Sequence record: MN159079.1
DNA: 64,000 nt
Strand: one strand, 5' to 3'
The notes beneath the pieces were generated by a model that saw nothing but the letters and a program-made list of their open reading frames with translations, was not told the DNA's origin and made no database searches. The position numbers were made by a program, and so were the translations under genes. Positions within the stretch are counted from its first letter, which is position 1. Each line of letters begins with the position of its first letter. Of the stretch, positions 1-64,000 are shown piece after piece.

Positions 1-2
1 AA

Positions 3-1931
3 CTCGATCCGGCGACCAACACCGTAAAAGTACTCCCCGGTCCCGGTGAGAAACGATATCGGATCTCCATTAAACCGAATGACGATACCGGCGTTGAAAA
101 TGATCTCTTTGTAAACTGGAAGACGAGTTCTCTAGCCACGATCACCGATGATGTTTCAAGAGGATATGCCGAATTCGACCATAACGGTAATGCGATATAC
201 GTATCTCCCGTTGTATCCGGATCGTTACCTGGGCAAGTGACCCTTTATAAAACAGACGCGCCACTAACTCCAGAAAGATTAATTGGTGCCAGGTCTGACT
301 TTGACTATGTTGAGGTCAGCAAAACACCCATGCCGGAGGTTAACCCTGCTGGGCTGGCTGTTGGACTCACGGAACCAATGTCAATTCTCGGAGACACCAA
401 TCGTCCTGAAACGGCTATTGTTCTCGGTACCCAACTCACTATGGAAAATGGCGAGATAAAAATAGAATGGATTGGTCGTCCCACCCCATTCATGAATCCT
501 GACTGGACTGGTAACACTTCGTTACTCCAACCCATTACAATAGGTGGTGTTCAGGTTAAGGGGTACCCTCTGACACCGGAGACGTACACGTGTTCCATGG
601 GGCCGTACAAGTTCTGGTCTTTACACGGTTTCTCAACGATACCGGAAGTTAGTAGTTCTGTAAGAGAACGCTGGACGAGGAGCTGTGGTGCCGATGGGAT
701 GGCGAACATCAATGGAACACCAACCTCCCAAACCGATTTCTTGTTCCCGAAGATTTGCCGGCACGAGATTGTTGGTAGGGAAGTCAGGATTATTCCCGTT
801 GAAGTTTACAATGTCGAGAGTATGTTGTCCGGCCAGATCAAGACTTATTTGGATGGAAAGGGGATAAATACAGAAACCATCAAAATGACTTGGACGATGA
901 GCCCCGTTTACAACCGGAAGGGAGAAGAGCGTGTACTTCTCATGGTTTCCAGTCGTAAGCCAGGTGACGGACTTCGCGATGTAGAAGCTATCGTTATGGT
1001 GGGTCAATTGAAAGGTGTTGGTAATCCGATTACCAAAGATGGTTATAAATACTACGAACACTCTACATTTGACTTTGGTAACAAACACCACATCGGTCCC
1101 GCTTTAGTCGCTCCGGCCACAGCACTTGCCCCTGGCGGTCCAATCCATGCGTGGCGGGCAGGGTTCTGTGTAGCTGACCTTAATACCGGAACCGCACCCG
1201 GGTCCGCAGATCAAACCTGTATTTATCTTCGAACAATACATCGATACGCCATTGTCGGAGACACAGTCCCCATAAACCTGGTCATCGAAATGGAGAACGA
1301 CTTCTCAATTTCCCGCATGGCTCCCAAACCAACTGGTTCGTCACCTTACTCGGCCAGTATTTGTGCTTCTCCCGGGAACACAATGGGATACATATCGTCT
1401 AACGACGTCAACTTGGCTCGTGGGGCGTGTGTGGTGGCAGGTGGACTTCGTTGGGGGACCAACCGGTTTGATATCTTGACCTCGGCCGATCCAGGTGCTG
1501 GCGTGGAGAAACGGTTGTTGATTAGTAACTTACTCGTTTCAGCGTTCACTGTTTATTTCCAGGCGGCTGATAACGTCCTGTTGGGTGGTAGAGCGTATGA
1601 TGTAAAGGCAACCTATATCGATATTCGGGATTTTGATAGCAACCCAGCTAACAAAACCTTCTATATTTATCTTAGGTTTGCTGGTGGTCAACCGACCTAC
1701 CAGATCGAACGAGCACCTACTCCGGAAACAGCAACGAGTGCTTGCGTTGCCGTTGTAAAGACTGGTGCTACCAGAATAGAGACGGTAGTTCCCTATAATC
1801 GGTTCTTGATGAACGGAGTGGAGATCAGTAGTAAACGGCGAGGGGCGGCAATACTTTCCCCGGCCGGTAGTATCTTCGATAAGGGTTCTTTGGCACCCAT
1901 CATCAGTGAATCTGATTTCTTGCCAGGGTAA
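3..1931 (+). CDS. Tail fibre/baseplate-associated virion protein, phiKZ gp131/gp135-like family; 5'-truncated by the window edge
   Basis: Frame +3 is open from nt 3 (LDPATNTVKV...) into the tracked ORF at 237. The C-terminal module (IDIRDFDSNPANKTFYIYLRF...PYNRFLMNGVEIS) is shared with the next two ORFs. Family name is from recalled similarity. Confidence 0.7.
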   Translation, partial: LDPATNTVKVLPGPGEKRYRISIKPNDDTGVENDLFVNWKTSSLATITDDVSRGYAEFDHNGNAIYVSPVVSGSLPGQVTLYKTDAPLTPERLIGARSDFDYVEVSKTPMPEVNPAGLAVGLTEPMSILGDTNRPETAIVLGTQLTMENGEIKIEWIGRPTPFMNPDWTGNTSLLQPITIGGVQVKGYPLTPETYTCSMGPYKFWSLHGFSTIPEVSSSVRERWTRSCGADGMANINGTPTSQTDFLFPKICRHEIVGREVRIIPVEVYNVESMLSGQIKTYLDGKGINTETIKMTWTMSPVYNRKGEERVLLMVSSRKPGDGLRDVEAIVMVGQLKGVGNPITKDGYKYYEHSTFDFGNKHHIGPALVAPATALAPGGPIHAWRAGFCVADLNTGTAPGSADQTCIYLRTIHRYAIVGDTVPINLVIEMENDFSISRMAPKPTGSSPYSASICASPGNTMGYISSNDVNLARGACVVAGGLRWGTNRFDILTSADPGAGVEKRLLISNLLVSAFTVYFQAADNVLLGGRAYDVKATYIDIRDFDSNPANKTFYIYLRFAGGQPTYQIERAPTPETATSACVAVVKTGATRIETVVPYNRFLMNGVEISSKRRGAAILSPAGSIFDKGSLAPIISESDFLPG

Positions 1932-1944
1932 TAAATAACAAGAC

Positions 1945-1972
1945 GAGAGTGCGATCTTTTGATCGCACTCTC
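1945..1972 (+). terminator. Intrinsic terminator-like hairpin
   Basis: gagagtgcgatc-tttt-gatcgcactctc, a perfect 12-bp stem followed by tctttact. Confidence 0.75.
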
Positions 1973-2003
1973 TCTTTACTCCTATTTGTTCTAAGAGGAA
2001 AAC

Positions 2004-5000
2004 ATGAAAGATATCGAGATTGTCAAAATTGACTACTCGGCAGCGGATCCAGCATACAAGGTAAAAGAGAAGCATGTCATAAAAGACATTTCTGTACCAT
2101 GGCTGGTACCCGACCAAGGGCCGTATTACACAACGGGGTTGCGTTTGTACAATGCAGGAACTCCCCTCACTTATGAAAAGGACTACATCTACGACACTCC
2201 GGCTACTGAACTCACTGACCGGCTGGGTCGAGATGTTTATCACTTCATCATTCTGCGTGATCACATCGTGTCCAGCGCAACAGCAATTGATATTGAATAT
2301 CAAAAGGTTGGAAACCCCATGTTGGGGAGGAACCAACTGTTACAGATGCTGGACGACCTGATCATCTCCGGTAAACCTATTGACATAACAACCAGTGTCA
2401 TAGGGATGCCGGAAACATTCCCTAGCGCCAAGCACTCCATGGATGTTACCAAGCCAGAGGAAGTTGTAGGGTTTGGTAACTTGATGATGTTGTTCAGTAT
2501 TCTGTCAGGGCGTGTCGCCGGTAATGGCGATTACGTTAAGGAATTACTGGATAAGCTCAAAACTGACAACTTCAAGAGACTGGACTACATCCAGAACCTG
2601 CAATGGAATGCAATTATCAACCACACCAGTCGGGTAAGAAACCCCCATGGGGTTAAAGCCGATAATGTCGAGTTGGGTAAACTGGAAAACTACAAAACAG
2701 CCACCCCGGCGCAGGAGATAGAAGGGACACGTTCTGATCTCTACTCTACTCCACATGGACTGGGAGAGATAATTCGTGAAACAGAACCAGACTCAGAAGA
2801 ATTCGTTTTCCAGAACGAACTTCCCTTCAGTTATTATGGTTCTGGTCTTTATCTTCCTCCCCCAATATCTGGGTCTTTCGAAGGTCTGGGAGCCGATATA
2901 GAAAACGGTACCTTTGTGCAAGAAGGTAACGGGTGGGTGGTAGGTCTTTCGCGAATGTTCGATGGACGGTTGCGGAACCTCTATTACATTTATGATCAGG
3001 GATTGGACGACATCCCTAACGTCGGAAATTTCAGGAACAGTTATGTGCAATACCGACACCCTACCATAGACGCAGCGGGTTGTTCAGCGACCATGACGAT
3101 GTCTGGGTCCGGTGCCGATGTACTGGTGGTGGGTGACCAGGAGAAAAACCGGTACTGGATAACAGATCCTAATTCCACTTTGGATCCTACGGCCCACGTG
3201 TTCAAGGAAATGGACCTTAGTGTCTATTCTAACCGTAAAGATTGGCAGTACTGGGTGAACGTATCCTCTAACATTTTCAAAGTTGGTGGGTACTTCTACC
3301 TGATGGTCTATACCGACGAAAATATAGAAGGTATCGACAGCACCGGATACGTGTTAGCAAATGCGGCGGGTTGGTTGTGTCGTTGTCCCGTGGCGGATCT
3401 GACCAACCCGAACAAACCGACGATGGTTTTCCAGGCTGTTAATCTTACCTACGACAACTTGCGTAGGGAAAGACGTGTCAACCAGTCCGCATTTAGCATT
3501 GATCGTTGGGAGCGCAACGCTAACGGATTTACGTCAGGGCTCGGATGCCGATTTGGATCCAATACCGTGGAACTGATGTCACACCGTCGACGAGCAATGA
3601 TTTTCTGTCCCAACCCCAACAATGAAAACGTCATCGCGGTGAAAATACTCTTCATTGTTAGAACGGTAAGAAGGACACAGTTTGGTAACGTGGCAAAGCA
3701 GGTTACAGTGGCGGCGGATTACACATTTGATGCGACGACCAACACACTGGCGCTTAGTCCCAAATGGAAGTACATAACCTTAAATGAAACAAATGAAGTC
3801 CCTACCAACCTCGATCAAGAATCTCTTAACCGTCAATGGTTGACGGCAGGAATGGTGGCCGGTAACAGCGGTCGAAAGGGGATTTTCACATTTGGCGGGA
3901 CTCGTATAAATGTTTCGTTTATACCAGGCTATGGTTACGTCGGTCAATATAGTAGCGCGGATGGTGGTTTGCCGCATGCTATCTGTAAGGCCCTGGTAAA
4001 CCCGTCCAGGGATCCGTCCAGGGACTGGGAGTATTTCCAGCAACCCACAACTTACATCATGCCTAATGGAGAAAGTAACGACGGAACCAACGGTATCAGC
4101 TATGAAACACCATTTGGTTTCATGGCGTATCCGGCCTGGAACGTTGATGTTTTCAACATCAACGGTGTGAATAGTCCCACTCCGGTAGAGTTGTTCATGG
4201 GCTTCAGCCATGAAAAAGCCGAAACCTTTTTCTATCGTGAATGCGAACCAGGTGACGGGACCAAGTACCTCCAACGACCAGAGTTGAAACTTCTGTCCGG
4301 TGTTACCCCCTACTCCAGACAAATGAACAGTCGGTACGGGACCGTAAAGGGGCTACATCCTTACATGGGTAGGGTGAATAATCCTAGATCCAGGGACAAG
4401 TATAGTGCTGAATACGGGTGCTTCTCAGTCCACTGGAATGGTATCCCTGCAAAACCACCTAGGTTCACTATAGTTCCTGGTCGCAATGGAAACCCCAGTG
4501 CCCCTGTCTATGGTCCTGACAGAGGAATCTACATCCCTCTGATATGTGAGCATGAAATAGCCAACGGGGTCATGACGGTTCGCTCTACTCCCGCCGGGTC
4601 CGTGTATCTTCCCGCTTATATATGGAGCGAATGGAAAGATCGCATCACAAATGGGGAATTATGGCCGTCAATAGACATGTCTGTCGACTTTTACCTCTGC
4701 GCCAAAAAGGATGGTGCACCTCTTGGTCGCAGACATTCGTATGCCGTATTCACGTACCATACGACGGATAACCCCTTGGATATTAAACAGGTGATCTCTA
4801 AGTTCACTTGGGACGTTAACGGTCAAATGCCGGACGGGACACCCATCATGAGGGTCAGTTCCGAACAGTACCCGTTCACTTCCGGTATCACAGGAAATCC
4901 CCTTAAGCCCAAGAACTCACTGGCTGAAGGTGAAACCAACATCCACATTCCTGCCGTTGGTAATGACGTGACACACCAACCTAATGGTCAGTGGAGCTAC

Positions 5001-5735
5001 ATTGATCCTAGTGCACTTTCTAGGATGTCATTGCAGGTCTTGGAATATCCAGAGTTGGGTCCCGATCAATTCACCATTTGGGGGTATCCGGGATGGAGGT
5101 TATCAACCGTTGCGTATTCACGGATCTTCACGTTTAACGACACCAACGTTCCGTCACACACACCTAACAATACCAAGGCATATTCACCCTGGACTGGTGC
5201 TTATGTTGGGTATGGTGCGTTCCAAATCGCTCATCCCGATTACGACATGTGTGCTGGTCTGAACTTTAATGATGTTGGTGGTGGTGCCATGAACTTGGTT
5301 GTTGCCAATGGCGGCCGTCAAATACTCATGGGAAGCGTATTCTCAGTGGGTAACTGGAGTGTGTTCGTAAACAGTGATGTGACGGTGACCTTTAACGGTT
5401 ACTCCATGACCGCTGTTAAACGTAACTTTGACCTTCGTGATTTCAGTGAGAAGTACAGGGATAATGTGTTCTACATATACTGTGTCGCTAGAGGGTCTAA
5501 AGCCGAGTATGAACTCACCCACATACTGAGACACTCCAGAGGCGATTGCTTGTTGATATGTAAGATCACAACTGGTTCCCAAGGGATCTCGTTGATTGAA
5601 CGTTATCAGCCTTTTGCCATCAATGGCTCCCCTATGACACCTGTGCGGGATGCAGGCATTCCATACACGACCGGTAACATGTTCGAAGATGGTGAATGGA
5701 GTCACATCAAGAAATCAGAGTTGTATATCGACTAA
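2004..5735 (+). CDS. Tail fibre protein, 1243 aa (phiKZ-like family)
   Basis: Fibre motif NPHGVKADNVELGKLENYKTAT near the N-terminus; C-terminal FDLRDFSEKYRDNVFYIYC module paralogous to ORF1; GAGGA RBS. Confidence 0.75.
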   Translation: MKDIEIVKIDYSAADPAYKVKEKHVIKDISVPWLVPDQGPYYTTGLRLYNAGTPLTYEKDYIYDTPATELTDRLGRDVYHFIILRDHIVSSATAIDIEYQKVGNPMLGRNQLLQMLDDLIISGKPIDITTSVIGMPETFPSAKHSMDVTKPEEVVGFGNLMMLFSILSGRVAGNGDYVKELLDKLKTDNFKRLDYIQNLQWNAIINHTSRVRNPHGVKADNVELGKLENYKTATPAQEIEGTRSDLYSTPHGLGEIIRETEPDSEEFVFQNELPFSYYGSGLYLPPPISGSFEGLGADIENGTFVQEGNGWVVGLSRMFDGRLRNLYYIYDQGLDDIPNVGNFRNSYVQYRHPTIDAAGCSATMTMSGSGADVLVVGDQEKNRYWITDPNSTLDPTAHVFKEMDLSVYSNRKDWQYWVNVSSNIFKVGGYFYLMVYTDENIEGIDSTGYVLANAAGWLCRCPVADLTNPNKPTMVFQAVNLTYDNLRRERRVNQSAFSIDRWERNANGFTSGLGCRFGSNTVELMSHRRRAMIFCPNPNNENVIAVKILFIVRTVRRTQFGNVAKQVTVAADYTFDATTNTLALSPKWKYITLNETNEVPTNLDQESLNRQWLTAGMVAGNSGRKGIFTFGGTRINVSFIPGYGYVGQYSSADGGLPHAICKALVNPSRDPSRDWEYFQQPTTYIMPNGESNDGTNGISYETPFGFMAYPAWNVDVFNINGVNSPTPVELFMGFSHEKAETFFYRECEPGDGTKYLQRPELKLLSGVTPYSRQMNSRYGTVKGLHPYMGRVNNPRSRDKYSAEYGCFSVHWNGIPAKPPRFTIVPGRNGNPSAPVYGPDRGIYIPLICEHEIANGVMTVRSTPAGSVYLPAYIWSEWKDRITNGELWPSIDMSVDFYLCAKKDGAPLGRRHSYAVFTYHTTDNPLDIKQVISKFTWDVNGQMPDGTPIMRVSSEQYPFTSGITGNPLKPKNSLAEGETNIHIPAVGNDVTHQPNGQWSYIDPSALSRMSLQVLEYPELGPDQFTIWGYPGWRLSTVAYSRIFTFNDTNVPSHTPNNTKAYSPWTGAYVGYGAFQIAHPDYDMCAGLNFNDVGGGAMNLVVANGGRQILMGSVFSVGNWSVFVNSDVTVTFNGYSMTAVKRNFDLRDFSEKYRDNVFYIYCVARGSKAEYELTHILRHSRGDCLLICKITTGSQGISLIERYQPFAINGSPMTPVRDAGIPYTTGNMFEDGEWSHIKKSELYID

Positions 5736-5740
5736 ACCAC

Positions 5741-5758
5741 GGGGAGGGAGACCTCCCC
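5741..5758 (+). terminator. Intrinsic terminator-like hairpin
   Basis: ggggagg-gaga-cctcccc followed by catttattt. Confidence 0.65.
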
Positions 5759-5783
5759 CATTTATTTACATGAGAGAGTCTTT

Positions 5784-8700
5784 ATGTATGTAGATAAGGA
5801 TAAACCCCAACCCCCACTGGACGAACGTACCGATCCGGTAGGGGTCGTACTTGAAGCGTTCATTGAGAACGATCGTAAAGTACAAGAAGTGACGGGTGAT
5901 ATCGTTGACACGATAAAGGACATCCAGAACGCGCAGACGTCAGCCACTCAGAAACTTGACAAGTTTGATGCCGACGTTAAGGCAAAACTTAAGACCCACG
6001 TTGATAAACGCGGGGCAGTTCACGGGGAGAATAAGCACACAGTAGGATTGGGGAACAAGGATAACTACCCAATGGCTACAATGCAGGAACATGTGGACGG
6101 TAAGGCTCTAGCTTACGCACACCCCTCCGGTCTCCGCGAGTTGGTGGAATCCAGAGTGAAAAGTGATCCTACCAAGTATATTCCTGCGCGAGTAATACCT
6201 CTGGCTTCTGGTGGGATGCTGGGTGAAGTTCCTCAGTACCACATGGATTTGAGTATTGGTGAGCTCGACCAATCCAAACAGGACCCCAATCTTCATTTAG
6301 GGGAAACCCCTTGGGAATTTAGCACCACCTCAGGTGCTCTGATATTCCCCACAATCAATAACGCACCTCACCATGGGCGATACACCCAAGTCCCCCAAGG
6401 AATGAACGTGTTCAGCCATGGCCCCCATGGTGGGACAAAAATCCGAGTCTACAATAAGACTCTGGATAGCCGAAGAACACGTCCGTCGTTTATTCGTGGT
6501 TGGGGTGATGCTTCAGGTGCTCCCGAGCAATTAGGGACCTGTGTCAAAGCGGGGAGTTCACTCTTCGACAAGACACACGTTATTTACCGTGAAAATAACT
6601 GGCTGCTTCGGTCCTTTAACAAAAACGCACTCCCCTCCGATGTGGTAGAGATATATAAGTACTATTCGAAAGAACCAGAAGGTATCTTCGAGTACGCAGA
6701 GGGATTTCTCTTTAACTATTGGGTGACACCCCTCAACGCCATCGTCCCCGGCGGATCAGTCGCCGAACCACATATCAAGCTGGATATGCGGTGCTTTAAA
6801 ATGGACGTGGCTGATTACCGTGCCGCCCAAGGAGCGGTCAGCCTGAATGGGGAACAGCGGTCATCCCTTGGGGATGCAACTCAAACGTTCTCTGCGACGG
6901 TACCTGCGCACAACAAAATGGTTTTTGGAAGTCAAGCTGGTTCCGGGGTAGGTTCTATTTATATCAGGCTGAATCGTCTTTTGACACTCCCTGGCGGGAT
7001 GGAGAATGCGTTTCTTGCCAATCTGAACCAAGACCTCGTGCGACAGTTAACCTTCGCGTGGCGTAATCGCATGAGCTACCACGGTCTGTTCAGGATCCCT
7101 GTAGGTTGGTGGAACAAACAAAAAACTAAATACTGGCACGCCTGGGTCGATTTCGAGATTATCGATCGTCCTTTCTATACTGGACTCAATAACCAACTCC
7201 GGGTGTTGACAGCAGATCCGTCTTGGAACACAGTCCAGACTGTCGACGCTAACTGGAACGTGACCGGGTCAGGAATGTTCAAAGAGTACCGCGCTGACAT
7301 CAAAGATAACCCGATGCACCCCTTGGCGCTCGGTGGTATCTTCGAATCCCAAGGCGGCCACATGAAGACCTACACCTTGTATGGAAGACAGTATACTGCC
7401 TATCACCAACACGACATGGGTCAATCGCTGGATTTCATCACTAAGGGTAACGTCCCTCTTCCTCCTCCGACCCAGAGCGAGTACAGTGCCAGGTCCACCT
7501 TGAACGGTACCGGTCTTTATGGGGACCACCTCCGACACATTCCTGTCGATATCGACCAACAGACCGGTTTGGTGACGTACCTTACTCACGTTCGCGATTA
7601 TCGTGATCGTTATCGGTGGGCCCGTGTGGTCATCGATGGAGAACAGGAAGTCGTCCAGGACAGGTTCTACGGGAACTACCTTGGTCCCAAAGTCCAGAAA
7701 TTGGACTGGCTCCCAGGGATCAAAACACCCAGACCGTTCGTTATTTCCAACGATGACTTCCAACCCACGATGAACATCAACGGGTTGGTCTTTACAGCCG
7801 AAAACAAGTTTCTTGGCTTTGGTAGTTTCAGAACCAATGAAGCTAACCAGGATTACCTTGAATACGTTGACGAGATTAGGTTGGATGAACAAGTTATTGC
7901 TTGGGTAAAAAGCAATGCAGGTGGCTTCACCAACCCTGATTTACTCTTCTTCTATTTCAGAGGGAGTTTGTTCTGGTTCTGTCGTTGTTCCGACCCCGCC
8001 GAATATCCGGCTGACGGAAAGGATTGTTACTACGGCGTAATAAAGGACTGTGGTGTCAAACTCGATGGTGGTGGTGCCCGTGTCATGGGTCCGAATGGTT
8101 CTATCGCTGATTCAATCACGATTAACAAATTCAACTTAATGACCAAAAATAGTTTACTGGTCGATCAAGCGGAAGTTTACGGGATAGATTCCCTCTCCGG
8201 TCGTGATGTTTACATCATGATGACCCAGCACCATAACGATTCAGGAACCCAAGATCATGACGTAATGGTCAACATGGGTCCTTTCAACAATTTCTATATT
8301 GAAATGAAGTTGATACGTTCTGGTGATGGCACCATGACGTTTAGACCGAAGCCAGAGGCGATCGATCCGGTATTCCCTTACACAGAGAGTAATGGTTTCC
8401 AAATAGACTATGACGCACACACTCTGTATGGGACAAAAATTCCGGAAAGATTCCACGTAAACTACCAGTCCCCCGTGATGTTGAAGAAAGGGATGTGGAG
8501 CTACCGTAAAACCCCCAATAACTTTGGGTTCTTTACACGTCGACATGGGTTCGTTACGATAACCGGTTGTGTGATGACCAGTTACTATGGGACAGACGTT
8601 TATCCCATGGGATCAGTCCTCACGGTTTCCGGGAAGAACACGGTGGTTAAGAAGCCGGTCCAGTTTAGTCCCGACGACATTGATGGAAGTTCGGAACTGT

Positions 8701-11700
8701 TCGTCAGAATAGTGGGTGATGAACCTGTACTCTACGGTACGAATTTTAATCCCAATGGTTACGAGGTAGAACCACATAACGGCGCTGCCCCAGCTGGTTG
8801 GGGGTCTGGTTCGAACTTCTATTATTACGATCCGGCTAGTTGGAGAAATACTTTCATGCCGGTGATAGATGGACGGCGGATGAGTTGGTATGGTTACGGT
8901 TCGACCGTACCCGTTCTTCTGGGGAAACCTGGGGAAGGACTTCCTATCAACAGGTATTACTTTGGAACCCAAAGTACCCAGATGACCTGGGACACTGCTA
9001 AAGGAAGGGTGGTGAAGTTTGATGCCGAAATAGCCACCACTGTGGCTGTAAACGGAAACGCAGAAGTGACCGGAAGTGCTACGCAGTATGTTATCCCTGC
9101 ACAGTACACCGGGGTGGTGACAATCGACCTTTACAACGCCAATAAACTCATCTGGGCACCAGGACTGACAAACCTGATCCGGTTGGGGAGCGAAATAATG
9201 GAGGTTGACTTCTCTGGTTCAGACCAGTTTACGATTTCGGCTCCATTACCAAAACGTGTCACCAGTCTGAAACGTGCGTTCTATAAAGCTAAGGGTGCGA
9301 GTTATCCTGGGCTTCAAAATTGGAACGTGACGGGCGTCACCGACTTCACCGAGTGTTTTGCTGAAACCACCGCATTCAACCAAGATCTTAGCAATTGGAC
9401 CTTCGTTATGGGGAGGACATTGCGAGGGATGTTCCAGAACGCCGTGGCATTCAACCAACCTGTTCCCGGAACTTGGTTCCAATACATCCTGGATTGTTCC
9501 TACATGTTTGCTGGTTCCGGTGCGTTTAACAAACCTCTAACTGGAACCGCGTTACAGTGTAAAACAGCCATCGGTATGTTCCAAGGCTCCAAAGCGTTCA
9601 ACTCCAGTATTGATGGACTCAAGTTCCTGGAAATTGTGGATATCTCTGATTTCTTCAGGGAGTCGGTCGTTTTCAACCAATCCATAAACGGATTTGACGT
9701 TTCGAAGGTTGAGCGCGCGGAAAGGATGTTCCAAGGTGCGAAAGGGTTCCTCCAACCCATCACACTCAACATGAAGCAATGTCATTCAGTGTCAGGGATG
9801 TTCAAAGATAACCTTGTGTTTAATGCACTTGTGAATATCTCACTCCCTATCTGTACTGACTTCAGCCAAATGTTCATGGGGACCAAGCTGTTCAACCAGA
9901 AATTGCCTGCATGGTCATTTAGCCCCAGGACAACATTGCGAGAAATGTTCAGCGGGTCCAAAGCCTACAACCAGTCAATGGACCATTGGATGATGGAACG
10001 TGTCGCGTCCATTTCCAGAATGTTCCAGTTCGCCGGTGCTTACCAGCAACCTATCAAGACCTGGACCTTCTATAAGTTGGTTGACTGTTCTTACCTGTTC
10101 GCTAATTCCTCGTTCAATGCGGATGTCAATGATATAAAGTGGCCAAGTGATCCAACCCTGGGGATTAACGCCACTGGTATCTTCTATTACAATTTGGTTT
10201 ATAACCAACCACTGAGTAAATGGAATACCGTTGCATTCAAATTGTTCAATGGTATCTTTAATCTGGCAAGATCGTTTAACCAAGACATTTCAGCCTGGAA
10301 TGTCTCCAATGGTGAAAACTTTGAAAACCTCTTTAAAGACGCCATCGAATTCGATGGGGATATTTCCAACTGGAATGTAGGTAAATCCAAAACGTTCTCT
10401 TACTTCGCAGCGAATGCCGTCAAGTTCAAATCCGACCTTTCCAAGTGGGACGTGAGTTCTTGTTTCAACTTCGAAGCGATGTTCAGACACTGTTTGGCTT
10501 TCGATAGCGATATCTCTGAGTGGGATGTCTCCAACGGTACCACTTTCGAGTGGATGTTCGATGGATATTCGTTAACCGAAACCGTCACACCTGAATACTT
10601 TATGATCTTCAACCAAGATCTGAGTAAATGGAACGTTGGAAAGGGTGTCCGCTTTAATGCCATGTTCCGCAAGTGTCAATTGTTCACGTCTGACCTTTCT
10701 GGGTGGGATATGACAAACGCGCAAGAAGTCGGTGCGATGTTCCAACATTGCTACGAGTTCCAGTCGGAACTTGCTTCTTGGAAAGTGGCGAAGTTCACTC
10801 ATGTTCGTTACATGTTCTTCCACGCCCACAACTTCAACGCTCCTATCCCTGATTGGGACGTGTCAAGGTGTACTGAGTTCGACCAGATGTTTAGTTACAC
10901 CTACATGTTCAACCAGGACTTGAGTAACTGGGATATGAGCAATGCCAGAAACCTCAATAGGATGTTCGATGTTGCGGTGGCCTTCAATGGCAATGTTTCT
11001 ACTTGGGATGTTTCCAATGTAGTGACTTTCTGGGGAATGTTTAGGGATGCCGCAGTGTTCAACGGTGATCTCTCTGGCTGGGTTACATCCAATGCGAATG
11101 ATTTCAGTGGTATGTTCCAAGACGCGCTCTCGTTTGATCGGGATTTGAGTGGATGGGATGTCTCCAAGGGGATCAAGTTCAATGCGATGTTTAGGTCGAC
11201 CAAGTGCAATTTCGGTATGAACAACTGGAACGTGGGTAACGCCACTACCTTTGCCGAAATGTTCAAGGGGAACATTGTCTTTAACCAGAAACTGTCTACT
11301 TGGAAAACAGGTAAAGTTACTGATATGGCACATATGTTCTCTGGGTGCAAGGCACTAACGGATCCGGCGATCGGTAATTGGGATACTGGGCGTGTGGAAC
11401 TTATGAATCAAATGTTCTTCGATTGCCCTCTTTTCAATTCCGACATCTCTGGTTGGAACGTATCCAATGTGACAAACTTCTCCAGGATGTTTATGAGCGC
11501 GTTTAAGTTCAACGCTAACTTGTCGACCTGGAATGTTTCCAATGGTGTGACTTTCGAAAGAATGTTCCACACAACGGAACTCTTCAACCAACCTCTGAAT
11601 ACCTGGAGGATGGTGAAAGGCGAAGATTTCACAGATATGTTCTACGGAGCAAAAGCGTTTAACCAACCCATCAATGACTGGGGTATGGCCAGTGCTAAGA

Positions 11701-11912
11701 CGCTCAGCGGAATGTTCCGTGGTTCCCCTGTGTTCAACCAGCCTCTGGATAAATGGAACACTAGTAATGTAATTAATATGGGTTCGACGTTCCGTGACGC
11801 CAAACAGTTTAACCAGGATCTGAGTATGTGGGATACCTCCAAGGTAACCAACCACGATGCCTTCGATACTGGAGCGACTGCTTGGACCAAGCCACGTCCT
11901 AACTTCGCTTAA
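5784..11912 (+). CDS. Tail fibre protein, 2042 aa, with C-terminal BspA/DUF285 repeat domain
   Basis: N-terminal AVHGENKHTVGLGNKDNYPMAT fibre motif; family C-terminal module near aa 950-1060; then tandem FNQxLxxWxVSxxxxFxxMF repeats to the C-terminus. Confidence 0.8.
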   Translation: MYVDKDKPQPPLDERTDPVGVVLEAFIENDRKVQEVTGDIVDTIKDIQNAQTSATQKLDKFDADVKAKLKTHVDKRGAVHGENKHTVGLGNKDNYPMATMQEHVDGKALAYAHPSGLRELVESRVKSDPTKYIPARVIPLASGGMLGEVPQYHMDLSIGELDQSKQDPNLHLGETPWEFSTTSGALIFPTINNAPHHGRYTQVPQGMNVFSHGPHGGTKIRVYNKTLDSRRTRPSFIRGWGDASGAPEQLGTCVKAGSSLFDKTHVIYRENNWLLRSFNKNALPSDVVEIYKYYSKEPEGIFEYAEGFLFNYWVTPLNAIVPGGSVAEPHIKLDMRCFKMDVADYRAAQGAVSLNGEQRSSLGDATQTFSATVPAHNKMVFGSQAGSGVGSIYIRLNRLLTLPGGMENAFLANLNQDLVRQLTFAWRNRMSYHGLFRIPVGWWNKQKTKYWHAWVDFEIIDRPFYTGLNNQLRVLTADPSWNTVQTVDANWNVTGSGMFKEYRADIKDNPMHPLALGGIFESQGGHMKTYTLYGRQYTAYHQHDMGQSLDFITKGNVPLPPPTQSEYSARSTLNGTGLYGDHLRHIPVDIDQQTGLVTYLTHVRDYRDRYRWARVVIDGEQEVVQDRFYGNYLGPKVQKLDWLPGIKTPRPFVISNDDFQPTMNINGLVFTAENKFLGFGSFRTNEANQDYLEYVDEIRLDEQVIAWVKSNAGGFTNPDLLFFYFRGSLFWFCRCSDPAEYPADGKDCYYGVIKDCGVKLDGGGARVMGPNGSIADSITINKFNLMTKNSLLVDQAEVYGIDSLSGRDVYIMMTQHHNDSGTQDHDVMVNMGPFNNFYIEMKLIRSGDGTMTFRPKPEAIDPVFPYTESNGFQIDYDAHTLYGTKIPERFHVNYQSPVMLKKGMWSYRKTPNNFGFFTRRHGFVTITGCVMTSYYGTDVYPMGSVLTVSGKNTVVKKPVQFSPDDIDGSSELFVRIVGDEPVLYGTNFNPNGYEVEPHNGAAPAGWGSGSNFYYYDPASWRNTFMPVIDGRRMSWYGYGSTVPVLLGKPGEGLPINRYYFGTQSTQMTWDTAKGRVVKFDAEIATTVAVNGNAEVTGSATQYVIPAQYTGVVTIDLYNANKLIWAPGLTNLIRLGSEIMEVDFSGSDQFTISAPLPKRVTSLKRAFYKAKGASYPGLQNWNVTGVTDFTECFAETTAFNQDLSNWTFVMGRTLRGMFQNAVAFNQPVPGTWFQYILDCSYMFAGSGAFNKPLTGTALQCKTAIGMFQGSKAFNSSIDGLKFLEIVDISDFFRESVVFNQSINGFDVSKVERAERMFQGAKGFLQPITLNMKQCHSVSGMFKDNLVFNALVNISLPICTDFSQMFMGTKLFNQKLPAWSFSPRTTLREMFSGSKAYNQSMDHWMMERVASISRMFQFAGAYQQPIKTWTFYKLVDCSYLFANSSFNADVNDIKWPSDPTLGINATGIFYYNLVYNQPLSKWNTVAFKLFNGIFNLARSFNQDISAWNVSNGENFENLFKDAIEFDGDISNWNVGKSKTFSYFAANAVKFKSDLSKWDVSSCFNFEAMFRHCLAFDSDISEWDVSNGTTFEWMFDGYSLTETVTPEYFMIFNQDLSKWNVGKGVRFNAMFRKCQLFTSDLSGWDMTNAQEVGAMFQHCYEFQSELASWKVAKFTHVRYMFFHAHNFNAPIPDWDVSRCTEFDQMFSYTYMFNQDLSNWDMSNARNLNRMFDVAVAFNGNVSTWDVSNVVTFWGMFRDAAVFNGDLSGWVTSNANDFSGMFQDALSFDRDLSGWDVSKGIKFNAMFRSTKCNFGMNNWNVGNATTFAEMFKGNIVFNQKLSTWKTGKVTDMAHMFSGCKALTDPAIGNWDTGRVELMNQMFFDCPLFNSDISGWNVSNVTNFSRMFMSAFKFNANLSTWNVSNGVTFERMFHTTELFNQPLNTWRMVKGEDFTDMFYGAKAFNQPINDWGMASAKTLSGMFRGSPVFNQPLDKWNTSNVINMGSTFRDAKQFNQDLSMWDTSKVTNHDAFDTGATAWTKPRPNFA
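9305..11880 (+). repeat. About 33 tandem ~25-aa BspA/DUF285-type (LRR-like) protein repeats
   Basis: Counted by eye: FNQDLSNW, FNQPVPGTW, FNQSINGF, FNQKLPAW, FNQDISAW, FDGDISNW, FNQDLSKW ... FNQDLSMW; degenerate at the DNA level. Confidence 0.9.
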
Positions 11913-11929
11913 CAAACGTAATTAAAGTA

Positions 11930-11961
11930 ACCCTCACCTCCCCGTCAAGGGAGGTGAGGGT
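11930..11961. terminator. Bidirectional terminator between convergent genes
   Basis: accctcacctccc-cgtcaa-gggaggtgagggt, a 13-bp stem with A-rich left and T-rich right flanks. Confidence 0.8.
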
Positions 11962-11975
11962 CTTTATCTTATTTG

Positions 11976-12944
11976 TTAGGTTTGGGCTACATCAGTAACA
12001 CCGTTACCATTCTGAACTTTGCCGTGCTTGTGAGAATCGAGATCGTTACTACCTGATTTCACACCAGACTGACCAGTAACAGTACCACCAGAAGTAACAT
12101 TACCAGTATTGGTAAAGTTACCTGTTTGATCCGTGTCACCTTCATGTGTTACGTTCCCCTTCACAAAAATGTTGGGTGATCTGAGATTGGTTTGTTTCCC
12201 AATGTCAAGGTTCATACTCTCTTCACATTGGATATCCAGCACCTTCGTTTTGACCGCAATCTTCTCCTTAGCCCTGAGAAGCATTGTATCTTCACAAGTC
12301 GCCGTGATATTCTTCTTTTCAATAGCGACAATGGACTTCTCTTGGTTTTGGAATGCCCACATATGTTCCATGCTATTGAGTACGAAAGCGTTCTCTTCAC
12401 CATCAACCAATGAGAAACCACCATTACCAGTGTCCAGCGTAATCGCATAACTGGTCGGTTCTCCATTACCTTGACCCGTAAGCAGTTGGAACTTTTTGGT
12501 ATGAGTACTGATCAAGAAGATATAATAGTTGTCAGTATTGAAGGGAGAATCTTCATTTACCTTGGGAGATGCGGAAATCGCCCAGATGATGGTTTCAAGG
12601 CGAAGCGTTCCATCCATACCGAAATACATCCAACGATACGTGTTGGTACCCTTGAACTTATAAACAACTACTTTACTACCTTTCCGTACATCGGGGGAGG
12701 TGATCCGGTTAGTGTTAAATGGGAGCCAGATGCAAGGAGTGCCATTCGAGCGTAAAGCTTTACTGGAGTGTGTATCTCCTGTAGGGGATTGAGTTGTTAC
12801 CTCAACATCTTCTACTGATGCTTGTAACCCGCCATCCGCTTCCGGGAAAAGTGATGGAATATAAACCAACACCTCATCGGTATTTGTTTGTTTATCTTCC
12901 AATACTTCGCCAACACCGAAGCATTCTAAAACGTTATCGATCAT
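11976..12944 (-). CDS. Contractile tail central spike (gp5/gpV-like; phiKZ gp164-like)
   Basis: N-terminal OB-fold-like region, beta-helix-type repeats (GNVTHEGDTDQTGNFTNTGNVTSGG), C-terminal metal-binding apex motif DLDSHKHG (HxH). Confidence 0.85.
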   Translation of the reverse strand: MIDNVLECFGVGEVLEDKQTNTDEVLVYIPSLFPEADGGLQASVEDVEVTTQSPTGDTHSSKALRSNGTPCIWLPFNTNRITSPDVRKGSKVVVYKFKGTNTYRWMYFGMDGTLRLETIIWAISASPKVNEDSPFNTDNYYIFLISTHTKKFQLLTGQGNGEPTSYAITLDTGNGGFSLVDGEENAFVLNSMEHMWAFQNQEKSIVAIEKKNITATCEDTMLLRAKEKIAVKTKVLDIQCEESMNLDIGKQTNLRSPNIFVKGNVTHEGDTDQTGNFTNTGNVTSGGTVTGQSGVKSGSNDLDSHKHGKVQNGNGVTDVAQT

Positions 12945-12964
12945 TATAACTCCAAGAGGAAAAT

Positions 12965-15445
12965 ATGATTACTGGTTTGATTATAAAGGATTGCATTCCG
13001 CTCGCAAGAAAAGGCATTACCAGTATTGAATTGGATACCAGAGAGCAGTGGAACATTCTGATAGCCCGAAACGGTTTCGGGAAAACCACACTGCTTCGTT
13101 TAATGACCCCGCTTCCTCCCGACAATGCTGACTTTGGACCCAATGGTTACAAAGAGTGGCGTTTTGTCGATGACCGCGGGACATTCATTCTCAAAAGCAA
13201 AACTGGTAAAAACTCTACTCACGAATTTATTCATAACGGCACCAACCTCAATGAGGGTAAAACCCTTATGGTGCAACGAGACCTCGTCAAGATACACTTT
13301 GGTATCACTCAACAGATTGTTGACGTTTTGACAGGACTTGATATTCGTGATCTCTTCACCACTATGTCAGCAGCTCGTCGCAAAGACTTCTTGATGACAG
13401 TTAACCCCAACGATACTTCATACGCACTGAAACGCTGGGAGAAGCTTAAAAGCAATCACAACACATTACGTGGTGGTTTGAAAACCCAACGTCAACGTTT
13501 AGTAGTTGAAGAAGGACGTCTCACCCAACTGGCGGCAATGGATGCTGATAAGCTCAGGGAAGAAATTGCCAACCTGGACACACAGATAAAAGACGCACTG
13601 GTACTCCATGGTAAACTGGCGAATGTCAAGCACAGAGAGATACAACCTCTCAAGCAAGAAATCAATGACATCATCTCCAGACTTCTGGGTAATGATCACC
13701 GCATCAAACTCACATCCGGTCAGTACGGTCAACAACTGGAAGATCTCACCACAAGACTCGATCGATTGAACCTGGCGTCCAGCAGGCTGTCTGGGATCCA
13801 CGCAGAGCTCGTTCAACAGCTCCAAGGTGTGGATTCAGGGAGTCAGAATCTCGATGGCTATAAGAAGCGTGTAGAGATGATTGAGCAGACTCTGGAAAGT
13901 CTCAAGTCCAACATCGAACTGATCGAATTGTTCTTTACTGATCATCAGTTCTTTATGGAAGGTGAGTTCTTTAGGAGCGAAGCGGTAACCACCAACGGGA
14001 CTGAGTTGATTGAACAACTTCGATTGGTTCATCGAGCCCGCGACGAGAACGCAACTAGTGAGAAGTTTAAGTCCGTTCAGGAGAAACTGACCCACAAGAA
14101 AAATGAACTGGCAAATATCGAAGCTGATATCACTCAGATCAATCACCAACTCCAACATTACCAGAAAGCGGAAACTGTCGAATGCCCTGATTGCACCAAG
14201 AAGTTCAAACTGGGGTTTGAAAAGTTCAATCCTCAAGAACTGGTAAAAATCAGAGACGAGCGAGTTGCCAATAAAGAAGTCATCCAAACCCAAATTCGTA
14301 AGTACAGCGATTATGTCGAGGCTAACGAAGATTGGTACGGGACCATGGCAAGTTTCATGAGATACGTACGTCGTCTTGAACACTCAGATGAGATTCTCCG
14401 CCTGGTGAGTCATTACAACGTAGGTAAAGCTGAAACTATCGTACTTCAAGAGTGTCTCCGCCGAGCGGTTCAACTGGACAAGTCTGTAAAGCAATACGCT
14501 AGCCTGGAGGAAGAGAAACAAAGTCTGATACGTGACATTAATTACCTTGAAAGTTCTGATGTCAATGCACTGTTCCTGAGAGCCGAAGAGGTTGAGCGTG
14601 AGATGGCTATCACTCAACGTCAGATAGGACGTGTTCGACAGGACATTAAGGACACACAGGAGAAAATCGACATCATTATCGATGATGGTTATCGCCGTGA
14701 TCGCCTTAGTGAACTGATGGCACAAATCCAAGATGTGCTTGAACAGAACGGTCTGTACCGGATCAAGTTACGGGTTAAGGAAGCTATCGATGAACTTTCA
14801 CCTCAGAAAGAACAGATGATCGGTAACCTTATTCGTGCTGAATCTCTGAACTCTGTTATCCAGTCAATCAAGGACGATATTGCCAACCTTGAAAAACGTG
14901 AACGTCATACCCAACTTCTGTTGGATGGACTTTCTCCGGTTAAAGGGTTCATTGGTTATCTCATGAATGATTTCCTCAAATCAGTCATCGGGAATATCAA
15001 CGTGATCCTTCAAGAGGTGTGGACAACTCGTCTCCGTGTTCTTAACTGTTCGACCAGTAAAGATGAAGATAGTGTTGACCTCAACTACCAGTTCCCAGCA
15101 CTAACCAGTTCCGATAACCATCCGAATAAAGATATCTCTCAATGTTCAGGTGGTGAACGTGAACTCATCAACTTTGCTTTCCGTCTTGTGGTTCTTCGTT
15201 ACATGGGTCCAAAATGTGGAATTCCATTGATGATGGATGAAGTCGGTGTTGCACTGGATGAGCTTCACCGTGGGATGTTCCGTGCTTGGATGTCTGAGCA
15301 GAATCGTACAGATGCGTTGCCGAAGGTCTTTATGATCTCTCACGACTACGCTCAGTTCGGTGCAACTCACGCCAACTTTATCGGACTGAATACCGAAGGG
15401 TTGAAGGTTCCGGCTAATGTCAATGCCAGAAGTGTGATACGTTAA
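12965..15445 (+). CDS. sbcC: SbcC/Rad50-like SMC ATPase (phiKZ gp165-like)
   Basis: Walker A ARNGFGKTT, long coiled coils, central zinc hook CPDC, signature CSGGE, Walker B LMMDE, H-loop MISHD. Confidence 0.9.
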   Translation: MITGLIIKDCIPLARKGITSIELDTREQWNILIARNGFGKTTLLRLMTPLPPDNADFGPNGYKEWRFVDDRGTFILKSKTGKNSTHEFIHNGTNLNEGKTLMVQRDLVKIHFGITQQIVDVLTGLDIRDLFTTMSAARRKDFLMTVNPNDTSYALKRWEKLKSNHNTLRGGLKTQRQRLVVEEGRLTQLAAMDADKLREEIANLDTQIKDALVLHGKLANVKHREIQPLKQEINDIISRLLGNDHRIKLTSGQYGQQLEDLTTRLDRLNLASSRLSGIHAELVQQLQGVDSGSQNLDGYKKRVEMIEQTLESLKSNIELIELFFTDHQFFMEGEFFRSEAVTTNGTELIEQLRLVHRARDENATSEKFKSVQEKLTHKKNELANIEADITQINHQLQHYQKAETVECPDCTKKFKLGFEKFNPQELVKIRDERVANKEVIQTQIRKYSDYVEANEDWYGTMASFMRYVRRLEHSDEILRLVSHYNVGKAETIVLQECLRRAVQLDKSVKQYASLEEEKQSLIRDINYLESSDVNALFLRAEEVEREMAITQRQIGRVRQDIKDTQEKIDIIIDDGYRRDRLSELMAQIQDVLEQNGLYRIKLRVKEAIDELSPQKEQMIGNLIRAESLNSVIQSIKDDIANLEKRERHTQLLLDGLSPVKGFIGYLMNDFLKSVIGNINVILQEVWTTRLRVLNCSTSKDEDSVDLNYQFPALTSSDNHPNKDISQCSGGERELINFAFRLVVLRYMGPKCGIPLMMDEVGVALDELHRGMFRAWMSEQNRTDALPKVFMISHDYAQFGATHANFIGLNTEGLKVPANVNARSVIR

Positions 15446-15448
15446 GCT

Positions 15449-15480
15449 AGAACCTCTCAGAAGCAATTCTGAGAGGTTCT
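15449..15480 (+). terminator. Intrinsic terminator
   Basis: agaacctctcagaa-gcaa-ttctgagaggttct, a 14-bp stem followed by tt. Confidence 0.8.
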
Positions 15481-15580
15481 TTAACTATGTCTATGGACTT
15501 TTACCTATATTGTGCCAAGAGCTGTTATATGTCGTTATGCGACGTATAACGACTGAATGGTTTATGTTCCGCTATATCTT

Positions 15581-15604
15581 TTCAGATAGATATTATCCCA
15601 ATGT
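15581..15604 (+). promoter_or_regulatory. Recurring phage promoter-like motif, copy 1
   Basis: ttcagatagatattatcccaatgt; related copies at 26046, 28645, 35565 and 40549, all intergenic and upstream of plus-strand units. Confidence 0.6.
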
Positions 15605-15661
15605 ATGCACGTGGAGAAATTTGTGTATTACGCTTGAAGTACAAACAACTAGGAGTGACCT

Positions 15662-16420
15662 ATGAAGACGTACATTATGCTGATCATCGCTATGCTGTTC
15701 AGCACCATGGCTAACGCCTCCGTTGCCACTACGAGTACTAAGTACAACGCTTATGCTCAACAAGTAATGCTGGATCGTTTCGACAGCATCAAAGGTGAGC
15801 TTTACGAAGCCTCCATCACGACCGGTATCAACATGAACGAGTTGGTTGCTATCGGTTCCCTCGAGTCTAAACTGAAGAACAATGTTCGACCTAAACGTGG
15901 AACAGCTCAAGGTGTACTCCAATACACCAATTCCACCTGGAAGAACAAACGTAAACAATACGCAGAAGAACTCGGTGTTCCAGCCAATGCCCACCAAACC
16001 AATCTCAAGGCCAACTTGACTATTGGTGGGAAGGATTTACAGGACACCAAAGCAAGTCTCATCGCTCGCACGCATCTCACTGAAGAAACACTCACCTTAG
16101 GTGATGTTTATATGTCCCATTTCCTGGGAGAAGATGGTGCAGTTAAAGTGATCAATTCGTACAGTCACAAACCACTCAATCAAATTGTGACTTTGCATGC
16201 AGGAAACACTTACTATTACAAACCTAACGGTCAGGTCCGGACTGCGCGAGAAATGCGGCAGTACATGGATAAACTCGTTAAGGAAGAGTCACGGGTATAT
16301 GAAGAAGCAATCATGCATTACCAAGTAAAGCGGATCTTCTCTCCTGTACACCAGCTGCTCACTGTCCTCCAGTCCAATCCCGTCAAAGACGTATTGGCTC
16401 GAGCGATAGTTCAAAGTTAA
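15662..16420 (+). CDS. Lytic transglycosylase (SLT; phiKZ gp144 catalytic-domain-like) with N-terminal signal peptide
   Basis: LVAIGSLES (catalytic Glu), AQGVLQYTNSTW, YMSHFLGEDGA, YKPNGQVRT; N-terminus MKTYIMLIIAMLFSTMANA-S. Confidence 0.85.
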   Translation: MKTYIMLIIAMLFSTMANASVATTSTKYNAYAQQVMLDRFDSIKGELYEASITTGINMNELVAIGSLESKLKNNVRPKRGTAQGVLQYTNSTWKNKRKQYAEELGVPANAHQTNLKANLTIGGKDLQDTKASLIARTHLTEETLTLGDVYMSHFLGEDGAVKVINSYSHKPLNQIVTLHAGNTYYYKPNGQVRTAREMRQYMDKLVKEESRVYEEAIMHYQVKRIFSPVHQLLTVLQSNPVKDVLARAIVQS

Positions 16421-16479
16421 ATGGTAACGGGGTTCATGATGATATGGCGAGAACAATCTTTTATCTAAAGGCATTCATC

Positions 16480-16743
16480 ATGACCATTTCTGCTCTGGAA
16501 TTTCAATGTCAGGTTCATCCTGACGGTTCATTGGAACCTGTAAATCATTTCACCGGCAACATCATCACTGTCACTACCAACACCGACGTTAACGGTCAAA
16601 AGACCGGTTCCGTTGCTGTGCTGAACAGTGTGATTGCTTATCTGAGTTATGACTTCTCCGGTAACCGTGTTGTGGGGTACACGCCCACTTACGATAACCC
16701 GACGGTCATGAAAACCATGGAGCGTCTCTTCCCGCTTCTTTAA
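16480..16743 (+). CDS. Hypothetical protein (alternative start 16444)
   Basis: Co-directional ORF with phage-like codon usage; AAGG upstream of the ATG at 16480. Confidence 0.65.
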   Translation: MTISALEFQCQVHPDGSLEPVNHFTGNIITVTTNTDVNGQKTGSVAVLNSVIAYLSYDFSGNRVVGYTPTYDNPTVMKTMERLFPLL

Positions 16744-16770
16744 TTGGAAGAACACTGTAATGAACATACT

Positions 16771-16798
16771 CCTGGGATGGCCGTTTGGCCATCCCAGG
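16771..16798 (+). terminator. Hairpin, probable terminator
   Basis: cctgggatggcc-gttt-ggccatcccagg, a perfect 12-bp stem followed by ttatgtttcttt. Confidence 0.7.
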
Positions 16799-16823
16799 TT
16801 ATGTTTCTTTAGAGGAACTTGAA

Positions 16824-16991
16824 ATGAAAGTTGAACACGAGGTAACCGAGGTTATTCTGAACTATCACGAATTTACTATTGTGACAGTGAAGACTCCTAA
16901 AGGTTCTTTCCAAATGTCCGTAACTGGTCACAACCAACCCAAGGCCAAGACCAGCCGTATGGCAGAATCCATTCTCAAATCAATCAAGTAA
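16824..16991 (+). CDS. Hypothetical protein, 55 aa
   Basis: GAGGA RBS before the ATG at 16824; the tracked start at 16785 lies inside the hairpin. Confidence 0.6.
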   Translation: MKVEHEVTEVILNYHEFTIVTVKTPKGSFQMSVTGHNQPKAKTSRMAESILKSIK

Positions 16992-17000
16992 GGAAGTGTT

Positions 17001-17750
17001 ATGCAAATCACTAAAGCGATGAGTCAAAATGTTTGTCTTCATAAATCAGAAAACGGTTCAATCCAACTGATCTATCGTCGTTCACGGGACCTGGGATTGC
17101 GGGCCTACATCAATCTCACTACCAAGACCGAAGATGCAATGGACATCGTCCCAGGCATCTGTGGTAAGACCCGATATTCTCATCGGATCATCATCGACTG
17201 GCTGACCAGCGAACACAAGAAAGAAAACTACCCGGTGGAGTTATTCACACTGGTAGCCGAATATCTTTCCCTGTTCAGATCAGACCCTGCTGTCCGTAAG
17301 GCAATGAGTCAATCATTGTACAAAATGTGCGGAGCTCTGGAGCGTGATTTCGAGAGATCCCGCATGTTCGGTAAGTCCAAGGGGAACCTTTTCTACAAAC
17401 TGTGGGAACAGGAAGTCATCTCTCTGGATGACACCCCGAACGAAATGGAGTTCTTCAGACTCACTTTCGTCAAAACAGACACCAGCTACAATCTTGGGCT
17501 AGACTATCGTGTCCTCAAGGGAGACAAACCTGGCTGTTATGCGGGCCGCGTCGATCTGTCCAGGAACCCACCCATGGGGATTGATCAAATTTACGCACTG
17601 ATCTGTAACGGGGTAAAGACCGTAGAACAGTGGAAACACATTTCCGGTGAACGAGCTGAAACCATCTTGGAAACCGCTGAGTACAACATGCACACCGACC
17701 TCGCTATGTTGGAAGAAGTGAGCTACCGTCACCAATGTAAACTCATCTAG
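17001..17750 (+). CDS. Hypothetical protein
   Basis: 249-aa ORF, AAGGA RBS, tight operon packing. Confidence 0.75.
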   Translation: MQITKAMSQNVCLHKSENGSIQLIYRRSRDLGLRAYINLTTKTEDAMDIVPGICGKTRYSHRIIIDWLTSEHKKENYPVELFTLVAEYLSLFRSDPAVRKAMSQSLYKMCGALERDFERSRMFGKSKGNLFYKLWEQEVISLDDTPNEMEFFRLTFVKTDTSYNLGLDYRVLKGDKPGCYAGRVDLSRNPPMGIDQIYALICNGVKTVEQWKHISGERAETILETAEYNMHTDLAMLEEVSYRHQCKLI

Positions 17751-17758
17751 GAGTTTAA

Positions 17759-19738
17759 ATGGAAGTTATGCAAGAACTGACCAAATTGGAGGCGTTGATC
17801 GCATACCACGATCACATGTTCTTCGAAGAGGATCGACCCATCATCTCTGATAGTTCGTACGACTTGTTAGTAGCTCGTCGTAAAGAGTTGATGGAAAAGG
17901 TACCCGATTATAAACCAGGTCACGTACCTGGTTTTGTTCAATCCACCAGTCTCCTTCAGACCGTTAAGTTCCATGAACCGATGCTGTCTGTCGATAAACA
18001 CAAAACAGGAGAGAGTATCAAGGCTTGGGCTGCTAAACAGTTAGCACCACTTGGGTTCAGTGATGAAGAGAAGTTGGATGGAGTGGCACTCAGGGCTATC
18101 TATGAATATGGAGTCATAACCGATCTCCATCTTCGTGGTGATGGTGAGGGCACTTCCGTTATCCACCGTCTCCCGATCATGACTGATATCCAAACGGTGA
18201 TATCGGAGTTCATGACGGAACCCAGGGTAGAGGTGACTGGTGAAGCATACGTTACCTTTAAAGATCTGAATGAATACGCCGATCAATGGAATATTGAAAG
18301 CGCCGAGTCCAGGTCAACTGTTAACGGCATGTTGAAGCGTTTGGTACCTGAAGAATCTGATACCCTCCCGATCAGGTTCAAAGCGTTCCATGCTAGTGAA
18401 AACATCCGGTCCAAGTTCAAAAGTTATCTTGAACTTAGGGAGTATCTCAAGTCGGTTGGATTCGACGTTCCTGTTCTCATCTCGGAAGAGGAAATAGAGT
18501 CCATGTTTGACATGACTCGTAAACCGGTCGGTGAGTATGCCATTGACGGGATCGTTCGTAAGAACAATGACCTCTCCCAGTGGAATGACCGTCACATGTC
18601 TGGTTACTGGACGTATGCCGCTTGTTACAAGTACCCCACCAACATTTCACAGACGACTCTGTTGGACGTGATTTGGAGTATCAACACAAAAGGGTACCTG
18701 GAGGGAACGGTGTTGTACGAACCGGTCAAGTATGATGGTTCTATCATCCAACGTGCTCGTTTCAATTACCCTGAACAGTACATCGCTGCTGGTCTGGCTA
18801 AAGGGTCCATTATCGAAGTAACCAAGGCCAACGAGATCATTCCTTATATGGTGGGGATGTTGAATGCTGGCGATGGAGAAAAGATCAAGTATCCAGAACA
18901 CTGTCCGATCTGTGAAGACCTGGTGGAACGTGAAGCACCGGCAATGTACCGTTGCGTAAACGAGAACTGCCCTGGGGCGTTCCTGACCAGAGCTGAGCGG
19001 TTGGTATCTCCCAAGGGTCTGAACGTCGCCAGTTTAGGTCCCAAGCGACTCCTGAGATTGATCGACAGTGGTTACTTCAATGAACCCGCTGATCTTTTCA
19101 ATCTGAAACATCATCATTTCGATAATCTCCAGTTTGATAATGGGGTTGCCGATAAGGTGATACGTAGTCTGGAGAAGGCTAAAGGGATCGGTCTGAACAA
19201 CTGGCTCTATGCAGCCTGCATACCGGAACTTGGTTTCACCAGGGCGACAGAACTGGCTAACCAGTTTGGCAAGCGTTATACCAAACTCGACAACTTCATG
19301 GAGACCATGCAGAACGGTGAATATCTCCGTTCGCTGTTCAACAGTAAAGATGGTTTGGTTATGGCTGCTTGGGTCGAAAAGAACCATGATGAACTTTACA
19401 ACTTCCTGGACAAGTATGACTGGGACTCCTGTAAGGTTCAAGACGGTGACTTGGTACCTATTGGGATCACCGGCTCGTGGAACTACACTCGTGATGAGAT
19501 GAAGGCTCTGTTGGCCGAGGAAGGTTTCTTCCTGGATTCCATTTCCAAGGGTGTCAAGGCAGTCCTCGTGGGTGAGAAACCATCACCTTCAAAAGTAAAG
19601 AAAGTTGAAAAGTGGAATATCCCACTTATCAAACTCGACAAACTCATGACCTTCGATATGTTGATCGCAATCCTCAAAGGCGAAGGAAACGTCACATCCT
19701 GGTCACCATCCTCAAAAGTAAAAGGAAACACTATATGA
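17759..19738 (+). CDS. ligA: NAD-dependent DNA ligase
   Basis: Domain Ia (PIISDSSYDLL), adenylation motif EEKLDG, GEAY, AIDGIVRK, Zn finger CPIC...C...C, HhH motifs (SLGPKR, ELGFTRA), BRCT (ITGSWNYTRDEMK). Confidence 0.95.
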   Translation: MEVMQELTKLEALIAYHDHMFFEEDRPIISDSSYDLLVARRKELMEKVPDYKPGHVPGFVQSTSLLQTVKFHEPMLSVDKHKTGESIKAWAAKQLAPLGFSDEEKLDGVALRAIYEYGVITDLHLRGDGEGTSVIHRLPIMTDIQTVISEFMTEPRVEVTGEAYVTFKDLNEYADQWNIESAESRSTVNGMLKRLVPEESDTLPIRFKAFHASENIRSKFKSYLELREYLKSVGFDVPVLISEEEIESMFDMTRKPVGEYAIDGIVRKNNDLSQWNDRHMSGYWTYAACYKYPTNISQTTLLDVIWSINTKGYLEGTVLYEPVKYDGSIIQRARFNYPEQYIAAGLAKGSIIEVTKANEIIPYMVGMLNAGDGEKIKYPEHCPICEDLVEREAPAMYRCVNENCPGAFLTRAERLVSPKGLNVASLGPKRLLRLIDSGYFNEPADLFNLKHHHFDNLQFDNGVADKVIRSLEKAKGIGLNNWLYAACIPELGFTRATELANQFGKRYTKLDNFMETMQNGEYLRSLFNSKDGLVMAAWVEKNHDELYNFLDKYDWDSCKVQDGDLVPIGITGSWNYTRDEMKALLAEEGFFLDSISKGVKAVLVGEKPSPSKVKKVEKWNIPLIKLDKLMTFDMLIAILKGEGNVTSWSPSSKVKGNTI

Positions 19739-20049
19739 ACACTGCAATCAAACTGGTCATCTCCCTGTCCACCCGTAACAAAGACGTCTGCGACAAGATC
19801 GCAGACCTTCTCACTCTGGAAGGCGTCATGCACGCAGAAGTGGTGACTAGCCGTTCCGTGCAGTTCGTCACCTTCCAACCCGGCGCCACTGTGAACACCG
19901 GTCACATCGATTCCCGACTCGCGGAGATCGACGTATCCGTCCTCGGTACCATGCGCGATCAACAAGGCGACTTCCACGTACTCTGCAAAGTCGGGAAAGG
20001 ATCTATCGATCTCTCCCAACAGAGCAAACTCGCGAAGGGTCTCTTCTAA
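19735..20049 (+). CDS. Hypothetical protein
   Basis: ATGA overlap with the ligA stop; AAAGGA RBS; true start MNTAIK. Confidence 0.75.
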   Translation: MNTAIKLVISLSTRNKDVCDKIADLLTLEGVMHAEVVTSRSVQFVTFQPGATVNTGHIDSRLAEIDVSVLGTMRDQQGDFHVLCKVGKGSIDLSQQSKLAKGLF

Positions 20050-20058
20050 GGAGTTAAG

Positions 20059-20334
20059 ATGTTTGAAGGTCGTGCTATTAATGTCATTATCTCGTTTGCA
20101 AGCCAGGGTGCTTACACTGAGAAGATGATTGAAATGGCCGCCGGTAAGTTGGTAGTGCCAGGTGAGGTTCATCTGGCACATGCCGACAAGATGGGTGTAC
20201 GCTATCTCTGTGTATCCCAGCGCCGTGCGGAACGTTTCGCAAAAGAGATTGGTAAGGATTGTGGTTTCGCCAAAATCATCACCCGTACCACCGATAAACA
20301 AGAAAACATCATCCTGATGGGAGTCCCCTCATGA
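20059..20334 (+). CDS. Hypothetical protein
   Basis: AAGGAG RBS, operon packing. Confidence 0.75.
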   Translation: MFEGRAINVIISFASQGAYTEKMIEMAAGKLVVPGEVHLAHADKMGVRYLCVSQRRAERFAKEIGKDCGFAKIITRTTDKQENIILMGVPS

Positions 20335-20675
20335 AGAATCCGTTTGACGTGTCAACTCCTGAATATCACATCCTGGGTCGTCACCATGTGGCCACCATTT
20401 CTCAAACCTACAGTTGTGCACCGAAAGTCCTGGGTGTTGAGCTCGGTGAAAACCGTGGTGTGAAGGAATGCAAGGAACTCTGGGCTCAAGGTAAACTCCA
20501 AGAGTTTATCGGGGAAACTACCGGAGATATCATGAGATATCGTGAAATACTCCGCACCGGAGCGAAGCGGGATGACCTCTTCAAATTCCTCGATACAGGG
20601 AACGAGAAACCACTCCCGGTCGGTTCACTCGGTCTTGCTGGCTGGGAAAACTTCGTAAGTCAAGAAATCCATTAA
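20331..20675 (+). CDS. Hypothetical protein
   Basis: ATGA overlap; GGGAG RBS. Confidence 0.75.
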   Translation: MKNPFDVSTPEYHILGRHHVATISQTYSCAPKVLGVELGENRGVKECKELWAQGKLQEFIGETTGDIMRYREILRTGAKRDDLFKFLDTGNEKPLPVGSLGLAGWENFVSQEIH

Positions 20676-20680
20676 TACAA

Positions 20681-20707
20681 GAGTTAGCAGGGTCGTCCTG
20701 CTAACTC
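20681..20707 (+). terminator. Intrinsic terminator
   Basis: gagttagcagg-gtcgt-cctgctaactc followed by ctcttt. Confidence 0.7.
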
Positions 20708-20731
20708 CTCTTTACTATATAAGGAAACGAT

Positions 20732-21433
20732 ATGAACGCCATTGTAATGAAAACTAACTCCTTGGACGGCAACAAAGTGGTTACTCTCCCGGCTATGTCC
20801 GACTACCTCACTATCGCCCGTCATCTCTATCCCAACGCAGAGATGTTCAATCTGTACCACTGTGTGCATATCGAACTCAAAGAAGCACTCAACGCACTTT
20901 TTGACCTGGGGATGGCTTCAGTGATCATTAACGACCACTTCATCACCGCTACCATGGATGACCGCGGGGTGGTTCGTTGGTCAATTGACAACATCACCTA
21001 TGTTACCGGCGATCTCTTCCCCGAAGAAGATGATTACAAGAACCTGGAGAACAACGCATCCCAGGCTTGGAGTCGTGTGTTCACGGCCTGGATGTGCGAA
21101 GAACATGCCGAAAAAGACTTCGTGGAGTTGATCTCTCATTTTGGTGGTGTCAAGATGGAGAATTATGTTCCGGATGTTAACCTGAACACACTGTACAGTG
21201 AAGTACTCTTTGCAGTGATACGTTCCGAGAAGTCTGGTGCTACTGAGCTGTCTCTTCCTGTCCGACTCCACAATGCAGAAATCCTTGCAGAGTTGTCCAA
21301 TATCGACAACACCGGGTTTGTCTTCAAGGTCTCTCATCCGATGATGGGGTTCCGGACAATTGTCAATATGGGTGGGATGTTCCCGTCCATCGAGAACATG
21401 AACGCATACTGTAAATCCAGCGAAACCTTTTAA
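20732..21433 (+). CDS. Hypothetical protein
   Basis: 233-aa ORF, AAGGA RBS. Confidence 0.75.
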   Translation: MNAIVMKTNSLDGNKVVTLPAMSDYLTIARHLYPNAEMFNLYHCVHIELKEALNALFDLGMASVIINDHFITATMDDRGVVRWSIDNITYVTGDLFPEEDDYKNLENNASQAWSRVFTAWMCEEHAEKDFVELISHFGGVKMENYVPDVNLNTLYSEVLFAVIRSEKSGATELSLPVRLHNAEILAELSNIDNTGFVFKVSHPMMGFRTIVNMGGMFPSIENMNAYCKSSETF

Positions 21434-21443
21434 GGAGAATAAC

Positions 21444-22058
21444 ATGAACTTCAACATTACTGACAAGTGCTTCAAAACAGACACCTCTGAAGTCCGTCAT
21501 ATCGTTCTGGAAGCTGACACTGAGGTCCTGGTTATCGACATGGTCAAGCCTGTCGATAAACGCCGCCATCCGTCCCATATCCCCGTCGATGTCACCGTAA
21601 GCGACCATTACGGAAAGGTACTGATGTCCTATCCCAGCCGGCTTCAGCTCGACTCAGCTCTTATCCAGATCTACACCGAGCTGGAGCTGAAAGTCAAACT
21701 CAAGTCCTGCAAAATAGAAGATCACGGAACCGTTCTGTTTTCACTCTCGGAAATAGCGATGTGTTTCGGGACCACGCTTACCCCACATCTTCTCGATATG
21801 GAGCATGAGTGTGTTCTCCCCAACGGTCTGTATCTCGGTGAAAGTGAGGATCATCCGTATCGGATCACTGTCACCAGGAAACACTCTGCTGGTTATGCCG
21901 GTGACGTTATGACCACAATCAAGTCGGAATACACCGGGCTCGCTAACCAAGGAACTACGGTCCGGTCCTACACTCATGTGACCATTCCTACTGAAACCCC
22001 ACTGACTACCGATGAGAAGTATTTCTCGAAACTCCTCGAGTACATCGGAATGAACTAA
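21444..22058 (+). CDS. Hypothetical protein
   Basis: 204-aa ORF, AAGGAG RBS. Confidence 0.75.
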   Translation: MNFNITDKCFKTDTSEVRHIVLEADTEVLVIDMVKPVDKRRHPSHIPVDVTVSDHYGKVLMSYPSRLQLDSALIQIYTELELKVKLKSCKIEDHGTVLFSLSEIAMCFGTTLTPHLLDMEHECVLPNGLYLGESEDHPYRITVTRKHSAGYAGDVMTTIKSEYTGLANQGTTVRSYTHVTIPTETPLTTDEKYFSKLLEYIGMN

Positions 22059-22066
22059 CACTACAG

Positions 22067-22093
22067 GGTGAATTACTTGTTAGGTAATTCACC
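22067..22093. terminator. Intergenic hairpin
   Basis: ggtgaattac-ttgttag-gtaattcacc, a perfect 10-bp stem. Confidence 0.55.
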
Positions 22094-22115
22094 TATCACC
22101 TTTCAGGAGATAGTA

Positions 22116-22511
22116 ATGATTGAACGCAAAGACCTCATGTTGGAAGCAGCAGATGAAATCATTGACCGCGGTTTGAGTGCGCCAGCGAATGTCAAGAAGT
22201 TTCGTGCGGGTCCTGAATGGAACCTCCACCTTCTGAATCATAAACAGTCGCGATCCTTCGTCAAGATGTCAAAACGTCGTCGAAAGATCTTTCTGGCGAC
22301 TCTGACCCACTTCAATCCGGCGACGGGTGAAATCGGCACGACTCGTTTCGGCAAGAAGAATGGTTGGGAGTGGATCCCTGTCACTCACACGTGTACCGAT
22401 AAGCACGGGAAAGCTCTTGACAATCTTCTCCAGAAATGGGCCGATCTGACATGTCAGGATGATCCTAAGCGTGTCTCCACGGGGATGTACAATGTTCCAG
22501 TTGCTAAGTGA
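22116..22511 (+). CDS. Hypothetical basic protein
   Basis: CAGGAG RBS before the ATG at 22116. Confidence 0.7.
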   Translation: MIERKDLMLEAADEIIDRGLSAPANVKKFRAGPEWNLHLLNHKQSRSFVKMSKRRRKIFLATLTHFNPATGEIGTTRFGKKNGWEWIPVTHTCTDKHGKALDNLLQKWADLTCQDDPKRVSTGMYNVPVAK

Positions 22512-22728
22512 CGAAGAAGTGAAAGGCAATCCCGGTCTGGATATATTTCTGACCAGGGCCGATATCAACCCTGAACTCAGGAGAAACTTGGAGAAACGTA
22601 TGGCGAAGCTCCAGTCGGTGAGTACTTACAATCCGAGTTTCTCTATCAGGGCTCCGCAACAACCCAATACCTTGTCAGATGGCGCGGAAATCGAGTTCAC
22701 TGATCTACTCAAAACCATTAAGGAGTAA
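22492..22728 (+). CDS. Hypothetical protein
   Basis: GGGG RBS-like sequence; fills the gap between neighbours. Confidence 0.6.
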   Translation: MFQLLSDEEVKGNPGLDIFLTRADINPELRRNLEKRMAKLQSVSTYNPSFSIRAPQQPNTLSDGAEIEFTDLLKTIKE

Positions 22729-22735
22729 ACCGATT

Positions 22736-23371
22736 ATGTTTAATTTTGCACAGAAACACGATATCGAAAAAGATACACTCGAGTTATTGGGTGACATCGA
22801 TAATGGCAGCATGGTCGTACGTGTTAGCGACGCTGGTAAAGGTACCTACGCCAGAACTATTACCATGGAGCTCACCAATCAGGGACAAACCTCTGAGGGG
22901 ATGATCGAGAATCTTCAGCTGTTTCAGAACGACCTGGAAACCATCCCGTTGATCCGCCGTCTCCATCACGGGATCAGTCTGGGTGTTTACTGGATCGGTG
23001 ACGCTGAACTGCGTCAGGATATAATCCATGCTCTATCCGAGTGGTACCACAAACTCAATGGCGATCTGATCGTTGATGAGTACATTGAGGACAGCTGGGG
23101 TGAATACACTCCTCAGATTGAAATGGAATTGGAGTTCAACCGTTCCATTACCTTCCAGTTGGGCAACTTCGACGTAAGCGTAAAGCGTACTGGTGAAGAA
23201 GGTTTCATTAAGGATGTGGTCAAGGTCTCCATGACGAATGGCCAGGCCAGCATCTGTACTTCGATCGTCAAGGACTGGGGGAAAAACCCGGAAATTCCTT
23301 GTAAAGAACTCTATGTCTCCATAATTGAAGAACATTTCGGAGCTTTTAAAGTAGAACCTAAAGGAGAGTAA
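22736..23371 (+). CDS. Hypothetical protein
   Basis: AAGGAG RBS before the ATG at 22736. Confidence 0.75.
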   Translation: MFNFAQKHDIEKDTLELLGDIDNGSMVVRVSDAGKGTYARTITMELTNQGQTSEGMIENLQLFQNDLETIPLIRRLHHGISLGVYWIGDAELRQDIIHALSEWYHKLNGDLIVDEYIEDSWGEYTPQIEMELEFNRSITFQLGNFDVSVKRTGEEGFIKDVVKVSMTNGQASICTSIVKDWGKNPEIPCKELYVSIIEEHFGAFKVEPKGE

Positions 23372-23374
23372 TTT

Positions 23375-23920
23375 TTGTCACCTGAACATCCCGAAGGCGA
23401 CTACGCTTATACCGATGGATCATCTTTGGAGAACGCCAATCCAAATGGTGGTCCTGGTGGTGTTGGTGTACACGCCAGAATAAACGGGGAAATCAAAGAG
23501 TGGGGTATTGGCTACCACAAGACGACCAATAACCGTATGGAGATACGGGCCGTTATCTTTATCCTCGAGCAATTTGAGGAACCTACAAAGATCACTGTGT
23601 TCACAGACTCCCAGTACACCATCGATGCAATCACGAAATGGATTCATGGATGGAAACGGAACAACTGGATCACTGGCGCAGGTCTCCCTGTTAAGAACAA
23701 AGATCTCTTTGAGAAACTCGATGCACTCATGAAGCTCCATGATGTGACGTTGTCCAAGGTAAAGGGTCACTCCGGTATTCCCGGTAATGAGGCGGCGGAT
23801 AAACTCGCTGGTGATGCGGCCCGGGCACCTACTATGGATGACGAGGGTTTCATCCCTCCTAGCCAACAACCCAAACCACCTCCCGGTTACACACCCTGGT
23901 GGAAACAACGCAAAAAGTAA
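23375..23920 (+). CDS. rnhA: Ribonuclease HI
   Basis: YTDGS, TTNNRMEIRA, FTDSQY, WIHGWKRNNW, VKNKDL, KVKGHSGIPGNEAADKLA: complete catalytic D-E-D-H-D set; TTG start with GGAG RBS. Confidence 0.95.
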   Translation: MSPEHPEGDYAYTDGSSLENANPNGGPGGVGVHARINGEIKEWGIGYHKTTNNRMEIRAVIFILEQFEEPTKITVFTDSQYTIDAITKWIHGWKRNNWITGAGLPVKNKDLFEKLDALMKLHDVTLSKVKGHSGIPGNEAADKLAGDAARAPTMDDEGFIPPSQQPKPPPGYTPWWKQRKK

Positions 23921-23929
23921 TTGGGAACT

Positions 23930-23959
23930 GGCTGACTGGACCGTTTGGTTCAGTCAGTC
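23930..23959 (+). terminator. Intrinsic terminator
   Basis: ggctgactggacc-gttt-ggttcagtcagtc followed by tttccttattt. Confidence 0.7.
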
Positions 23960-24011
23960 TTTCCTTATTTCTATTATTTTTTGTACGACTAACCGAACTA
24001 GAGGTAAATCT

Positions 24012-25577
24012 ATGTCAGTTTTGTTCTCTGCCTTCCCGGGTACGGGGAAGAGCACGCTGTGCAAAGCAGCGGAAAATCATGGTCTCATTCGGTGTCATGT
24101 CACCAAGGATGAAACCGGTTCTATCATCGTCGACATTCCCAGTGTGGAATCCCCGGACACCAGTGTCTACCTTTACGATAGCGACAGTTCCAACTTCCCC
24201 AAAGACGGGTTTCCTGGTAACTACATCGAACACATCAAAGAAACCCTGGGTCGTCACAAGCATGTGATCATGCTGCTGTCATCCCACGAGGAAGTGCGCT
24301 CAGCGCTCCGTGACAACGATCTGAACTACCAACTGGTATATCCGGGCCTGGATCTCAAGGAAGAGTACCTGGAGCGTTACAGAGAGCGTGGATCGCCTGA
24401 AGGGTTTATCAACCTGATGGAAACCCGTTGGGAAGAGTTTGTGGAGTCCTGCGGTGATAAGGACCCTTCCCCTGAACTGCGTAAACATCAGCTCTCTGCC
24501 GGACAAGGTCTCATCGATGTAGCCCAGCCGTTCATCGATACTGAACTCGCGAGTGTCGAGAAACCGACTCCCGCTACACCGGTTACCCTCCCGTCCAAAC
24601 TGGAGTTGAAAGAACTCTTCGCTGCTGCTACCGCAGACTTGATCGCTATCACCGAAAACAAAGATAGGTTGGTGCAAGAACAAGTCGATGGTCAGGAAGC
24701 CGCCGGTGACACTTTTGATGTCATCGCAGCGTATGCACGCGATCAATACGGTGTGGAGATCACTCCGGATATCGCCGGTGTGGAATCCTTCATGGATCAG
24801 TTGAAGACTGTACTGAAGAAGGCTGGTGAATTCCTGAAGGGTCAACCTGATAAGCGCGATCTCGTTCAGATCAAGAAGTACATCAGTGAAGCCCAGAAAG
24901 CCATCAAGGTCTATAGCAGTTCTAGCTGGCTGGATAAGCAGGTGTTCAAGACAGAAATGATCTCGGTCCCTTCTATGCCTGGTGCGCTCAAAGTCATCAC
25001 CAAACTGGAAGATGTCGATCAGATCGTTTCCCCTGTGATGTCACAGATCGAAAAGGATTTCAACGTACAGAAGAAGTTCAGTGTCCAACAGCTCCCTGCT
25101 GGCCTGAAAGTCTTCCGCAAGTACGAAAATAAATCCCTCACCGAAGCTACACAAGCCGAAGCCGTGAAAGACATCGAAGCGATGTTCAAAGAACGTCCGG
25201 CCGGGCCAGATCTGGTTAAACTGGTGGCGCCTTTGATGGGTGACCGAGTGGAAGGACGTACGCACCTTCATCCTCTCGATAAAGCTGGTGTCAAGAAAGC
25301 AGTGGGGTTCATTGAAACCTACTCTGGTTTCTGTTACCGTCTGGAAATGGAAGAACTGGAAGTCGCTGAGTCCGGGGTGTCGTTTGACGACTTGTGGGAT
25401 TCGATATTCTGGTCTGACATTCACGACGAGGAACTGAACGCGGTTCGGAAACTCCTGAAGACCATCGAATGGGAAAACATCACTGACTCCATGGGAGCCA
25501 TTAATGGCTCTTACGAGAAAGCGATACTTCCGATTCTCCAATTCCTCGAGAATTGGATTCTCTACTCTGTGGAGTAA
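24012..25577 (+). CDS. P-loop NTPase/kinase-like domain fused to a head-protein-like C-terminal region (521 aa)
   Basis: GAGG RBS at about 24001; Walker A AFPGTGKST; DSDSS; internal AGVES-FMDQLK motif. Confidence 0.75.
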   Translation: MSVLFSAFPGTGKSTLCKAAENHGLIRCHVTKDETGSIIVDIPSVESPDTSVYLYDSDSSNFPKDGFPGNYIEHIKETLGRHKHVIMLLSSHEEVRSALRDNDLNYQLVYPGLDLKEEYLERYRERGSPEGFINLMETRWEEFVESCGDKDPSPELRKHQLSAGQGLIDVAQPFIDTELASVEKPTPATPVTLPSKLELKELFAAATADLIAITENKDRLVQEQVDGQEAAGDTFDVIAAYARDQYGVEITPDIAGVESFMDQLKTVLKKAGEFLKGQPDKRDLVQIKKYISEAQKAIKVYSSSSWLDKQVFKTEMISVPSMPGALKVITKLEDVDQIVSPVMSQIEKDFNVQKKFSVQQLPAGLKVFRKYENKSLTEATQAEAVKDIEAMFKERPAGPDLVKLVAPLMGDRVEGRTHLHPLDKAGVKKAVGFIETYSGFCYRLEMEELEVAESGVSFDDLWDSIFWSDIHDEELNAVRKLLKTIEWENITDSMGAINGSYEKAILPILQFLENWILYSVE

Positions 25578-25641
25578 AAAGATACGACAAAAGGGATGGC
25601 TTGGGTAGACCCCAAGTCATCTCTTATTTTTGGGTTGTCAT

Positions 25642-26025
25642 ATGAAAACTGAAAACAAAGATGAACTGCTGATAAAACAGTTCATGGCTCGGAAGGCATT
25701 TAGCCCAACCGACATCATCGCCGATATACTCGGTCCTGCAAGCGTTTACTATCGGAAAATCACAAAACGGTTCGCTGAAGAAGTGGAAGCACTCAAGAAG
25801 GACCTGAAGCATGGTATCGTTCATGCCGATTTCCCCAAAGAGTTCTGTCCTGTCACGGGTGCACATGTGGAATACGTCTACATCGATCCCAGTGACGATC
25901 ATGTTTATTTCTCACTGGCTAGCAATCGCCCTGCCTTTGAGAATAAACTTCAGCACTTGCGTTTTTCTTACACCTACCTCCCTACACTCGCTAAGATTGA
26001 ATTGGGTGTAAAACTCGCAGTGTGA
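25642..26025 (+). CDS. Hypothetical protein
   Basis: ORF downstream of an imperfect hairpin (about 25593-25621). Confidence 0.6.
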   Translation: MKTENKDELLIKQFMARKAFSPTDIIADILGPASVYYRKITKRFAEEVEALKKDLKHGIVHADFPKEFCPVTGAHVEYVYIDPSDDHVYFSLASNRPAFENKLQHLRFSYTYLPTLAKIELGVKLAV

Positions 26026-26045
26026 TTTTAGACACGCTATAAATG

Positions 26046-26069
26046 TTTGGATAGATATTATCATAGTGT
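26046..26069 (+). promoter_or_regulatory. Recurring promoter-like motif, copy 2
   Basis: tttggatagatattatcatagtgt. Confidence 0.55.
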
Positions 26070-26141
26070 CCAGACCAGATAAGTATGGGAGGATGTATGA
26101 TAAAATTTAGGATCTTTTGCGGTACATTATGGGAGTTAATC

Positions 26142-26264
26142 GTGAAAGAAACTAAGAACCATAAGCGTGGCGTTACAGCGGCAATCATCATCCTTCTTAC
26201 CTGGGTTGGTGCTTACGCGACTGTGAAGTACCTGTTTAAAGCAGGTGAGCTTATGTTACCCTAG
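26142..26264 (+). CDS. Small membrane peptide, 40 aa (not in ORF track)
   Basis: GTG start with GGGAG RBS; MKETKNHKRGVTAAIIILLTWVGAYATVKYLFKAGELMLP, a basic N-terminus plus one TM helix. Confidence 0.6.
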   Translation: MKETKNHKRGVTAAIIILLTWVGAYATVKYLFKAGELMLP

Positions 26265-26319
26265 CCATCGGTAGTCTCACCGTTTGGTGAGACTACTACC
26301 TTTATGTTTGGAGTTTCTT

Positions 26320-27468
26320 ATGTCCGGCAAGAAAGATAAGGTTGTTAAAGTAGAAGAACAAACTCTCCTCGAACCCACACCCGTGGAAATCAAACCCAAT
26401 AACGACGTCTTCGATTCGATGGCGATAGAAATGATGCCTTATGCCAAATCCAACGGTATTCCTGAACTGTTGATCGGGAAGACCAAATTGGAAATGATTC
26501 CGTGTGAAGATCCGCCAGCACGCCATTACTATACTGGTGGAGTCGGTATGTCGTTCCACAGGGGCAAGAACAAGCCAACAACTGTCTGGTCCGGTGACAT
26601 CCCTGAAGCACCAAAATGGTACCAGGCGCATTACCGCGGGTTGGAGATCTATGCATCTGGTGACAGCACCATCGAACTGGGTGAGTATGTATCAGGTCGT
26701 TCCGATCGCAAATCGGTACTCGTTGTTGTGGATTCCACTGTCAAGGTACAACACGGTGAAATATCGGCCACCTTGGTGATCGGGGAATCAATCCTGGAAA
26801 CTGATCGCATCCACGTATGGGGTTCCGACACCAATATTTCCAAATCAACCCTTACATGTCTGGGTGGAAACATCACTCTGGAAGATAGCGATGTCAGAGA
26901 CGTCCGCGTCAATTCTGGCTGCGATATCCGACTCGATCGCTCGAGTATCGATAACATCACCCTGGCTCCGATTCTCAGCCTGGCATTGGAGAGCTGCTCC
27001 ATCACTTCCCATGATGCAACCTACGCATATGTCGACACCAACGCCAACACGACACTGCACATCAGTCGGTGCAGGGATGTAAAACTCCCGGTGGTGGAAC
27101 TCCAAGATAGGAAAATCGAGATCTATCACCGCGCTCACTTTGGGATGCTTCAGGGTGTGGGTGGTGCTGGGTTCGCCAGGTCTACCGATAACGGTATGGT
27201 CATCAGCGGTAAGGAATATGATATCATCACCATCTCTACCTTCATGAAGATGGTAGAAGAAGGTGCTAGCTATCAAGAACTGGTTAGTTACAGTGACAAG
27301 TTCGAGCCACTCTACAATGCGTTCTTTGGCGATCGTTCTTACGTACGTCCCGAAAAGAATTCTGAGTTCGGGGCTTACGAAGAAATGTTCATCAACTATC
27401 TGGGTGTCATTCTGGCCAGGTTGGAACTGTTCAAAATCATCGAGAGTGTAAAACGAGGTGAGAAATGA
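26320..27468 (+). CDS. Hypothetical protein with beta-solenoid-like repeats; paralogue A
   Basis: GGAG RBS; 5-6-residue I/V-x-x-S-x-I periodicity; HRAHFG motif shared with the next gene. Confidence 0.75.
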   Translation: MSGKKDKVVKVEEQTLLEPTPVEIKPNNDVFDSMAIEMMPYAKSNGIPELLIGKTKLEMIPCEDPPARHYYTGGVGMSFHRGKNKPTTVWSGDIPEAPKWYQAHYRGLEIYASGDSTIELGEYVSGRSDRKSVLVVVDSTVKVQHGEISATLVIGESILETDRIHVWGSDTNISKSTLTCLGGNITLEDSDVRDVRVNSGCDIRLDRSSIDNITLAPILSLALESCSITSHDATYAYVDTNANTTLHISRCRDVKLPVVELQDRKIEIYHRAHFGMLQGVGGAGFARSTDNGMVISGKEYDIITISTFMKMVEEGASYQELVSYSDKFEPLYNAFFGDRSYVRPEKNSEFGAYEEMFINYLGVILARLELFKIIESVKRGEK

Positions 27469-28574
27469 AGGGAGTAAAGATAAAGGAGTCTTCAGAAAAG
27501 ATTTCCGGGGAGTTGATGGAGGTAGGTCTGGAACTCGCTAAAGAGTGCGGCATGTTCAACCACGACCCTGTGATCAGGATCAATGGTGTCCAGTTAGTCG
27601 GTGAACTGGTGGAAAATCCGGGAAGGATTCGAGCTCCAGGAATTCGACGTAAGGACGGTAGGGAGAACACCTGGGTTGATGAAAATCATCCGGTGATGTA
27701 CAAGCGGATGGCAGATGTCAAGTGGTACAAGTTCTATGTGGAGAAGGACAAAGTACTTTATGCCACCGAAGGGACCAATATCCAGCTTGCCCACAATTTC
27801 ACCTTCCGTAATTGTGGTGACACGCCGATTGGTGAACGCTCGATCTTTATGATCGGTTGTGATATCGTCTCCGACTATCTCCACATCGACGCCGGGTCGC
27901 TCCTGGATCGTGTCCGGTACAAGGGTGCGTCGCTGACAGTGAAATCCAGTCAGTTGTCGAATGTCTCCATATCCATCGCTCGGGTCAAGATAGAGAAATC
28001 CATCTTTAAGGATATCAACGCTGACTGTTACGACAAGTTGAATGTGGACAACTCCCACATCTCTGGTTGTTACATAGATGGCTGGAAAGAGGTAACAATC
28101 TCTGACAGTACCATCGTGCGGTATGGACAGTGGTACAGCATCCGTGCCGATAACTTTGAAGGTCCGGTTGGTGATTCCACACTCACCTTGAAGAACTTCA
28201 AGGCGGTAAGTGATGGACGGCTTTGGGTCAACGAAGCCGCTAACGTCGAGTCTCTCCATCGCGCCCACTTTGGGACATTTAATGGACTGACAGACATTGA
28301 GTTCATTCGACTGAAGAATAACCATATACTGCTCGGGAGTTCCTACTCTTTCTCTCTTGAGAAATTGGAGGCTGCCAGGGAAAAGGTTGTTCAGGGTTGC
28401 AGCGAAGATAAGGACGTGTCTACACTGTTCAAGTTGTACACTGGCTCTATCTTCAAGCCGGGTAATGAGAACTATGCAATCGTTAAGAAACGTTTCATTA
28501 ACTTCATCACCTCGATCATCGAGAAGGTAAAACTGTTCCAACTGATCGACATCCTCAACTCGTCCCGTAATTAA
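27465..28574 (+). CDS. Hypothetical protein with beta-solenoid-like repeats; paralogue B
   Basis: ATGA overlap; HRAHFG motif and C-terminal FIN(Y/F)...LF helix shared with the previous gene. Confidence 0.75.
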   Translation: MKGVKIKESSEKISGELMEVGLELAKECGMFNHDPVIRINGVQLVGELVENPGRIRAPGIRRKDGRENTWVDENHPVMYKRMADVKWYKFYVEKDKVLYATEGTNIQLAHNFTFRNCGDTPIGERSIFMIGCDIVSDYLHIDAGSLLDRVRYKGASLTVKSSQLSNVSISIARVKIEKSIFKDINADCYDKLNVDNSHISGCYIDGWKEVTISDSTIVRYGQWYSIRADNFEGPVGDSTLTLKNFKAVSDGRLWVNEAANVESLHRAHFGTFNGLTDIEFIRLKNNHILLGSSYSFSLEKLEAAREKVVQGCSEDKDVSTLFKLYTGSIFKPGNENYAIVKKRFINFITSIIEKVKLFQLIDILNSSRN

Positions 28575-28582
28575 CAATCATT

Positions 28583-28611
28583 CCCTACCTCTCCTTATTG
28601 GAGAGGTAGGG
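28583..28611 (+). terminator. Intrinsic terminator
   Basis: ccctacctctcc-ttatt-ggagaggtaggg followed by tttattctt. Confidence 0.8.
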
Positions 28612-28644
28612 TTTATTCTTTCTTTTATTTTGTCCCCATAAAGT

Positions 28645-28668
28645 TTCAGATAGATATTATCAGAGTGT
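28645..28668 (+). promoter_or_regulatory. Recurring promoter-like motif, copy 3
   Basis: ttcagatagatattatcagagtgt. Confidence 0.65.
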
Positions 28669-28700
28669 ATGTCCTAGCTGTATTTATTAAAGAGGTAACA

Positions 28701-29408
28701 ATGGCAAACAAAAACACTTCCCGCAAGAACAAAAAGTACAACCCCAATAAAGCAAGAGGTCAAGGAGTCATCACCAAACTTTTTGAGAACTCGTCCCACG
28801 TGTACAAGGTGAAGAACATCACCAAGTATCTCAATCAAGCTCTGGGGGCGTTCTACGTCGTTGGAGACCTGTACCACGACCCTATGACCTTTGGTATGGA
28901 TGTCCTCACCAAGAATCTCTCTGGTGATATGTTGAAAACCGCACAGGGTCAAATGCTGGAGTTCTTATTTAAAGAGCACCGGACTTGGCATATTGAGGTA
29001 TTCCATTTCTTTGACTTCGATGGTATCGTGGAATGTGTTCCTGTTAAAGGCGCGTTCCCCGAAATGTCATTGGGGTTAATAGCCGACCTTACTACAGCCT
29101 TCATAGAAGAGTCCAGAACTGTTCTCTTTGAACTTCCAGAGTATGAAGGGATGGAGGGTCATTACAAACATTTCGGTTACTATCTCAACTATGGGGATGA
29201 CATTGACTTTGATCACATGGATCCCCTGATCACCGAAGCTTTCTTTAAAGTTTCCCGTGATCTCACTGTTAACAAAGCACCTGCGTCAATCAGTGGGAAA
29301 CACTTGATCGATTGCATGACCAAAACTCCCGATCAAATTGCCGGTAGTGAGGGTGTTGAACTCACCACCGACATGATCGATATCGAAACTCTGAAGGGAG
29401 TTAAGTGA
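28701..29408 (+). CDS. Hypothetical protein with basic N-terminal tail
   Basis: GAGG RBS; MANKNTSRKNKKYNPNK. Confidence 0.75.
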   Translation: MANKNTSRKNKKYNPNKARGQGVITKLFENSSHVYKVKNITKYLNQALGAFYVVGDLYHDPMTFGMDVLTKNLSGDMLKTAQGQMLEFLFKEHRTWHIEVFHFFDFDGIVECVPVKGAFPEMSLGLIADLTTAFIEESRTVLFELPEYEGMEGHYKHFGYYLNYGDDIDFDHMDPLITEAFFKVSRDLTVNKAPASISGKHLIDCMTKTPDQIAGSEGVELTTDMIDIETLKGVK

Positions 29409-30022
29409 TGTCTATACTCATTGAATCGGCAAAATACACTTACGACCCGGAGGAGATTGCCCGTGTCCGCAAACTCTGGGAAGATAAGTTGAAACCCCAA
29501 CCTGAAGAAGAACCCACCCCCACTGTAAAGGAGAAACCTATGAAAGCTACCAACCTGCCGTTTGAAGACTGCAACACCCTGGAGAAATCTTTCCGTGAAC
29601 TGGTCAAAGACAAGCCGGCCGGAATGAACCCGTCCCAGTACATCAAGGTACTGAAAGATATCACCGCCCAAAGCTTCAACGGGAAGAACATGTTCCGGTC
29701 CTGCATCTTCACTCAGCAAGAACGTGTGAAGTACCTGGTGGAAGAAGTGCGTTGTCATTACGACAGCATTTCCTGGCACAAGCGTTTCGGAGGTCGAGGG
29801 ATGTATATTCCTCGTTTGTCAGGGATCGCCATTCCGGTGAACCTCAGCTACAACGATCTCTTCCACAAGGCTCGTCTGGTCATCGCAACTCACCGGCACC
29901 TCGAGTATGTCCAGATCTCTCTTCAGTTCCTCATGACTGACGACAGCATCTGGGTTGATGTTCCCTGCCGGACCAACAACGTCAAAGAAGTTATCGAGCA
30001 ACTGCTCATTCAAGAAGCATAA
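29405..30022 (+). CDS. Hypothetical protein
   Basis: GTGA overlap, GGGAG RBS. Confidence 0.7.
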   Translation: MMSILIESAKYTYDPEEIARVRKLWEDKLKPQPEEEPTPTVKEKPMKATNLPFEDCNTLEKSFRELVKDKPAGMNPSQYIKVLKDITAQSFNGKNMFRSCIFTQQERVKYLVEEVRCHYDSISWHKRFGGRGMYIPRLSGIAIPVNLSYNDLFHKARLVIATHRHLEYVQISLQFLMTDDSIWVDVPCRTNNVKEVIEQLLIQEA

Positions 30023-30031
30023 GGACAAAGT

Positions 30032-30508
30032 ATGAAAAACTATCGTCTGAAAATTAAGGACCTGTTCAAGGGTCGTATCGTGTACCTGGCAGAACCTGGA
30101 TGCACTCCTATCAAGGTAAAGGTAGTTGGACACATCAACTCCTACATTTCCTTCCTGACCATCGCTATCGACACTTCCGGTCGTCCTGAGTCGGAAATCC
30201 TGAAGCAACATAACGGACGGTACAACATCGCAGACCCGGCCATGGTAATGAAGATTGCCGCATCCCGAGGCAAAGAAAGTCCACTCGGGAACGGTTCTGT
30301 TGGGTTGGTGGAACGTCACATCTCACCCATCAAGTATGTTCAGCTTCTGGATGAAAACAACACCCGGCACGATATCCAGGATTTTTATTTTGATCCGTCG
30401 GAATCCAAGCTCAAAGTGTTCTCTAACCTGAAACAAGCCGAGCGTTATGCCGATTTCCCGGAAACGTTTGGCGAAGGTTTGGAATCCATCTTTACCGTAG
30501 AAGAGTAA
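30032..30508 (+). CDS. Hypothetical protein
   Basis: AAGGA RBS. Confidence 0.7.
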   Translation: MKNYRLKIKDLFKGRIVYLAEPGCTPIKVKVVGHINSYISFLTIAIDTSGRPESEILKQHNGRYNIADPAMVMKIAASRGKESPLGNGSVGLVERHISPIKYVQLLDENNTRHDIQDFYFDPSESKLKVFSNLKQAERYADFPETFGEGLESIFTVEE

Positions 30509-30558
30509 CCCTGGCGAGGGGTTTAAGACACCCCTCATCAACATAAGGAATAAGTGTA

Positions 30559-30924
30559 ATGCGCGAAGATCTCCTGAACAAACTGTGTTCCCTGATGACC
30601 GATACCAAGTCCGAACATCGTAATGGTCACGAATCCGGTGAGTGTCGGGTTGCCGGCTCTACCTTCGAACTGGGTACCTTTGAAATCCTGGTCACTTTCG
30701 ATGGTGACGAAGTACACACCAGCGGGCACTGTGGTCTCCAGTACCTCACCATCAGTAAGACCGACCGTGAACTGACCATCAAGGTTGTTCGTCGGAAAGG
30801 TGCGTTCATCAAGAACGACGTCAAACTGATGGCTCACGATACCGGTGGTTTGATCGAGTGGTACAACGCCTGGTTCGCCGAGGTCATGGCCGAGAACAAA
30901 CGTCCCACCCCTATGAACTATTAA
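30559..30924 (+). CDS. Hypothetical protein
   Basis: AAGGA RBS. Confidence 0.7.
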   Translation: MREDLLNKLCSLMTDTKSEHRNGHESGECRVAGSTFELGTFEILVTFDGDEVHTSGHCGLQYLTISKTDRELTIKVVRRKGAFIKNDVKLMAHDTGGLIEWYNAWFAEVMAENKRPTPMNY

Positions 30925-30930
30925 GGAAGT

Positions 30931-31254
30931 GTGATGTCTAAACGGTTAGATTCGTTATGGGCAAGTGCCGAACGAGAGGTGGAGATCTTCACCTCTCAGA
31001 AACAAGGTACGCTTCTCGATCGGTTCAAATCCTTGGTGGCGTACAAGAACGGTGATCGTTCAATCAACGTTACTTCAGAGATGTTCCAAGTTCGGTCGTA
31101 TTTGGCTCCAGTGGTCAAGGGAGTACCGATTTATAAAGTCTGGGAGAATATGTATTCAGTCTCCCACCGGTTGCTGAAAGGTCGGAGCGTAGATTACTAT
31201 CTCTGTCAATTCATCAAATCCATGCGTGAACTCAACAAGAGTATAAAGCAATGA
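30931..31254 (+). CDS. Hypothetical protein
   Basis: AAGGA RBS, operon packing. Confidence 0.7.
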   Translation: MMSKRLDSLWASAEREVEIFTSQKQGTLLDRFKSLVAYKNGDRSINVTSEMFQVRSYLAPVVKGVPIYKVWENMYSVSHRLLKGRSVDYYLCQFIKSMRELNKSIKQ

Positions 31255-31637
31255 AAACTTCTATCATCCTGAAAGAACTCATGAACATCGTCTTCCAAGG
31301 CGGCATTCGTGAGAACAACAAAGATGCGTTTGGACCGGAACTCCATCAAGTCCTGACTCATCTGGGTAAAGTCTCCCCGGTATTCGTGGAGGAGGAAAGT
31401 GGAATTGCCACCCACATCCGACGTGATAACCACTCCTTGGTTATCGCTTACGACCTGGACCTCACTGTCTGGACCTGTATCTATACAGAACTGGACGATG
31501 AAGAACGAGTTGTACGCGAACTCTCTTCTGCCGTAGAACTCCGTGGCATTGAACACGAGGATTGGTTTGTTGAGGAGAACTTCCGGTACGTCCAGACTGC
31601 GTTCTCTCCGATCGTCGGGTGCTTCGTTCCGGCTTGA
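31251..31637 (+). CDS. Hypothetical protein
   Basis: ATGA overlap. Confidence 0.7.
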   Translation: MKTSIILKELMNIVFQGGIRENNKDAFGPELHQVLTHLGKVSPVFVEEESGIATHIRRDNHSLVIAYDLDLTVWTCIYTELDDEERVVRELSSAVELRGIEHEDWFVEENFRYVQTAFSPIVGCFVPA

Positions 31638-31669
31638 ATCCTTTGCTAATAACAGAAGAGGATATCTCC

Positions 31670-32023
31670 GTGTCTGAAAGTAAAGATGAATCGGTACCAA
31701 CCGGACCCGTTCCCGGTGTATTGTCACCGATCACCTGGCTCATGTACTACGCTAAAAGCGACGTAGCCAGTTTCGAGGGTGAGTTTGACGGCGTGATGTA
31801 CAAGCTGTCTCTTTCCCGTTCTACTATCACCCGTGAAGTAACTGGTTACATTGGTCGGGGTCGGATCAACGCTACCGACATCACCATCCGTGGGACTCAG
31901 TATACTTGGTTGACCAGTGATCTGGATACAGACACTAACAAGTATCCTGACGAACTGGGTGAAGGTAAAATCAACAAGCTCGGTCTCGAAGTCCATGAGT
32001 TTGTGAAGTCTCTGAACGAATAA
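31670..32023 (+). CDS. Hypothetical protein
   Basis: GAGGA RBS before the GTG at 31670. Confidence 0.65.
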   Translation: MSESKDESVPTGPVPGVLSPITWLMYYAKSDVASFEGEFDGVMYKLSLSRSTITREVTGYIGRGRINATDITIRGTQYTWLTSDLDTDTNKYPDELGEGKINKLGLEVHEFVKSLNE

Positions 32024-32039
32024 TCATTCAACATAATAA

Positions 32040-32070
32040 ACCCTACACCGGCGTTATGCTGGTGTAGGGT
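32040..32070 (+). terminator. Intrinsic terminator
   Basis: accctacaccggc-gttat-gctggtgtagggt followed by atttactattt. Confidence 0.75.
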
Positions 32071-32093
32071 ATTTACTATTTAAGGGAAATAAC

Positions 32094-32774
32094 ATGAACA
32101 ACGTATTTGCTATTAAAGACATTCTTTCCATGAAGCCTGTTTTCAACGCTCAACTGGTTCCCTTTCTTTCTCAAGGCCCGATGATCATCGGTAACGGTCC
32201 GTGTCGACCTGTAGTGGGTGTGAGCCGCCTCTACGAGACCACTACTGACATGGGTGCCAATGTGGCGTACCGTGTTCGTCTGGGTGTCCACAATGAAGAT
32301 TGTAGCGACGTGGTTGCTGAACGGATTGGCATGACGATCGTACTGATCCCCAAGCTGGCCACTGAAGAAGAATTCGCAGAGCTACTCTGGACCGGCGTGA
32401 TGCGTGTTATCGGTCAACTTTACCGCCGTTACATCCGGGAAGAGAATGGCATCTCTCTGGGTAAATCCCTGACGGTTGAAGAGTACGTTCGAGGACTCAT
32501 CTCTGTGGGAACATTTACCGATAAAGAAGTGGTGCTTGTTCCCAAGGGTCACGACATCGTTCTGGAGCGTGAAGGTGTGGTGTACTTCCAGGACGCATGT
32601 ATCCAAACCGACTATGCTTCTCTCTGCTGTGTACGCAATGAAGAGGAACAAGTGATCGGTACAGGCGCACCGCGTTCCATGAAAGTGTCTCGACTGGTCA
32701 ATGCTATCGACGCGGCCATCGAGGCAAAAGTCGAACACTGCTCCGAATTCGCTGAGAAAGTAATCGCTATCTAA
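32094..32774 (+). CDS. Hypothetical protein
   Basis: AAGGG RBS, 226 aa. Confidence 0.75.
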   Translation: MNNVFAIKDILSMKPVFNAQLVPFLSQGPMIIGNGPCRPVVGVSRLYETTTDMGANVAYRVRLGVHNEDCSDVVAERIGMTIVLIPKLATEEEFAELLWTGVMRVIGQLYRRYIREENGISLGKSLTVEEYVRGLISVGTFTDKEVVLVPKGHDIVLEREGVVYFQDACIQTDYASLCCVRNEEEQVIGTGAPRSMKVSRLVNAIDAAIEAKVEHCSEFAEKVIAI

Positions 32775-32784
32775 GGAGATAGAA

Positions 32785-33519
32785 ATGCAAGCAGAAACAA
32801 AACTCACAATGAACCCACTGCTCCGTCTGATGTGTGTCGGTCCATCCAGGAATCTTCCTCCTGTAGAAAAGATGACTGCCACCAAGGGTAAGTGCCGGTA
32901 CGACGCAGAACTGGTAAACCGGACAGCAAAAGACTGTGTGTACAAGATCAAGATCACGTTCCCTGGCGGTGTCTACACCCATATCTGGTTGATTCAGAAC
33001 CATGTCGTTCAAGTTGTCCGGGTGTCATTCAACGAACTGCTTTCACCGACCAGTGTCAGTTTCACCTATGAAGGTGCGGCTGATCTCTTGGAGGGTTGGT
33101 TGAATGAGTTACTTCATGGGATCTACGTTCGAAACTATGATCCCGACTTTCATGAACTCCCGGTGAAGGAAGTCGTTTACAAAGAACTCCCGCCAGTGTT
33201 GTTTGAAGAGATAGATGTTAACGTCCGTAACGCCTGCTCGATTAACGAGGTGGGTTATGAGATCAGTTTCATCATCGCTTCCATTGTGGTACACGATAAG
33301 AGTGACAATCGAAAGCTTGCCATTCTGCAACGTTGGGGATTCACCGACGTGGCTATTGATCGTGAAAACGACATCTTGACCTTTAACCATTTCGGTCGAA
33401 AGGTCGTCCAGGATAACAAGAAAGCCACTTGCATTCGCGGCGGAGTGTATCTTGGTCACAGCATGAACCTTCGTCAAGTTGTGGCCGCCTGTATTGTAAT
33501 CGGTGATAAGGATCGATAA
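32785..33519 (+). CDS. Hypothetical protein
   Basis: AAGGAG RBS, 244 aa. Confidence 0.75.
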   Translation: MQAETKLTMNPLLRLMCVGPSRNLPPVEKMTATKGKCRYDAELVNRTAKDCVYKIKITFPGGVYTHIWLIQNHVVQVVRVSFNELLSPTSVSFTYEGAADLLEGWLNELLHGIYVRNYDPDFHELPVKEVVYKELPPVLFEEIDVNVRNACSINEVGYEISFIIASIVVHDKSDNRKLAILQRWGFTDVAIDRENDILTFNHFGRKVVQDNKKATCIRGGVYLGHSMNLRQVVAACIVIGDKDR

Positions 33520-33921
33520 ATGAAAAAGTTTATGGCTGTGGTAACGATGTTGTTGATCGCATTCGGTATGTACTTCGTTTACAAAGTAGCTGAAGTCTAC
33601 CAGGAACCTGTCGAGGCCCGCGGTAAACTTATCGAATGTTACATTGATGGTGAGGTGACTGTAAACCCCGCTTACAAATGTGACTACAATGTAGGTGATG
33701 GTAAACATTACACCATCGAGATCTCTCGTCAGGATTGGAGAAAGGAATACTTCCGGGTTGGCCATGAGCGCGATCTTCGTATCTATAACGATAACGTAGA
33801 TGCGGTGATTATCATAGCCGCCATTTTGGAACTGTTCCTTTTCCTGTTCTTCCTTGCGATGTTTTGGACCTTGACCAGGTCTGAACCCAAAGAGGTAACT
33901 GCACGATGGAGAGAAGGATAA
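33520..33921 (+). CDS. Membrane protein, two TM helices flanking a small beta domain (DUF3592-like architecture)
   Basis: Hydrophobic N-terminal (FMAVVTMLLIAFGMYFVY) and C-terminal (AVIIIAAILELFLFLFFLAMFW) segments. Confidence 0.7.
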   Translation: MKKFMAVVTMLLIAFGMYFVYKVAEVYQEPVEARGKLIECYIDGEVTVNPAYKCDYNVGDGKHYTIEISRQDWRKEYFRVGHERDLRIYNDNVDAVIIIAAILELFLFLFFLAMFWTLTRSEPKEVTARWREG

Positions 33922-34082
33922 TGCTCATTGCTGGGGTGATCTCGATCATGATCGCCTTGGCTTTCTTTATCGATATCGTCGGGCTGATCAAGTCAGGTAA
34001 CATCGGTAGCGAATTAGGCTGGCTCATACTTGGAGGTTTCTCCATGGGGCTAATTGGTATTAAACTGTTAGACGAGGTATAA
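33921..34082 (+). CDS. Small two-TM membrane protein, 53 aa (not in ORF track)
   Basis: TAATG overlap; MLIAGVISIMIALAFFIDIVGLIKSGNIGSELGWLILGGFSMGLIGIKLLDEV; abuts the next start. Confidence 0.65.
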   Translation: MLIAGVISIMIALAFFIDIVGLIKSGNIGSELGWLILGGFSMGLIGIKLLDEV

Positions 34083-34445
34083 ATGAAGACCGAAGAAATC
34101 GTTAATGTACTGGGTTTGTTGGACAACGAACAGGACATCGAGGAAATTACCAAGGCTGGTATCAAGTCGGTACGTTGCGAGTCCCCTGAACCGCACTGGA
34201 TCATCGGGACTGATAACGTTGCTCTTCGAGTCCGTTTCATAACGAGTATCGAGACTGCCAACTTCTTCTCGATCAGTGTTGGATTTGTCGAGGACACTGA
34301 AGATCCTGAAGGGACTTTCAAGATAGTCGCCAAGTCTGACCGCGAGTGGGTGGATCAAGAATACGAAACGTTGAAACAGATGATCTGTGCAACTGTTCGT
34401 GAACTGGTCTCCCCATGGAGTCCCGCCAACCCTGATCCGTTTTAA
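34083..34445 (+). CDS. Hypothetical protein
   Basis: GAGG RBS. Confidence 0.7.
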   Translation: MKTEEIVNVLGLLDNEQDIEEITKAGIKSVRCESPEPHWIIGTDNVALRVRFITSIETANFFSISVGFVEDTEDPEGTFKIVAKSDREWVDQEYETLKQMICATVRELVSPWSPANPDPF

Positions 34446-34454
34446 GGGGAAGTA

Positions 34455-34607
34455 ATGAACCTTGATAAAGGTGGCTCTATCGGACGTGCTATCCAGGAGT
34501 ATGTCGAGTTTCAACTCTGGATGTCTGACCAAGAGCAAAACAAAAACTGTCTTCGAAATCAACCTAAGGGAGAACTCCGTATTCTCCCCAAGCAAAAGAA
34601 GGATTAG
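34455..34607 (+). CDS. Small hypothetical protein, 50 aa (not in ORF track)
   Basis: AAGGGG RBS; MNLDKGGSIGRAIQEY...KQKKD fills the gap exactly. Confidence 0.55.
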   Translation: MNLDKGGSIGRAIQEYVEFQLWMSDQEQNKNCLRNQPKGELRILPKQKKD

Positions 34608-34610
34608 ACA

Positions 34611-35129
34611 ATGAACAACATTACAGTTGCCCAACTGAAAGCTCACCTCAAGTCAGCAGTGGTGAGATTCCTGGAAACCGACATGATCTCTCACGGTGAC
34701 GAGATCATTTCCAAGATGACCGTCAAGAACCCTCCCAAGGGCGTGATGTCATACGGGTCGATCGTATTCGACTTAACCGAGAAAGCTATACCCTACGCCC
34801 CATCCCGGACCATCACGGCGAGCTTCGATAGCGCTGACATGTATGGCGACATGGATAAAGCCGTAGAAGATGCTGTCTTCCAATACCTCAACAACGTTGG
34901 TGCGGAATCCATCGCTCTGATTCCTGGTCACGAAGTGGTCAAGAGTGGGGTCGGGTTTGAAGTGACGGTGAGGGATGGTGACATCATCCTGTACAACGCC
35001 TCCATGAAAGTTCCGGCTAACATGAAGGAAGGGTTGGACGCTGCCTTTGATCAAGCCGTTGATCTGGCCATGGTGGTCAAATACAAACGGATGGTTTCCG
35101 ATCGTAGTTTCGACAGCGTGGTAATCTGA
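34611..35129 (+). CDS. Hypothetical protein
   Basis: AAGGA RBS. Confidence 0.7.
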   Translation: MNNITVAQLKAHLKSAVVRFLETDMISHGDEIISKMTVKNPPKGVMSYGSIVFDLTEKAIPYAPSRTITASFDSADMYGDMDKAVEDAVFQYLNNVGAESIALIPGHEVVKSGVGFEVTVRDGDIILYNASMKVPANMKEGLDAAFDQAVDLAMVVKYKRMVSDRSFDSVVI

Positions 35130-35142
35130 CAATAATACAAAC

Positions 35143-35170
35143 CCCCTTACTCCCTCTTGGGAGTAAGGGG
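35143..35170. terminator. Bidirectional terminator
   Basis: ccccttactccc-tctt-gggagtaagggg between convergent genes. Confidence 0.75.
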
Positions 35171-35182
35171 TTGTCACTAACT

Positions 35183-35536
35183 TTATTTCTTTCCTTTATA
35201 ATGGCTTTCGCCACCAACCCTAACAGCTACATACATGAGCTGGTAATAACGCCACGACAGTTTGAGTCGAACCTCCATGTTGTATTTAAACAACTTGTCC
35301 GCTTCTTCACGACTCCACATCCCGGTTGCGTACATATAGTCATGCACTAGGGCTGCTGGGAGGTACGTGTGAAATGAGGGATAGAAGGATTGTAACGCTC
35401 TTCCTGTGCTGGCGCCATTACTCCTGAATCCCTTAGGGACTGTGCATTCTGGCGTGACATAGTCTTCTAATAAGACCATTGTACCGTTGGTATAGTCGAA
35501 CTCTACCTTAGGTTTGGCAAATACGAACTCTGACAT
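35183..35536 (-). CDS. DUF1353-family protein
   Basis: TVPKGFRSNGAS, AALVHDYMY, REEADKLF..M motifs as recalled for DUF1353; GAGG RBS. Confidence 0.75.
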   Translation of the reverse strand: MSEFVFAKPKVEFDYTNGTMVLLEDYVTPECTVPKGFRSNGASTGRALQSFYPSFHTYLPAALVHDYMYATGMWSREEADKLFKYNMEVRLKLSWRYYQLMYVAVRVGGESHYKGKK

Positions 35537-35564
35537 AATGACCTCTATTTAATGTGCAAATGAT

Positions 35565-35588
35565 TTCAGAGGTATATTATCTTAGTGG
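35565..35588 (+). promoter_or_regulatory. Recurring promoter-like motif, copy 4
   Basis: ttcagaggtatattatcttagtgg. Confidence 0.6.
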
Positions 35589-35620
35589 ATAAACTAATTT
35601 AATTTTTGTGAGGACTTATT

Positions 35621-36631
35621 ATGTTACCCATTATTGTTGGTGGTATCGCTCTGGCTGCAATCTTCGGTGGTAAGAAAGCATATACCGGACACAGGAAGAA
35701 TGAAAGTGCTGAGGAATTGTTCACACTATCAGAGACTTGCCGAGTAGAGAGTGAAGAGAGTATTAAGCGCTCATCTGAATCACTGGATGAACTCATCAAC
35801 AACTATACGTTGTTCTGTTCTGAATTTGGGAAGGAGATTAATTCCTTTACTATATTGGCTAAAGAAGTAACCGGCGTTCCTGTCACTGAGCTTAACCTGA
35901 ACATTAAGTATGATGACCTGGTTATTGCAACCAACTACGGTGAAGTTGCTAAGGGTATCGCGACAACAATTTCAGGTGGTGTGCTCACTGGCGCACTGAT
36001 GGGGTTCGGTGGTTGGGGGAGTATGTTGTCTCTAGGTGTCGCTAGTACAGGCACACCCATTTCCGCGTTAGCTGGTGCGTCAGCTACCAACGCAGCCCTG
36101 GCTGCATTTGGTGGTGGTAGTCTGGCTACTGGCGGGTTGGGTATCGCCGGCGGTGTAGCCAGTCTGTCTGGAATCACTGTTGTTCCCGCTCTGGCAGCAA
36201 TGGGTTGGAAATATGACCGTGACGCCACCGCTAAATTAGATAGCGCACTTAATGTGGCCGAGGCCGCTTTAGAATTGCGCGAGAATGCCAAGAAGCTCGA
36301 TACGTTCGTTACCGAATTAGAAGAGTACATCGGTTTGGTAATGACTGCGTTAACCAGAATCCGCGAAATCTTTGGTGAATACCACGAAGCACTGCGTAAT
36401 CTCGATATTCTTATAAAAGAACGTCGGGTAAACGAAATCGTGGAAGACGAAGAAAAGCGCATCATTTCGAACGCAATGAACCTGGGCCAGATCGCAGCCA
36501 AGATCATGACCACACCTCTGCTGGTCACTGAAACTGTAGACAACGAGCTTGTCATCAAGAAGAATGATGACGATCTCCCTGAAATAAATTGTGATGGTTT
36601 CATGGCTATAATGGAAAATACCAATCCCTAA
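35621..36631 (+). CDS. Glycine-zipper membrane-inserting protein with coiled coils
   Basis: N-terminal anchor LPIIVGGIALAAIFGG; central GGVLTGALMGFGGWG...STGTPISALAGASATNAALAAFGGGSLATGGLGIAGG. Confidence 0.75.
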   Translation: MLPIIVGGIALAAIFGGKKAYTGHRKNESAEELFTLSETCRVESEESIKRSSESLDELINNYTLFCSEFGKEINSFTILAKEVTGVPVTELNLNIKYDDLVIATNYGEVAKGIATTISGGVLTGALMGFGGWGSMLSLGVASTGTPISALAGASATNAALAAFGGGSLATGGLGIAGGVASLSGITVVPALAAMGWKYDRDATAKLDSALNVAEAALELRENAKKLDTFVTELEEYIGLVMTALTRIREIFGEYHEALRNLDILIKERRVNEIVEDEEKRIISNAMNLGQIAAKIMTTPLLVTETVDNELVIKKNDDDLPEINCDGFMAIMENTNP

Positions 36632-36642
36632 TAGGAGCAAAT

Positions 36643-38217
36643 ATGCAAACTCAAACTTATGATTGGACTGGTGAGTTCAACAAAATGATGGTAAACAGTC
36701 TGATCACAACGTTTGGGTTAGACCCAATGTTGTTTGATGACAAACGAGGTGGTAACGTCACCACTCTCCACAATGTTCGTTCTGAAGGTCTTGTGGCTGG
36801 AGAACATCATCGTGAACTGATAGCGAATAAGCCAGAGTATGACGCGCACGCCGCTCATAACGTTAAGGAATTCCTTGACGCTAAAGCCGAACTCAAGGTA
36901 TTGCGTAAAAGCGGGGTAGAGATCCAAGATGCTTACTCGGATCAAATCCTTAACAATTCCAGAACTGACCTGGATCACATCGTCTCTGCTAAGGCGATTG
37001 ATGCAGATCCGGCAAGAATCATTTCTGGATTGAACGTGGGTGAACTTGCCGCTATAGAGGAAAACCTCACTCCTACCTCTGCGAGCATTAACCGTTCTAA
37101 AGGTGCTGATTCCGCTGATGAGTTCGAGAAGCGTATTAAACGTGATCAGAAAGTCAGGGATAAGTTCAGAGCGAGTATCGCTGGGAGAACAGATCTCTCC
37201 AAGGAAGAACAGCAAACCCTTAATCTTTACGATCAACAAGAGATGATCGATTTCGATAAGATGCGGGAGCTTGAAGCAAAGGCCAATAACGCTCGTCAAC
37301 GTAAAGAGGACGATGCTTATTATGCGAGTGTTGACTTTGCCAAGCACACAATCAAGGACGCCGGTATCAGCGGTGTAAAGAACGGGACCAAGTTGGTACT
37401 CGGCACTTTGTTCACTGAACTCTGGTTTGAACTTAAAGCAGGTATCCCCGAGATCTATAAGAAACATTCCGGACATTTCGTTCTCGTTAACTTTATGTCT
37501 GATGTTCGTGATCTCCTGGATAAATGCTGGGAACGGATCATGGTTAAGATAGCTGAGGTTCCGGCGTTGTTTATGAACGGCTTGTTCTCTGGTGTAATTA
37601 CCAGTGTAACAACCACCGTAGTTAACAAGGCCACCACTACCGTTAAGCTCTTTGGTCGTTTCTTCAGAACGATCTTTGACGCCATTATCGCCAGTATCAA
37701 AATGATTGTCTTCCCGCCAGCAGGTATGAAGGTTAGCGAACGCGCACAAGGTGTTGTGAACATCCTGTCAGTAGCAATCGCTGGGTGCGTAGGGATCGCC
37801 GTTAATGGTGCTGTAAATGCCAGTTACACAGGTCCCTTCGCAGAAGAGGTCGGCCTCTTCCTGGGCATGCTGGCCACTGGTATTGTAACTATTACTTGTG
37901 GCTATTTCATTAACCATTCACCAACAGTTCAAAAGTTCTGGAATTTCTTCAACCACTTCAAATCAACAGAGGTGCAAACTCTCGAACATACTAACATGCT
38001 TAATGAGAAGCTAAATAAGTTGTTCGAGGATATCGCTGAAGTTGAAATGGGGCTGGATGCAGAAGAACTTTCACAGTTTGTTTCATCCTTGCGTGGAAGC
38101 AGTACTGAATCTGATCGCACTCAAGTACTGAAAGTACAGATCGAGAAGATGGGTATTGACTCACCATTCATCCCAGGAGATATCGAATCCATCGATTCCT
38201 GGTTAGCAACACTTTAA
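36643..38217 (+). CDS. HNH-like (His-Me finger) domain protein with C-terminal hydrophobic helices
   Basis: DLDHIVSAK...ENLTPTSASINRSKG; hydrophobic GVVNILSVAIAGCVGIAV...GLFLGMLATGIVTITCGYF; AGGAG RBS. Confidence 0.65.
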   Translation: MQTQTYDWTGEFNKMMVNSLITTFGLDPMLFDDKRGGNVTTLHNVRSEGLVAGEHHRELIANKPEYDAHAAHNVKEFLDAKAELKVLRKSGVEIQDAYSDQILNNSRTDLDHIVSAKAIDADPARIISGLNVGELAAIEENLTPTSASINRSKGADSADEFEKRIKRDQKVRDKFRASIAGRTDLSKEEQQTLNLYDQQEMIDFDKMRELEAKANNARQRKEDDAYYASVDFAKHTIKDAGISGVKNGTKLVLGTLFTELWFELKAGIPEIYKKHSGHFVLVNFMSDVRDLLDKCWERIMVKIAEVPALFMNGLFSGVITSVTTTVVNKATTTVKLFGRFFRTIFDAIIASIKMIVFPPAGMKVSERAQGVVNILSVAIAGCVGIAVNGAVNASYTGPFAEEVGLFLGMLATGIVTITCGYFINHSPTVQKFWNFFNHFKSTEVQTLEHTNMLNEKLNKLFEDIAEVEMGLDAEELSQFVSSLRGSSTESDRTQVLKVQIEKMGIDSPFIPGDIESIDSWLATL

Positions 38218-38236
38218 ACCAATTGAGGTAACTACC

Positions 38237-38695
38237 ATGAAAAAGATTATTATCGCTAGCGCTTTTGTATTTGGTTCATTTGCAGTTCAAGCCGCTGACG
38301 TAGCCGTGTTGGGTGGTGGGATGTCCTATCACTTCAAACATGAAGGTCAGAACCAGGTACATCCCAGCATCGGGGTACAGATCGATAACTTCTCCGTTCT
38401 GTACACCACCAAGAATTCCATTGAACTCCCGTCCCTCCAGGTAGCTTATGGCGACAACTTCTTTGAATCCAAAGTTGTTGACTTCGGATATCGGGTTGGG
38501 CTTGCCACTGGGTATCGTAAAGGACACAAGTACAGTAACGGTGAATACTACTACGATGGGCACGAAATCGGAAACACTGGACTTCTCCCTCTGGTGACCA
38601 TCACCACCACCATCCACACCCCAATCCCCAAACTTGACTTGGTCGCTGATACAGCACCTAACGTAGTAATGTTTGGTTTTAAATACAACCTGTAA
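38237..38695 (+). CDS. Outer-membrane beta-barrel protein, PagP-like
   Basis: Signal peptide ending VQA-A; alternating beta-strands; SYH, NQVHPSIGV, KNS, GYRVGLATGY, LLPL; C-terminal beta-signal MFGFKYNL. Confidence 0.65.
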   Translation: MKKIIIASAFVFGSFAVQAADVAVLGGGMSYHFKHEGQNQVHPSIGVQIDNFSVLYTTKNSIELPSLQVAYGDNFFESKVVDFGYRVGLATGYRKGHKYSNGEYYYDGHEIGNTGLLPLVTITTTIHTPIPKLDLVADTAPNVVMFGFKYNL

Positions 38696-38705
38696 GGAGT
38701 TAACT

Positions 38706-38936
38706 ATGTCTATTCTGGAAATGATCGCACTGGCTTGCAGCCTGTTTGTCATCGCTGTGTCGTTCATCGCGATATACCATATCAACAGAATGAAGAACCT
38801 CTGCTACAACGATTACGTTGTTCGTGGCGAGATCTGGAGGGTCAGACTGGTGGCTTGGTCCATCAATGCGTTCCTTCTGATCAGTGTTCTCAGACTGGTC
38901 ATGTCGATTTGGATCTATTTCAGCAAAATGTTCTGA
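38706..38936 (+). CDS. Two-TM membrane protein
   Basis: AAGGAG RBS; MIALACSLFVIAVSFIAIY and LVAWSINAFLLISVLRLVMSIWIYF. Confidence 0.7.
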   Translation: MSILEMIALACSLFVIAVSFIAIYHINRMKNLCYNDYVVRGEIWRVRLVAWSINAFLLISVLRLVMSIWIYFSKMF

Positions 38937-39012
38937 TCTATATTTTCTTACCTAGACATCATTGTTATGTCAATGAGTAGAAGTATCCATCCATAAACAA
39001 AGGAATAATACC

Positions 39013-39834
39013 ATGAAAACTCTGCCTAATGAATTCCTGAAAGTAAACCCGATCGCAAGCCAAGTCATCCCGCTCTACTTTGAAGATGCGTGGAACATGA
39101 ACTCCCAGGGTTCTTGGAAGATCAATGGACGTCATGACGATGTCGGTTACGACGTCGAGATCGTTCACGCCCTGGGCTCTGTAATCGTCCGTGGGACGTT
39201 TGGACACAATGTTGGTGTCATCACCATGCCCCGGAACAACATGGCTAAAATGGCCATTGGAGAGACTATGGTGCAGGCAGTTGTCAATCTCGACAACTCA
39301 CGTCTCTGTACCGAAGCCAACCCCCAGTCCAAAGATAAGATCCTGGCTCTGTTCGACGCCGCGTTCTCCCGGGCCAAGCGCGAGGTCAACTACTTCAAAG
39401 CAAGTAACGCCGGCTACAAGGGTGCTGATCTGATGCGTCAAGCCGAGTTCATCGGCTTGGGTGCGATTCTGACCCGACTGATTGCGAACCGGAAGATCTC
39501 CATGGGTGACTTCGAAGTACTCACCATGAGTGGTTGGGAGATTGATTTCGATCGCATGACCGAAATCAACGAAGGCAAAGTTGGTCTCTTCGATGCCCCG
39601 GCTATCATCCTTCGTTCGACCGCGAAGGTGGATATCCACGTCACTCTCAAGGCGACAGGTACTATTATAGTCTCCTTGATAGAACAGGCTGAAGGTGAGG
39701 TCATTCACCGGACAACTCTCCCCATGGGAGTATGTGATCAGATCACCGGTACTCATTCCTCGTTGAATGAGAACTGCACCAGCATGTTCGTGGAACTCTC
39801 CAAGTATATTTTAGGGGGTAAGAACAGGAGTTAA
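39013..39834 (+). CDS. Hypothetical protein
   Basis: AAGGA RBS, 273 aa, strongly biased codons. Confidence 0.75.
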   Translation: MKTLPNEFLKVNPIASQVIPLYFEDAWNMNSQGSWKINGRHDDVGYDVEIVHALGSVIVRGTFGHNVGVITMPRNNMAKMAIGETMVQAVVNLDNSRLCTEANPQSKDKILALFDAAFSRAKREVNYFKASNAGYKGADLMRQAEFIGLGAILTRLIANRKISMGDFEVLTMSGWEIDFDRMTEINEGKVGLFDAPAIILRSTAKVDIHVTLKATGTIIVSLIEQAEGEVIHRTTLPMGVCDQITGTHSSLNENCTSMFVELSKYILGGKNRS

Positions 39835-39836
39835 CC

Positions 39837-40205
39837 GTGAAACCCATCAGGATCAATCCGAGAGCTCAAGCGATTAACGTGGACTACCTGCCCACGCCAA
39901 AGCAATTGGAAGAATGGCACGATGAAGATGCGGTCATTAATCATCTAGCCAAGAAAGTATTAACAAAGTGGTATCAAGTACCTGCCAATAAGGTAGAGAA
40001 AGATAAAGCATTGTTATTCCTTCCGCAGGGTAAGTTGTACGACACACTTATTCCGAAGATGGGAATCAACAAGAGGGATGCGTTTAACCATATGGTGATC
40101 GTCCATGGGATGACAGAACCTGGTTCTCTGCAACTTCACTTGATGATGTACTTTCTTTGTAAGTGGTTCACCAAGAGTTCTCTAAGAACTTATTCTGAAG
40201 CCTAA
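39837..40205 (+). CDS. Hypothetical protein
   Basis: GTG start, AGGAG RBS. Confidence 0.65.
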   Translation: MKPIRINPRAQAINVDYLPTPKQLEEWHDEDAVINHLAKKVLTKWYQVPANKVEKDKALLFLPQGKLYDTLIPKMGINKRDAFNHMVIVHGMTEPGSLQLHLMMYFLCKWFTKSSLRTYSEA

Positions 40206-40207
40206 TA

Positions 40208-40238
40208 ACTCTCTGTCACCCAATGGGTGACAGAGAGT
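40208..40238. terminator. Bidirectional terminator
   Basis: actctctgtcaccc-aat-gggtgacagagagt. Confidence 0.8.
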
Positions 40239-40241
40239 TTA

Positions 40242-40523
40242 CTATTTATTATTTCTTTTGGTCATCGGAATGACAACAGGGCGTTTATAGTTGTCATCAC
40301 TACGATAGATCTGGAGATAAATTAATTCATCATCCCCAGTGGGTTCAGCGGCGACCCTAAAGGGGTAAAAGGTCAAACTGTCTTTGCCTTGGGTAAGGTT
40401 AGTGTAATAACCATCTATTGTCCCAGCCAGGTATGTCTTAGCTAAACCAGTGGAAATGTCCGTATATGGGATGGGACGTTCCTTTCTATTTATGTGTAGC
40501 CCGAAATTAGGCATGGGATTCAA
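40242..40523 (-). CDS. Hypothetical protein
   Basis: Isolated minus-strand ORF between a terminator and a promoter motif. Confidence 0.55.
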   Translation of the reverse strand: MNPMPNFGLHINRKERPIPYTDISTGLAKTYLAGTIDGYYTNLTQGKDSLTFYPFRVAAEPTGDDELIYLQIYRSDDNYKRPVVIPMTKRNNK

Positions 40524-40548
40524 CGTTAAAAATTAATATGGAAATGAA

Positions 40549-40572
40549 TTCAGACATATATAATTACAGTGT
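40549..40572 (+). promoter_or_regulatory. Recurring promoter-like motif, copy 5
   Basis: ttcagacatatataattacagtgt, about 76 nt upstream of the autotransporter start. Confidence 0.55.
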
Positions 40573-40648
40573 AAGCACATAAGGTGTTTATTCACTGATT
40601 AATTAATTATGTGGTCGCTAATGACCAACCTTTAACAGAGGAATAAAT

Positions 40649-43600
40649 ATGAAACTGTCTAACATCGCAATGATTATCGGGGCCGCTTTCGCCTCAGTGT
40701 CCTTCACCGCTTCGGCGGTAAAAGACCCGAACAAATACGGTCAAGATAACCACTACATCATGCTGGACATTATGCAAGTGGAAAGCGAGGTTAACTCCCT
40801 CGAATGGAAAATGGACAACCAAAAGGTTGACCTGTCCAATCTGACTGGTCGTGTCGATACCAATGAAGCGGATATCGCTGAACTCAAGCAAACCGCTGAT
40901 CAGGTTGATGGTGTGATCAATTATGTCACCAACAACCGTGAAGAGATCCAGGCCAAGTTCCAAAAGGAAGTTAACAACAGTGTGAATAACTACGTTGTTA
41001 ACAACCAGGCTGGTTTCGATGCTCACATTCAGAAGGTTGTAGAAGGAACCATGGCCGACAACCCCGCTGTCGATCTGGATCCGATCAATCAACAACTCGC
41101 TCAGAACTCCAAGGACATCGAACGTCAGGAAAAACTCATCCGTGATGAGAAATCCAAGATGGATGGCGTATCCACCATCATGTTCGGTGGTAAAGCCACC
41201 ACCAATGAAAACGGTACGTTCGTTGGATTCCAGCGTGAAGAAAGTGGCCAGCTGGTAGTCGGTCCTAACGGTGAACTCTACGGTTACAAAGAGAACGCTG
41301 GTCTGTACGGTCGCTACCGTCTCTTCGAAGACGCCACTAATGCAGAGTTGGGTCGCCTGGATAAGGTGAAAGCCAATAAGGACGATCTCATCGCTCTGGA
41401 TAGCCGGGTTGAAGTTGTTGAAGGTGATGTTGCTGTGATCAATGGCAAGATCGAAAAGGTTGAACGTGTTGGAGGTAAAATTGCTGCCAATGTTGACGTT
41501 ATCGTTGACAAGGGTAACAGTGTTATCGAAGGTGCTAAGACCAGCATCAACAACAGCATCGACAACAAGATCGAAATCGCCAAGGGTGAAGTTAATACCC
41601 AGATCGACAACTCCATCACTAACATTGTGAACGGTGGTAACACCGAGATCAATGCCAAGTGGGAAGGTGCCAAGGCCACCGCTAACGATTTCGACGAGCG
41701 GATCACCGCTAACAAGAATCGTATCGATGACCAAGCCGGTCGTATTGGTAAGGTTGAAGATCTCAGTGCTCAGAACGCCAAAGATGTCAAAGCAGCTAAC
41801 AAAGAACTTGTCCGTCTGGACAATGTCAAAGCTGACAAGACTGACCTGGACGCTCTGGGTGGTCGTGTTGACGTAATCGAAGGTGACGTAGCCACCATCA
41901 ATGGTAAGATCGAGAAGGTTGAAGGTAACAAAGACCTGATCATCTCCAAGGTTGGCGATGCGTACACCAATGTACGTACCGACATCACCAACGAGATCAA
42001 CAGCACTGTAACCGGTGCAATTGATGTTGCGATTGACAATGCCAAAACCACTGTGAACAACAAGTGGGAAGAAAACAAAGGTGATATCGTTGCCAATGTT
42101 AACGGCAAAGTCGAGAACATCCAAAATGACATCACCAACAACGTGATGAACCAAATTGGTGACATCGTAATTGATGGTAACAGCGAAACCGTTATCAACA
42201 TCAAGAACGACATTACCAAGGATGTAACCAACCAACTCAAACTCGATGGCAAGGGCGTTGCTCTGAACATCAAGAAAGAGATTCAGGAAGGTAACAACGA
42301 CATCTACAACAACATCTCCGGTAAGATCGAAGGTAAGTTCGATGATCAGTACGCTACCCTGGTAGCTATGGGTCAGGCTGAATCCGATCGTCTGGAAGCT
42401 AAGAAGGCTGACAAAGCAGATCTCGATGCCGCTGTACAAGCTGGTAAAGATGAAGCTGCCAACATCAATGCTTCTATTGGTGCAATGGGTGACCGTGTAA
42501 CCAATGTTGAAGGTGACGTGTCCAACATCAAGCAGGATGTAACTAACATCCAAGGTGATATCACCACTATCCAAGGTGACGTTGCTAACATCAACGGCAA
42601 AATCTCTTACGTCGAAAACAACAGCCAGGAAATCATCAACAAGGCTGGTGCTGCTGTAGACGCCAAGATCGATGTTGCTTACGAAGGTGCCAAGACCGAA
42701 GTGACCAATCTGTACGACAATGCTCGTACCGAAATCACTAACGAAATTGACAACGCCGTAAACGTTGCTGTGGAAGGTGCTCGTACTGAAGTTAACAACA
42801 AGTACGAAACCATCAAGAACGAAGTCGTTAACGGTGATAACAACACCTACAATTCCATCAAGGCTGACATCAGCAAAGATGTGAAGAACGAAATCGTCAA
42901 CAACATCACTGAAGGTAACAATACCGTTGTAAACGAAATCAAAGATGGTCTGGTTGAAGAAATCCGCGAAGAAGGTAAAACTGTCGTAGTGGATCTCCAA
43001 GACCAAATCGATGCGGCTAACGCACGTATCGATGTACAGACCGGTCGTGGTGAGCAGGCTTGGGCTTCCTATCAAGAAGACCGTGCGTATGCCACCCAGC
43101 AGTATACCCAGGATCGTCAAGTTGCCGTAACCACTTACAACAACGCCCGCGTTGAAGCTGAAAGTGCTTATGTTACTATGGATGATAAGAAAGCCGACAA
43201 GTCCGATCTGGATGTATTGAATGACAAAATCGATGGTGTCGCTGCCAACGGTAAAACCGACGAAGAAATCAAGGCTATCGCAGACCAAGCTGCTGCTGAC
43301 GCTGTAAACAATGCCAAGAAAGAAGTCGTCGTGGCTGTTAAAGACAAAGCTCCTGTAGTTAACGAAGCTGTAACCGCTGCTAAGACCGAAGCTAAGAAGC
43401 AGGTACAAGCTAGCATTGATGCGTCCATCTCCAAAGCGAAAGCCGCCGCTAAAGACCAAGCTGGTCAGGCTGTTGCTGCTGCTAAAGAGAAAGCACGTGC
43501 TGAGCTGGCCGCTGCCATGCCTGAGCTGAAAGGTAAAGCAGAAGTTGTTCGTACCGAAGCTGTTGAAACCCGCAAGCGTGCTGACCTGGCCCTGAAAGCC

Positions 43601-43966
43601 ACCCAGGACAACCACACTGCAATTCAACAAGAGCGTGCTGATCGTATCCAAGGTCAGCGTGAGACTCTGCAATCTGCCAACAACTACACTGATCAGAAAG
43701 TTGAACAACTGCGTGGTGAAGTCGAGCATAACCGTCGTAAGGCTGCCGCTGGTATCGCTGGCGTGGCTGCAATGACCAACATCCCGACTATCTCCCAAGG
43801 TAAGAACTTCGCGATTGGTGCTGGTATGGGTTACTACGATGGCGAGCAATCCCTGGCTATCGGTTCCCAAGGTCGTTTCAACGAGAACCTCACTGGTAAA
43901 GCAACTATCTCCACCGACTTCCACGGCAACACTGTAATTGGTGCTGGCGTAGGTTTCGAGTGGTAA
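40649..43966 (+). CDS. Trimeric autotransporter adhesin (type Vc) with YadA-type membrane anchor
   Basis: Sec signal peptide ending TASA-V; ~1000 aa Asn-rich coiled coil; C-terminal AAAGIAGVAAMTNIP...AIGAGMGYYDGEQSLAIG...TVIGAGVGFEW; GAGGA RBS. Confidence 0.92.
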   Translation: MKLSNIAMIIGAAFASVSFTASAVKDPNKYGQDNHYIMLDIMQVESEVNSLEWKMDNQKVDLSNLTGRVDTNEADIAELKQTADQVDGVINYVTNNREEIQAKFQKEVNNSVNNYVVNNQAGFDAHIQKVVEGTMADNPAVDLDPINQQLAQNSKDIERQEKLIRDEKSKMDGVSTIMFGGKATTNENGTFVGFQREESGQLVVGPNGELYGYKENAGLYGRYRLFEDATNAELGRLDKVKANKDDLIALDSRVEVVEGDVAVINGKIEKVERVGGKIAANVDVIVDKGNSVIEGAKTSINNSIDNKIEIAKGEVNTQIDNSITNIVNGGNTEINAKWEGAKATANDFDERITANKNRIDDQAGRIGKVEDLSAQNAKDVKAANKELVRLDNVKADKTDLDALGGRVDVIEGDVATINGKIEKVEGNKDLIISKVGDAYTNVRTDITNEINSTVTGAIDVAIDNAKTTVNNKWEENKGDIVANVNGKVENIQNDITNNVMNQIGDIVIDGNSETVINIKNDITKDVTNQLKLDGKGVALNIKKEIQEGNNDIYNNISGKIEGKFDDQYATLVAMGQAESDRLEAKKADKADLDAAVQAGKDEAANINASIGAMGDRVTNVEGDVSNIKQDVTNIQGDITTIQGDVANINGKISYVENNSQEIINKAGAAVDAKIDVAYEGAKTEVTNLYDNARTEITNEIDNAVNVAVEGARTEVNNKYETIKNEVVNGDNNTYNSIKADISKDVKNEIVNNITEGNNTVVNEIKDGLVEEIREEGKTVVVDLQDQIDAANARIDVQTGRGEQAWASYQEDRAYATQQYTQDRQVAVTTYNNARVEAESAYVTMDDKKADKSDLDVLNDKIDGVAANGKTDEEIKAIADQAAADAVNNAKKEVVVAVKDKAPVVNEAVTAAKTEAKKQVQASIDASISKAKAAAKDQAGQAVAAAKEKARAELAAAMPELKGKAEVVRTEAVETRKRADLALKATQDNHTAIQQERADRIQGQRETLQSANNYTDQKVEQLRGEVEHNRRKAAAGIAGVAAMTNIPTISQGKNFAIGAGMGYYDGEQSLAIGSQGRFNENLTGKATISTDFHGNTVIGAGVGFEW

Positions 43967-43982
43967 CGTAATAAAGTGATAA

Positions 43983-44014
43983 ACTCCTACCTCCCTTAAC
44001 GGGGAGGTAGGAGT
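43983..44014. terminator. Bidirectional terminator
   Basis: actcctacctccc stem paired with gggaggtaggagt, between convergent genes. Confidence 0.8.
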
Positions 44015-44038
44015 TCTTTATATCACTTATTTTTTTTG

Positions 44039-47000
44039 TTACTTGACCATTTTGATCGGAACAGTTACACGCCAATCCTTGGTTCTGAGAGCTGTTTCTT
44101 GATCAGTGAATGTGAAAGACACGTCTCCTGTACCAGCCTCACCTGTGGATGTGACCGTCATGGTTGTGTACCCGGAAGGATCCGGCTCACCAGTGATCTG
44201 TCCGACACTCTGGAAGAATCGATCATTCTTGACGACATCCTTAGTGATGCTACCCTTCATAACCTTGAATTGTCCAGACCAGCGATCCTGTCTCAGTACA
44301 AACTTAACCGTGGACGTTGCGTTATTAACCGCAGTGCCCTCTGACACGTTGAGTACGTCAACAGGTTGTTCAGGACAGACATACGTTCCTTCACACCTGA
44401 CGCTAAACTGTCGTTTGGCGATGGTCACGACAAGTTCCGGCCAGAACTCTCCACCAAGATGTGTGGTGCTAATCGAGAGATAATAAACACCAGGATCCAG
44501 TGCCGGATCGTGGATGAGCATGTTAGAATAACCCTGGGTCGCAGGGAGTCCCGGATCTTTATTCTTGATGCTCAACGTGTAGAACGTAGCACCCTGTAGT
44601 GGTTCACCATCTACCTCAATACGACACTTCATCCGTTGCATCTTGATAGGAACTATTCCTTCGCTGTCAGGATACAGGACCAGATCAGTGATGGGTGGTC
44701 GTGCCATAGCGATGTTACCAACAACACTGTGCGTCGTTACTTTACCATCTGGCGCGGTGTAGGTTGCATGAATGGTAAACGGTATGTCGTCGGTGCTGAA
44801 GTAGGCGTCACGGTTAGTGAAGAACAGAAGTCCATTCGCATCAGTGCCGCGTTTCTCCATTGCGGTCTGATTAACAACCCCTTCCCAAGACTTGTCAAAA
44901 GTAACTTCGATTTGGACATTGGGATCGTCAATAGCTACTGGCTTATCGTCGTAAGAAAGTGTCATAGGCATACTTTCTACTTCGAACGGCTGCCAGTTCA
45001 ACAACGCTTGGTGGGTGATAAGGATATTCTCATCAGCTTTCACTGTAGAGTCTATTGTTACCTTAGCCACCTGTGCTTCTGTAGGTGTTGTGATATCGTT
45101 CCTTGTAAACGCCACTACGTTCTTGTGGGATCCAGGCGCGATCATCTTCCAAGGAAGATCAAGGCTCTTCCCAGTGACATTTTCGGGAATACCAATCTGT
45201 ACACCGCCGGTGGTCGTAGTGAAAGCGGGAACTGTCTTGTGGTTATCCGTGAAACGGGTCTCATCATTCCACAATGCAAATGACACCACACCCTTATCAT
45301 CACGTTTACCGTCAAGAGTGAACTGATTAGGCATCGCCAGGAAATCAGGACCGTCGTAAGGCTTGAGAGTGAACTTCTTGGTGTACGAGAAACGACGCCA
45401 GCCATTATCGACACCAATAGCCATATCAAACTTTACATCTACCACCTTTTCCTCGGTTACTTTCTTGATGTAGAGCCAAGCTGTTTTATCCCAGGTATAA
45501 GGATCGATATGCTTCACGACTTCTTTACCAGGCGTGGTAACAAAGTCAATCAAGACATCTCTTGTCCGTTCTTCGCCGTTCACCAATACCTTAACTGGGA
45601 GGCCACCACCATCATAACCNNNNNNNNNNNNNNNNNNNNNNNNNNNNNNNNNNNNNNNNNNNNNNNNNNNNNNNNNNNNNNNNNNNNNNNNNNNNNNNNN
45701 NNNNNNNNNNNNNNNNNNCAGGTATAAGGATCGATATGCTTCACGACTTCTTTACCAGGCGTGGTAACAAAGTCAATCAAGACATCTCTTGTCCGTTCTT
45801 CGCCGTTCACCAATACCTTAACTGGGAGGCCACCACCATCATAACGATTTGCAATAATGTTTTCGCCGGACAGAGGGACAACAGAGATAACGGAATCTTT
45901 AACGATGTTGGGATAGACGTAAAGTTGGTCCCACCAAATCGTTCCCTGAGGAGATACATAGTGGCTCTTGAATCCAACTGTGTCGGTCACCATCACACCA
46001 GGCTGACCAGAGTCTCTGATCACTTCATAGAACAACCGGTTAGGTTCGGCGCGAGTTAACTGGATGAGCTTCTTGGGTCCCAATTCTTCACCAACTGGGA
46101 AATCCATGTCCTCAGTAGGAATGTTCTTCCCACCAATCGCAGCGATATAGTTGGTGTAAAGTGTTTCCCCTTTCTTACCTGTTAGTCCGTTAGGATCCAA
46201 CTTAACTTGGGTGAGTCTTCCGTAACCAGGAATAGCCTTGGTGATTTCCAGATCAATGAAACACTTGGCCGTGTAAACCTCGGTGAGGACTGTATGACGG
46301 AACGTCCCTATCAACAGGTCTAACAACACCCCGTCTGTGACAGCGTTGGTAATCGGTCCTGTATAGAGGACACCGCCCTTGTACTCTCCCTTGGACCGAA
46401 CACTTACGCCGTGGAGCATGGATGTCATGTATTCCGGGATAGTTGCCAGTTTAATGGGCTCGCCTTTAAACTTCGCCTTCACCACGATGCCTAGTTCGGC
46501 ACCGGTTGGTGCGTTAATAAGCAACGGATATCCGTAGAGCGTTAAATCAGAAGGAGTGTCTTTCTGGATTTTCACGGTCATCTTTGCGGTGGTGTCGTAG
46601 TCGAATCCACCAGAGCTATGAATCATGTTTACTTGGATTTCCTCAATGAAATCTTCAGTAGCTGATCCACGGAATGCCTTGATCACCATTTCCAGTTTGT
46701 TATCAGTGCGCTCGATGACCAATCGGTCAGACGGACTAAACGTCATGTCTACAAGAGTGGTAACGTCCACGTCACCAATGGTGAGCTTGAGATTATGCCT
46801 GACCTCTTGTCCACGCTGGATGTTGACGTTCTTGGGGATGTTGTGTTGTATGTCATTTAGACCCAACTCTTCCCGGATTAGTTCACTTACGTAGATGATG
46901 ACATTCTCGCTCCCGATCGCTTCGTCTGTTACCTTTACGGTTCCAGAGGTAAACGTGTTGGGATCGATGTCAGTGGCGTTCTTCCTCGATAACTCCATCG

Positions 47001-47475
47001 ATTTAAAGAAGATATCTCCAAAGAGATCATTAATCGCTTGGAGATCATTCAGTTGGCGATTGGGTAAACACACCCCGATTGAATTACGCCAGGCCAAGAA
47101 CAGCACTTTACCCTGGACGGTACCGCGTTTAAAACCTTCAATGAAATCTTCGAAGGTCATAACCACTTCTACCGCGACACCAAAGTCCGTGAGAACGTCT
47201 CTGAGCGATACTTGTTCCAGCTCCAGGTCAACCCTCGCAAAGTTACGAGAACGTCGTGTAAGGCACACACGTTTGACATTATCAGGTCCTGTATGGACTC
47301 GTTCAATGATAAAGTCTTCTGCTTTCATTCCACTGTAACGAACATCGGCAAGTTGACGGTCAACTATGTCACCCTGTTCTGTTACGAGTTCATGTCGTTT
47401 CCGGAGGAAACGTTTAACAGGTGAATACAATGGGTCTTTTACCCATCGTGGAAACACCTTGCTTTCTTCTGCCAT
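44039..47475 (-). CDS. Large virion/surface protein, paralogue 1 of a four-gene family; one gene interrupted by an N-gap (at least ~1069 aa)
   Basis: Tracked ORFs 45580-47499 and 44039-45586 overlap through a duplicated 127-nt segment; removing 45619-45845 (227 nt) gives a single open frame. Start at MAEESK with AAGGGG RBS. Confidence 0.7.
45492..45845. other. Assembly gap (99 N) flanked by an identical 127-nt direct duplication
   Basis: 45492-45618 equals 45719-45845; one extra C at 45619; Ns at 45620-45718. Confidence 0.9.
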
Positions 47476-47523
47476 AACTATACCCCTTATTGTCGTCATA
47501 GCATTTGAGAATAAACAAAATAA

Positions 47524-47553
47524 AGAGAACCCTACCTTTCGGTAGGGTTCTCT
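47524..47553 (-). terminator. Intrinsic terminator for the 2794-aa gene
   Basis: agagaaccctacc-tttc-ggtagggttctct with an A-tract on the left (U-tract on the minus strand). Confidence 0.8.
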
Positions 47554-47566
47554 AATGACTTATTGT

Positions 47567-50500
47567 TTACTTGTTGTGGATACCACCACTGAACGCACGA
47601 TTATCCAGCGCACGGTTCACAACGGCATCCAAGGTTTCGTTGTTCGGGTACTTGTAAGTACCAGTCAACTGGAAGTCCGAAGGTGTTGCATTCGGACCCG
47701 CACCAGGGAATGTCGCTGTCAAGATACCGGTTGCAGGATCGTAAGTTTCGTTGGCTACGCCAGCACCATCGGTACGACCTGGGGTGTACACGCGAGTAAC
47801 TGTCGGACCCAACTTAACAGACGGACTGAACGAACCATCGGCTTCTTTACACATCATGGAGAAGTTGACATTACCACCACCCCAAGAGATGTCATACAAC
47901 TCAACGTTACGCGCACCCTTCACAGGGATGGACGTTGCTGAGAAACTGATAGTGAACGGAACGTACACTTCTGCGTTCTCCGCATTACCGTCTACCTTGA
48001 TCCAGCCATTACCGTTGTAGTTGGTACCGGCGGCGTCAGGAGCTGCAACAGCGTAGGTTGTTACATACGCACTCTCGTTGTTCAGGTGCTCACAAACGTA
48101 ACGATTAGTGCCAGGAATGAGACCTGTCATGTTACCGAATACGTAAGTGGCTTGTCTCGGCATGACCGAGTTAGCACCCGGAACCAGGTTGTGAGACATT
48201 TTCAGGTTGTTACCAATCCAGGTGTAGCCTGTGGTGTTTGCGCTGTAGTACCAAGCGCGACGAGAACCAGAAATCTGGGTCTTGGCCGCTGCTTCGGTTG
48301 TCACCATTGCAGTACAACCAACGAGCATGCTCAGGTCAACAGGAATCGGTTCGATGTCGAACTGAACTGTGAGAACACCAGTTGCTGGGTCGTAAGCACT
48401 GCTCTTCACATCCAGGGAACCACCCTTAGAACCTTGTGCTGAATCCAGCTTGGTCACGGTAGCTTCAGTCGGAAGATCGTTAGTGTTATTCTTCAGCGTG
48501 TACTTCATTGTGGCCACGTTATCCTTGACGGAAACAGAATCCAGCGTTGAGACGTACGGTCCTTTAGGGAGGACATTGGTGTAATCCAGAACCCAAGGAA
48601 GTCTTACCTCCAGGTTATCCGGTTGTTTGAGCGACAGGTATCCATTACCGGTGTAATGGGTGTCCTCTGTGGTACTCGGAGCAGCTACGTTGTAGTCAAT
48701 GATCCAAGATACTTCACCCTGGGTGTGAATGGTACCAACTGCACCAGTCGTTGCGGACGGGTTAACCGCCAGCGCCACGAATGCGCCGTCACCCTGGAAG
48801 TTGTAACCACCGTTAAGCGTTACATAGTAGTTACGCTGCAAGCGGCCATTCTTCCATTCGATACCGAGGTCACGCATGTCGAAGACGTTCTGTACGAAGT
48901 CGACTTTGTACTTAGCGATCTGGCCATCATTGGTGGTGATTTCCATATCCGCTTCGAACTTATCGGCCCAAGAACCAGTGAGGATCTTGGTCTTCGCAGA
49001 CCAGCTCAGGACACCAGTCGCAGGATCGTAGGACTGTGTGAGTTGGTTAGAGACGTTATCGAGGAAACCCTTCACCGGAGTGAACTTGGTAATCCGAGCG
49101 CTAGTTGGGATTGCTCCGGTCAGATCCATTTTCAGTTTCTGAGAGAACAAATCAACTTGGTGGTACTGACTAACAGGACCTGCGGAAGGAACAATCGGTT
49201 CACTATAGTCCACAGTGAACGGAATGATTACCTTAACCTTGTTACCCTTGTCGACGCTGTAGTTACCAGTCCCCGTGGTCTTGTACGGACGGATGTCAGT
49301 ACGACGTGGGAGATTCAGTTTCCACACCTTATCACCGGCGGTGTGATCCAGCAAGCTAGCAGTGCCAGCATTGTTGGTGTATTCAACACCATTCAGTACG
49401 AGGTTGTCGATAGCCACGGTACCCGCTGTTACTTCATGGTCAAGGACCAGAGCGTTAGCGCCCAGCGTTGCGTTCACACTCTTAACGAGATGTTCCACAT
49501 GCTGGTAGGTCACGTGAGGTTTGAAGGTACTACCGTCTTCGTTACCAGAGTCAATGGTACCCTCGAGGATAACTTCAACTGGTGTTGCGCCGCTAGGAGC
49601 GTCACAGTCATAAGTCACCACAAAGAGACCAGTTGTCTTGTCATAGACAGGAGGTTTGGTCGAAGAGATGGTCGCGCCAGTTGCCACAGGTTCACCGACA
49701 AACTTAACATCAGGCGGGAATGCACCGTCGTTATTGGCAAACTTGTAGGTCTCTACCAGTTCATTGTTAGTGATAACAGTGCTGACCTTGGTAGGAGTGT
49801 AAATAACCGGAGCAGGAGGTACCACAGCCTTGGTAACTTCCATCTTACTATCCAACGCCGGTTTGGTGATGTTATCGCCATAAGCCGGGAAGTTCACACG
49901 ACTGTTGAAGGTCGCCTGACCACCGTTCTTAGCGAACGCATCAGTCATCTCGAACACAAATGTCAAGATACCAGTTACTGGATCGTAGCTTTCACTCTTA
50001 GGTGTCTTGGTTCCGTTCAGGGTATTCAGAACGTAGTCGAACGGCTTATTGGTATAAGCTGTGCCTTTCGGAACACCGCCTTGGGCAAAAGCGTTGTTAA
50101 CTGTCACTGTCAACAGGTTGCCTTCCAGCTCCATGTCTTTCAGCCAGGTGTTAACGTAACCGTTGTTAGTCAAGAACTGCTTGAAGGTACAAGTCCACGG
50201 GAGTGCGTAGAACAACTTACCACCTGCGTTGGCCATGAACTTACCGCTGACCTTGTAGACAGTAACGTCATCAGTCTTCGGAGGAGTTGTCGGGACATAG
50301 CACAGATAGAAGATGTTCGGGGTAGCGCTACCGGTCTTCTCGGTACGGATGGGCCCGGTTGCTTCGGGATCGGCCGAAGTCACCACGTGGTAACCTTCAG
50401 TGATATCCACATCACCAGCATTGCGCTTCACCTTGTGGGTAATGCGGAACGCCTTCTCGTAGTCCTGCCATCCAGCGTTGGTCTGGGTGACACTATGGAC

Positions 50501-53500
50501 ATACAGGGTGTGAGTGAGAGGAGCGGTCAGCTCTTTGACACCAGCCTTGAACACAGGGTTGATAACGACAGGGAGTGCGGCCGTACCGGTCGGTTTGGTA
50601 ATCCCAACCTTGAAGCTGAAACGACCTGTTTGGTCATCATAGACTTCCTCAGTTGCCACACCGTCGATGTTGGAAGGAGAAGAGAACGCCTTAACCATCA
50701 TCTCTGTCGGAATGCTGCCGTCACCATTGGTGATGTCATAGACAATCGCCATAGTTGCGTCGTCAACAGTACTGGAGACGTGAGTAGCGATCAGAATCCG
50801 ATCCGGGTTAACAATAGCCTCGAACAGCGTGTCCTTACCAATACCACCGTCGTCGGCCCAGATATCAGTTACGAACTTGACCTTCTCGCCATCAAGCAGC
50901 GGGTTCATCTCAAATACAAACGAACCTTCACCAGTTGCAGGATCGTACTTATACAGTTTACCATCAACACTCACCGGAGTACGGTTTCCGCCAACAGTTT
51001 TCTCTGCTGAAGTAAACGGAGTCTTCAGGCGGAGATTGAACGGATAGGCATCACCTTCCGGAGTGACCTTGAAGGAGACGGTCAACTGGTTGGTATCTAC
51101 GTCGTACTTCCCACCAAGGGTGGTGGTAGTAAAGGTCTTCGGTTTCGGCAGTACGTAAGAACCGCCAGTCACACGTGGGGTGATGAAACCGCACGGGTTC
51201 TTCAGTTTCGCGGTACCCGTAGCAGAGATGGACTTCTGAGCGGTCGCATTACCGTAGTAATGAACCACCAGAGTGATCACACCAGTCGCAGGGTCGAAGG
51301 ACTGAGATTGGATCTTACCGTTATCAGCGGTGCCTGAGCCAGCGATCGCGCCAGTGAAGTAACCGTCCAGAGGGATGTTACCATCTTTGGTCAATGTATC
51401 AACCAACCAAGTCACTTCGATCACCGGAGAAGTACCTACCGGAGCGTTGATCTGTTTGTGTGCAGGGTTGCTACGGAAGATCGCAGTACCTTCACTCACA
51501 TCAGGGAGGAGATGGTAATCAGAACGAGATGCTGTTACAGTCATGTTCTCGAACGGATAGTTGAACTCCAGTGTCCAGTCCCAACGTTGGTTGGTGTTCT
51601 CGTGCATCGGAACAGCGACGGTACCGACCCAGACGTTACGATCTTCACCTTCTGTGGCTTTACGTTTCCAGACAAGCTCAGCTTCGAAGCCAGGATGGTT
51701 CCCGCCGTTACTAATCTTGAAGTTGGTCAGTTTGGCGGCTACATCTACGGAACTAACACCCTTGGTATCGCGGAACGAATACTCAAACTTGAGTTCTTGG
51801 TTGCAATAGGACTTGTTCAGCAGATAGATGGTCAACGGCTCCACCGTCTCGGTCACACGGAACGGAACTTCGGTATCTTCAACCAGTACAACACCTTCGT
51901 AATCGTACATTACGGGAACAGTGGTCACTTCTTTAGCTGTTACGCTATAGGTGATGGTCATGGTCCCGGCATTGTAATTCTGGGAAACCGGGTTAACCCC
52001 TTCCAGACCAGTCCCACCATTGATGGGTTGAACCACAACAGTTGTCGGTGCAGGAGAGCCATCGTTAGCCACGACTTTACCGGAGTGAGTGATCAACTTG
52101 GTGGTCATCACCGGCTTTTCCCAGACAATGGAGTACGCGCTCTTAGCTGTCGTTTCCACAGTGTAGGACTCAGAGGCATTCGGGTATTCGTCGGCGTAGA
52201 CACGACCTTCAACCAGGTAGTTGGTACCCTCACCACTCGGATTCTCCAGAGCGATATCAGCGTACACAGTTCCTGTATTGACATCGTAACGACGATTGGT
52301 CAATTCCTTGGTACCGTTCTTGGTGTTCACCGCACGGGTAACCGGAGTCACCAGTGTAGCACCTTCAGGGATGGTGTCATCGGACAGACGAACTTGCATA
52401 CTGACAGTACCGACGGTCCCGTTAACAGTCAGTTTGGCTTCAGTCACCTTGATCGGGGTGCGAACAACTTTGACGACCACGTCATCGATGAACTGAAGTT
52501 CCGGCTTACCAACATACGGAGTCAGAATTACTGACCCAACGAATGCGTACGTCATATCCTTGGAAGGATCGAGTGTGACAGTCGCTTCGAACTTGGCGAG
52601 ACCAGTCACGGGATCGTAACTCGTGTCTTCCTTGGTGATCGGAGTCGCAACGTTGGTTGCAGTAGCAAACGGAATCTTGAAGTCAGCAGCTACCGGGTAG
52701 GACCCGTCTGCAAGCCGAACCTTGTAAATGCCAATTGCTTTATCACCGACAACTTCCAGAGACTGGAGAGTGATACTCGGATCGGTGTTTCCAGTGCCAT
52801 CATCCGGGAGAGTCCAGGAATCAGGTTTCACTGTACCAGTTGTTTCGGCTACAGCGTAGCTGGTACCAGAAGGAACAGTTGCACTTACGGTGAGTGCATA
52901 CTTCTCGATGGTGTCGTTCGGTGCAACGATGTCCGCACTAACTTCCCACAAGCCCTTGCTCTTATCAATCTCCTTGAAGGAGAACTTGGGATCAGCAGCG
53001 ATGTTCTCACCAGAAACATAGGCAAGTGTGGCGTCGCCGGTGTAGGTGGCATCACCAAGGTACAGCCCTACCTTCCTGACGATACGGAGACCATTGAGCG
53101 TGGTTTCAACATCGGTTGCAGTGAGATCGAGTACCAGGTCCTTGACGGATACGGTGAACAAGGAACCATCTGCTTCGATACGAGCGTTGTAGGTGATCGG
53201 TTCGATCACACCTGTCTTCAACACGAGGTCGAAGTACAAAACACCGGTACCCGGGTGGTAATCCTGGTTAGGCGTTCCCTGATCAGGTGCGATACCAGAG
53301 ATGGAACTGGCGTCGTAGAACTTGGCTTCACCAGGATGTACGTTGGGGGAACCGATACGGTTGATCCGAACGGTATGACGGATCTTGTCGCCCATCAACT
53401 TGACACCCAGGTCAGTAGCTTCCCATTCCACTTCACCGCTATTGGTGTACGTTCCGGTGAAATCACCGAACAGAGGCTTCTTGAAGTCGTCTGCTTTGAA

Positions 53501-55951
53501 CTCACCCTTGGCGGAGTAAACGTTATCGCCCAGATCGGGGTAAACGATATCCACTGTCAGCGTCCAGAAGTCACCGGCCTTTTCCAGAGTGTGAGTACCA
53601 TTGGGTTTGAGACCGACTGTATTGGTCAGACCCAACAGAGTCAGATCTTTAACCTTGGAACCATCATCACTGTAGGTTGCGTCCAAAGTCCAGCGAAGTT
53701 TGGGATCGGCGCTGTCCAGGAGGAACTCGGTGTTCGTGGTGGTGAAGTTGATTTCGAGATCGTTATCGAATACAGCTTCGAATTTGGCGGTTGCTGTTTT
53801 CACAGTTCCGTCGCGTTCGTGAGTACCGTGGACAACCCATTCGAAGTCGACGGTCAGTTCTACCGGATCATTTCCATAAGCAGTCAGTTCCGCGGAAACG
53901 GTGCCGGATTGGAGATCAACGTCCCAACCAGGCTGGGAGAAACTTTCGGGTACGAGACCCTTAATGTTTTCCATACCTTTAGGGTCGATAGCCGGAATGT
54001 CTTTACCATCAGACAACACGGCGTTATACGGCCACGTTACCTTGGTCGGTGCACGAGGGGAATCGAACACTCCCTTACCTGGTGTGATAACAGCACTGAC
54101 CACAGTCACCCAAGTACCATCACCGTTGGTGGTTCCAAACGGAGTGGACGGAGTGCTACAGACCACGCTGAGTTTTACAGAGATCTTGATCGGCTCAATG
54201 TCCGGATCAGGAATGATAACGATTGTCACGAAACCATTCTCGATAACCGCTGCGTCACGCATTGTCCCACCAACGATGGCCGGGAATACGTTTGCGATCA
54301 TCGGATCGTTCGGGCTTTCAGAGTTGTCTACCTTAACACGATAAGTGACCAACTGGGTCTTTTCATCGTAGGTGAGAGTCTGTTGGCTGAACGTGAGGAC
54401 CGGATCACCAGTGGTATCGAACTCCTTGGAGAACTTCATGGAGTAGGGAACCATCTCCTCCAGGTCGTCGATCTTCGCTTCACAGAAAAGTTCGATCTCG
54501 TACTTCTCAGGCGTTTGCGGAATTACAGTTATGTCGTGATAGACCTCACCGTTTTCGGTGACGACACCAGGTCCCGCATTGTTGTTGTCTTCCAAACCAA
54601 CAGTCCCCGGAAGGAACTTATCGGAGCGTTGTGTGAAGTAAGGAACAATCCCACCCACATAACGGAAACGACCAACCATGTTCAGTACTGGACCGAATGC
54701 GGGTTCATCATAGACAAACTCGATCTCCGGGCGCACTTCCTTAGGGATGGAAACTTCGGTTTCTGCTTTGCGGAGACCGATATCCCACTTATGGGTTTGA
54801 GCACCCATCGTCTCAGTTTTCAGAGTGAACGTGTAAACATCACCATCGACTGATTTGACTTCTGCTGTTTCAGACTTCAGCTTGTCTGACAGACCAGTGA
54901 CATATTCACCAGTATAGGTGTCTTTCACTTTGGCCGTCAGGGTGTACGCATCAACAACTGCCACTTGTTCGATGACCAAGCGATCCACGTCGACGCCACC
55001 AGTGAACTCAGCGCTCTTGGTCACTGACTTAGAACCTTCAGTGTCTTTCCGAGTGAAGTCCACTTTAACGGTCAAAGTACCGAGGAACTGATCGTTGACT
55101 TCTTCGTCACCGGTATACGGTTCGAATTCACTGTAAACAGTAGCAACTGTTTTGTGTTCGGTCACAGAGAGTTCGTTGGAAAGTTCCAGACGGAAACCAG
55201 CAGGTACTTTGTAGTCACTAGCGATACTTACTACCGGTGACATGGTTTCGATACCCTGCCAGTGTGCTACCAGTTCGATATCGAACTTGGCTACAACACC
55301 AGTCTTGTTTTCCATGCCAGTTGCACGACTAGGGTTGATCTTGACGACCATACCGTCGCCGCCATCCAGGTTCTCGTCATAAACGAAAACTGCTACCGGG
55401 GTGGGTTCCAGGAGTGACCGATCATTGACCATCATGGTGTAGTCAGCACTGAGTGGATGGGCGTCCTCTGCGGAAACATCCAGGCGATCAAAGAAGATGT
55501 TGGAAGTGGCTTCACGGAGACCACCTTCACCTTTCAGAGTCTTGAGGAAGAGACAATACTGTCCGGTCGGTTCATAAAACACGTACTCGAAATCCCAGTT
55601 GTTACTGCGGAAGAGTGCGTGAAGTTCACCGATGGTTTTAACGGTTTTGACGTTAGTTTCCATACCAGTCAGGATTTCACCGAAGGGCAAGCGCTCTACA
55701 GGGATATCCACCCGACCGAAACCGGTGATTCGTGAAGTGATGCAAACCAAAGACTCACGATCCCCCTGGATGGGTTCGATACGCACATCTTCGGCTTTAA
55801 GGTTATTGTAGCGCTCTCTCGCTACTTCGAGTTCGCCTTTAGGATCATCGATTTCGAGATCAGCAAGGCGCTTTGCGAGGAACCGTTGTACAGAGACCCA
55901 GAATGGATCACGTACAAAGGCACTCCTTTCAACAATCAACCCGTTTTCCAT
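47567..55951 (-). CDS. Giant 2794-aa virion/surface protein, paralogue 2, with tandem beta-sandwich (Ig-like) modules
   Basis: Shared family N-terminus (DPFWVSVQRFLAK...ERYNNLKAEDVRIE...GFGRVDIPVE); T/V/P-rich; repeated Y/F-D-P-x-T-G motif. Confidence 0.8.
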   Translation of the reverse strand: MENGLIVERSAFVRDPFWVSVQRFLAKRLADLEIDDPKGELEVARERYNNLKAEDVRIEPIQGDRESLVCITSRITGFGRVDIPVERLPFGEILTGMETNVKTVKTIGELHALFRSNNWDFEYVFYEPTGQYCLFLKTLKGEGGLREATSNIFFDRLDVSAEDAHPLSADYTMMVNDRSLLEPTPVAVFVYDENLDGGDGMVVKINPSRATGMENKTGVVAKFDIELVAHWQGIETMSPVVSIASDYKVPAGFRLELSNELSVTEHKTVATVYSEFEPYTGDEEVNDQFLGTLTVKVDFTRKDTEGSKSVTKSAEFTGGVDVDRLVIEQVAVVDAYTLTAKVKDTYTGEYVTGLSDKLKSETAEVKSVDGDVYTFTLKTETMGAQTHKWDIGLRKAETEVSIPKEVRPEIEFVYDEPAFGPVLNMVGRFRYVGGIVPYFTQRSDKFLPGTVGLEDNNNAGPGVVTENGEVYHDITVIPQTPEKYEIELFCEAKIDDLEEMVPYSMKFSKEFDTTGDPVLTFSQQTLTYDEKTQLVTYRVKVDNSESPNDPMIANVFPAIVGGTMRDAAVIENGFVTIVIIPDPDIEPIKISVKLSVVCSTPSTPFGTTNGDGTWVTVVSAVITPGKGVFDSPRAPTKVTWPYNAVLSDGKDIPAIDPKGMENIKGLVPESFSQPGWDVDLQSGTVSAELTAYGNDPVELTVDFEWVVHGTHERDGTVKTATAKFEAVFDNDLEINFTTTNTEFLLDSADPKLRWTLDATYSDDGSKVKDLTLLGLTNTVGLKPNGTHTLEKAGDFWTLTVDIVYPDLGDNVYSAKGEFKADDFKKPLFGDFTGTYTNSGEVEWEATDLGVKLMGDKIRHTVRINRIGSPNVHPGEAKFYDASSISGIAPDQGTPNQDYHPGTGVLYFDLVLKTGVIEPITYNARIEADGSLFTVSVKDLVLDLTATDVETTLNGLRIVRKVGLYLGDATYTGDATLAYVSGENIAADPKFSFKEIDKSKGLWEVSADIVAPNDTIEKYALTVSATVPSGTSYAVAETTGTVKPDSWTLPDDGTGNTDPSITLQSLEVVGDKAIGIYKVRLADGSYPVAADFKIPFATATNVATPITKEDTSYDPVTGLAKFEATVTLDPSKDMTYAFVGSVILTPYVGKPELQFIDDVVVKVVRTPIKVTEAKLTVNGTVGTVSMQVRLSDDTIPEGATLVTPVTRAVNTKNGTKELTNRRYDVNTGTVYADIALENPSGEGTNYLVEGRVYADEYPNASESYTVETTAKSAYSIVWEKPVMTTKLITHSGKVVANDGSPAPTTVVVQPINGGTGLEGVNPVSQNYNAGTMTITYSVTAKEVTTVPVMYDYEGVVLVEDTEVPFRVTETVEPLTIYLLNKSYCNQELKFEYSFRDTKGVSSVDVAAKLTNFKISNGGNHPGFEAELVWKRKATEGEDRNVWVGTVAVPMHENTNQRWDWTLEFNYPFENMTVTASRSDYHLLPDVSEGTAIFRSNPAHKQINAPVGTSPVIEVTWLVDTLTKDGNIPLDGYFTGAIAGSGTADNGKIQSQSFDPATGVITLVVHYYGNATAQKSISATGTAKLKNPCGFITPRVTGGSYVLPKPKTFTTTTLGGKYDVDTNQLTVSFKVTPEGDAYPFNLRLKTPFTSAEKTVGGNRTPVSVDGKLYKYDPATGEGSFVFEMNPLLDGEKVKFVTDIWADDGGIGKDTLFEAIVNPDRILIATHVSSTVDDATMAIVYDITNGDGSIPTEMMVKAFSSPSNIDGVATEEVYDDQTGRFSFKVGITKPTGTAALPVVINPVFKAGVKELTAPLTHTLYVHSVTQTNAGWQDYEKAFRITHKVKRNAGDVDITEGYHVVTSADPEATGPIRTEKTGSATPNIFYLCYVPTTPPKTDDVTVYKVSGKFMANAGGKLFYALPWTCTFKQFLTNNGYVNTWLKDMELEGNLLTVTVNNAFAQGGVPKGTAYTNKPFDYVLNTLNGTKTPKSESYDPVTGILTFVFEMTDAFAKNGGQATFNSRVNFPAYGDNITKPALDSKMEVTKAVVPPAPVIYTPTKVSTVITNNELVETYKFANNDGAFPPDVKFVGEPVATGATISSTKPPVYDKTTGLFVVTYDCDAPSGATPVEVILEGTIDSGNEDGSTFKPHVTYQHVEHLVKSVNATLGANALVLDHEVTAGTVAIDNLVLNGVEYTNNAGTASLLDHTAGDKVWKLNLPRRTDIRPYKTTGTGNYSVDKGNKVKVIIPFTVDYSEPIVPSAGPVSQYHQVDLFSQKLKMDLTGAIPTSARITKFTPVKGFLDNVSNQLTQSYDPATGVLSWSAKTKILTGSWADKFEADMEITTNDGQIAKYKVDFVQNVFDMRDLGIEWKNGRLQRNYYVTLNGGYNFQGDGAFVALAVNPSATTGAVGTIHTQGEVSWIIDYNVAAPSTTEDTHYTGNGYLSLKQPDNLEVRLPWVLDYTNVLPKGPYVSTLDSVSVKDNVATMKYTLKNNTNDLPTEATVTKLDSAQGSKGGSLDVKSSAYDPATGVLTVQFDIEPIPVDLSMLVGCTAMVTTEAAAKTQISGSRRAWYYSANTTGYTWIGNNLKMSHNLVPGANSVMPRQATYVFGNMTGLIPGTNRYVCEHLNNESAYVTTYAVAAPDAAGTNYNGNGWIKVDGNAENAEVYVPFTISFSATSIPVKGARNVELYDISWGGGNVNFSMMCKEADGSFSPSVKLGPTVTRVYTPGRTDGAGVANETYDPATGILTATFPGAGPNATPSDFQLTGTYKYPNNETLDAVVNRALDNRAFSGGIHNK

Positions 55952-55984
55952 TTATTGGCTCCAGGATATGTGGGTTATAAAGAA

Positions 55985-56004
55985 GGGGTGAACGAATCCA
56001 CCCC
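55985..56004 (-). terminator. Short intergenic hairpin
   Basis: ggggtg-aacgaatc-cacccc, with aaagaa to the left. Confidence 0.45.
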
Positions 56005-56042
56005 ATACTACATTAGTTCGCAGATAACTGTGACTGGTGTCT

Positions 56043-59000
56043 TTAAGTAGTCAGTGTGATCGTTGCTACGAAGGTGGGTTTAACTTCACCCTCCCAAGTA
56101 CCTGCACGGAACTTGGCACGAACGGTAACCTTCTCACCAGGTGTCACCCTAGCAGGATTTGTGAACCGCACACCTTCTTGACTGAATTTCACCCGAGGGC
56201 TATTGGACTCACCATTTACACTGTAACTGATGATTTCGATCAAGTTTCCGGCGGTGTTCTTGACAACCTCTCCGGTTTCTGTATTACGATACACGACATT
56301 CCAGGGTTGGAAATATTCGTGGTCCCATTCGCCTTCAGCCAGTTCATGTACCCAGCCAGTCAAGAGTGGAGGTTTGTGTGTAATCACTTGACCTGATTCG
56401 ATGAACCATCCAGAGAGACCGACCGGACTCACAAACAGCGGCTGATAAGGACGCTCGATCGGAGTGATACTATTCTCTACTGCGGTGCTGTGGATTGCGG
56501 GTCCGCTATGGAGAACACGACCGGCCTTACCGTTAAGGTCGAGTACATACACATCGTGAGGACTCGTGGCCAAATCGTTCATCCAGAGATATTGGAAACT
56601 GAGAACTACCTCCATGACCTCCGGATCGCTTGCCAGCTCAAACCCAGGATTCTTCCCGTAAGGAGGAATGGGAGGACCTTTAAGAACGTTACCCTTTACG
56701 GGACTATCCATGCCTGGGTATGTGATTTCCAGAACATAGGTCCCATCACCCATGGGTTCTGTCCACAGGTCGCCATGAGGGACATCTGTGTGGAACGCTG
56801 CGAACATCGTTCCTTCCTCAACCCTCGCCTCAACAATCCCGGCCAAAGGCATTTTCAAGTTGACAACACTAGGAAGTAAGGAGGGCAGATCTTTCTTCAA
56901 CATCACGAAGCTTGTTGTCCCGGAGGACTCTTTCCTGACCTGAACCGCTTGGGAAAGACGAGTTTCGCCCAAACCTTGATAGTAGAAGTGAGCCCACTGA
57001 TCATGGATTGATACTTCTTTGTCTCGGACTTTGAAGTTCAGAACAGGTCGGATCAACGAAGCCGGAAGATTTTCATCGATCACCCGGAGTTTCAAACTGA
57101 CACTCTGTCGGTCGGTCACCTGGCCATAAGGTATTTCCTCATGGATAAATTCCAGGTTATTGAGAACAGCACTTACACTTTCGAAAGTGACAGGAATGGC
57201 ATGTTCATCAGTGTAAGGAATACCGATTAACGGTGTAAATACCAATGAACGTTCACCGGAACTATAAGTGCACGCGATGTCGGGATAAACCACTTTAGGA
57301 GTGAGAGTGACAGTGACAACGTTGAAATACTGGAGTCCGTCCTTAATGATCCCCACTGGGAGTGTGATGGTGATATCGTCACCGGGAACATAGTTTCTGT
57401 CCAGGATCACGATTCTGGACATTTGGACTTTATCCTGTCCTTCATTATTGAAGGGTGTGTCGACAAACCCAGTCTTCACTACTTGAATGAGACTCTTGTT
57501 GTAATACCCTTCTTTAAAGAACCAATCGGGGACGTAGAACTCATTGAGCTTGTTGGGGTGAACAAGCGCTTCCAGATTGAGTTTGTTCTGGTCACCAAGT
57601 TCAAGGTCTGTCCGACATTCGATAACAGAAAGTTGGTGATAGAGATCCATGACCCAGTTAGTCACGACTTCCCCATCTTTGAACTCGGCTTTCAGTTCGA
57701 ACCACTCACCTGGATGCGAGGCTACCAGACGTTCCGTACTGCCGTAAGAACGGACCAAGGGATTAGAGATAATCCGATGATGTTCGTTACTACCGACGTC
57801 TGAAATATATTCATACGGAGCCACCCAAGGTTCATTGGGATTAGCTGTCGCTGTAACGTTCAGACCCTGGAAGTTGTCATGGTTGATCTCATGATCAACG
57901 GTCAGTTGAAGTTTCGCTGAGAACAGGGGATCCATATCAGTTGCGGGTGTTTGGGCAAAATCGAAGGAGACGTCCCTCATCCGTGCGCCAGCAATGAACG
58001 GGTGGACCATGGTCCGTTGCCCAAATGACATCGCGAGTTCGGCATTGCCACAACCGGTAACTCGACAAGCGATGTGATGAAGACCCAACTTCTCCACGTA
58101 GGTCATTGCACCGACATCTGCGAACGGTCCTTTAAGCACCCAATCATCCGGAATCGCAGTGATCTTTTCGTCGTCGCCCAGCGAGAACATGAACCCTTGA
58201 GGAAGAGTTACACGACCCACATCTTTAAAGTAGAACGACCCTGCTTTAGTTGCGATGAACGAATCATTACGGAAACGCAACGGATCCAAGGTGGGTTCGA
58301 AGACAAACGTGGAATTGGAAGTTGCTTTCTTGTCGCCTCCTTCATTGGAGAATTCGGCTTCGAATACCAGGGACGAAGGTTCCAAGGCTTCCATTTGATA
58401 AGGGAGCGTGAACTCCAGTTCGGCCGTATACGCGGTATCGCTGACTTTGGTCAGATTACCGACGAAGTCATTGGTGAAAAGAGCCGGTCCCGGCCAAGAC
58501 AGATTTTTACCTACCAGTCTCGTAGCGTCGAAGTCAAGCTTCTTGTTCAGAACCAAATCAACGACCACTTTACCATCATGCTCATTGAAAAGAACTTTTT
58601 CAGGGAACGTGGCCAGGAATGATTGTTCACTTTCTTCATCCAGCTTATCACCAGACAAGAGTACGATTTCGCCCACACCCTCGATGGAACTATCTTCGAT
58701 AATAACACGCTGGGGATCTTCAGCGGGATTAGTGGAAGTAGGGAAGTGGAAACCACTCATCTTCTCGAATATGATGTCGGTCACAACAGGGAAGTTGTAA
58801 ATATCATTACCGAGGAGCTTTTTACGAGCGAAGTAGTAGAACTTGTCAGTTTCCACCACGTAGAAGTAATCACCCTTCTCTTTATGGAAATGTGCTGTAG
58901 CAATCATATCGCTAACGGTTGCACACTCATACAAACCTGTGAAGGTTTTAGTGTGGGGTAGCAGATCCATGAACAGGTCTTTGAAGGGAAGGGCGTGAAC

Positions 59001-59276
59001 TTCCACGTCAAAGCGAGCATAACCATTGATACGATGGGTAATCGTACTGTAGGTCACACCATCTTTCACCACCGGTGGTTCGATACTGTTGTGAGTGGGT
59101 GTCGGATTCAGATAACGTTTGCGCAATTCCGCTATCTGTTCTTCCGTCGGGTTTTTGAGTTCGGCGATACGCTCGTCGCACACCTTAGCCAGCGCAATCT
59201 TGATCGCCGGCCAGAAGGGACTGAGAATCGACCGATCACGTTTAATAGTGAAATCGACAGACATGTTTTTCTCCAT
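56043..59276 (-). CDS. Virion/surface protein, paralogue 3 (start may be 59264)
   Basis: Family N-terminus (SPFWPAIKIALAK...KRYLNPT...GYARFDVEV); GGAG precedes the second ATG. Confidence 0.75.
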   Translation of the reverse strand: MEKNMSVDFTIKRDRSILSPFWPAIKIALAKVCDERIAELKNPTEEQIAELRKRYLNPTPTHNSIEPPVVKDGVTYSTITHRINGYARFDVEVHALPFKDLFMDLLPHTKTFTGLYECATVSDMIATAHFHKEKGDYFYVVETDKFYYFARKKLLGNDIYNFPVVTDIIFEKMSGFHFPTSTNPAEDPQRVIIEDSSIEGVGEIVLLSGDKLDEESEQSFLATFPEKVLFNEHDGKVVVDLVLNKKLDFDATRLVGKNLSWPGPALFTNDFVGNLTKVSDTAYTAELEFTLPYQMEALEPSSLVFEAEFSNEGGDKKATSNSTFVFEPTLDPLRFRNDSFIATKAGSFYFKDVGRVTLPQGFMFSLGDDEKITAIPDDWVLKGPFADVGAMTYVEKLGLHHIACRVTGCGNAELAMSFGQRTMVHPFIAGARMRDVSFDFAQTPATDMDPLFSAKLQLTVDHEINHDNFQGLNVTATANPNEPWVAPYEYISDVGSNEHHRIISNPLVRSYGSTERLVASHPGEWFELKAEFKDGEVVTNWVMDLYHQLSVIECRTDLELGDQNKLNLEALVHPNKLNEFYVPDWFFKEGYYNKSLIQVVKTGFVDTPFNNEGQDKVQMSRIVILDRNYVPGDDITITLPVGIIKDGLQYFNVVTVTLTPKVVYPDIACTYSSGERSLVFTPLIGIPYTDEHAIPVTFESVSAVLNNLEFIHEEIPYGQVTDRQSVSLKLRVIDENLPASLIRPVLNFKVRDKEVSIHDQWAHFYYQGLGETRLSQAVQVRKESSGTTSFVMLKKDLPSLLPSVVNLKMPLAGIVEARVEEGTMFAAFHTDVPHGDLWTEPMGDGTYVLEITYPGMDSPVKGNVLKGPPIPPYGKNPGFELASDPEVMEVVLSFQYLWMNDLATSPHDVYVLDLNGKAGRVLHSGPAIHSTAVENSITPIERPYQPLFVSPVGLSGWFIESGQVITHKPPLLTGWVHELAEGEWDHEYFQPWNVVYRNTETGEVVKNTAGNLIEIISYSVNGESNSPRVKFSQEGVRFTNPARVTPGEKVTVRAKFRAGTWEGEVKPTFVATITLTT

Positions 59277-59333
59277 TTGGTTTGTTATAGCTTATTACCT
59301 AGGCATAGCATTCGGAAATAAATAAAGCCATAT

Positions 59334-59367
59334 AAAGACACTCCTGGACTTAACCAGGAGTGTCTTT
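59334..59367 (-). terminator. Intrinsic terminator
   Basis: aaagacactcctgg-acttaa-ccaggagtgtcttt, a 14-bp stem. Confidence 0.8.
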
Positions 59368-59370
59368 TAT

Positions 59371-61407
59371 TTATGACTCTAATTCTGGACTACAAATGGC
59401 GTAAGCACCAGGATCTTCTTTATCTATGATGTCGAAGGTCATCCCTATTATCTCACCATACCCGTGCGGAGGGAAGTCGTAAGTGGTAACGATCAAGCCT
59501 TCGCTGCTTGCGTAACTATGAAACCCTCCTTCCGTCACCACTCCAAGTTGGTATTTTATTTCCTTGAGTCTTCTAATGATTAGAGAAGAATTGGATTTAC
59601 CATCGGTGCGTCTCACAATAGCTGTGAACGTAGTGTTATGCCGACTACAAGTTGTCTCGAACGGGATTTCGTGAATGGTGTAACTGAAATCTTTATGAAC
59701 AACTTCACCTTCGATCTCGAGTGTGGCTTTCAGGGTCACACGGTCACCAAATACTTGATCCTCTATCTTTTCTTTTTCCTTGTTGATTAGATACGTAATC
59801 CCAGGATGATAACCCGGTACACGCATTACGTTATAACCACCACTGACGTCAACGTTCAGAACTCGCCATGTTCTCTTTACATCTGCAAGATTATCGGAAT
59901 CGATTAGCGAAAAATTAAGGACCATCTCGTCTTGCTGGAACAATCCGAGTGCTGAAACTAAGCCATGGTCATCTTGTTCATCACCCAAATACCTGATATA
60001 TCTAGCCGGGAATGCGTACTGATCTGCACTCCAGCGTATCAACCAAGCCGGCTCTCTGACTCCAACGTGCTTAATAAAATGAAACCCGTCGCTGTCAAAA
60101 CTAGTTATCCTGTATGACAAGGAATGGTATTTGTCGTATAAATCCAGGGTGGGGGTGAAGAAAGGATGTATAACGTTACCGTCATCATCCAGATATTCCA
60201 TTTCTACAGTCAAACGGTCATCTGTTTCCTTCACCCCCAACACCTTTAAATTCGGTTCTGCCGAATAATATTGGGTGTCTGTCCACACAATCTTGTCTTG
60301 GAAGGGATGCGATATGGAATGTACGTGGATTTTGCAGAGAGTCGCGTACATCATCCCGTGGTTGGCGTTAATGCCTGTGTTGACTATGAGTTTGTTGTTA
60401 ACCCATTCAGCACTGACTGGTTTTTCCGGTGTGATGAGAACATCGGTTATGGAACTGACACATTTCGAGAGTGCGATCTCTTTCCCGTCATCAGGGTAAA
60501 TCTCGATAAGCAGTTCTTCCCCAAAGACATTAACATATGAGAAATTCTGTTGGTGAACTCCCTTTAACTCATTGGGAAATGAATGTTGTTTTTGATTGAG
60601 AGTGATCGAGAACTCCTCTGAATCTTCTTCCCATTCCTCCCACACAGTTCCGAAAGTCAACACACGACCGTCGTCGGAAATTGCTGTCCATTCCGGCATG
60701 AACTTACCGAAACGAGTATCGGTATCCCAAACATAAACACCACTAGGTGAGCGGGCTGTAAATATAAATAACGTTCTCTTGTTAGGGAAATCGTATTCTA
60801 TCTTCAATGTAACTGTGTCGTCCTCTGGGAAAAGTTCCTTGAGAACCTTTCGTTCATAAACAGGGATGACAGTGGTATTCAGCGCCGGGTCATTCAAAGT
60901 GATCTCCCCTGTAGGAAGATCTTTATCTGTTGGGATAGATTCGTCGAATGTCGTTCCGGAGAATTTGATATCTCCGAACAACTCGTCGAGAAGTTCTTGT
61001 GATATTTCTTCATCTAAAACAATGAAGAAATTCCCATTGTGATCCAGAACGAGTTGATTCCCCTTGGATTGCTCACCCCAGATTATCTCGTGTTCTTGAT
61101 CTTCATCTAGTTCCACGAGTTCCAGCCCATATTCGTCTAGGAGATCTTGAAGTGACAATGGTTCAACAGGGATGTCTACTCTGGCGTATCCCCGCGTTCT
61201 TACTGCAATACAAGCCAGTACTTGCTCATCACTGGTACGTGTCGATTCGATTTCAATTTCGTCGGCACCCACGTCGCGATACTTTCGTTCTAAGTCTTCC
61301 AGACTCGTGGTTCCGAGTTCAGACGTTATCAACCCGTTAAGGTAACGTTTGATTCCCGGATAAAGAGGGCTCCTTCCCTTCGTTCTTGGTCCTAAGTTAG
61401 TAGTCAT
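59371..61407 (-). CDS. Virion/surface protein, paralogue 4
   Basis: Family N-terminus (SPLYPGIKRYL...RKYRDVGADEIEIE...GYARVDIPVEPLSLQDLL); AAGGAG RBS. Confidence 0.75.
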   Translation of the reverse strand: MTTNLGPRTKGRSPLYPGIKRYLNGLITSELGTTSLEDLERKYRDVGADEIEIESTRTSDEQVLACIAVRTRGYARVDIPVEPLSLQDLLDEYGLELVELDEDQEHEIIWGEQSKGNQLVLDHNGNFFIVLDEEISQELLDELFGDIKFSGTTFDESIPTDKDLPTGEITLNDPALNTTVIPVYERKVLKELFPEDDTVTLKIEYDFPNKRTLFIFTARSPSGVYVWDTDTRFGKFMPEWTAISDDGRVLTFGTVWEEWEEDSEEFSITLNQKQHSFPNELKGVHQQNFSYVNVFGEELLIEIYPDDGKEIALSKCVSSITDVLITPEKPVSAEWVNNKLIVNTGINANHGMMYATLCKIHVHSISHPFQDKIVWTDTQYYSAEPNLKVLGVKETDDRLTVEMEYLDDDGNVIHPFFTPTLDLYDKYHSLSYRITSFDSDGFHFIKHVGVREPAWLIRWSADQYAFPARYIRYLGDEQDDHGLVSALGLFQQDEMVLNFSLIDSDNLADVKRTWRVLNVDVSGGYNVMRVPGYHPGITYLINKEKEKIEDQVFGDRVTLKATLEIEGEVVHKDFSYTIHEIPFETTCSRHNTTFTAIVRRTDGKSNSSLIIRRLKEIKYQLGVVTEGGFHSYASSEGLIVTTYDFPPHGYGEIIGMTFDIIDKEDPGAYAICSPELES

Positions 61408-61494
61408 AACGACTCCTTATTACACGTCCTGTCAGAAGTAACAGGCATAAAATTAAATTTATTCCTCAGTTAATAAATAAATCATAGGTTGATA

Positions 61495-61525
61495 ACACTT
61501 CACCGGGATAGCCCCGGTGAAGTGT
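61495..61525 (-). terminator. Intrinsic terminator
   Basis: acacttcaccggg stem paired with cccggtgaagtgt. Confidence 0.75.
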
Positions 61526-61533
61526 TTATTATG

Positions 61534-62004
61534 TTATTCGGCCAGCGACGTGATCACACCACAAATGCTGTAGTTGTGCCTGATGAAATCACAACTTCCC
61601 ATGGCGTTGGTGACTTGGGCAGGTTCGGTGGACTGGTGAATCCCACGAACTATCCAACTATCGGGATCGCTTTGGTGGATGGTGTATCCCATCAGGATAA
61701 AGTTTTCCTCCATCTGTTCTATGTTGGAAATCACATCTGGGCTGTAGCAGACACCCTTGGAAATCCTCCAGGTAGGCTTACCTTCCCCGCCAATCATAAC
61801 GATCGTGAACCCACGGGAAATGAGGCTGGACAACGCGGCCTCAAAGTGAGATGCGTTCCCTTCTGCCTGACGTTGTTCAATCAGGAAGGAAGCCAGCTCC
61901 GGATTATCTTTACGGAAAGTCTCGCCGAATGACTTATCACTTTCCTGACGACGAGTGATGTTGTCACTCACTACTGTTTTTACCCAGTCATGAAAACCTT
62001 TCAT
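61534..62004 (-). CDS. Hypothetical protein
   Basis: AAGGAG RBS before the ATG at 62004, immediately downstream of nrdB. Confidence 0.7.
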   Translation of the reverse strand: MKGFHDWVKTVVSDNITRRQESDKSFGETFRKDNPELASFLIEQRQAEGNASHFEAALSSLISRGFTIVMIGGEGKPTWRISKGVCYSPDVISNIEQMEENFILMGYTIHQSDPDSWIVRGIHQSTEPAQVTNAMGSCDFIRHNYSICGVITSLAE

Positions 62005-62020
62005 TGTTAACTCCTTGGTG

Positions 62021-62443
62021 TCAGATGGTGATATCGTCGAATGCACCTTCTTCTACAGTAGCGTCGATCTGACCTACCAGGTAGGACTTGACTTCTACTT
62101 CTTGGGGCGCTACTTGGACGTTATCACTGTTCAAGTGTGTATTGATCCACGGGATCGGGTTACTGTTGGAACCAGGGAAAGCTTCCGGGAGACCGATAGC
62201 CTTCATACGGATGTTGGTGATGTACTCGACGTACTGACAGAGAATGGTCTTATTGAGACCGATCATGGAACCATCTTGGAAGAGATAGTTGGCCCACTCC
62301 TTCTCTTGGTCGGCAGCGTCCTTGAAGATTTTCTGAGATTCCTGGAAACACTCCATGGCGATTTCCATCATCTCCGGATCATCACGGCCATCAGCCATGA
62401 GGTTCAGCATGTGCTGAGTACCGGTAAGGTGAAGAGCCTCGTC
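62021..62443 (-). CDS. nrdB: Ribonucleotide reductase class Ia beta subunit, 3' exon
   Basis: [15 protein letters not shown]...[17 protein letters not shown]...[19 protein letters not shown], near-identical to enterobacterial NrdB; 141 codons. Confidence 0.95.
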
Positions 62444-63472
62444 CGTTGTGGTCGATTGAGTTTGCAAAGCTCAACCCGTTCTCTTATGAACTGCTATCAT
62501 GTCACCATGTAGACCAGACTATATCACGATCCTGATTCGTTACATCAGGACCCACTGCGTTTCGAGTGCCATAAGCTTGCACCCTACTCTACTCCCTTCC
62601 ATGAACAACCGTTATTTGTTGTGCACGTGGTTTCGATAGTCGTTGCACTACCCCTGCCTAGTTTCACCAGAGCGCCATCTCGAAATGGTACTAGGGTCCA
62701 CATTGACAGTCTTTGCTATTTCTCTGTTTGTGTGTGTATCTTTCATTTCTAGGTATTTCAGGAATTTCTCTTTAAACCCATCTGGTTTATTAGAGCGAGG
62801 GATAGAGGTGAATTTATCATAGACCGCTTTCCATCGTTTACCGTGCCTCATCAAGGAGACATACCTGGGATGAATATTAAAGGTGCTGGCTATGGTTTCG
62901 TTATCGGAACCATTTACCATCATCTCAAATGCTTGATGTGCTTGGTCGGCTGTGAGTTTTGCCATGGAGTTTGTTTCTCCAGGTCTTCCTTTAGCCAAAC
63001 CTTTCTCATACGCCCGTTTTGTATTTTCGGCGTGAGTGATCACCTCTAAATTCTCTAATGCATTGTTGGTCTTGTCGCCGTCCTTGTGGTCGACAACCAT
63101 TCCTGGAGGGATACCTCCTTTGAAACAATGACAGAGAATGCGATGAACCGTCCCCGATCCTCCAACAAGCTTGGTGACGTGGTTTCCAATGAACCAGTAA
63201 CCTGAACTTTTAGAAATAACGGGTTTTAGAAAGATTTGTCTGGCTTCAGACCAAACACGACCATCCGGGTACACCAGATGTTTTTCAGTTATCCAAACAG
63301 GGAAATATTGCATCGTTTCGTCTCTAGCTTATACTGTTATAAGATAGGACTGTGGATAGCTCAGGATTGACTCAATATTTGTAACGACACGGTTTTCCAG
63401 TCCCGTTGAGTTGTCCCCTGAATTAACAGTGTTATTCAATTAGCATTACTGCTAAAGGCCGCTATGTCGTTA
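62444..63472 (-). mobile_element. Group I self-splicing intron (1029 nt) in nrdB, with a homing endonuclease in the P6 loop
   Basis: 5' exon ends in U (GCC CGU), intron ends in G, and splicing restores IAR/DEALH. Core elements: P AATTCAGGGGAC (63413-63424), Q AATCCTGAGC (63359-63368), R GTGCAACGACTATCG (62634-62648), S GTGATATAGTCT (62516-62527). P7 pairing GACUA/UAGUC; IGS GCGG. Confidence 0.93.
62648..63313 (-). CDS. Intron-encoded HNH homing endonuclease
   Basis: VHRILCHCF...VVDHKDGDKTNNALENLEVITHAEN; GETNSMAKLT DNA-binding segment; C-terminal HTH TNREIAKTVNVDPSTISRW. Confidence 0.92.
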   Translation of the reverse strand: MQYFPVWITEKHLVYPDGRVWSEARQIFLKPVISKSSGYWFIGNHVTKLVGGSGTVHRILCHCFKGGIPPGMVVDHKDGDKTNNALENLEVITHAENTKRAYEKGLAKGRPGETNSMAKLTADQAHQAFEMMVNGSDNETIASTFNIHPRYVSLMRHGKRWKAVYDKFTSIPRSNKPDGFKEKFLKYLEMKDTHTNREIAKTVNVDPSTISRWRSGETRQG

Positions 63473-64000
63473 ACGGGCGATCATTGAGATGATCTTGGCG
63501 TTACCTTCCATCAGTTCGCGTTCAGCGAATGCGAAGGAACAGGCGAAAGAAACATAGAACCGGATTGCTTCCAGGGCGTTGATGGACTGGAGACAGAGGT
63601 AGAGTTTCTTCTTGATGTCGCGTTTCTTGACGACCACCTGCTTACCATCGATGACGTGAGAACCTTCACCCACGGAATGAAGAAGGTTGGTCAGGTTGAT
63701 CAGATCGTCGTAGTACTTGGAGATGTCCTTGGCACGTTTCAGAATGTGTTCGTTCTGAACGATGTCGTCAAACACCACCGAGGGATCAGTGAAGATGTTC
63801 CGAAGGATGTGGGTGTAGGAACGACTGTGGATAGTCTCGGAGAAAGACCAGGTCTCGATCCAGGTTTCCAGTTCAGGGATGGAAACCAACGGGAGCAGTG
63901 CTACTGAAGGAGCACGGCCTTCCCTGAACATCGGCTTGAAGAGAGCCAGTACAGACTCCAGTGGGATTTCGAGTTTCCCCAGCCCATTGGAAAGAACCAT
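63473..64000 (-). CDS. nrdB: NrdB upstream exon (partial, runs off the window; first 27 codons do not match NrdB)
   Basis: [11 protein letters not shown]...SETIHSRSY...[16 protein letters not shown]...[12 protein letters not shown]; includes the radical Tyr motif ExxHSRSY. Confidence 0.9.

What the first reader, a model, noticed from the sequence alone, without database searches (positions are those of the whole stretch)
38237..38695. Phage-encoded PagP-like outer-membrane beta-barrel, a possible lipid A-modifying enzyme or receptor mask
Seen: signal peptide, amphipathic strands and a C-terminal beta-signal (FGFKYNL). Aligning by eye to PagP as recalled gives SYH ~ TWH (catalytic His), QNQVHPSIGV ~ YNERPWGGGFG, TKNS ~ FKDS (Ser kept, Asp changed to Asn), GYRVGLATGY ~ GLGFTAGVT, GLLPLVTI ~ VLLPLASV. 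Known: PagP is an 8-stranded barrel that palmitoylates lipid A. Inference: the phage remodels host LPS or occupies the outer membrane, for example for superinfection exclusion or stress tolerance of the infected cell.
Basis: partly seen in the sequence, partly recalled or inferred. Interest (0 to 1): 0.7.

Follow-up and report, generated by a model that had tools for sequence, protein, structure and literature searches.

The report
Phage mini PagP-like outer-membrane barrel
A lytic jumbo Aeromonas phage encodes a small secreted outer-membrane barrel that is a distant, stripped-down relative of the bacterial lipid A palmitoyltransferase PagP; databases already carry that label for identical proteins, and no one has tested the function.

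Summary
The ORF is real: window 38237..38695 (+), 152 aa, in Aeromonas phage D9. It has a Sec signal peptide, eight amphipathic strands (AlphaFold pLDDT 94.6) and a C-terminal beta-signal.

It does not pass Pfam's PagP model. Other tests still place PagP as its nearest characterised relative:
- It belongs to phrog_3600, which E. coli PagP also hits (E 1.3e-6). OmpX, OmpA and OmpW do not.
- Family versus PagP profile comparison gives 85.6% probability, against decoy scores of 18 or less.
- Small Burkholderia and Ralstonia phage proteins bridge the two families, and one reaches Pfam's PagP cut-off.
- The two best solved-structure matches are PagP crystal structures, only narrowly ahead of OmpA.

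The alignment puts the family's near-invariant His32 and Ser61 on PagP's catalytic His33 and Ser77. Catalytic Asp76 is replaced by an invariant Asn, and PagP's N-terminal amphipathic helix is absent.

The enzymatic role remains inference. RefSeq already names the identical phage D3 protein "PagP", so this is a new member of a catalogued, untested phage family.

The gene lies next to two defence-candidate homologues and near a YadA-type autotransporter gene.

The parts
38225..38228 (+). Shine-Dalgarno-like GAGG, 8 nt before the start codon
   Evidence: Read from the sequence.
38237..38695 (+). CDS of the mini PagP-like outer-membrane barrel precursor, 152 aa including the stop codon
   Evidence: ORF list. 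100% identical to the Aeromonas phage D9 and D3 proteins. phrog_3600 E 3e-29.
38237..38293 (+). Sec signal peptide, residues 1-19, with predicted cleavage after V-Q-A
   Evidence: Charged start, hydrophobic core and A-x-A-type site read. The model shows only a helix at residues 2-12, and strand 1 starts at residue 22.
38294..38692 (+). Mature eight-stranded beta-barrel, residues 20-152
   Evidence: AlphaFold pLDDT 94.6 with eight strands. The best PDB folds are PagP 3gp6 and 1thq, then the OmpA transmembrane domain.
38324..38332 (+). S30-x-H32 motif at the outer end of strand 1. H32 aligns with PagP catalytic His33.
   Evidence: S30 in 91/93 and H32 in 92/93 family members. hhalign register. 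The same S-x-H is in BcepIL02 gp22.
38351..38356 (+). N39-Q40 in loop L1 (family consensus N-E), aligned with PagP's invariant N-E
   Evidence: N39 in 88/93; position 40 is E in 78/93 and Q in 10/93. PagP N72 and E73 (precursor numbering) are invariant in A4. Register.
38414..38419 (+). N60-S61 in loop L2, aligned with PagP Asp76-Ser77 (Asp replaced by Asn)
   Evidence: N60 in 93/93 and S61 in 90/93. hhalign register. A local hmmsearch of the PagP profile aligns a family member in the same register.
38669..38692 (+). C-terminal beta-signal, the last strand ending ...FGFKYNL
   Evidence: Sequence. Family C-terminal residue is F 55, L 23, I 7 of 93.
35621..40205 (+). Run of six same-strand ORFs that contains the barrel gene (products of 336, 524, 152, 76, 273 and 122 aa)
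   Evidence: ORF list. The same gene order is annotated in phage D3. The two upstream products hit PADLOC candidates PDC-M09A and PDC-M40B.
40207..40239 (+). Terminator-like hairpin (15-bp stem followed by a T-rich tail) that closes the run of ORFs
   Evidence: Consensus scan. This is a pattern match only.

Best explanation
The ORF encodes a secreted protein that the host Sec and BAM machinery would insert into the outer membrane of the infected Aeromonas cell as a 133-residue, eight-stranded beta-barrel.

It belongs to a mostly phage-borne family (phrog_3600) that is a remote, minimal relative of the lipid A palmitoyltransferase PagP. It has the same barrel. The aligned counterparts of PagP's catalytic His33 and Ser77 (H32 and S61) sit at the outer ends of strand 1 and strand 3, facing the LPS leaflet. 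It has no N-terminal clamp helix, and an invariant Asn replaces Asp76.

The most likely mechanism is PagP-like acyl chemistry on outer-leaflet lipids, with a Ser/His pair assisted by Asn attacking an acyl ester. The outcome would be either transfer of the acyl chain to lipid A or another acceptor, or plain hydrolysis. Either way the phage would remodel the outer membrane during lytic infection.

Shown: the ORF, the export signals, the barrel fold, the remote link to PagP, and conservation of the polar residues at the outer rim. Inferred: catalysis, substrate, timing and the benefit to the phage.
For: ORF and signals.

Fold. PagP 3gp6 (E 6.3e-5, TM 0.56) and 1thq (E 6.2e-4, TM 0.54) are the two best PDB matches.

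Family: phrog_3600 at E 3e-29, and all 93 relatives hit it. E. coli PagP hits the same PHROG at E 1.3e-6, whereas OmpX, OmpA and OmpW do not at E<=10.

hhalign of the family against PagP: 85.6%, E 5.6e-6, score 39.2. Reversed decoys scored 10.9 and the best of 40 column shuffles scored 18.2.

Bridges:
- BcepIL02 gp22 scores 24.8 bits on Pfam PagP, whose cut-off is 24.
- gp22 aligns to the D9 family at 94%, or 85% without signal peptides. Gerry's protein aligns at 94% and 79%.
- Both align to PagP at 76-90%.

Conservation: S30 91/93, H32 92/93, N39 88/93, N60 93/93, S61 90/93. By the strand topology, all of these lie at the extracellular ends of strands or in loops L1 and L2.

Inward-facing positions are small or hydrophobic in the outer half of the barrel and charged in the inner half (inferred from strand alternation). 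PagP's acyl pocket has the same layout.

PagP without its helix is still catalytically active (PMC2887491). H33, D76 and S77 are the residues important for PagP function (PMC5740924).
Against: - No Pfam PagP hit at E<=10 for this protein. Only 3 of 93 relatives reach E 0.03-1.
- The family profile finds no PagP chain in the PDB at E<=10.
- BLASTP against PagP and against BcepIL02 gp22 finds nothing meaningful.
- With single sequences and signal peptides removed, PagP (score 25.6) is only slightly ahead of the OmpA transmembrane domain (22.2).
- The family-to-PagP comparison drops to 62% after the signal peptides are trimmed.
- The Foldseek margin over OmpA is about tenfold in E-value, and TM is only about 0.55.
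- The catalytic Asp is replaced in every member.
- No member of the family has been tested experimentally (no names beyond the automatic label).
Confidence: 0.55

Rival explanations
1. The protein is a non-catalytic surface barrel, as Lom, OmpX and Ail are. It would occupy the outer membrane to mask or alter a receptor, exclude superinfecting phages or change cell adhesion. On this reading the conserved His, Ser and Asn are structural or ligand-binding.
For: - The fold is nearly as close to the OmpA transmembrane domain, Ail and designed barrels as to PagP.
- The catalytic Asp is missing.
- In D9 the gene lies in one run of ORFs with two homologues of candidate anti-phage defence proteins.
- A YadA-anchor autotransporter-like gene lies 2 kb downstream. 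This suggests a locus devoted to surface or exclusion functions.
- Small outer-membrane barrels recur in phages.
Against: - Near-invariance of four polar residues at the membrane-water rim, across about 100 clusters that share only about 25% identity overall, is typical of active sites rather than of surface-exposed binding loops, which usually vary.
- No similarity to the Lom/OmpX PHROG or Pfam families. hhalign against OmpX gives 0.3%.
- The extracellular loops are short apart from L3.
- The neighbourhood is not conserved in other phages.
Confidence: 0.2
2. The protein is a true functional equivalent of PagP, as the RefSeq name says. It would transfer palmitate from phospholipid to lipid A and thereby raise resistance to cationic antimicrobial peptides.
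For: - It carries the same label as phrog_3600 and RefSeq.
- The aligned His and Ser are conserved.
- D9 has Gly72 at the position aligned with PagP's ruler-floor Gly88.
Against: - The label is an automatic transfer. The original GenBank records say "hypothetical protein".
- Pfam PagP is not matched.
- Asp76 is replaced by Asn in 93 of 93 members.
- The position aligned with Gly88 is not conserved in the family: T 16, N 13, S 12 of 93.
- The phage is lytic, so lasting peptide resistance of the host is of little use to it.
- No activity data exist.
Confidence: 0.15
3. The protein is a generic eight-stranded barrel with no real kinship to PagP. The shared short motifs would be convergent or chance, and PHROG merged two unrelated barrel families.
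For: - The sequence signals are weak: 10-14% identity in the alignments.
- Beta-barrel profiles inflate profile scores. OmpA reached 66.9% when the signal peptides were left in.
Against: - Three motifs occur in the same order and at the same topological positions.
- Reversed and shuffled decoys score far lower.
- PagP profiles give 0.2-0.3% against OmpX, OmpA and OmpW but 79-90% against the bridging phage proteins.
- phrog_3600 is hit by PagP and not by the three control barrels.
Confidence: 0.1

Closest known systems
PagP (CrcA), lipid A palmitoyltransferase of Enterobacteria, Pfam PF07017, PDB 1THQ and 3GP6
   Same: - An eight-stranded outer-membrane barrel of similar strand length.
- The best solved-structure match.
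- An aligned S/T-x-H at the top of strand 1, N-E in L1 and x-S in L2.
- A Pro before the last strand aligned with PagP Pro144 (53/93).
- An interior that is polar in the periplasmic half and small or hydrophobic in the outer half (inference).
   Different: - It does not reach the Pfam model.
- The mature protein is 133 rather than 161 residues.
- There is no 19-residue N-terminal amphipathic helix.
- Asn replaces catalytic Asp76 in all 93 relatives.
- The ruler-floor Gly is not conserved.
- It is carried by lytic phages.
Phage "PagP-like" mini-proteins of temperate Burkholderia and Ralstonia phages (BcepIL02 gp22, 147 aa; Ralstonia phage Gerry pagP, 137 aa)
   Same: - Same PHROG label.
- Same small size, with the signal peptide running straight into strand 1 and no helix.
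- The same S-x-H and Y-N-E motifs.
- hhalign to the D9 family at 79-94%.
   Different: - They keep K-D-S (the Asp is retained).
- They reach or approach Pfam PagP: 24.8 and 20.8 bits against a cut-off of 24.
- No BLASTP alignment to the D9 protein.
- They have different hosts and belong to other phage genera.
OMPLA (PldA) and PagL, outer-membrane lipid hydrolases
   Same: This is a likeness in how it may work, from my own knowledge. Both use a Ser and a His two residues apart on one strand at the outer-leaflet rim, plus a third residue (Asn in OMPLA, Glu in PagL). Here S30 and H32 are two apart on strand 1, and an invariant Asn is present.
   Different: - No sequence family match.
- PagL is only a weak fold match: E 1e-2, TM 0.36.
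- OMPLA is a 12-stranded dimer.
- The order here is S-x-H rather than H-x-S.
Lom / OmpX / Ail family of phage and bacterial surface barrels
   Same: A phage-encoded eight-stranded outer-membrane barrel made from an accessory gene.
   Different: - OmpX maps to phrog_108 (Lom), not to phrog_3600.
- hhalign gives 0.3%.
- Foldseek E is 2.5e-3 or worse.
- Lom-type proteins have long protruding loops and no conserved Ser/His.

Membership tests
PagP (Pfam PF07017) | Sequence reaches the curated Pfam PagP model | tested here: not met
   No Pfam hit at E<=10. Three of 93 relatives hit at E 0.03-1. As a positive control, E. coli PagP scores 217.8 bits.
PagP (Pfam PF07017) | Detectable remote homology to PagP by profile methods | tested here: met
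   - hhalign gives 85.6%, E 5.6e-6; decoy scores were 18.2 or less against 39.2.
- After trimming the signal peptides it gives 62%.
- PagP hits phrog_3600 at E 1.3e-6 and the control barrels do not.
- Bridging proteins link the two families.
- The margin over OmpA is small with single sequences.
PagP (Pfam PF07017) | Eight-stranded antiparallel outer-membrane beta-barrel with signal peptide and C-terminal beta-signal | tested here: met
PagP (Pfam PF07017) | N-terminal amphipathic alpha-helix of about 19 residues before the barrel (PMC2887491) | tested here: not met
   The model has no helix between the signal peptide and strand 1, and only 2 residues separate the cleavage site from the strand. 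The helix is dispensable for PagP activity in vitro.
PagP (Pfam PF07017) | Catalytic His33 at the outer end of strand A | tested here: met
   H32 aligns with His33 and is present in 92/93 relatives.
PagP (Pfam PF07017) | Catalytic Asp76 in loop L2 | tested here: not met
   The aligned residue is Asn60 in 93/93 relatives.
PagP (Pfam PF07017) | Catalytic Ser77 in loop L2 | tested here: met
   S61 aligns with Ser77 and is present in 90/93.
PagP (Pfam PF07017) | Internal hydrocarbon-ruler pocket with Gly88 at its floor (my own knowledge of Ahn et al. 2004; the paper is not held) | tested here: inconclusive
   Strand alternation suggests a small or hydrophobic outer-half interior. D9 has G72 at the aligned position, but the family does not conserve it. 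No model coordinates were available to measure a cavity.
PagP (Pfam PF07017) | Proline-flanked gaps between strands (crenel and embrasure) for lateral lipid access (my own knowledge) | tested here: inconclusive
   P141 (53/93) aligns with PagP Pro144. P118 (79/93) aligns with a neighbouring Pro, not with Pro127. No counterparts were examined for the A/B-side prolines.
PagP (Pfam PF07017) | Palmitoyl transfer from phospholipid to lipid A | not testable with these tools
   No activity data exist for any member. The names in databases are automatic.
phrog_3600 (phage proteins labelled PagP) | Significant match to the PHROG profile | tested here: met
   E 3e-29 over residues 1-152. All 93 relatives match.
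Lom / OmpX / Ail | Match to the Ail/Lom models or to the Lom PHROG | tested here: not met
   No Pfam hit. OmpX maps to phrog_108, not to phrog_3600. hhalign gives 0.3%.
PagL lipid A 3-O-deacylase | Match to the PagL family or fold, with a His-x-Ser and Glu triad | tested here: not met
   No Pfam PagL hit in any of the 93 members at E<=1. Foldseek 2erv gives E 1e-2, TM 0.36.

The most novel reading that the evidence does not exclude
The Asn-type mini-PagP proteins would form a phage-specific clade of outer-membrane enzymes with a Ser/His/Asn centre. Lytic phages of Aeromonas, Vibrio and other hosts (T4-like, jumbo and others) would deploy them during infection to rewrite outer-leaflet lipids. 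The role would differ from classical lipid A palmitoylation. Examples are closing the cell surface to competing phages, keeping the envelope intact until lysis, or helping to break it at lysis. In D9 the protein would be part of a surface and exclusion locus, together with two defence-candidate homologues and a trimeric autotransporter.
Probability: 0.25. Interest if true: 0.65.

Novelty: new member of a known kind. Interest (0 to 1): 0.4.

Why it matters
The name [quoted passage not shown] is spreading automatically through phage genomes. Some papers already read it as a virulence factor.

This analysis shows what the name rests on for the Aeromonas and Vibrio branch. The kinship to PagP is real but distant. 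The catalytic His and Ser are conserved. The Asp is replaced by Asn in every member, the clamp helix is missing, and there are no functional data.

If the family is enzymatically active, lytic phages carry their own outer-membrane lipid-modifying enzymes. That side of phage takeover of the host envelope has hardly been studied. If it is not active, the label is misleading for phage-therapy safety screens, which flag "PagP" as a virulence gene.

Tried and rejected
Searches with no informative result:
- Pfam, NCBIfam and PDB sequence searches with the single protein, and the NCBIfam scan of all 93 relatives.
- PDB profile searches with the 6- and 93-sequence alignments. These gave only chance hits or nothing.
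- The word-based protein search, which found only 5 close relatives. With the 93-sequence profile it found 55 proteins, none with a Pfam domain and none with a name beyond "hypothetical protein", apart from the automatic PagP label on the LAh10 copy. Cluster look-ups gave no names either.
- The IMG/VR scan. The wide alignment had no usable pattern, and the close alignment found no relative.

Steps that fell short:
The PagP profile therefore stayed shallow at 21 sequences of 63% identity or more. No divergent (for example Pseudomonas-type) PagP could be compared.
- Hwang 2002, Ahn 2004 and Raetz 2007 are not held. Statements about the hydrocarbon ruler and the prolines rest on my own knowledge.
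- Model coordinates are not exposed to scripts. I could not measure residue distances, side-chain facing or cavity volume.

Ideas rejected:
- A conserved gene neighbourhood. tblastn of the five D9 neighbours against three phage loci and two bacterial loci found nothing beyond chance-level matches at E>=0.01, though the 76-aa neighbour was again queried out of frame in that call.
- Lom/OmpX membership.
- PagL membership.
- A lipoprotein, because there is no lipobox.

Errors and slips:
- In one search the fifth query (38717-38933) was out of frame. In one search the same 76-aa neighbour was again queried out of frame (38707..38937). The true downstream ORF is 38706..38936, and it has no Pfam or PADLOC hit.
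- The script printed BLAST segment bounds for a related phage whose copy of the gene lies in two frames. I used this only to count one frameshift and did not take it further.

Full report
**Source and observation.** The window is Aeromonas phage D9, a 260,857-bp jumbo myovirus of the genus Ludhianavirus. Window 36000-41000 matches MN159079.1 at 100%, and phage D3 of that genus at 98.9%. GAGG lies 8 nt upstream of the ATG. The N-terminus reads as a Sec signal peptide with a V-Q-A cleavage motif ending at residue 19 and no lipobox. The C-terminus ends ...FGFKYNL.

**Fold.** AlphaFold with six sequences gave an eight-stranded sheet at pLDDT 84.4. With 93 sequences it gave pLDDT 94.6 and pTM 0.81, with all five models at 93.4 or higher. 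The strands are 22-32, 41-49, 52-57, 66-77, 81-90, 117-127, 133-140 and 143-151. There is no helix between the signal peptide and strand 1.

**The family.**
- Full-length relatives occur in 54 phage records: 36 Aeromonas, 16 Vibrio and 2 labelled Stenotrophomonas. They span T4-like, jumbo and about 100-kb phages.
- An exhaustive HMMER search found 101 cluster representatives at E<=1e-3.
- Where context could be read, most are on phage contigs with T4-type genes or siphovirus tail modules. Some are in bacterial chromosomes, next to two-component regulators, transporters and a thiolase.
- None carries a Pfam domain or any name beyond "hypothetical protein", other than the automatic phage label.
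- All 93 aligned members hit one PHROG, phrog_3600. Its description is word for word that of Pfam's PagP family.
- RefSeq copies of the phage genomes carry that name, including the 100% identical D3 protein. The original GenBank submissions say "hypothetical protein".
- The label has been repeated in papers on Vibrio and Burkholderia phages without experiments.

**Is it PagP? Direct sequence tests say no.**
- No Pfam hit at E<=10, and no informative NCBIfam hit.
- No PagP chain found in the PDB with the protein or with family profiles.
- BLASTP against E. coli PagP gives nothing.

**More sensitive tests say it is a distant relative.** I fetched E. coli K-12 pagP from NC_000913.3, an accession shown (gene table). 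From it I built a 21-sequence enterobacterial PagP alignment.
- hhalign of the 93-member family against that alignment gives 85.6% probability, E 5.6e-6, score 39.2 over 103 columns.
- Reversed alignments score 10.6-10.9, and 40 column shuffles reach 18.2 at most.
- E. coli PagP hits phrog_3600 as its best PHROG (E 1.3e-6). OmpX goes to the Lom PHROG, and OmpA and OmpW do not touch phrog_3600 even at E<=10.
- tblastn with PagP found small "PagP-like" proteins in Burkholderia phage BcepIL02 (147 aa) and Ralstonia phage Gerry (137 aa).
- The BcepIL02 protein just passes Pfam's PagP cut-off at 24.8 bits against 24. The Gerry protein reaches 20.8 bits.
- Both align to the D9 family at 94%, or at 85% and 79% with signal peptides removed. 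Both align to PagP at 76-90%. The PagP profile gives only 0.2-0.3% against OmpX, OmpA and OmpW.
- The two best solved-structure matches of the high-confidence model are PagP crystal structures: 3gp6 at E 6.3e-5 and TM 0.56, and 1thq at E 6.2e-4 and TM 0.54.

**Caveats on that link.**
- With single sequences and no signal peptides, PagP scores 25.6 and the OmpA transmembrane domain 22.2.
- The family-to-PagP comparison falls to 62% after trimming.
- OmpA is the third Foldseek hit at E 7.6e-4.
- My PagP profile is shallow, because the genome scan returned only close relatives.

**Residues.** The alignment register is the same in every comparison.

| D9 family position | Conservation | Aligned PagP position |
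|---|---|---|
| S30-x-H32 | S30 91/93, H32 92/93 | T-W-H holding catalytic His33 |
| N39-E40 | N 88/93; E 78/93 (Q in D9) | invariant N-E of PagP's L1 region |
| N60-S61 | N 93/93, S 90/93 | Asp76-Ser77 |

- H33, D76 and S77 are the residues important for PagP function (PMC5740924).
- By the model's topology these positions sit at the extracellular ends of strands 1 and 3 and in loops L1 and L2, the same places as in PagP.
That change is invariant in this branch, whereas the BcepIL02 and Gerry proteins keep Asp.
- G46, G88, G92 and Y93 are also nearly invariant.
- Strand alternation suggests that inward-facing positions are charged in the periplasmic half and Gly, Ala or hydrophobic in the outer half. 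This fits a PagP-like internal acyl pocket.
- PagP's 19-residue N-terminal helix is called characteristic of PagP and its homologues, and it is absent here. Helix-deleted PagP is still active (PMC2887491).

**Mechanism.** The best-supported reading is an outer-membrane acyl enzyme. It would use a Ser/His pair with Asn as the third residue, at the LPS leaflet, acting on acyl esters of outer-leaflet lipids. An Asn third residue is known from OMPLA (my own knowledge). Whether the enzyme transfers the chain to lipid A, as PagP does, or only hydrolyses it cannot be decided from sequence.

The phages that carry it are mostly lytic. The benefit is therefore more likely to fall within the infection cycle (surface closure against other phages, envelope stability, or lysis) than to be lasting antimicrobial-peptide resistance. 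All of this is inference.

**Context.**
- In D9 the gene is the third of six same-strand ORFs (35621..40205), closed by a strong terminator-like hairpin at 40207-40239.
- The neighbourhood is not conserved in other phages, where the gene sits among small unnamed accessory genes. It behaves as a stand-alone accessory gene.
- Some relatives carry damaged copies. In phage 65 the gene is interrupted by one frameshift. In phages 25 and phiAS4 only part of the protein is matched. I did not analyse these further.

- The script printed BLAST segment bounds for the phage 65 copy.
- One query was out of frame, and the same 76-aa neighbour was again queried out of frame. That neighbour's absence from other phages was therefore not actually tested there.

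**Verdict.** This is a real gene encoding a real outer-membrane barrel. It is distantly but specifically related to PagP. It fails three membership tests: the Pfam threshold, the helix and the Asp. It is best described as a member of the phage mini-PagP-like family phrog_3600, Asn subtype. The idea is already present in databases as an automatic name, so novelty is modest. The open question is function.

Noticed in passing
window 40649..43966 (+): This 1105-aa ORF has an N-terminal Sec signal peptide, a long coiled-coil-like middle and a C-terminal YadA-type membrane anchor (PF03895, E 2.9e-14, residues 1048-1105, ending ...GVGFEW). It looks like a trimeric autotransporter adhesin encoded by a lytic jumbo phage. 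That would make it a second predicted outer-membrane protein 2 kb from the barrel gene. RefSeq D3 calls it "putative YadA-like protein, recognition of host receptor".
   Followed up: partly
window 35621..36631 (+) and 36643..38217 (+): The two ORFs directly upstream of the barrel gene match PADLOC candidate anti-phage defence proteins. The 336-aa product matches PDC-M09A (E 1.3e-16) and the 524-aa product matches PDC-M40B (E 9.7e-31). Both have hydrophobic or Gly-rich stretches that look membrane-spanning, and neither has a Pfam hit. A lytic phage carrying defence-candidate homologues next to surface proteins may mark an exclusion locus.
   Followed up: no
window 38706..38936 (+): A 76-aa ORF starts 11 nt after the barrel gene's stop and has two hydrophobic segments. 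It has no Pfam or PADLOC hit. The tblastn look for a counterpart next to the barrel gene in other phages used an out-of-frame query for this ORF, so that point is untested.
   Followed up: partly
window 40207..40239: A perfect 15-bp-stem hairpin with a T-rich tail lies between the convergent + strand run of ORFs and the - strand ORF 40242..40523. It is probably a bidirectional terminator.
   Followed up: no
L087 (Aeromonas phage 65) and the phage 25 and phiAS4 records: Copies of the barrel gene in some T4-like Aeromonas phages are damaged. The phage 65 copy has one frameshift, and the phage 25 and phiAS4 copies are matched only in part. RefSeq still names them PagP.
   Followed up: partly
L007 (JAYRLR010000022.1) and L072 (NZ_JBQPOM010000069.1): A 100% identical E. 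coli pagP sits on a 1,956-bp contig of a "Mucilaginibacter" MAG. A 76% identical enterobacterial-type pagP sits in a "Vagococcus" assembly. Both are probably contamination in those public assemblies.
   Followed up: no

What the first reader, a model, noticed from the sequence alone, without database searches (positions are those of the whole stretch)
40549..44014. Apparently lytic jumbo phage encodes a complete, stand-alone trimeric autotransporter adhesin
Seen: a 1105-aa ORF with a Sec signal peptide, ~1000 aa of Asn-rich coiled coil and an intact YadA-type anchor ending ...GAGVGFEW. It has its own promoter motif and terminator and very biased, high-expression-type codons (GCT/AAC/ATC/GAA/GGT). 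No NSVAIG-type YadA head repeats are visible, so it looks like an almost all-stalk, head-less TAA. Known: type Vc proteins need host Sec and BAM and are displayed on the bacterial surface; phage-borne examples such as Eib are prophage lysogenic-conversion genes. Inference: a phiKZ-like phage displays a long fibre on the infected cell, possibly for aggregation with fresh hosts, shielding against superinfection or predators, or pseudolysogenic conversion.
Basis: partly seen in the sequence, partly recalled or inferred. Interest (0 to 1): 0.78.

Follow-up and report, generated by a model that had tools for sequence, protein, structure and literature searches.

The report
Phage-encoded trimeric autotransporter adhesin gene
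A giant, strictly lytic Aeromonas phage carries an intact bacterial-type surface-fibre (YadA-like adhesin) gene behind what looks like one of its own early promoters. Sister-phage records already name the gene, and similar genes occur in many other lytic phages, so the gene is real but not new and its role is untested.

Summary
ORF 40649-43966 (+) encodes 1105 aa: a Sec-type signal peptide, about 1000 residues of mostly helical stalk, and a YadA-type anchor. The anchor scores Pfam E=2.9e-14, and the model's best fold matches are the Hia, AtaA and YadA anchors.

The window is the last 64 kb of Aeromonas phage D9 (Ludhianavirus, phiKZ-like). The 99.6%-identical D3 gene and the D6 and LAh10 orthologues are already annotated 'putative YadA-like protein'. 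Anchor homologues occur in 88 phage records, mostly from virulent lineages, and this was noted in print in 2013. The Eib-only picture of phage-borne adhesins is therefore incomplete.

- **Promoter.** The 'own promoter' is a phage-specific 34-nt motif with 30 sites in D3. It also precedes the nuclear-shell and an RNA polymerase subunit gene and resembles the AR9 early consensus. It is invariant in all four sister phages.
- **Codon bias.** The gene has the strongest bias of any long gene in the window.
- **Selection.** The stalk and anchor are under purifying selection (dN/dS 0.04-0.09), while the distal tip is swapped in D6 and LAh10.
- **Relatives.** Full-length relatives sit in a Proteus lambdoid prophage, a Providencia chromosomal locus, another phiKZ-like contig and other large phage contigs.

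Most likely it is an early-made fibre shown on the infected cell's outer membrane. Its role (adhesion or exclusion) is inferred, not shown.

The parts
40207..40239 (.). Upstream bidirectional terminator-like hairpin (15 bp stem) between the convergent genes 39837-40205 (+) and 40242-40523 (-). It insulates the adhesin unit from the upstream + strand gene block.
   Evidence: sequence
40546..40579 (+). Phage-specific promoter-like motif (class A, core ..TTCAGAcATATAtAATtAcAGTGTA..), about 70 nt upstream of the start codon. Inferred to be an early promoter read by the virion RNA polymerase.
   Evidence: 29.8 bits here, and 30.4 bits leave-one-out for the D3 copy, against 15.9 for the best score in shuffled sequence. 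D3 has 30 sites, all on the + strand and all 17-104 nt upstream of an ORF with a ribosome-binding site. The motif is invariant in D9, D3, D6 and LAh10 while the flanks diverge. It resembles the AR9 early consensus ATATATTAT-(6N)-G (PMC5312081).
40638..40641 (+). Shine-Dalgarno GAGG, 7 nt before the ATG
   Evidence: sequence
40649..43966 (+). Complete coding sequence of the trimeric-autotransporter-type protein (1105 aa plus stop). It is D9_0262, labelled 'hypothetical protein' in the D9 record.
40649..40717 (+). Sec-type signal peptide, residues 1-23, with predicted cleavage after A-S-A
   Evidence: hydropathy and sequence. An N-terminal MKK-hydrophobic signal-like stretch is present in all 17 relatives, and an A-x-A-type end is readable in most of them.
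40718..41170 (+). Distal N-terminal tip and first coiled-coil segments (residues 24-174). Residues 26-50 are 68-72% identical to the Proteus and Providencia relatives. The whole region, together with the beta insert, is replaced in D6 and LAh10.
41171..41338 (+). Short beta insert (residues about 175-230, ..MFGG..GPNGELYGYKENAGLYG..). It is the best-conserved passenger module, 80-84% identical over residues 201-225 in four of the five relatives compared and 58% in the fifth.
   Evidence: There is no significant PDB match by sequence or by fold.
41339..43777 (+). Asn-rich, mostly helical stalk (residues 231-1043). Segments of period about 3.5 alternate with segments of period about 3.75-3.8. 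It contains repeated K-A-D-K-x-D-L breaks and mosaic blocks shared with relatives.
43778..43963 (+). YadA-type membrane anchor: four beta strands per chain, ending in an F-E-W C-terminal signal (residues 1044-1105; Pfam match 1048-1105)
   Evidence: Between D9 and LAh10 the last 100 codons show 5 synonymous and 0 nonsynonymous differences.
43982..44015 (.). Terminator-like hairpin (15 bp stem, 8 G-C pairs) shared with the convergent minus-strand gene

Best explanation
This is a genuine type Vc (trimeric autotransporter, YadA-like) protein that the lytic, nucleus-forming jumbo phage D9 makes for the surface of the cell it infects. It is not a virion part.

Proposed course of events, with each step marked as shown or inferred:

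1. The gene is a self-contained transcription unit: a phage-type promoter motif, a ribosome-binding site, the ORF and a hairpin terminator. Shown in the sequence.
2. The motif belongs to the class that also precedes the nuclear-shell gene and an RNA polymerase subunit gene. Transcription therefore probably starts early, by the injected virion RNA polymerase. Inferred by analogy with phage AR9.
3. Strong codon bias suggests efficient translation. The bias is shown; its consequence is inferred.
4. The signal peptide sends the chain through host Sec. The C-terminal anchor is inserted by host BAM as a 12-stranded trimeric barrel. The passenger is threaded out to form a fibre of the order of 150 nm. 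Inferred from the family; the length assumes about 1000 helical residues at about 0.15 nm each.
5. The distal tip, which is exchanged between sister phages, meets a variable partner. I lean to an adhesive role, in which the infected cell sticks to neighbouring bacteria or to surfaces. Blocking of later-arriving phages and protection of progeny from cell debris is the main alternative role.
For: Family membership: Pfam anchor E=2.9e-14, PDB sequence hits to Hia and YadA, fold hits to the Hia, AtaA and YadA anchors, and a helix-plus-four-strand topology.

Export signals are conserved. An N-terminal signal-like stretch and a C-terminal aromatic residue are present in all 17 relatives. The signal peptide is kept even where the tip is swapped.

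Selection: dN/dS is 0.04-0.09 over the last 520 and 300 codons against D6 and LAh10 (D3 shows no nonsynonymous change). The anchor has no nonsynonymous change.

Promoter class: the site scores 30.4 bits leave-one-out against 15.9 in shuffled sequence. D3 has 30 sites, all upstream of + strand ORFs, including the nuclear shell protein gene (phrog_4795, E=1.4e-81) and an RNA polymerase beta subunit gene. The motif is invariant in four phages and similar to the AR9 early consensus.

A different motif (GAATGCTATG, ending in the TATG that PMC5312081 reports for phiKZ late promoters) lies upstream of two of the neighbouring large minus-strand genes and not upstream of this gene.

Codon bias: Nc 35.5.

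Other virulent phages show the same arrangement. phiEco32 gp119 and GAP32 gp424 have signal peptides and sit among small non-structural genes. The FSL SP-058 and SP-076 homologues are not near tail genes (PMC3728262).

Relatives in bacteria are in adhesin-type or moron-type settings: a Proteus lambdoid prophage, after the tail genes and next to the integrase, and a Providencia locus beside an outer-membrane protein gene and a fimbrial usher gene.
Against: No expression, localisation or proteomic data exist for this phage group in the literature I could search.

The temporal class rests on analogy, not on mapped transcripts.

The D3 and D6 records annotate the gene as 'recognition of host receptor', and PHROG families 26246 and 17426 are labelled tail and adhesin. 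A virion role has therefore been assumed by others.

Tip swapping is also typical of phage receptor-binding fibres.

Trimerisation and membrane insertion cannot be tested with a monomer model, whose mean pLDDT is only 48.

The specific role (adhesion or exclusion) has no direct support.
Confidence: 0.68

Rival explanations
1. It is a virion fibre or receptor-binding protein, as the D3 and D6 annotation 'recognition of host receptor' implies. The YadA-like C-terminus would then serve only as a trimerisation or attachment module.
For: Annotation notes in D3 and D6. PHROG labels 'tail' and 'adhesin'. A long trimeric coiled-coil architecture with a weak fibritin hit (E=0.066). Modular tip exchange between sister phages. 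The gene lies next to very large minus-strand genes.
Against: A cleavable Sec signal peptide, conserved in all relatives, would take the protein out of the cytoplasm, where tailed-phage virions assemble. The anchor keeps the full barrel topology and the C-terminal aromatic signal under purifying selection. The promoter motif is the class shared with the nuclear-shell and RNA polymerase genes, not the TATG-type motif in front of the neighbouring large genes. The gene is a separate unit between two terminators. The large neighbours have no PHROG match, so they are not shown to be structural.
Confidence: 0.1
2. It is a horizontally acquired passenger gene (moron) with no role in the productive lytic cycle. 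It would matter only in a carrier or pseudolysogenic state, or be effectively neutral.
For: It has a mosaic relationship to a prophage moron in Proteus and to a chromosomal Providencia gene. It lies in a variable spot of the genome: the divergent upstream gene differs in LAh10. The tip-plus-insert module is rare, with 13 clusters among 1.8 billion representatives.
Against: The phage-type promoter motif is invariant in four isolates from two continents. G+C matches the phage. It has the strongest codon bias of the long genes in the window. dN/dS is 0.04-0.09. Related full-length genes occur in at least one other phiKZ-like lineage and in other large phage contigs.
Confidence: 0.12
3. It is displayed on the infected cell but acts mainly as a steric or decoy shield. 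It would exclude superinfecting phages or keep progeny from adsorbing to debris, rather than act as an adhesin. This is a different role within the same mechanism.
For: Inference only. An early-type promoter would fit the early expression of exclusion functions in other lytic phages; I know of T5 Llp and T4 Imm/Sp from the literature and did not test the comparison here. A fibre of about 150 nm would overtop most surface structures (inference).
Against: A pure steric shield would not need a swapped tip that looks specific. Bacterial relatives lie in adhesin-type loci. No data bear on adsorption.
Confidence: 0.3

Closest known systems
YadA, Hia and AtaA: trimeric autotransporter adhesins (type Vc secretion)
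   Same: Signal peptide, coiled-coil passenger and C-terminal helix-plus-four-strand anchor. The Pfam YadA_anchor match and the fold matches to 2gr7, 3emo, 9vnj and 2lme support this. The stalk alternates between periods of about 3.5 and about 3.75; pentadecad-type segments are a known YadA stalk feature (my own knowledge; the periodicity itself is).
   Different: It is encoded by a virulent jumbo phage behind a phage-type promoter. No YadA_head or YadA_stalk Pfam match and no recognised head were found. The tip and beta insert have no solved relative.
Eib immunoglobulin-binding proteins of lambdoid prophages in E. coli
   Same: A phage-borne trimeric autotransporter. The closest cellular relative found here (Proteus P0011) sits in exactly the Eib-like spot: after the lambda-type tail and fibre genes and next to the integrase.
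   Different: D9 is not temperate, and no integrase is annotated in D3. No Eib chain came back in the PDB sequence search at E<=1 or among the significant fold hits. Expression would occur during lytic infection, not in a lysogen.
YadA-anchor proteins of other virulent phages (phiEco32 gp119, GAP32 gp424, FSL SP-058/076, N4-like S6 and TR2, and others)
   Same: A signal peptide plus a YadA anchor, a position among non-structural or early genes, and an unknown function (PMC3728262; PMC10654107).
   Different: These share only the last 100-130 residues with the D9 protein, at 31-49% identity. Their passengers are unrelated and usually much shorter: 266 codons with collagen-like repeats in phiEco32 and 577 aa in GAP32. 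Among the phage records searched, the only phiKZ-like phages with the anchor that I recognised in the rows listed are the four Ludhianavirus phages (28 records were not listed).
Full-length family: Proteus and Providencia 'YadA-like family protein', and uncultured phage contigs (P0003-P0005, P0018)
   Same: 32-40% identity over up to 100% of the length. They share the signal peptide, the beta insert, several stalk blocks and the anchor, and the Proteus and Providencia members also share the tip. One relative is on a contig with a phiKZ-type sheath, PhiKZ_VTX and the S80 prohead protease.
   Different: The block order is mosaic. The uncultured phage copies have other tips. The genomic contexts differ: prophage, chromosome, or other phage lineages.

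Membership tests
Trimeric autotransporter adhesin (type Vc) | C-terminal YadA-like membrane anchor domain | tested here: met
   Pfam PF03895, 53.3 bits against a cutoff of 22.7, E=2.9e-14. Hia and YadA anchors match by sequence and by fold (E down to 3.4e-6).
Trimeric autotransporter adhesin (type Vc) | One helix followed by four transmembrane beta strands per chain, ending in an aromatic residue | tested here: met
   The AF2 model has a helix to residue 1043 and strands at 1054-1063, 1066-1078, 1081-1090 and 1095-1103. The protein ends F-E-W. Of the 17 relatives, 16 end in W and 1 in F.
Trimeric autotransporter adhesin (type Vc) | N-terminal Sec signal peptide | tested here: met
   K2, a hydrophobic core at residues 6-19, and A-S-A before V24. 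A signal-like N-terminus is present in all aligned relatives. This is a heuristic reading; no dedicated predictor was available.
Trimeric autotransporter adhesin (type Vc) | Coiled-coil passenger (stalk) | tested here: met
   Helix is predicted over residues 36-1043 with short breaks. Hydrophobic periodicity is 3.5 and 3.75-3.8. The Pfam YadA_stalk motif is not matched.
Trimeric autotransporter adhesin (type Vc) | Obligate trimer inserted in the outer membrane, with the passenger on the cell surface | not testable with these tools
   Only monomer prediction was available, and there are no experimental data for this phage group.
Trimeric autotransporter adhesin (type Vc) | Recognised head domain (YadA_head, Trp-ring, GIN and similar). 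Common in the family but not strictly defining. | tested here: not met
   No Pfam head family matched at E<=1. The beta insert has no PDB match by sequence or by fold (best E=2.9).
Eib-type prophage lysogenic-conversion adhesins | Carried by a temperate (lambdoid) prophage | tested here: not met
   The phage belongs to Ludhianavirus, placed in Chimalliviridae by PMC13678102. The D3 annotation lists no integrase or repressor. A nuclear-shell gene, a tubulin-like gene and split RNA polymerase genes are present.
Eib-type prophage lysogenic-conversion adhesins | Sequence relationship to the Eib passenger or Ig-binding region | tested here: not met
   No Eib chain appeared among the PDB sequence hits at E<=1 or among the significant fold hits.
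Phage tail fibre or receptor-binding protein (as annotated in D3 and D6) | Cytoplasmic assembly into the virion, with no export signal | tested here: not met
   A Sec-type signal peptide is present and conserved.
Phage tail fibre or receptor-binding protein (as annotated in D3 and D6) | Encoded and regulated with the late structural genes | tested here: not met
   It is a separate unit between two terminators. Its promoter motif is of the class that precedes the nuclear-shell and RNA polymerase genes. The temporal class itself is inferred.
Phage tail fibre or receptor-binding protein (as annotated in D3 and D6) | Present in purified virions | not testable with these tools
   No virion proteome for D3, D6, D9 or LAh10 was found.

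The most novel reading that the evidence does not exclude
A nucleus-forming jumbo phage uses its injected virion RNA polymerase to make a fibre of about 150 nm from the first minutes of infection, and the fibre is exported through host Sec and BAM. The phage thereby re-surfaces its 'virocell'. The exchangeable tip would set which neighbouring cells, surfaces or rival phages the infected cell engages. That would make lytic-phage trimeric autotransporters a general, overlooked class of infected-cell surface effectors, shared by modular exchange with prophage morons and bacterial adhesin loci.
Probability: 0.3. Interest if true: 0.7.

Novelty: new member of a known kind. Interest (0 to 1): 0.42.

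Why it matters
YadA-anchor genes are scattered through many virulent phage lineages (88 records here). I found no functional study of any of them in the literature available to me. In databases they are labelled variously as tail protein, adhesin, virulence gene or hypothetical protein.

This copy is a useful case for three reasons. It has unusually clear signals: an early-type phage promoter shared with the nuclear-shell gene, extreme codon bias and a conserved anchor. It has a natural tip-swap pair among sister phages. And it belongs to a phage family whose infection cycle is under intense study.

Showing where and when the protein appears would settle whether these genes are virion parts or infected-cell surface proteins, and would correct annotation across many phage genomes. 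The question also bears on safety screening of therapeutic Aeromonas phages, where an 'adhesin' hit is often read as a virulence gene.

Tried and rejected
- **Head or stalk Pfam families:** none matched.
- **FGG-like connector idea for the beta insert (recalled from memory):** no PDB sequence hit. Foldseek gave nothing significant; an AtaA stalk fragment came second at E=3.1, which is not evidence. The idea remains unproven.
- **Asn in the coiled-coil core (N@d idea):** rejected. In the Asn-rich segments Asn is roughly 180 degrees out of phase with the hydrophobic positions.
- **Sigma-70 promoter:** none on the + strand.
- **First guess at a promoter word (TATATAATTAC):** not enriched. It was replaced by the 34-nt matrix.
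- **Late-promoter class:** only a few GAATGCTATG sites were found and no robust matrix could be built. 'No late promoter in front of the gene' is therefore weak. A conserved TTATGT about 35 nt upstream of the ATG is unexplained.
- **Identity of the uncultured phage contigs:** no megablast match. Only the sheath protein placed L005 near the Vibrio phiKZ-like phages, at about 51% identity.
- **Large downstream minus-strand genes:** no PHROG match, so I do not call them structural.
- **PagP label of the 152-aa neighbour (from LAh10):** not supported by Pfam, NCBIfam or a PDB profile search.
- **Chimallin by Pfam or PDB:** no hit. PHROGs did identify it.
- **Tip-plus-insert module in public collections:** the IMG/VR scan gave 0 loci. 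The genome scan gave 1 locus, in Proteus cibi.
- **Literature:** PMC4178840, the phiKZ transcription paper, is not held. One search on 'LAh10' alone returned superconductor papers.
- **Full-length AF2 model:** low confidence (pLDDT 48). I used it only for secondary structure and for the anchor.

Full report
**What is there**

The window is the last 64 kb of GenBank record MN159079.1, Aeromonas phage D9 (partial genome, genus Ludhianavirus), matched at 100% identity. PMC10673249 places D3, D6, D9 and LAh10 in the phiKZ-like group, and PMC13678102 places the genus in Chimalliviridae. D3 encodes a nuclear shell protein (phrog_4795, E=1.4e-81), a tubulin-like protein and split RNA polymerase subunits. 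No integrase is annotated.

The ORF is at 40649-43966 on the + strand and encodes 1105 aa. The D9 record calls it a hypothetical protein.

**Anatomy of the protein**

- **Residues 1-23** form a Sec-type signal peptide: K2, a hydrophobic core and A-S-A before the predicted cleavage site.
- **Residues 24-174** form the distal tip and the first helical segments.
- **Residues about 175-230** form a short beta insert. This was the most confidently modelled part, with pLDDT 70-84.
- **Residues 231-1043** are helical with short breaks.
- **Residues 1044-1105** form the four-strand anchor.

The anchor is supported in three ways. Pfam YadA_anchor scores 53.3 bits against a cutoff of 22.7. The Hia and YadA anchors match by sequence. 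The only significant Foldseek hits of the model are the Hia, AtaA and YadA transmembrane domains.

Asn makes up 10.2% of the protein and there is no Cys. The hydrophobic period alternates between about 3.5 and about 3.75-3.8. In the Asn-rich segments Asn lies opposite the core, so it is on the surface. No known head or stalk Pfam family matches. The beta insert has no solved relative.

**The transcription unit**

Hairpins with 15-bp stems flank the unit at 40207-40239 and 43982-44015. No sigma-70-type site lies upstream on the + strand.

Instead, 40546-40579 carries a 34-nt motif that recurs in the window at 15578, 26043, 28642 and 35562. A matrix built from four of the window's sites (leaving out the adhesin's own) and refined on the complete D3 genome finds 30 sites. 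All are on the + strand, each lies 17-104 nt upstream of an ORF with a ribosome-binding site, and none appears in shuffled sequence. The adhesin gene's site scores 30.4 bits when left out of the model, which ranks 11th of 30; the best score in shuffled sequence is 15.9. It carries all six invariant positions.

The motif is identical in D9, D3, D6 and LAh10, although the 5' leader and the start of the gene diverge in D6 and LAh10. The same motif precedes the nuclear-shell gene and an RNA polymerase beta-subunit gene. Its core, ATATTAT-(6N)-G, resembles the experimentally defined early (virion RNA polymerase) consensus of phage AR9 (PMC5312081).

A different motif, GAATGCTATG, lies upstream of two neighbouring large minus-strand genes and of one D3 gene beside the one annotated as similar to a phiKZ-like internal head protein. 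It ends in the TATG that PMC5312081 reports for phiKZ late promoters.

I therefore infer early transcription. This is an analogy, not a measurement.

**Codon use and selection**

Nc is 35.5, the lowest of all genes of at least 200 codons in the window; the next lowest is 44.0 and the median is about 51.5. G+C equals that of the flanks.

Over the last 520 and 300 codons, dN/dS is 0.04-0.09 against D6 and LAh10. In the last 100 codons there are 5 synonymous and 0 nonsynonymous differences against LAh10.

In contrast, about the first 255 residues of D3 and D9 are replaced in D6 and LAh10. Those phages carry an unrelated module of about 110 residues that contains Cys and Trp, while the signal peptide is kept.

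**Relatives**

Full-length relatives, at 32-40% identity and up to 100% coverage, all have the anchor. Their settings are as follows.

| Relative | Setting |
|---|---|
| Proteus sp. (P0011) | Lambda-like prophage, directly after the tail tip and fibre genes and next to the integrase |
| Providencia alcalifaciens (P0017) | Chromosomal locus between an outer-membrane protein gene and a fimbrial usher gene |
| 169-kb contig (P0004) | Carries a phiKZ-type sheath, PhiKZ_VTX and the S80 protease; the sheath is about 51% identical to Vibrio phiKZ-like phages |
| Other large phage-like contigs (P0003, P0005, P0018) | Carry genes such as Acb1, thymidine kinase, a ribonucleotide reductase subunit and a T4-type gene |

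Conservation is mosaic. The tip (residues 26-50) is 68-72% identical only to the Proteus and Providencia proteins. The beta insert (residues 201-225) is 80-84% identical in four of the five relatives compared and 58% in the fifth. Blocks at 326-375 and 501-550 reach 72-92% in some relatives. The anchor region is mostly 40-70% identical.

The tip-plus-insert module is rare. It matches 13 clusters at E<=1e-3 among 1.8 billion representative proteins. It was found in one of the 185,579 species genomes scanned and in none of the IMG/VR contigs.

**How new is it**

The anchor alone is found in 88 phage records from many virulent lineages. phiEco32 gp119 and GAP32 gp424 have signal peptides and lie among small non-structural genes.

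PMC3728262 (2013) already noted yadA homologues in virulent Salmonella phages, phiEco32, cyanophages and a Pectobacterium phage, located away from tail genes. PMC10654107 (2023) lists the domain as a frequent auxiliary gene of N4-like viruses. I found no functional study.

The gene is thus a new member of a known, functionally unexplored kind.

**Interpretation**

Several features point to a protein exported to the outer membrane of the infected cell rather than a virion fibre:

- a conserved export signal;
- an intact anchor under purifying selection;
- a promoter class shared with the nuclear-shell and RNA polymerase genes;
- a self-contained unit between two terminators;
- the parallel arrangement in other virulent phages.

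About 1000 helical residues would give a fibre of the order of 150 nm; this is an inference.

The swapped tip suggests a specific, variable partner, so I lean to an adhesive role. Exclusion or shielding is the main alternative. Neither role is tested. A virion role, as the D3 annotation implies, cannot be excluded without proteomics, but the signal peptide makes it hard to reconcile.

I have not repeated the position and have deleted nothing.

Noticed in passing
window 40694-43924 (- strand): A 1076-aa antisense ORF lies exactly codon-aligned with the adhesin gene. It stays open only because the sense gene uses no TTA, no CTA and a single TCA codon. It is a by-product of codon bias, not a gene.
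   Followed up: yes
window 15578-15611, 26043-26076, 28642-28675, 35562-35595 and 40546-40579 (+); 30 sites in D3 (L013-L018): A 34-nt phage promoter-like motif class, apparently not described for this genus. It always lies upstream of + strand genes, including the nuclear-shell and an RNA polymerase subunit gene, and it resembles the AR9 early consensus.
   Followed up: yes
window 47497-47505 and 59304-59312 (- strand); D3 upstream of 80242 and of 171143-174376: A second motif..TTTATTT..GAATGCTATG, lies upstream of large genes. It is possibly the late (TATG-type) promoter class. Too few sites were found to build a model.
   Followed up: partly
window 38237-38695 (+): A 152-aa protein with a signal peptide and beta-rich sequence lies about 2 kb upstream of the adhesin gene, in the preceding + strand gene block. 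The LAh10 record calls the orthologue PagP, but Pfam, NCBIfam and a PDB profile search give no support. It may be a second exported envelope protein.
   Followed up: partly
D3 record 8759-9277 (L013): The phage's three tRNA genes are Trp, Asp (GAC) and Asn (AAC). The adhesin is 19% Asn plus Asp (113 N, 96 D) and prefers AAC, so the tRNAs may help translate it. There are no tRNA genes in the window itself.
   Followed up: partly
window 44039-47499 (- strand): This gene is a single 1077-aa ORF in D3, D6 and LAh10. In the D9 record it is interrupted once by an assembly gap (a run of N) with a duplicated stretch on either side, and it is annotated there as two genes. This is an assembly artefact, not biology.
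   Followed up: partly
window 62021-64000 (- strand): The ribonucleotide reductase beta-subunit gene is annotated in two pieces on either side of a homing-endonuclease ORF. In D3 the gene is also in two pieces, but with a small hypothetical ORF between them instead. This looks like a mobile-intron-type polymorphism.
   Followed up: no
L019 2667-5537 (D6) and L020 2597-5563 (LAh10): The sister phages carry a different N-terminal tip of about 110 aa, with Cys and Trp, on an otherwise near-identical stalk and anchor. In LAh10 the divergent upstream gene is also different and much larger. This spot is a recombination hot spot.
   Followed up: partly
window 40207-40239 and 43982-44015: The two hairpins that flank the adhesin unit share their outer bases (AACTC...GAGTT) and their 15-bp stem length. 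Similar strong hairpins follow many genes in the window.
   Followed up: no
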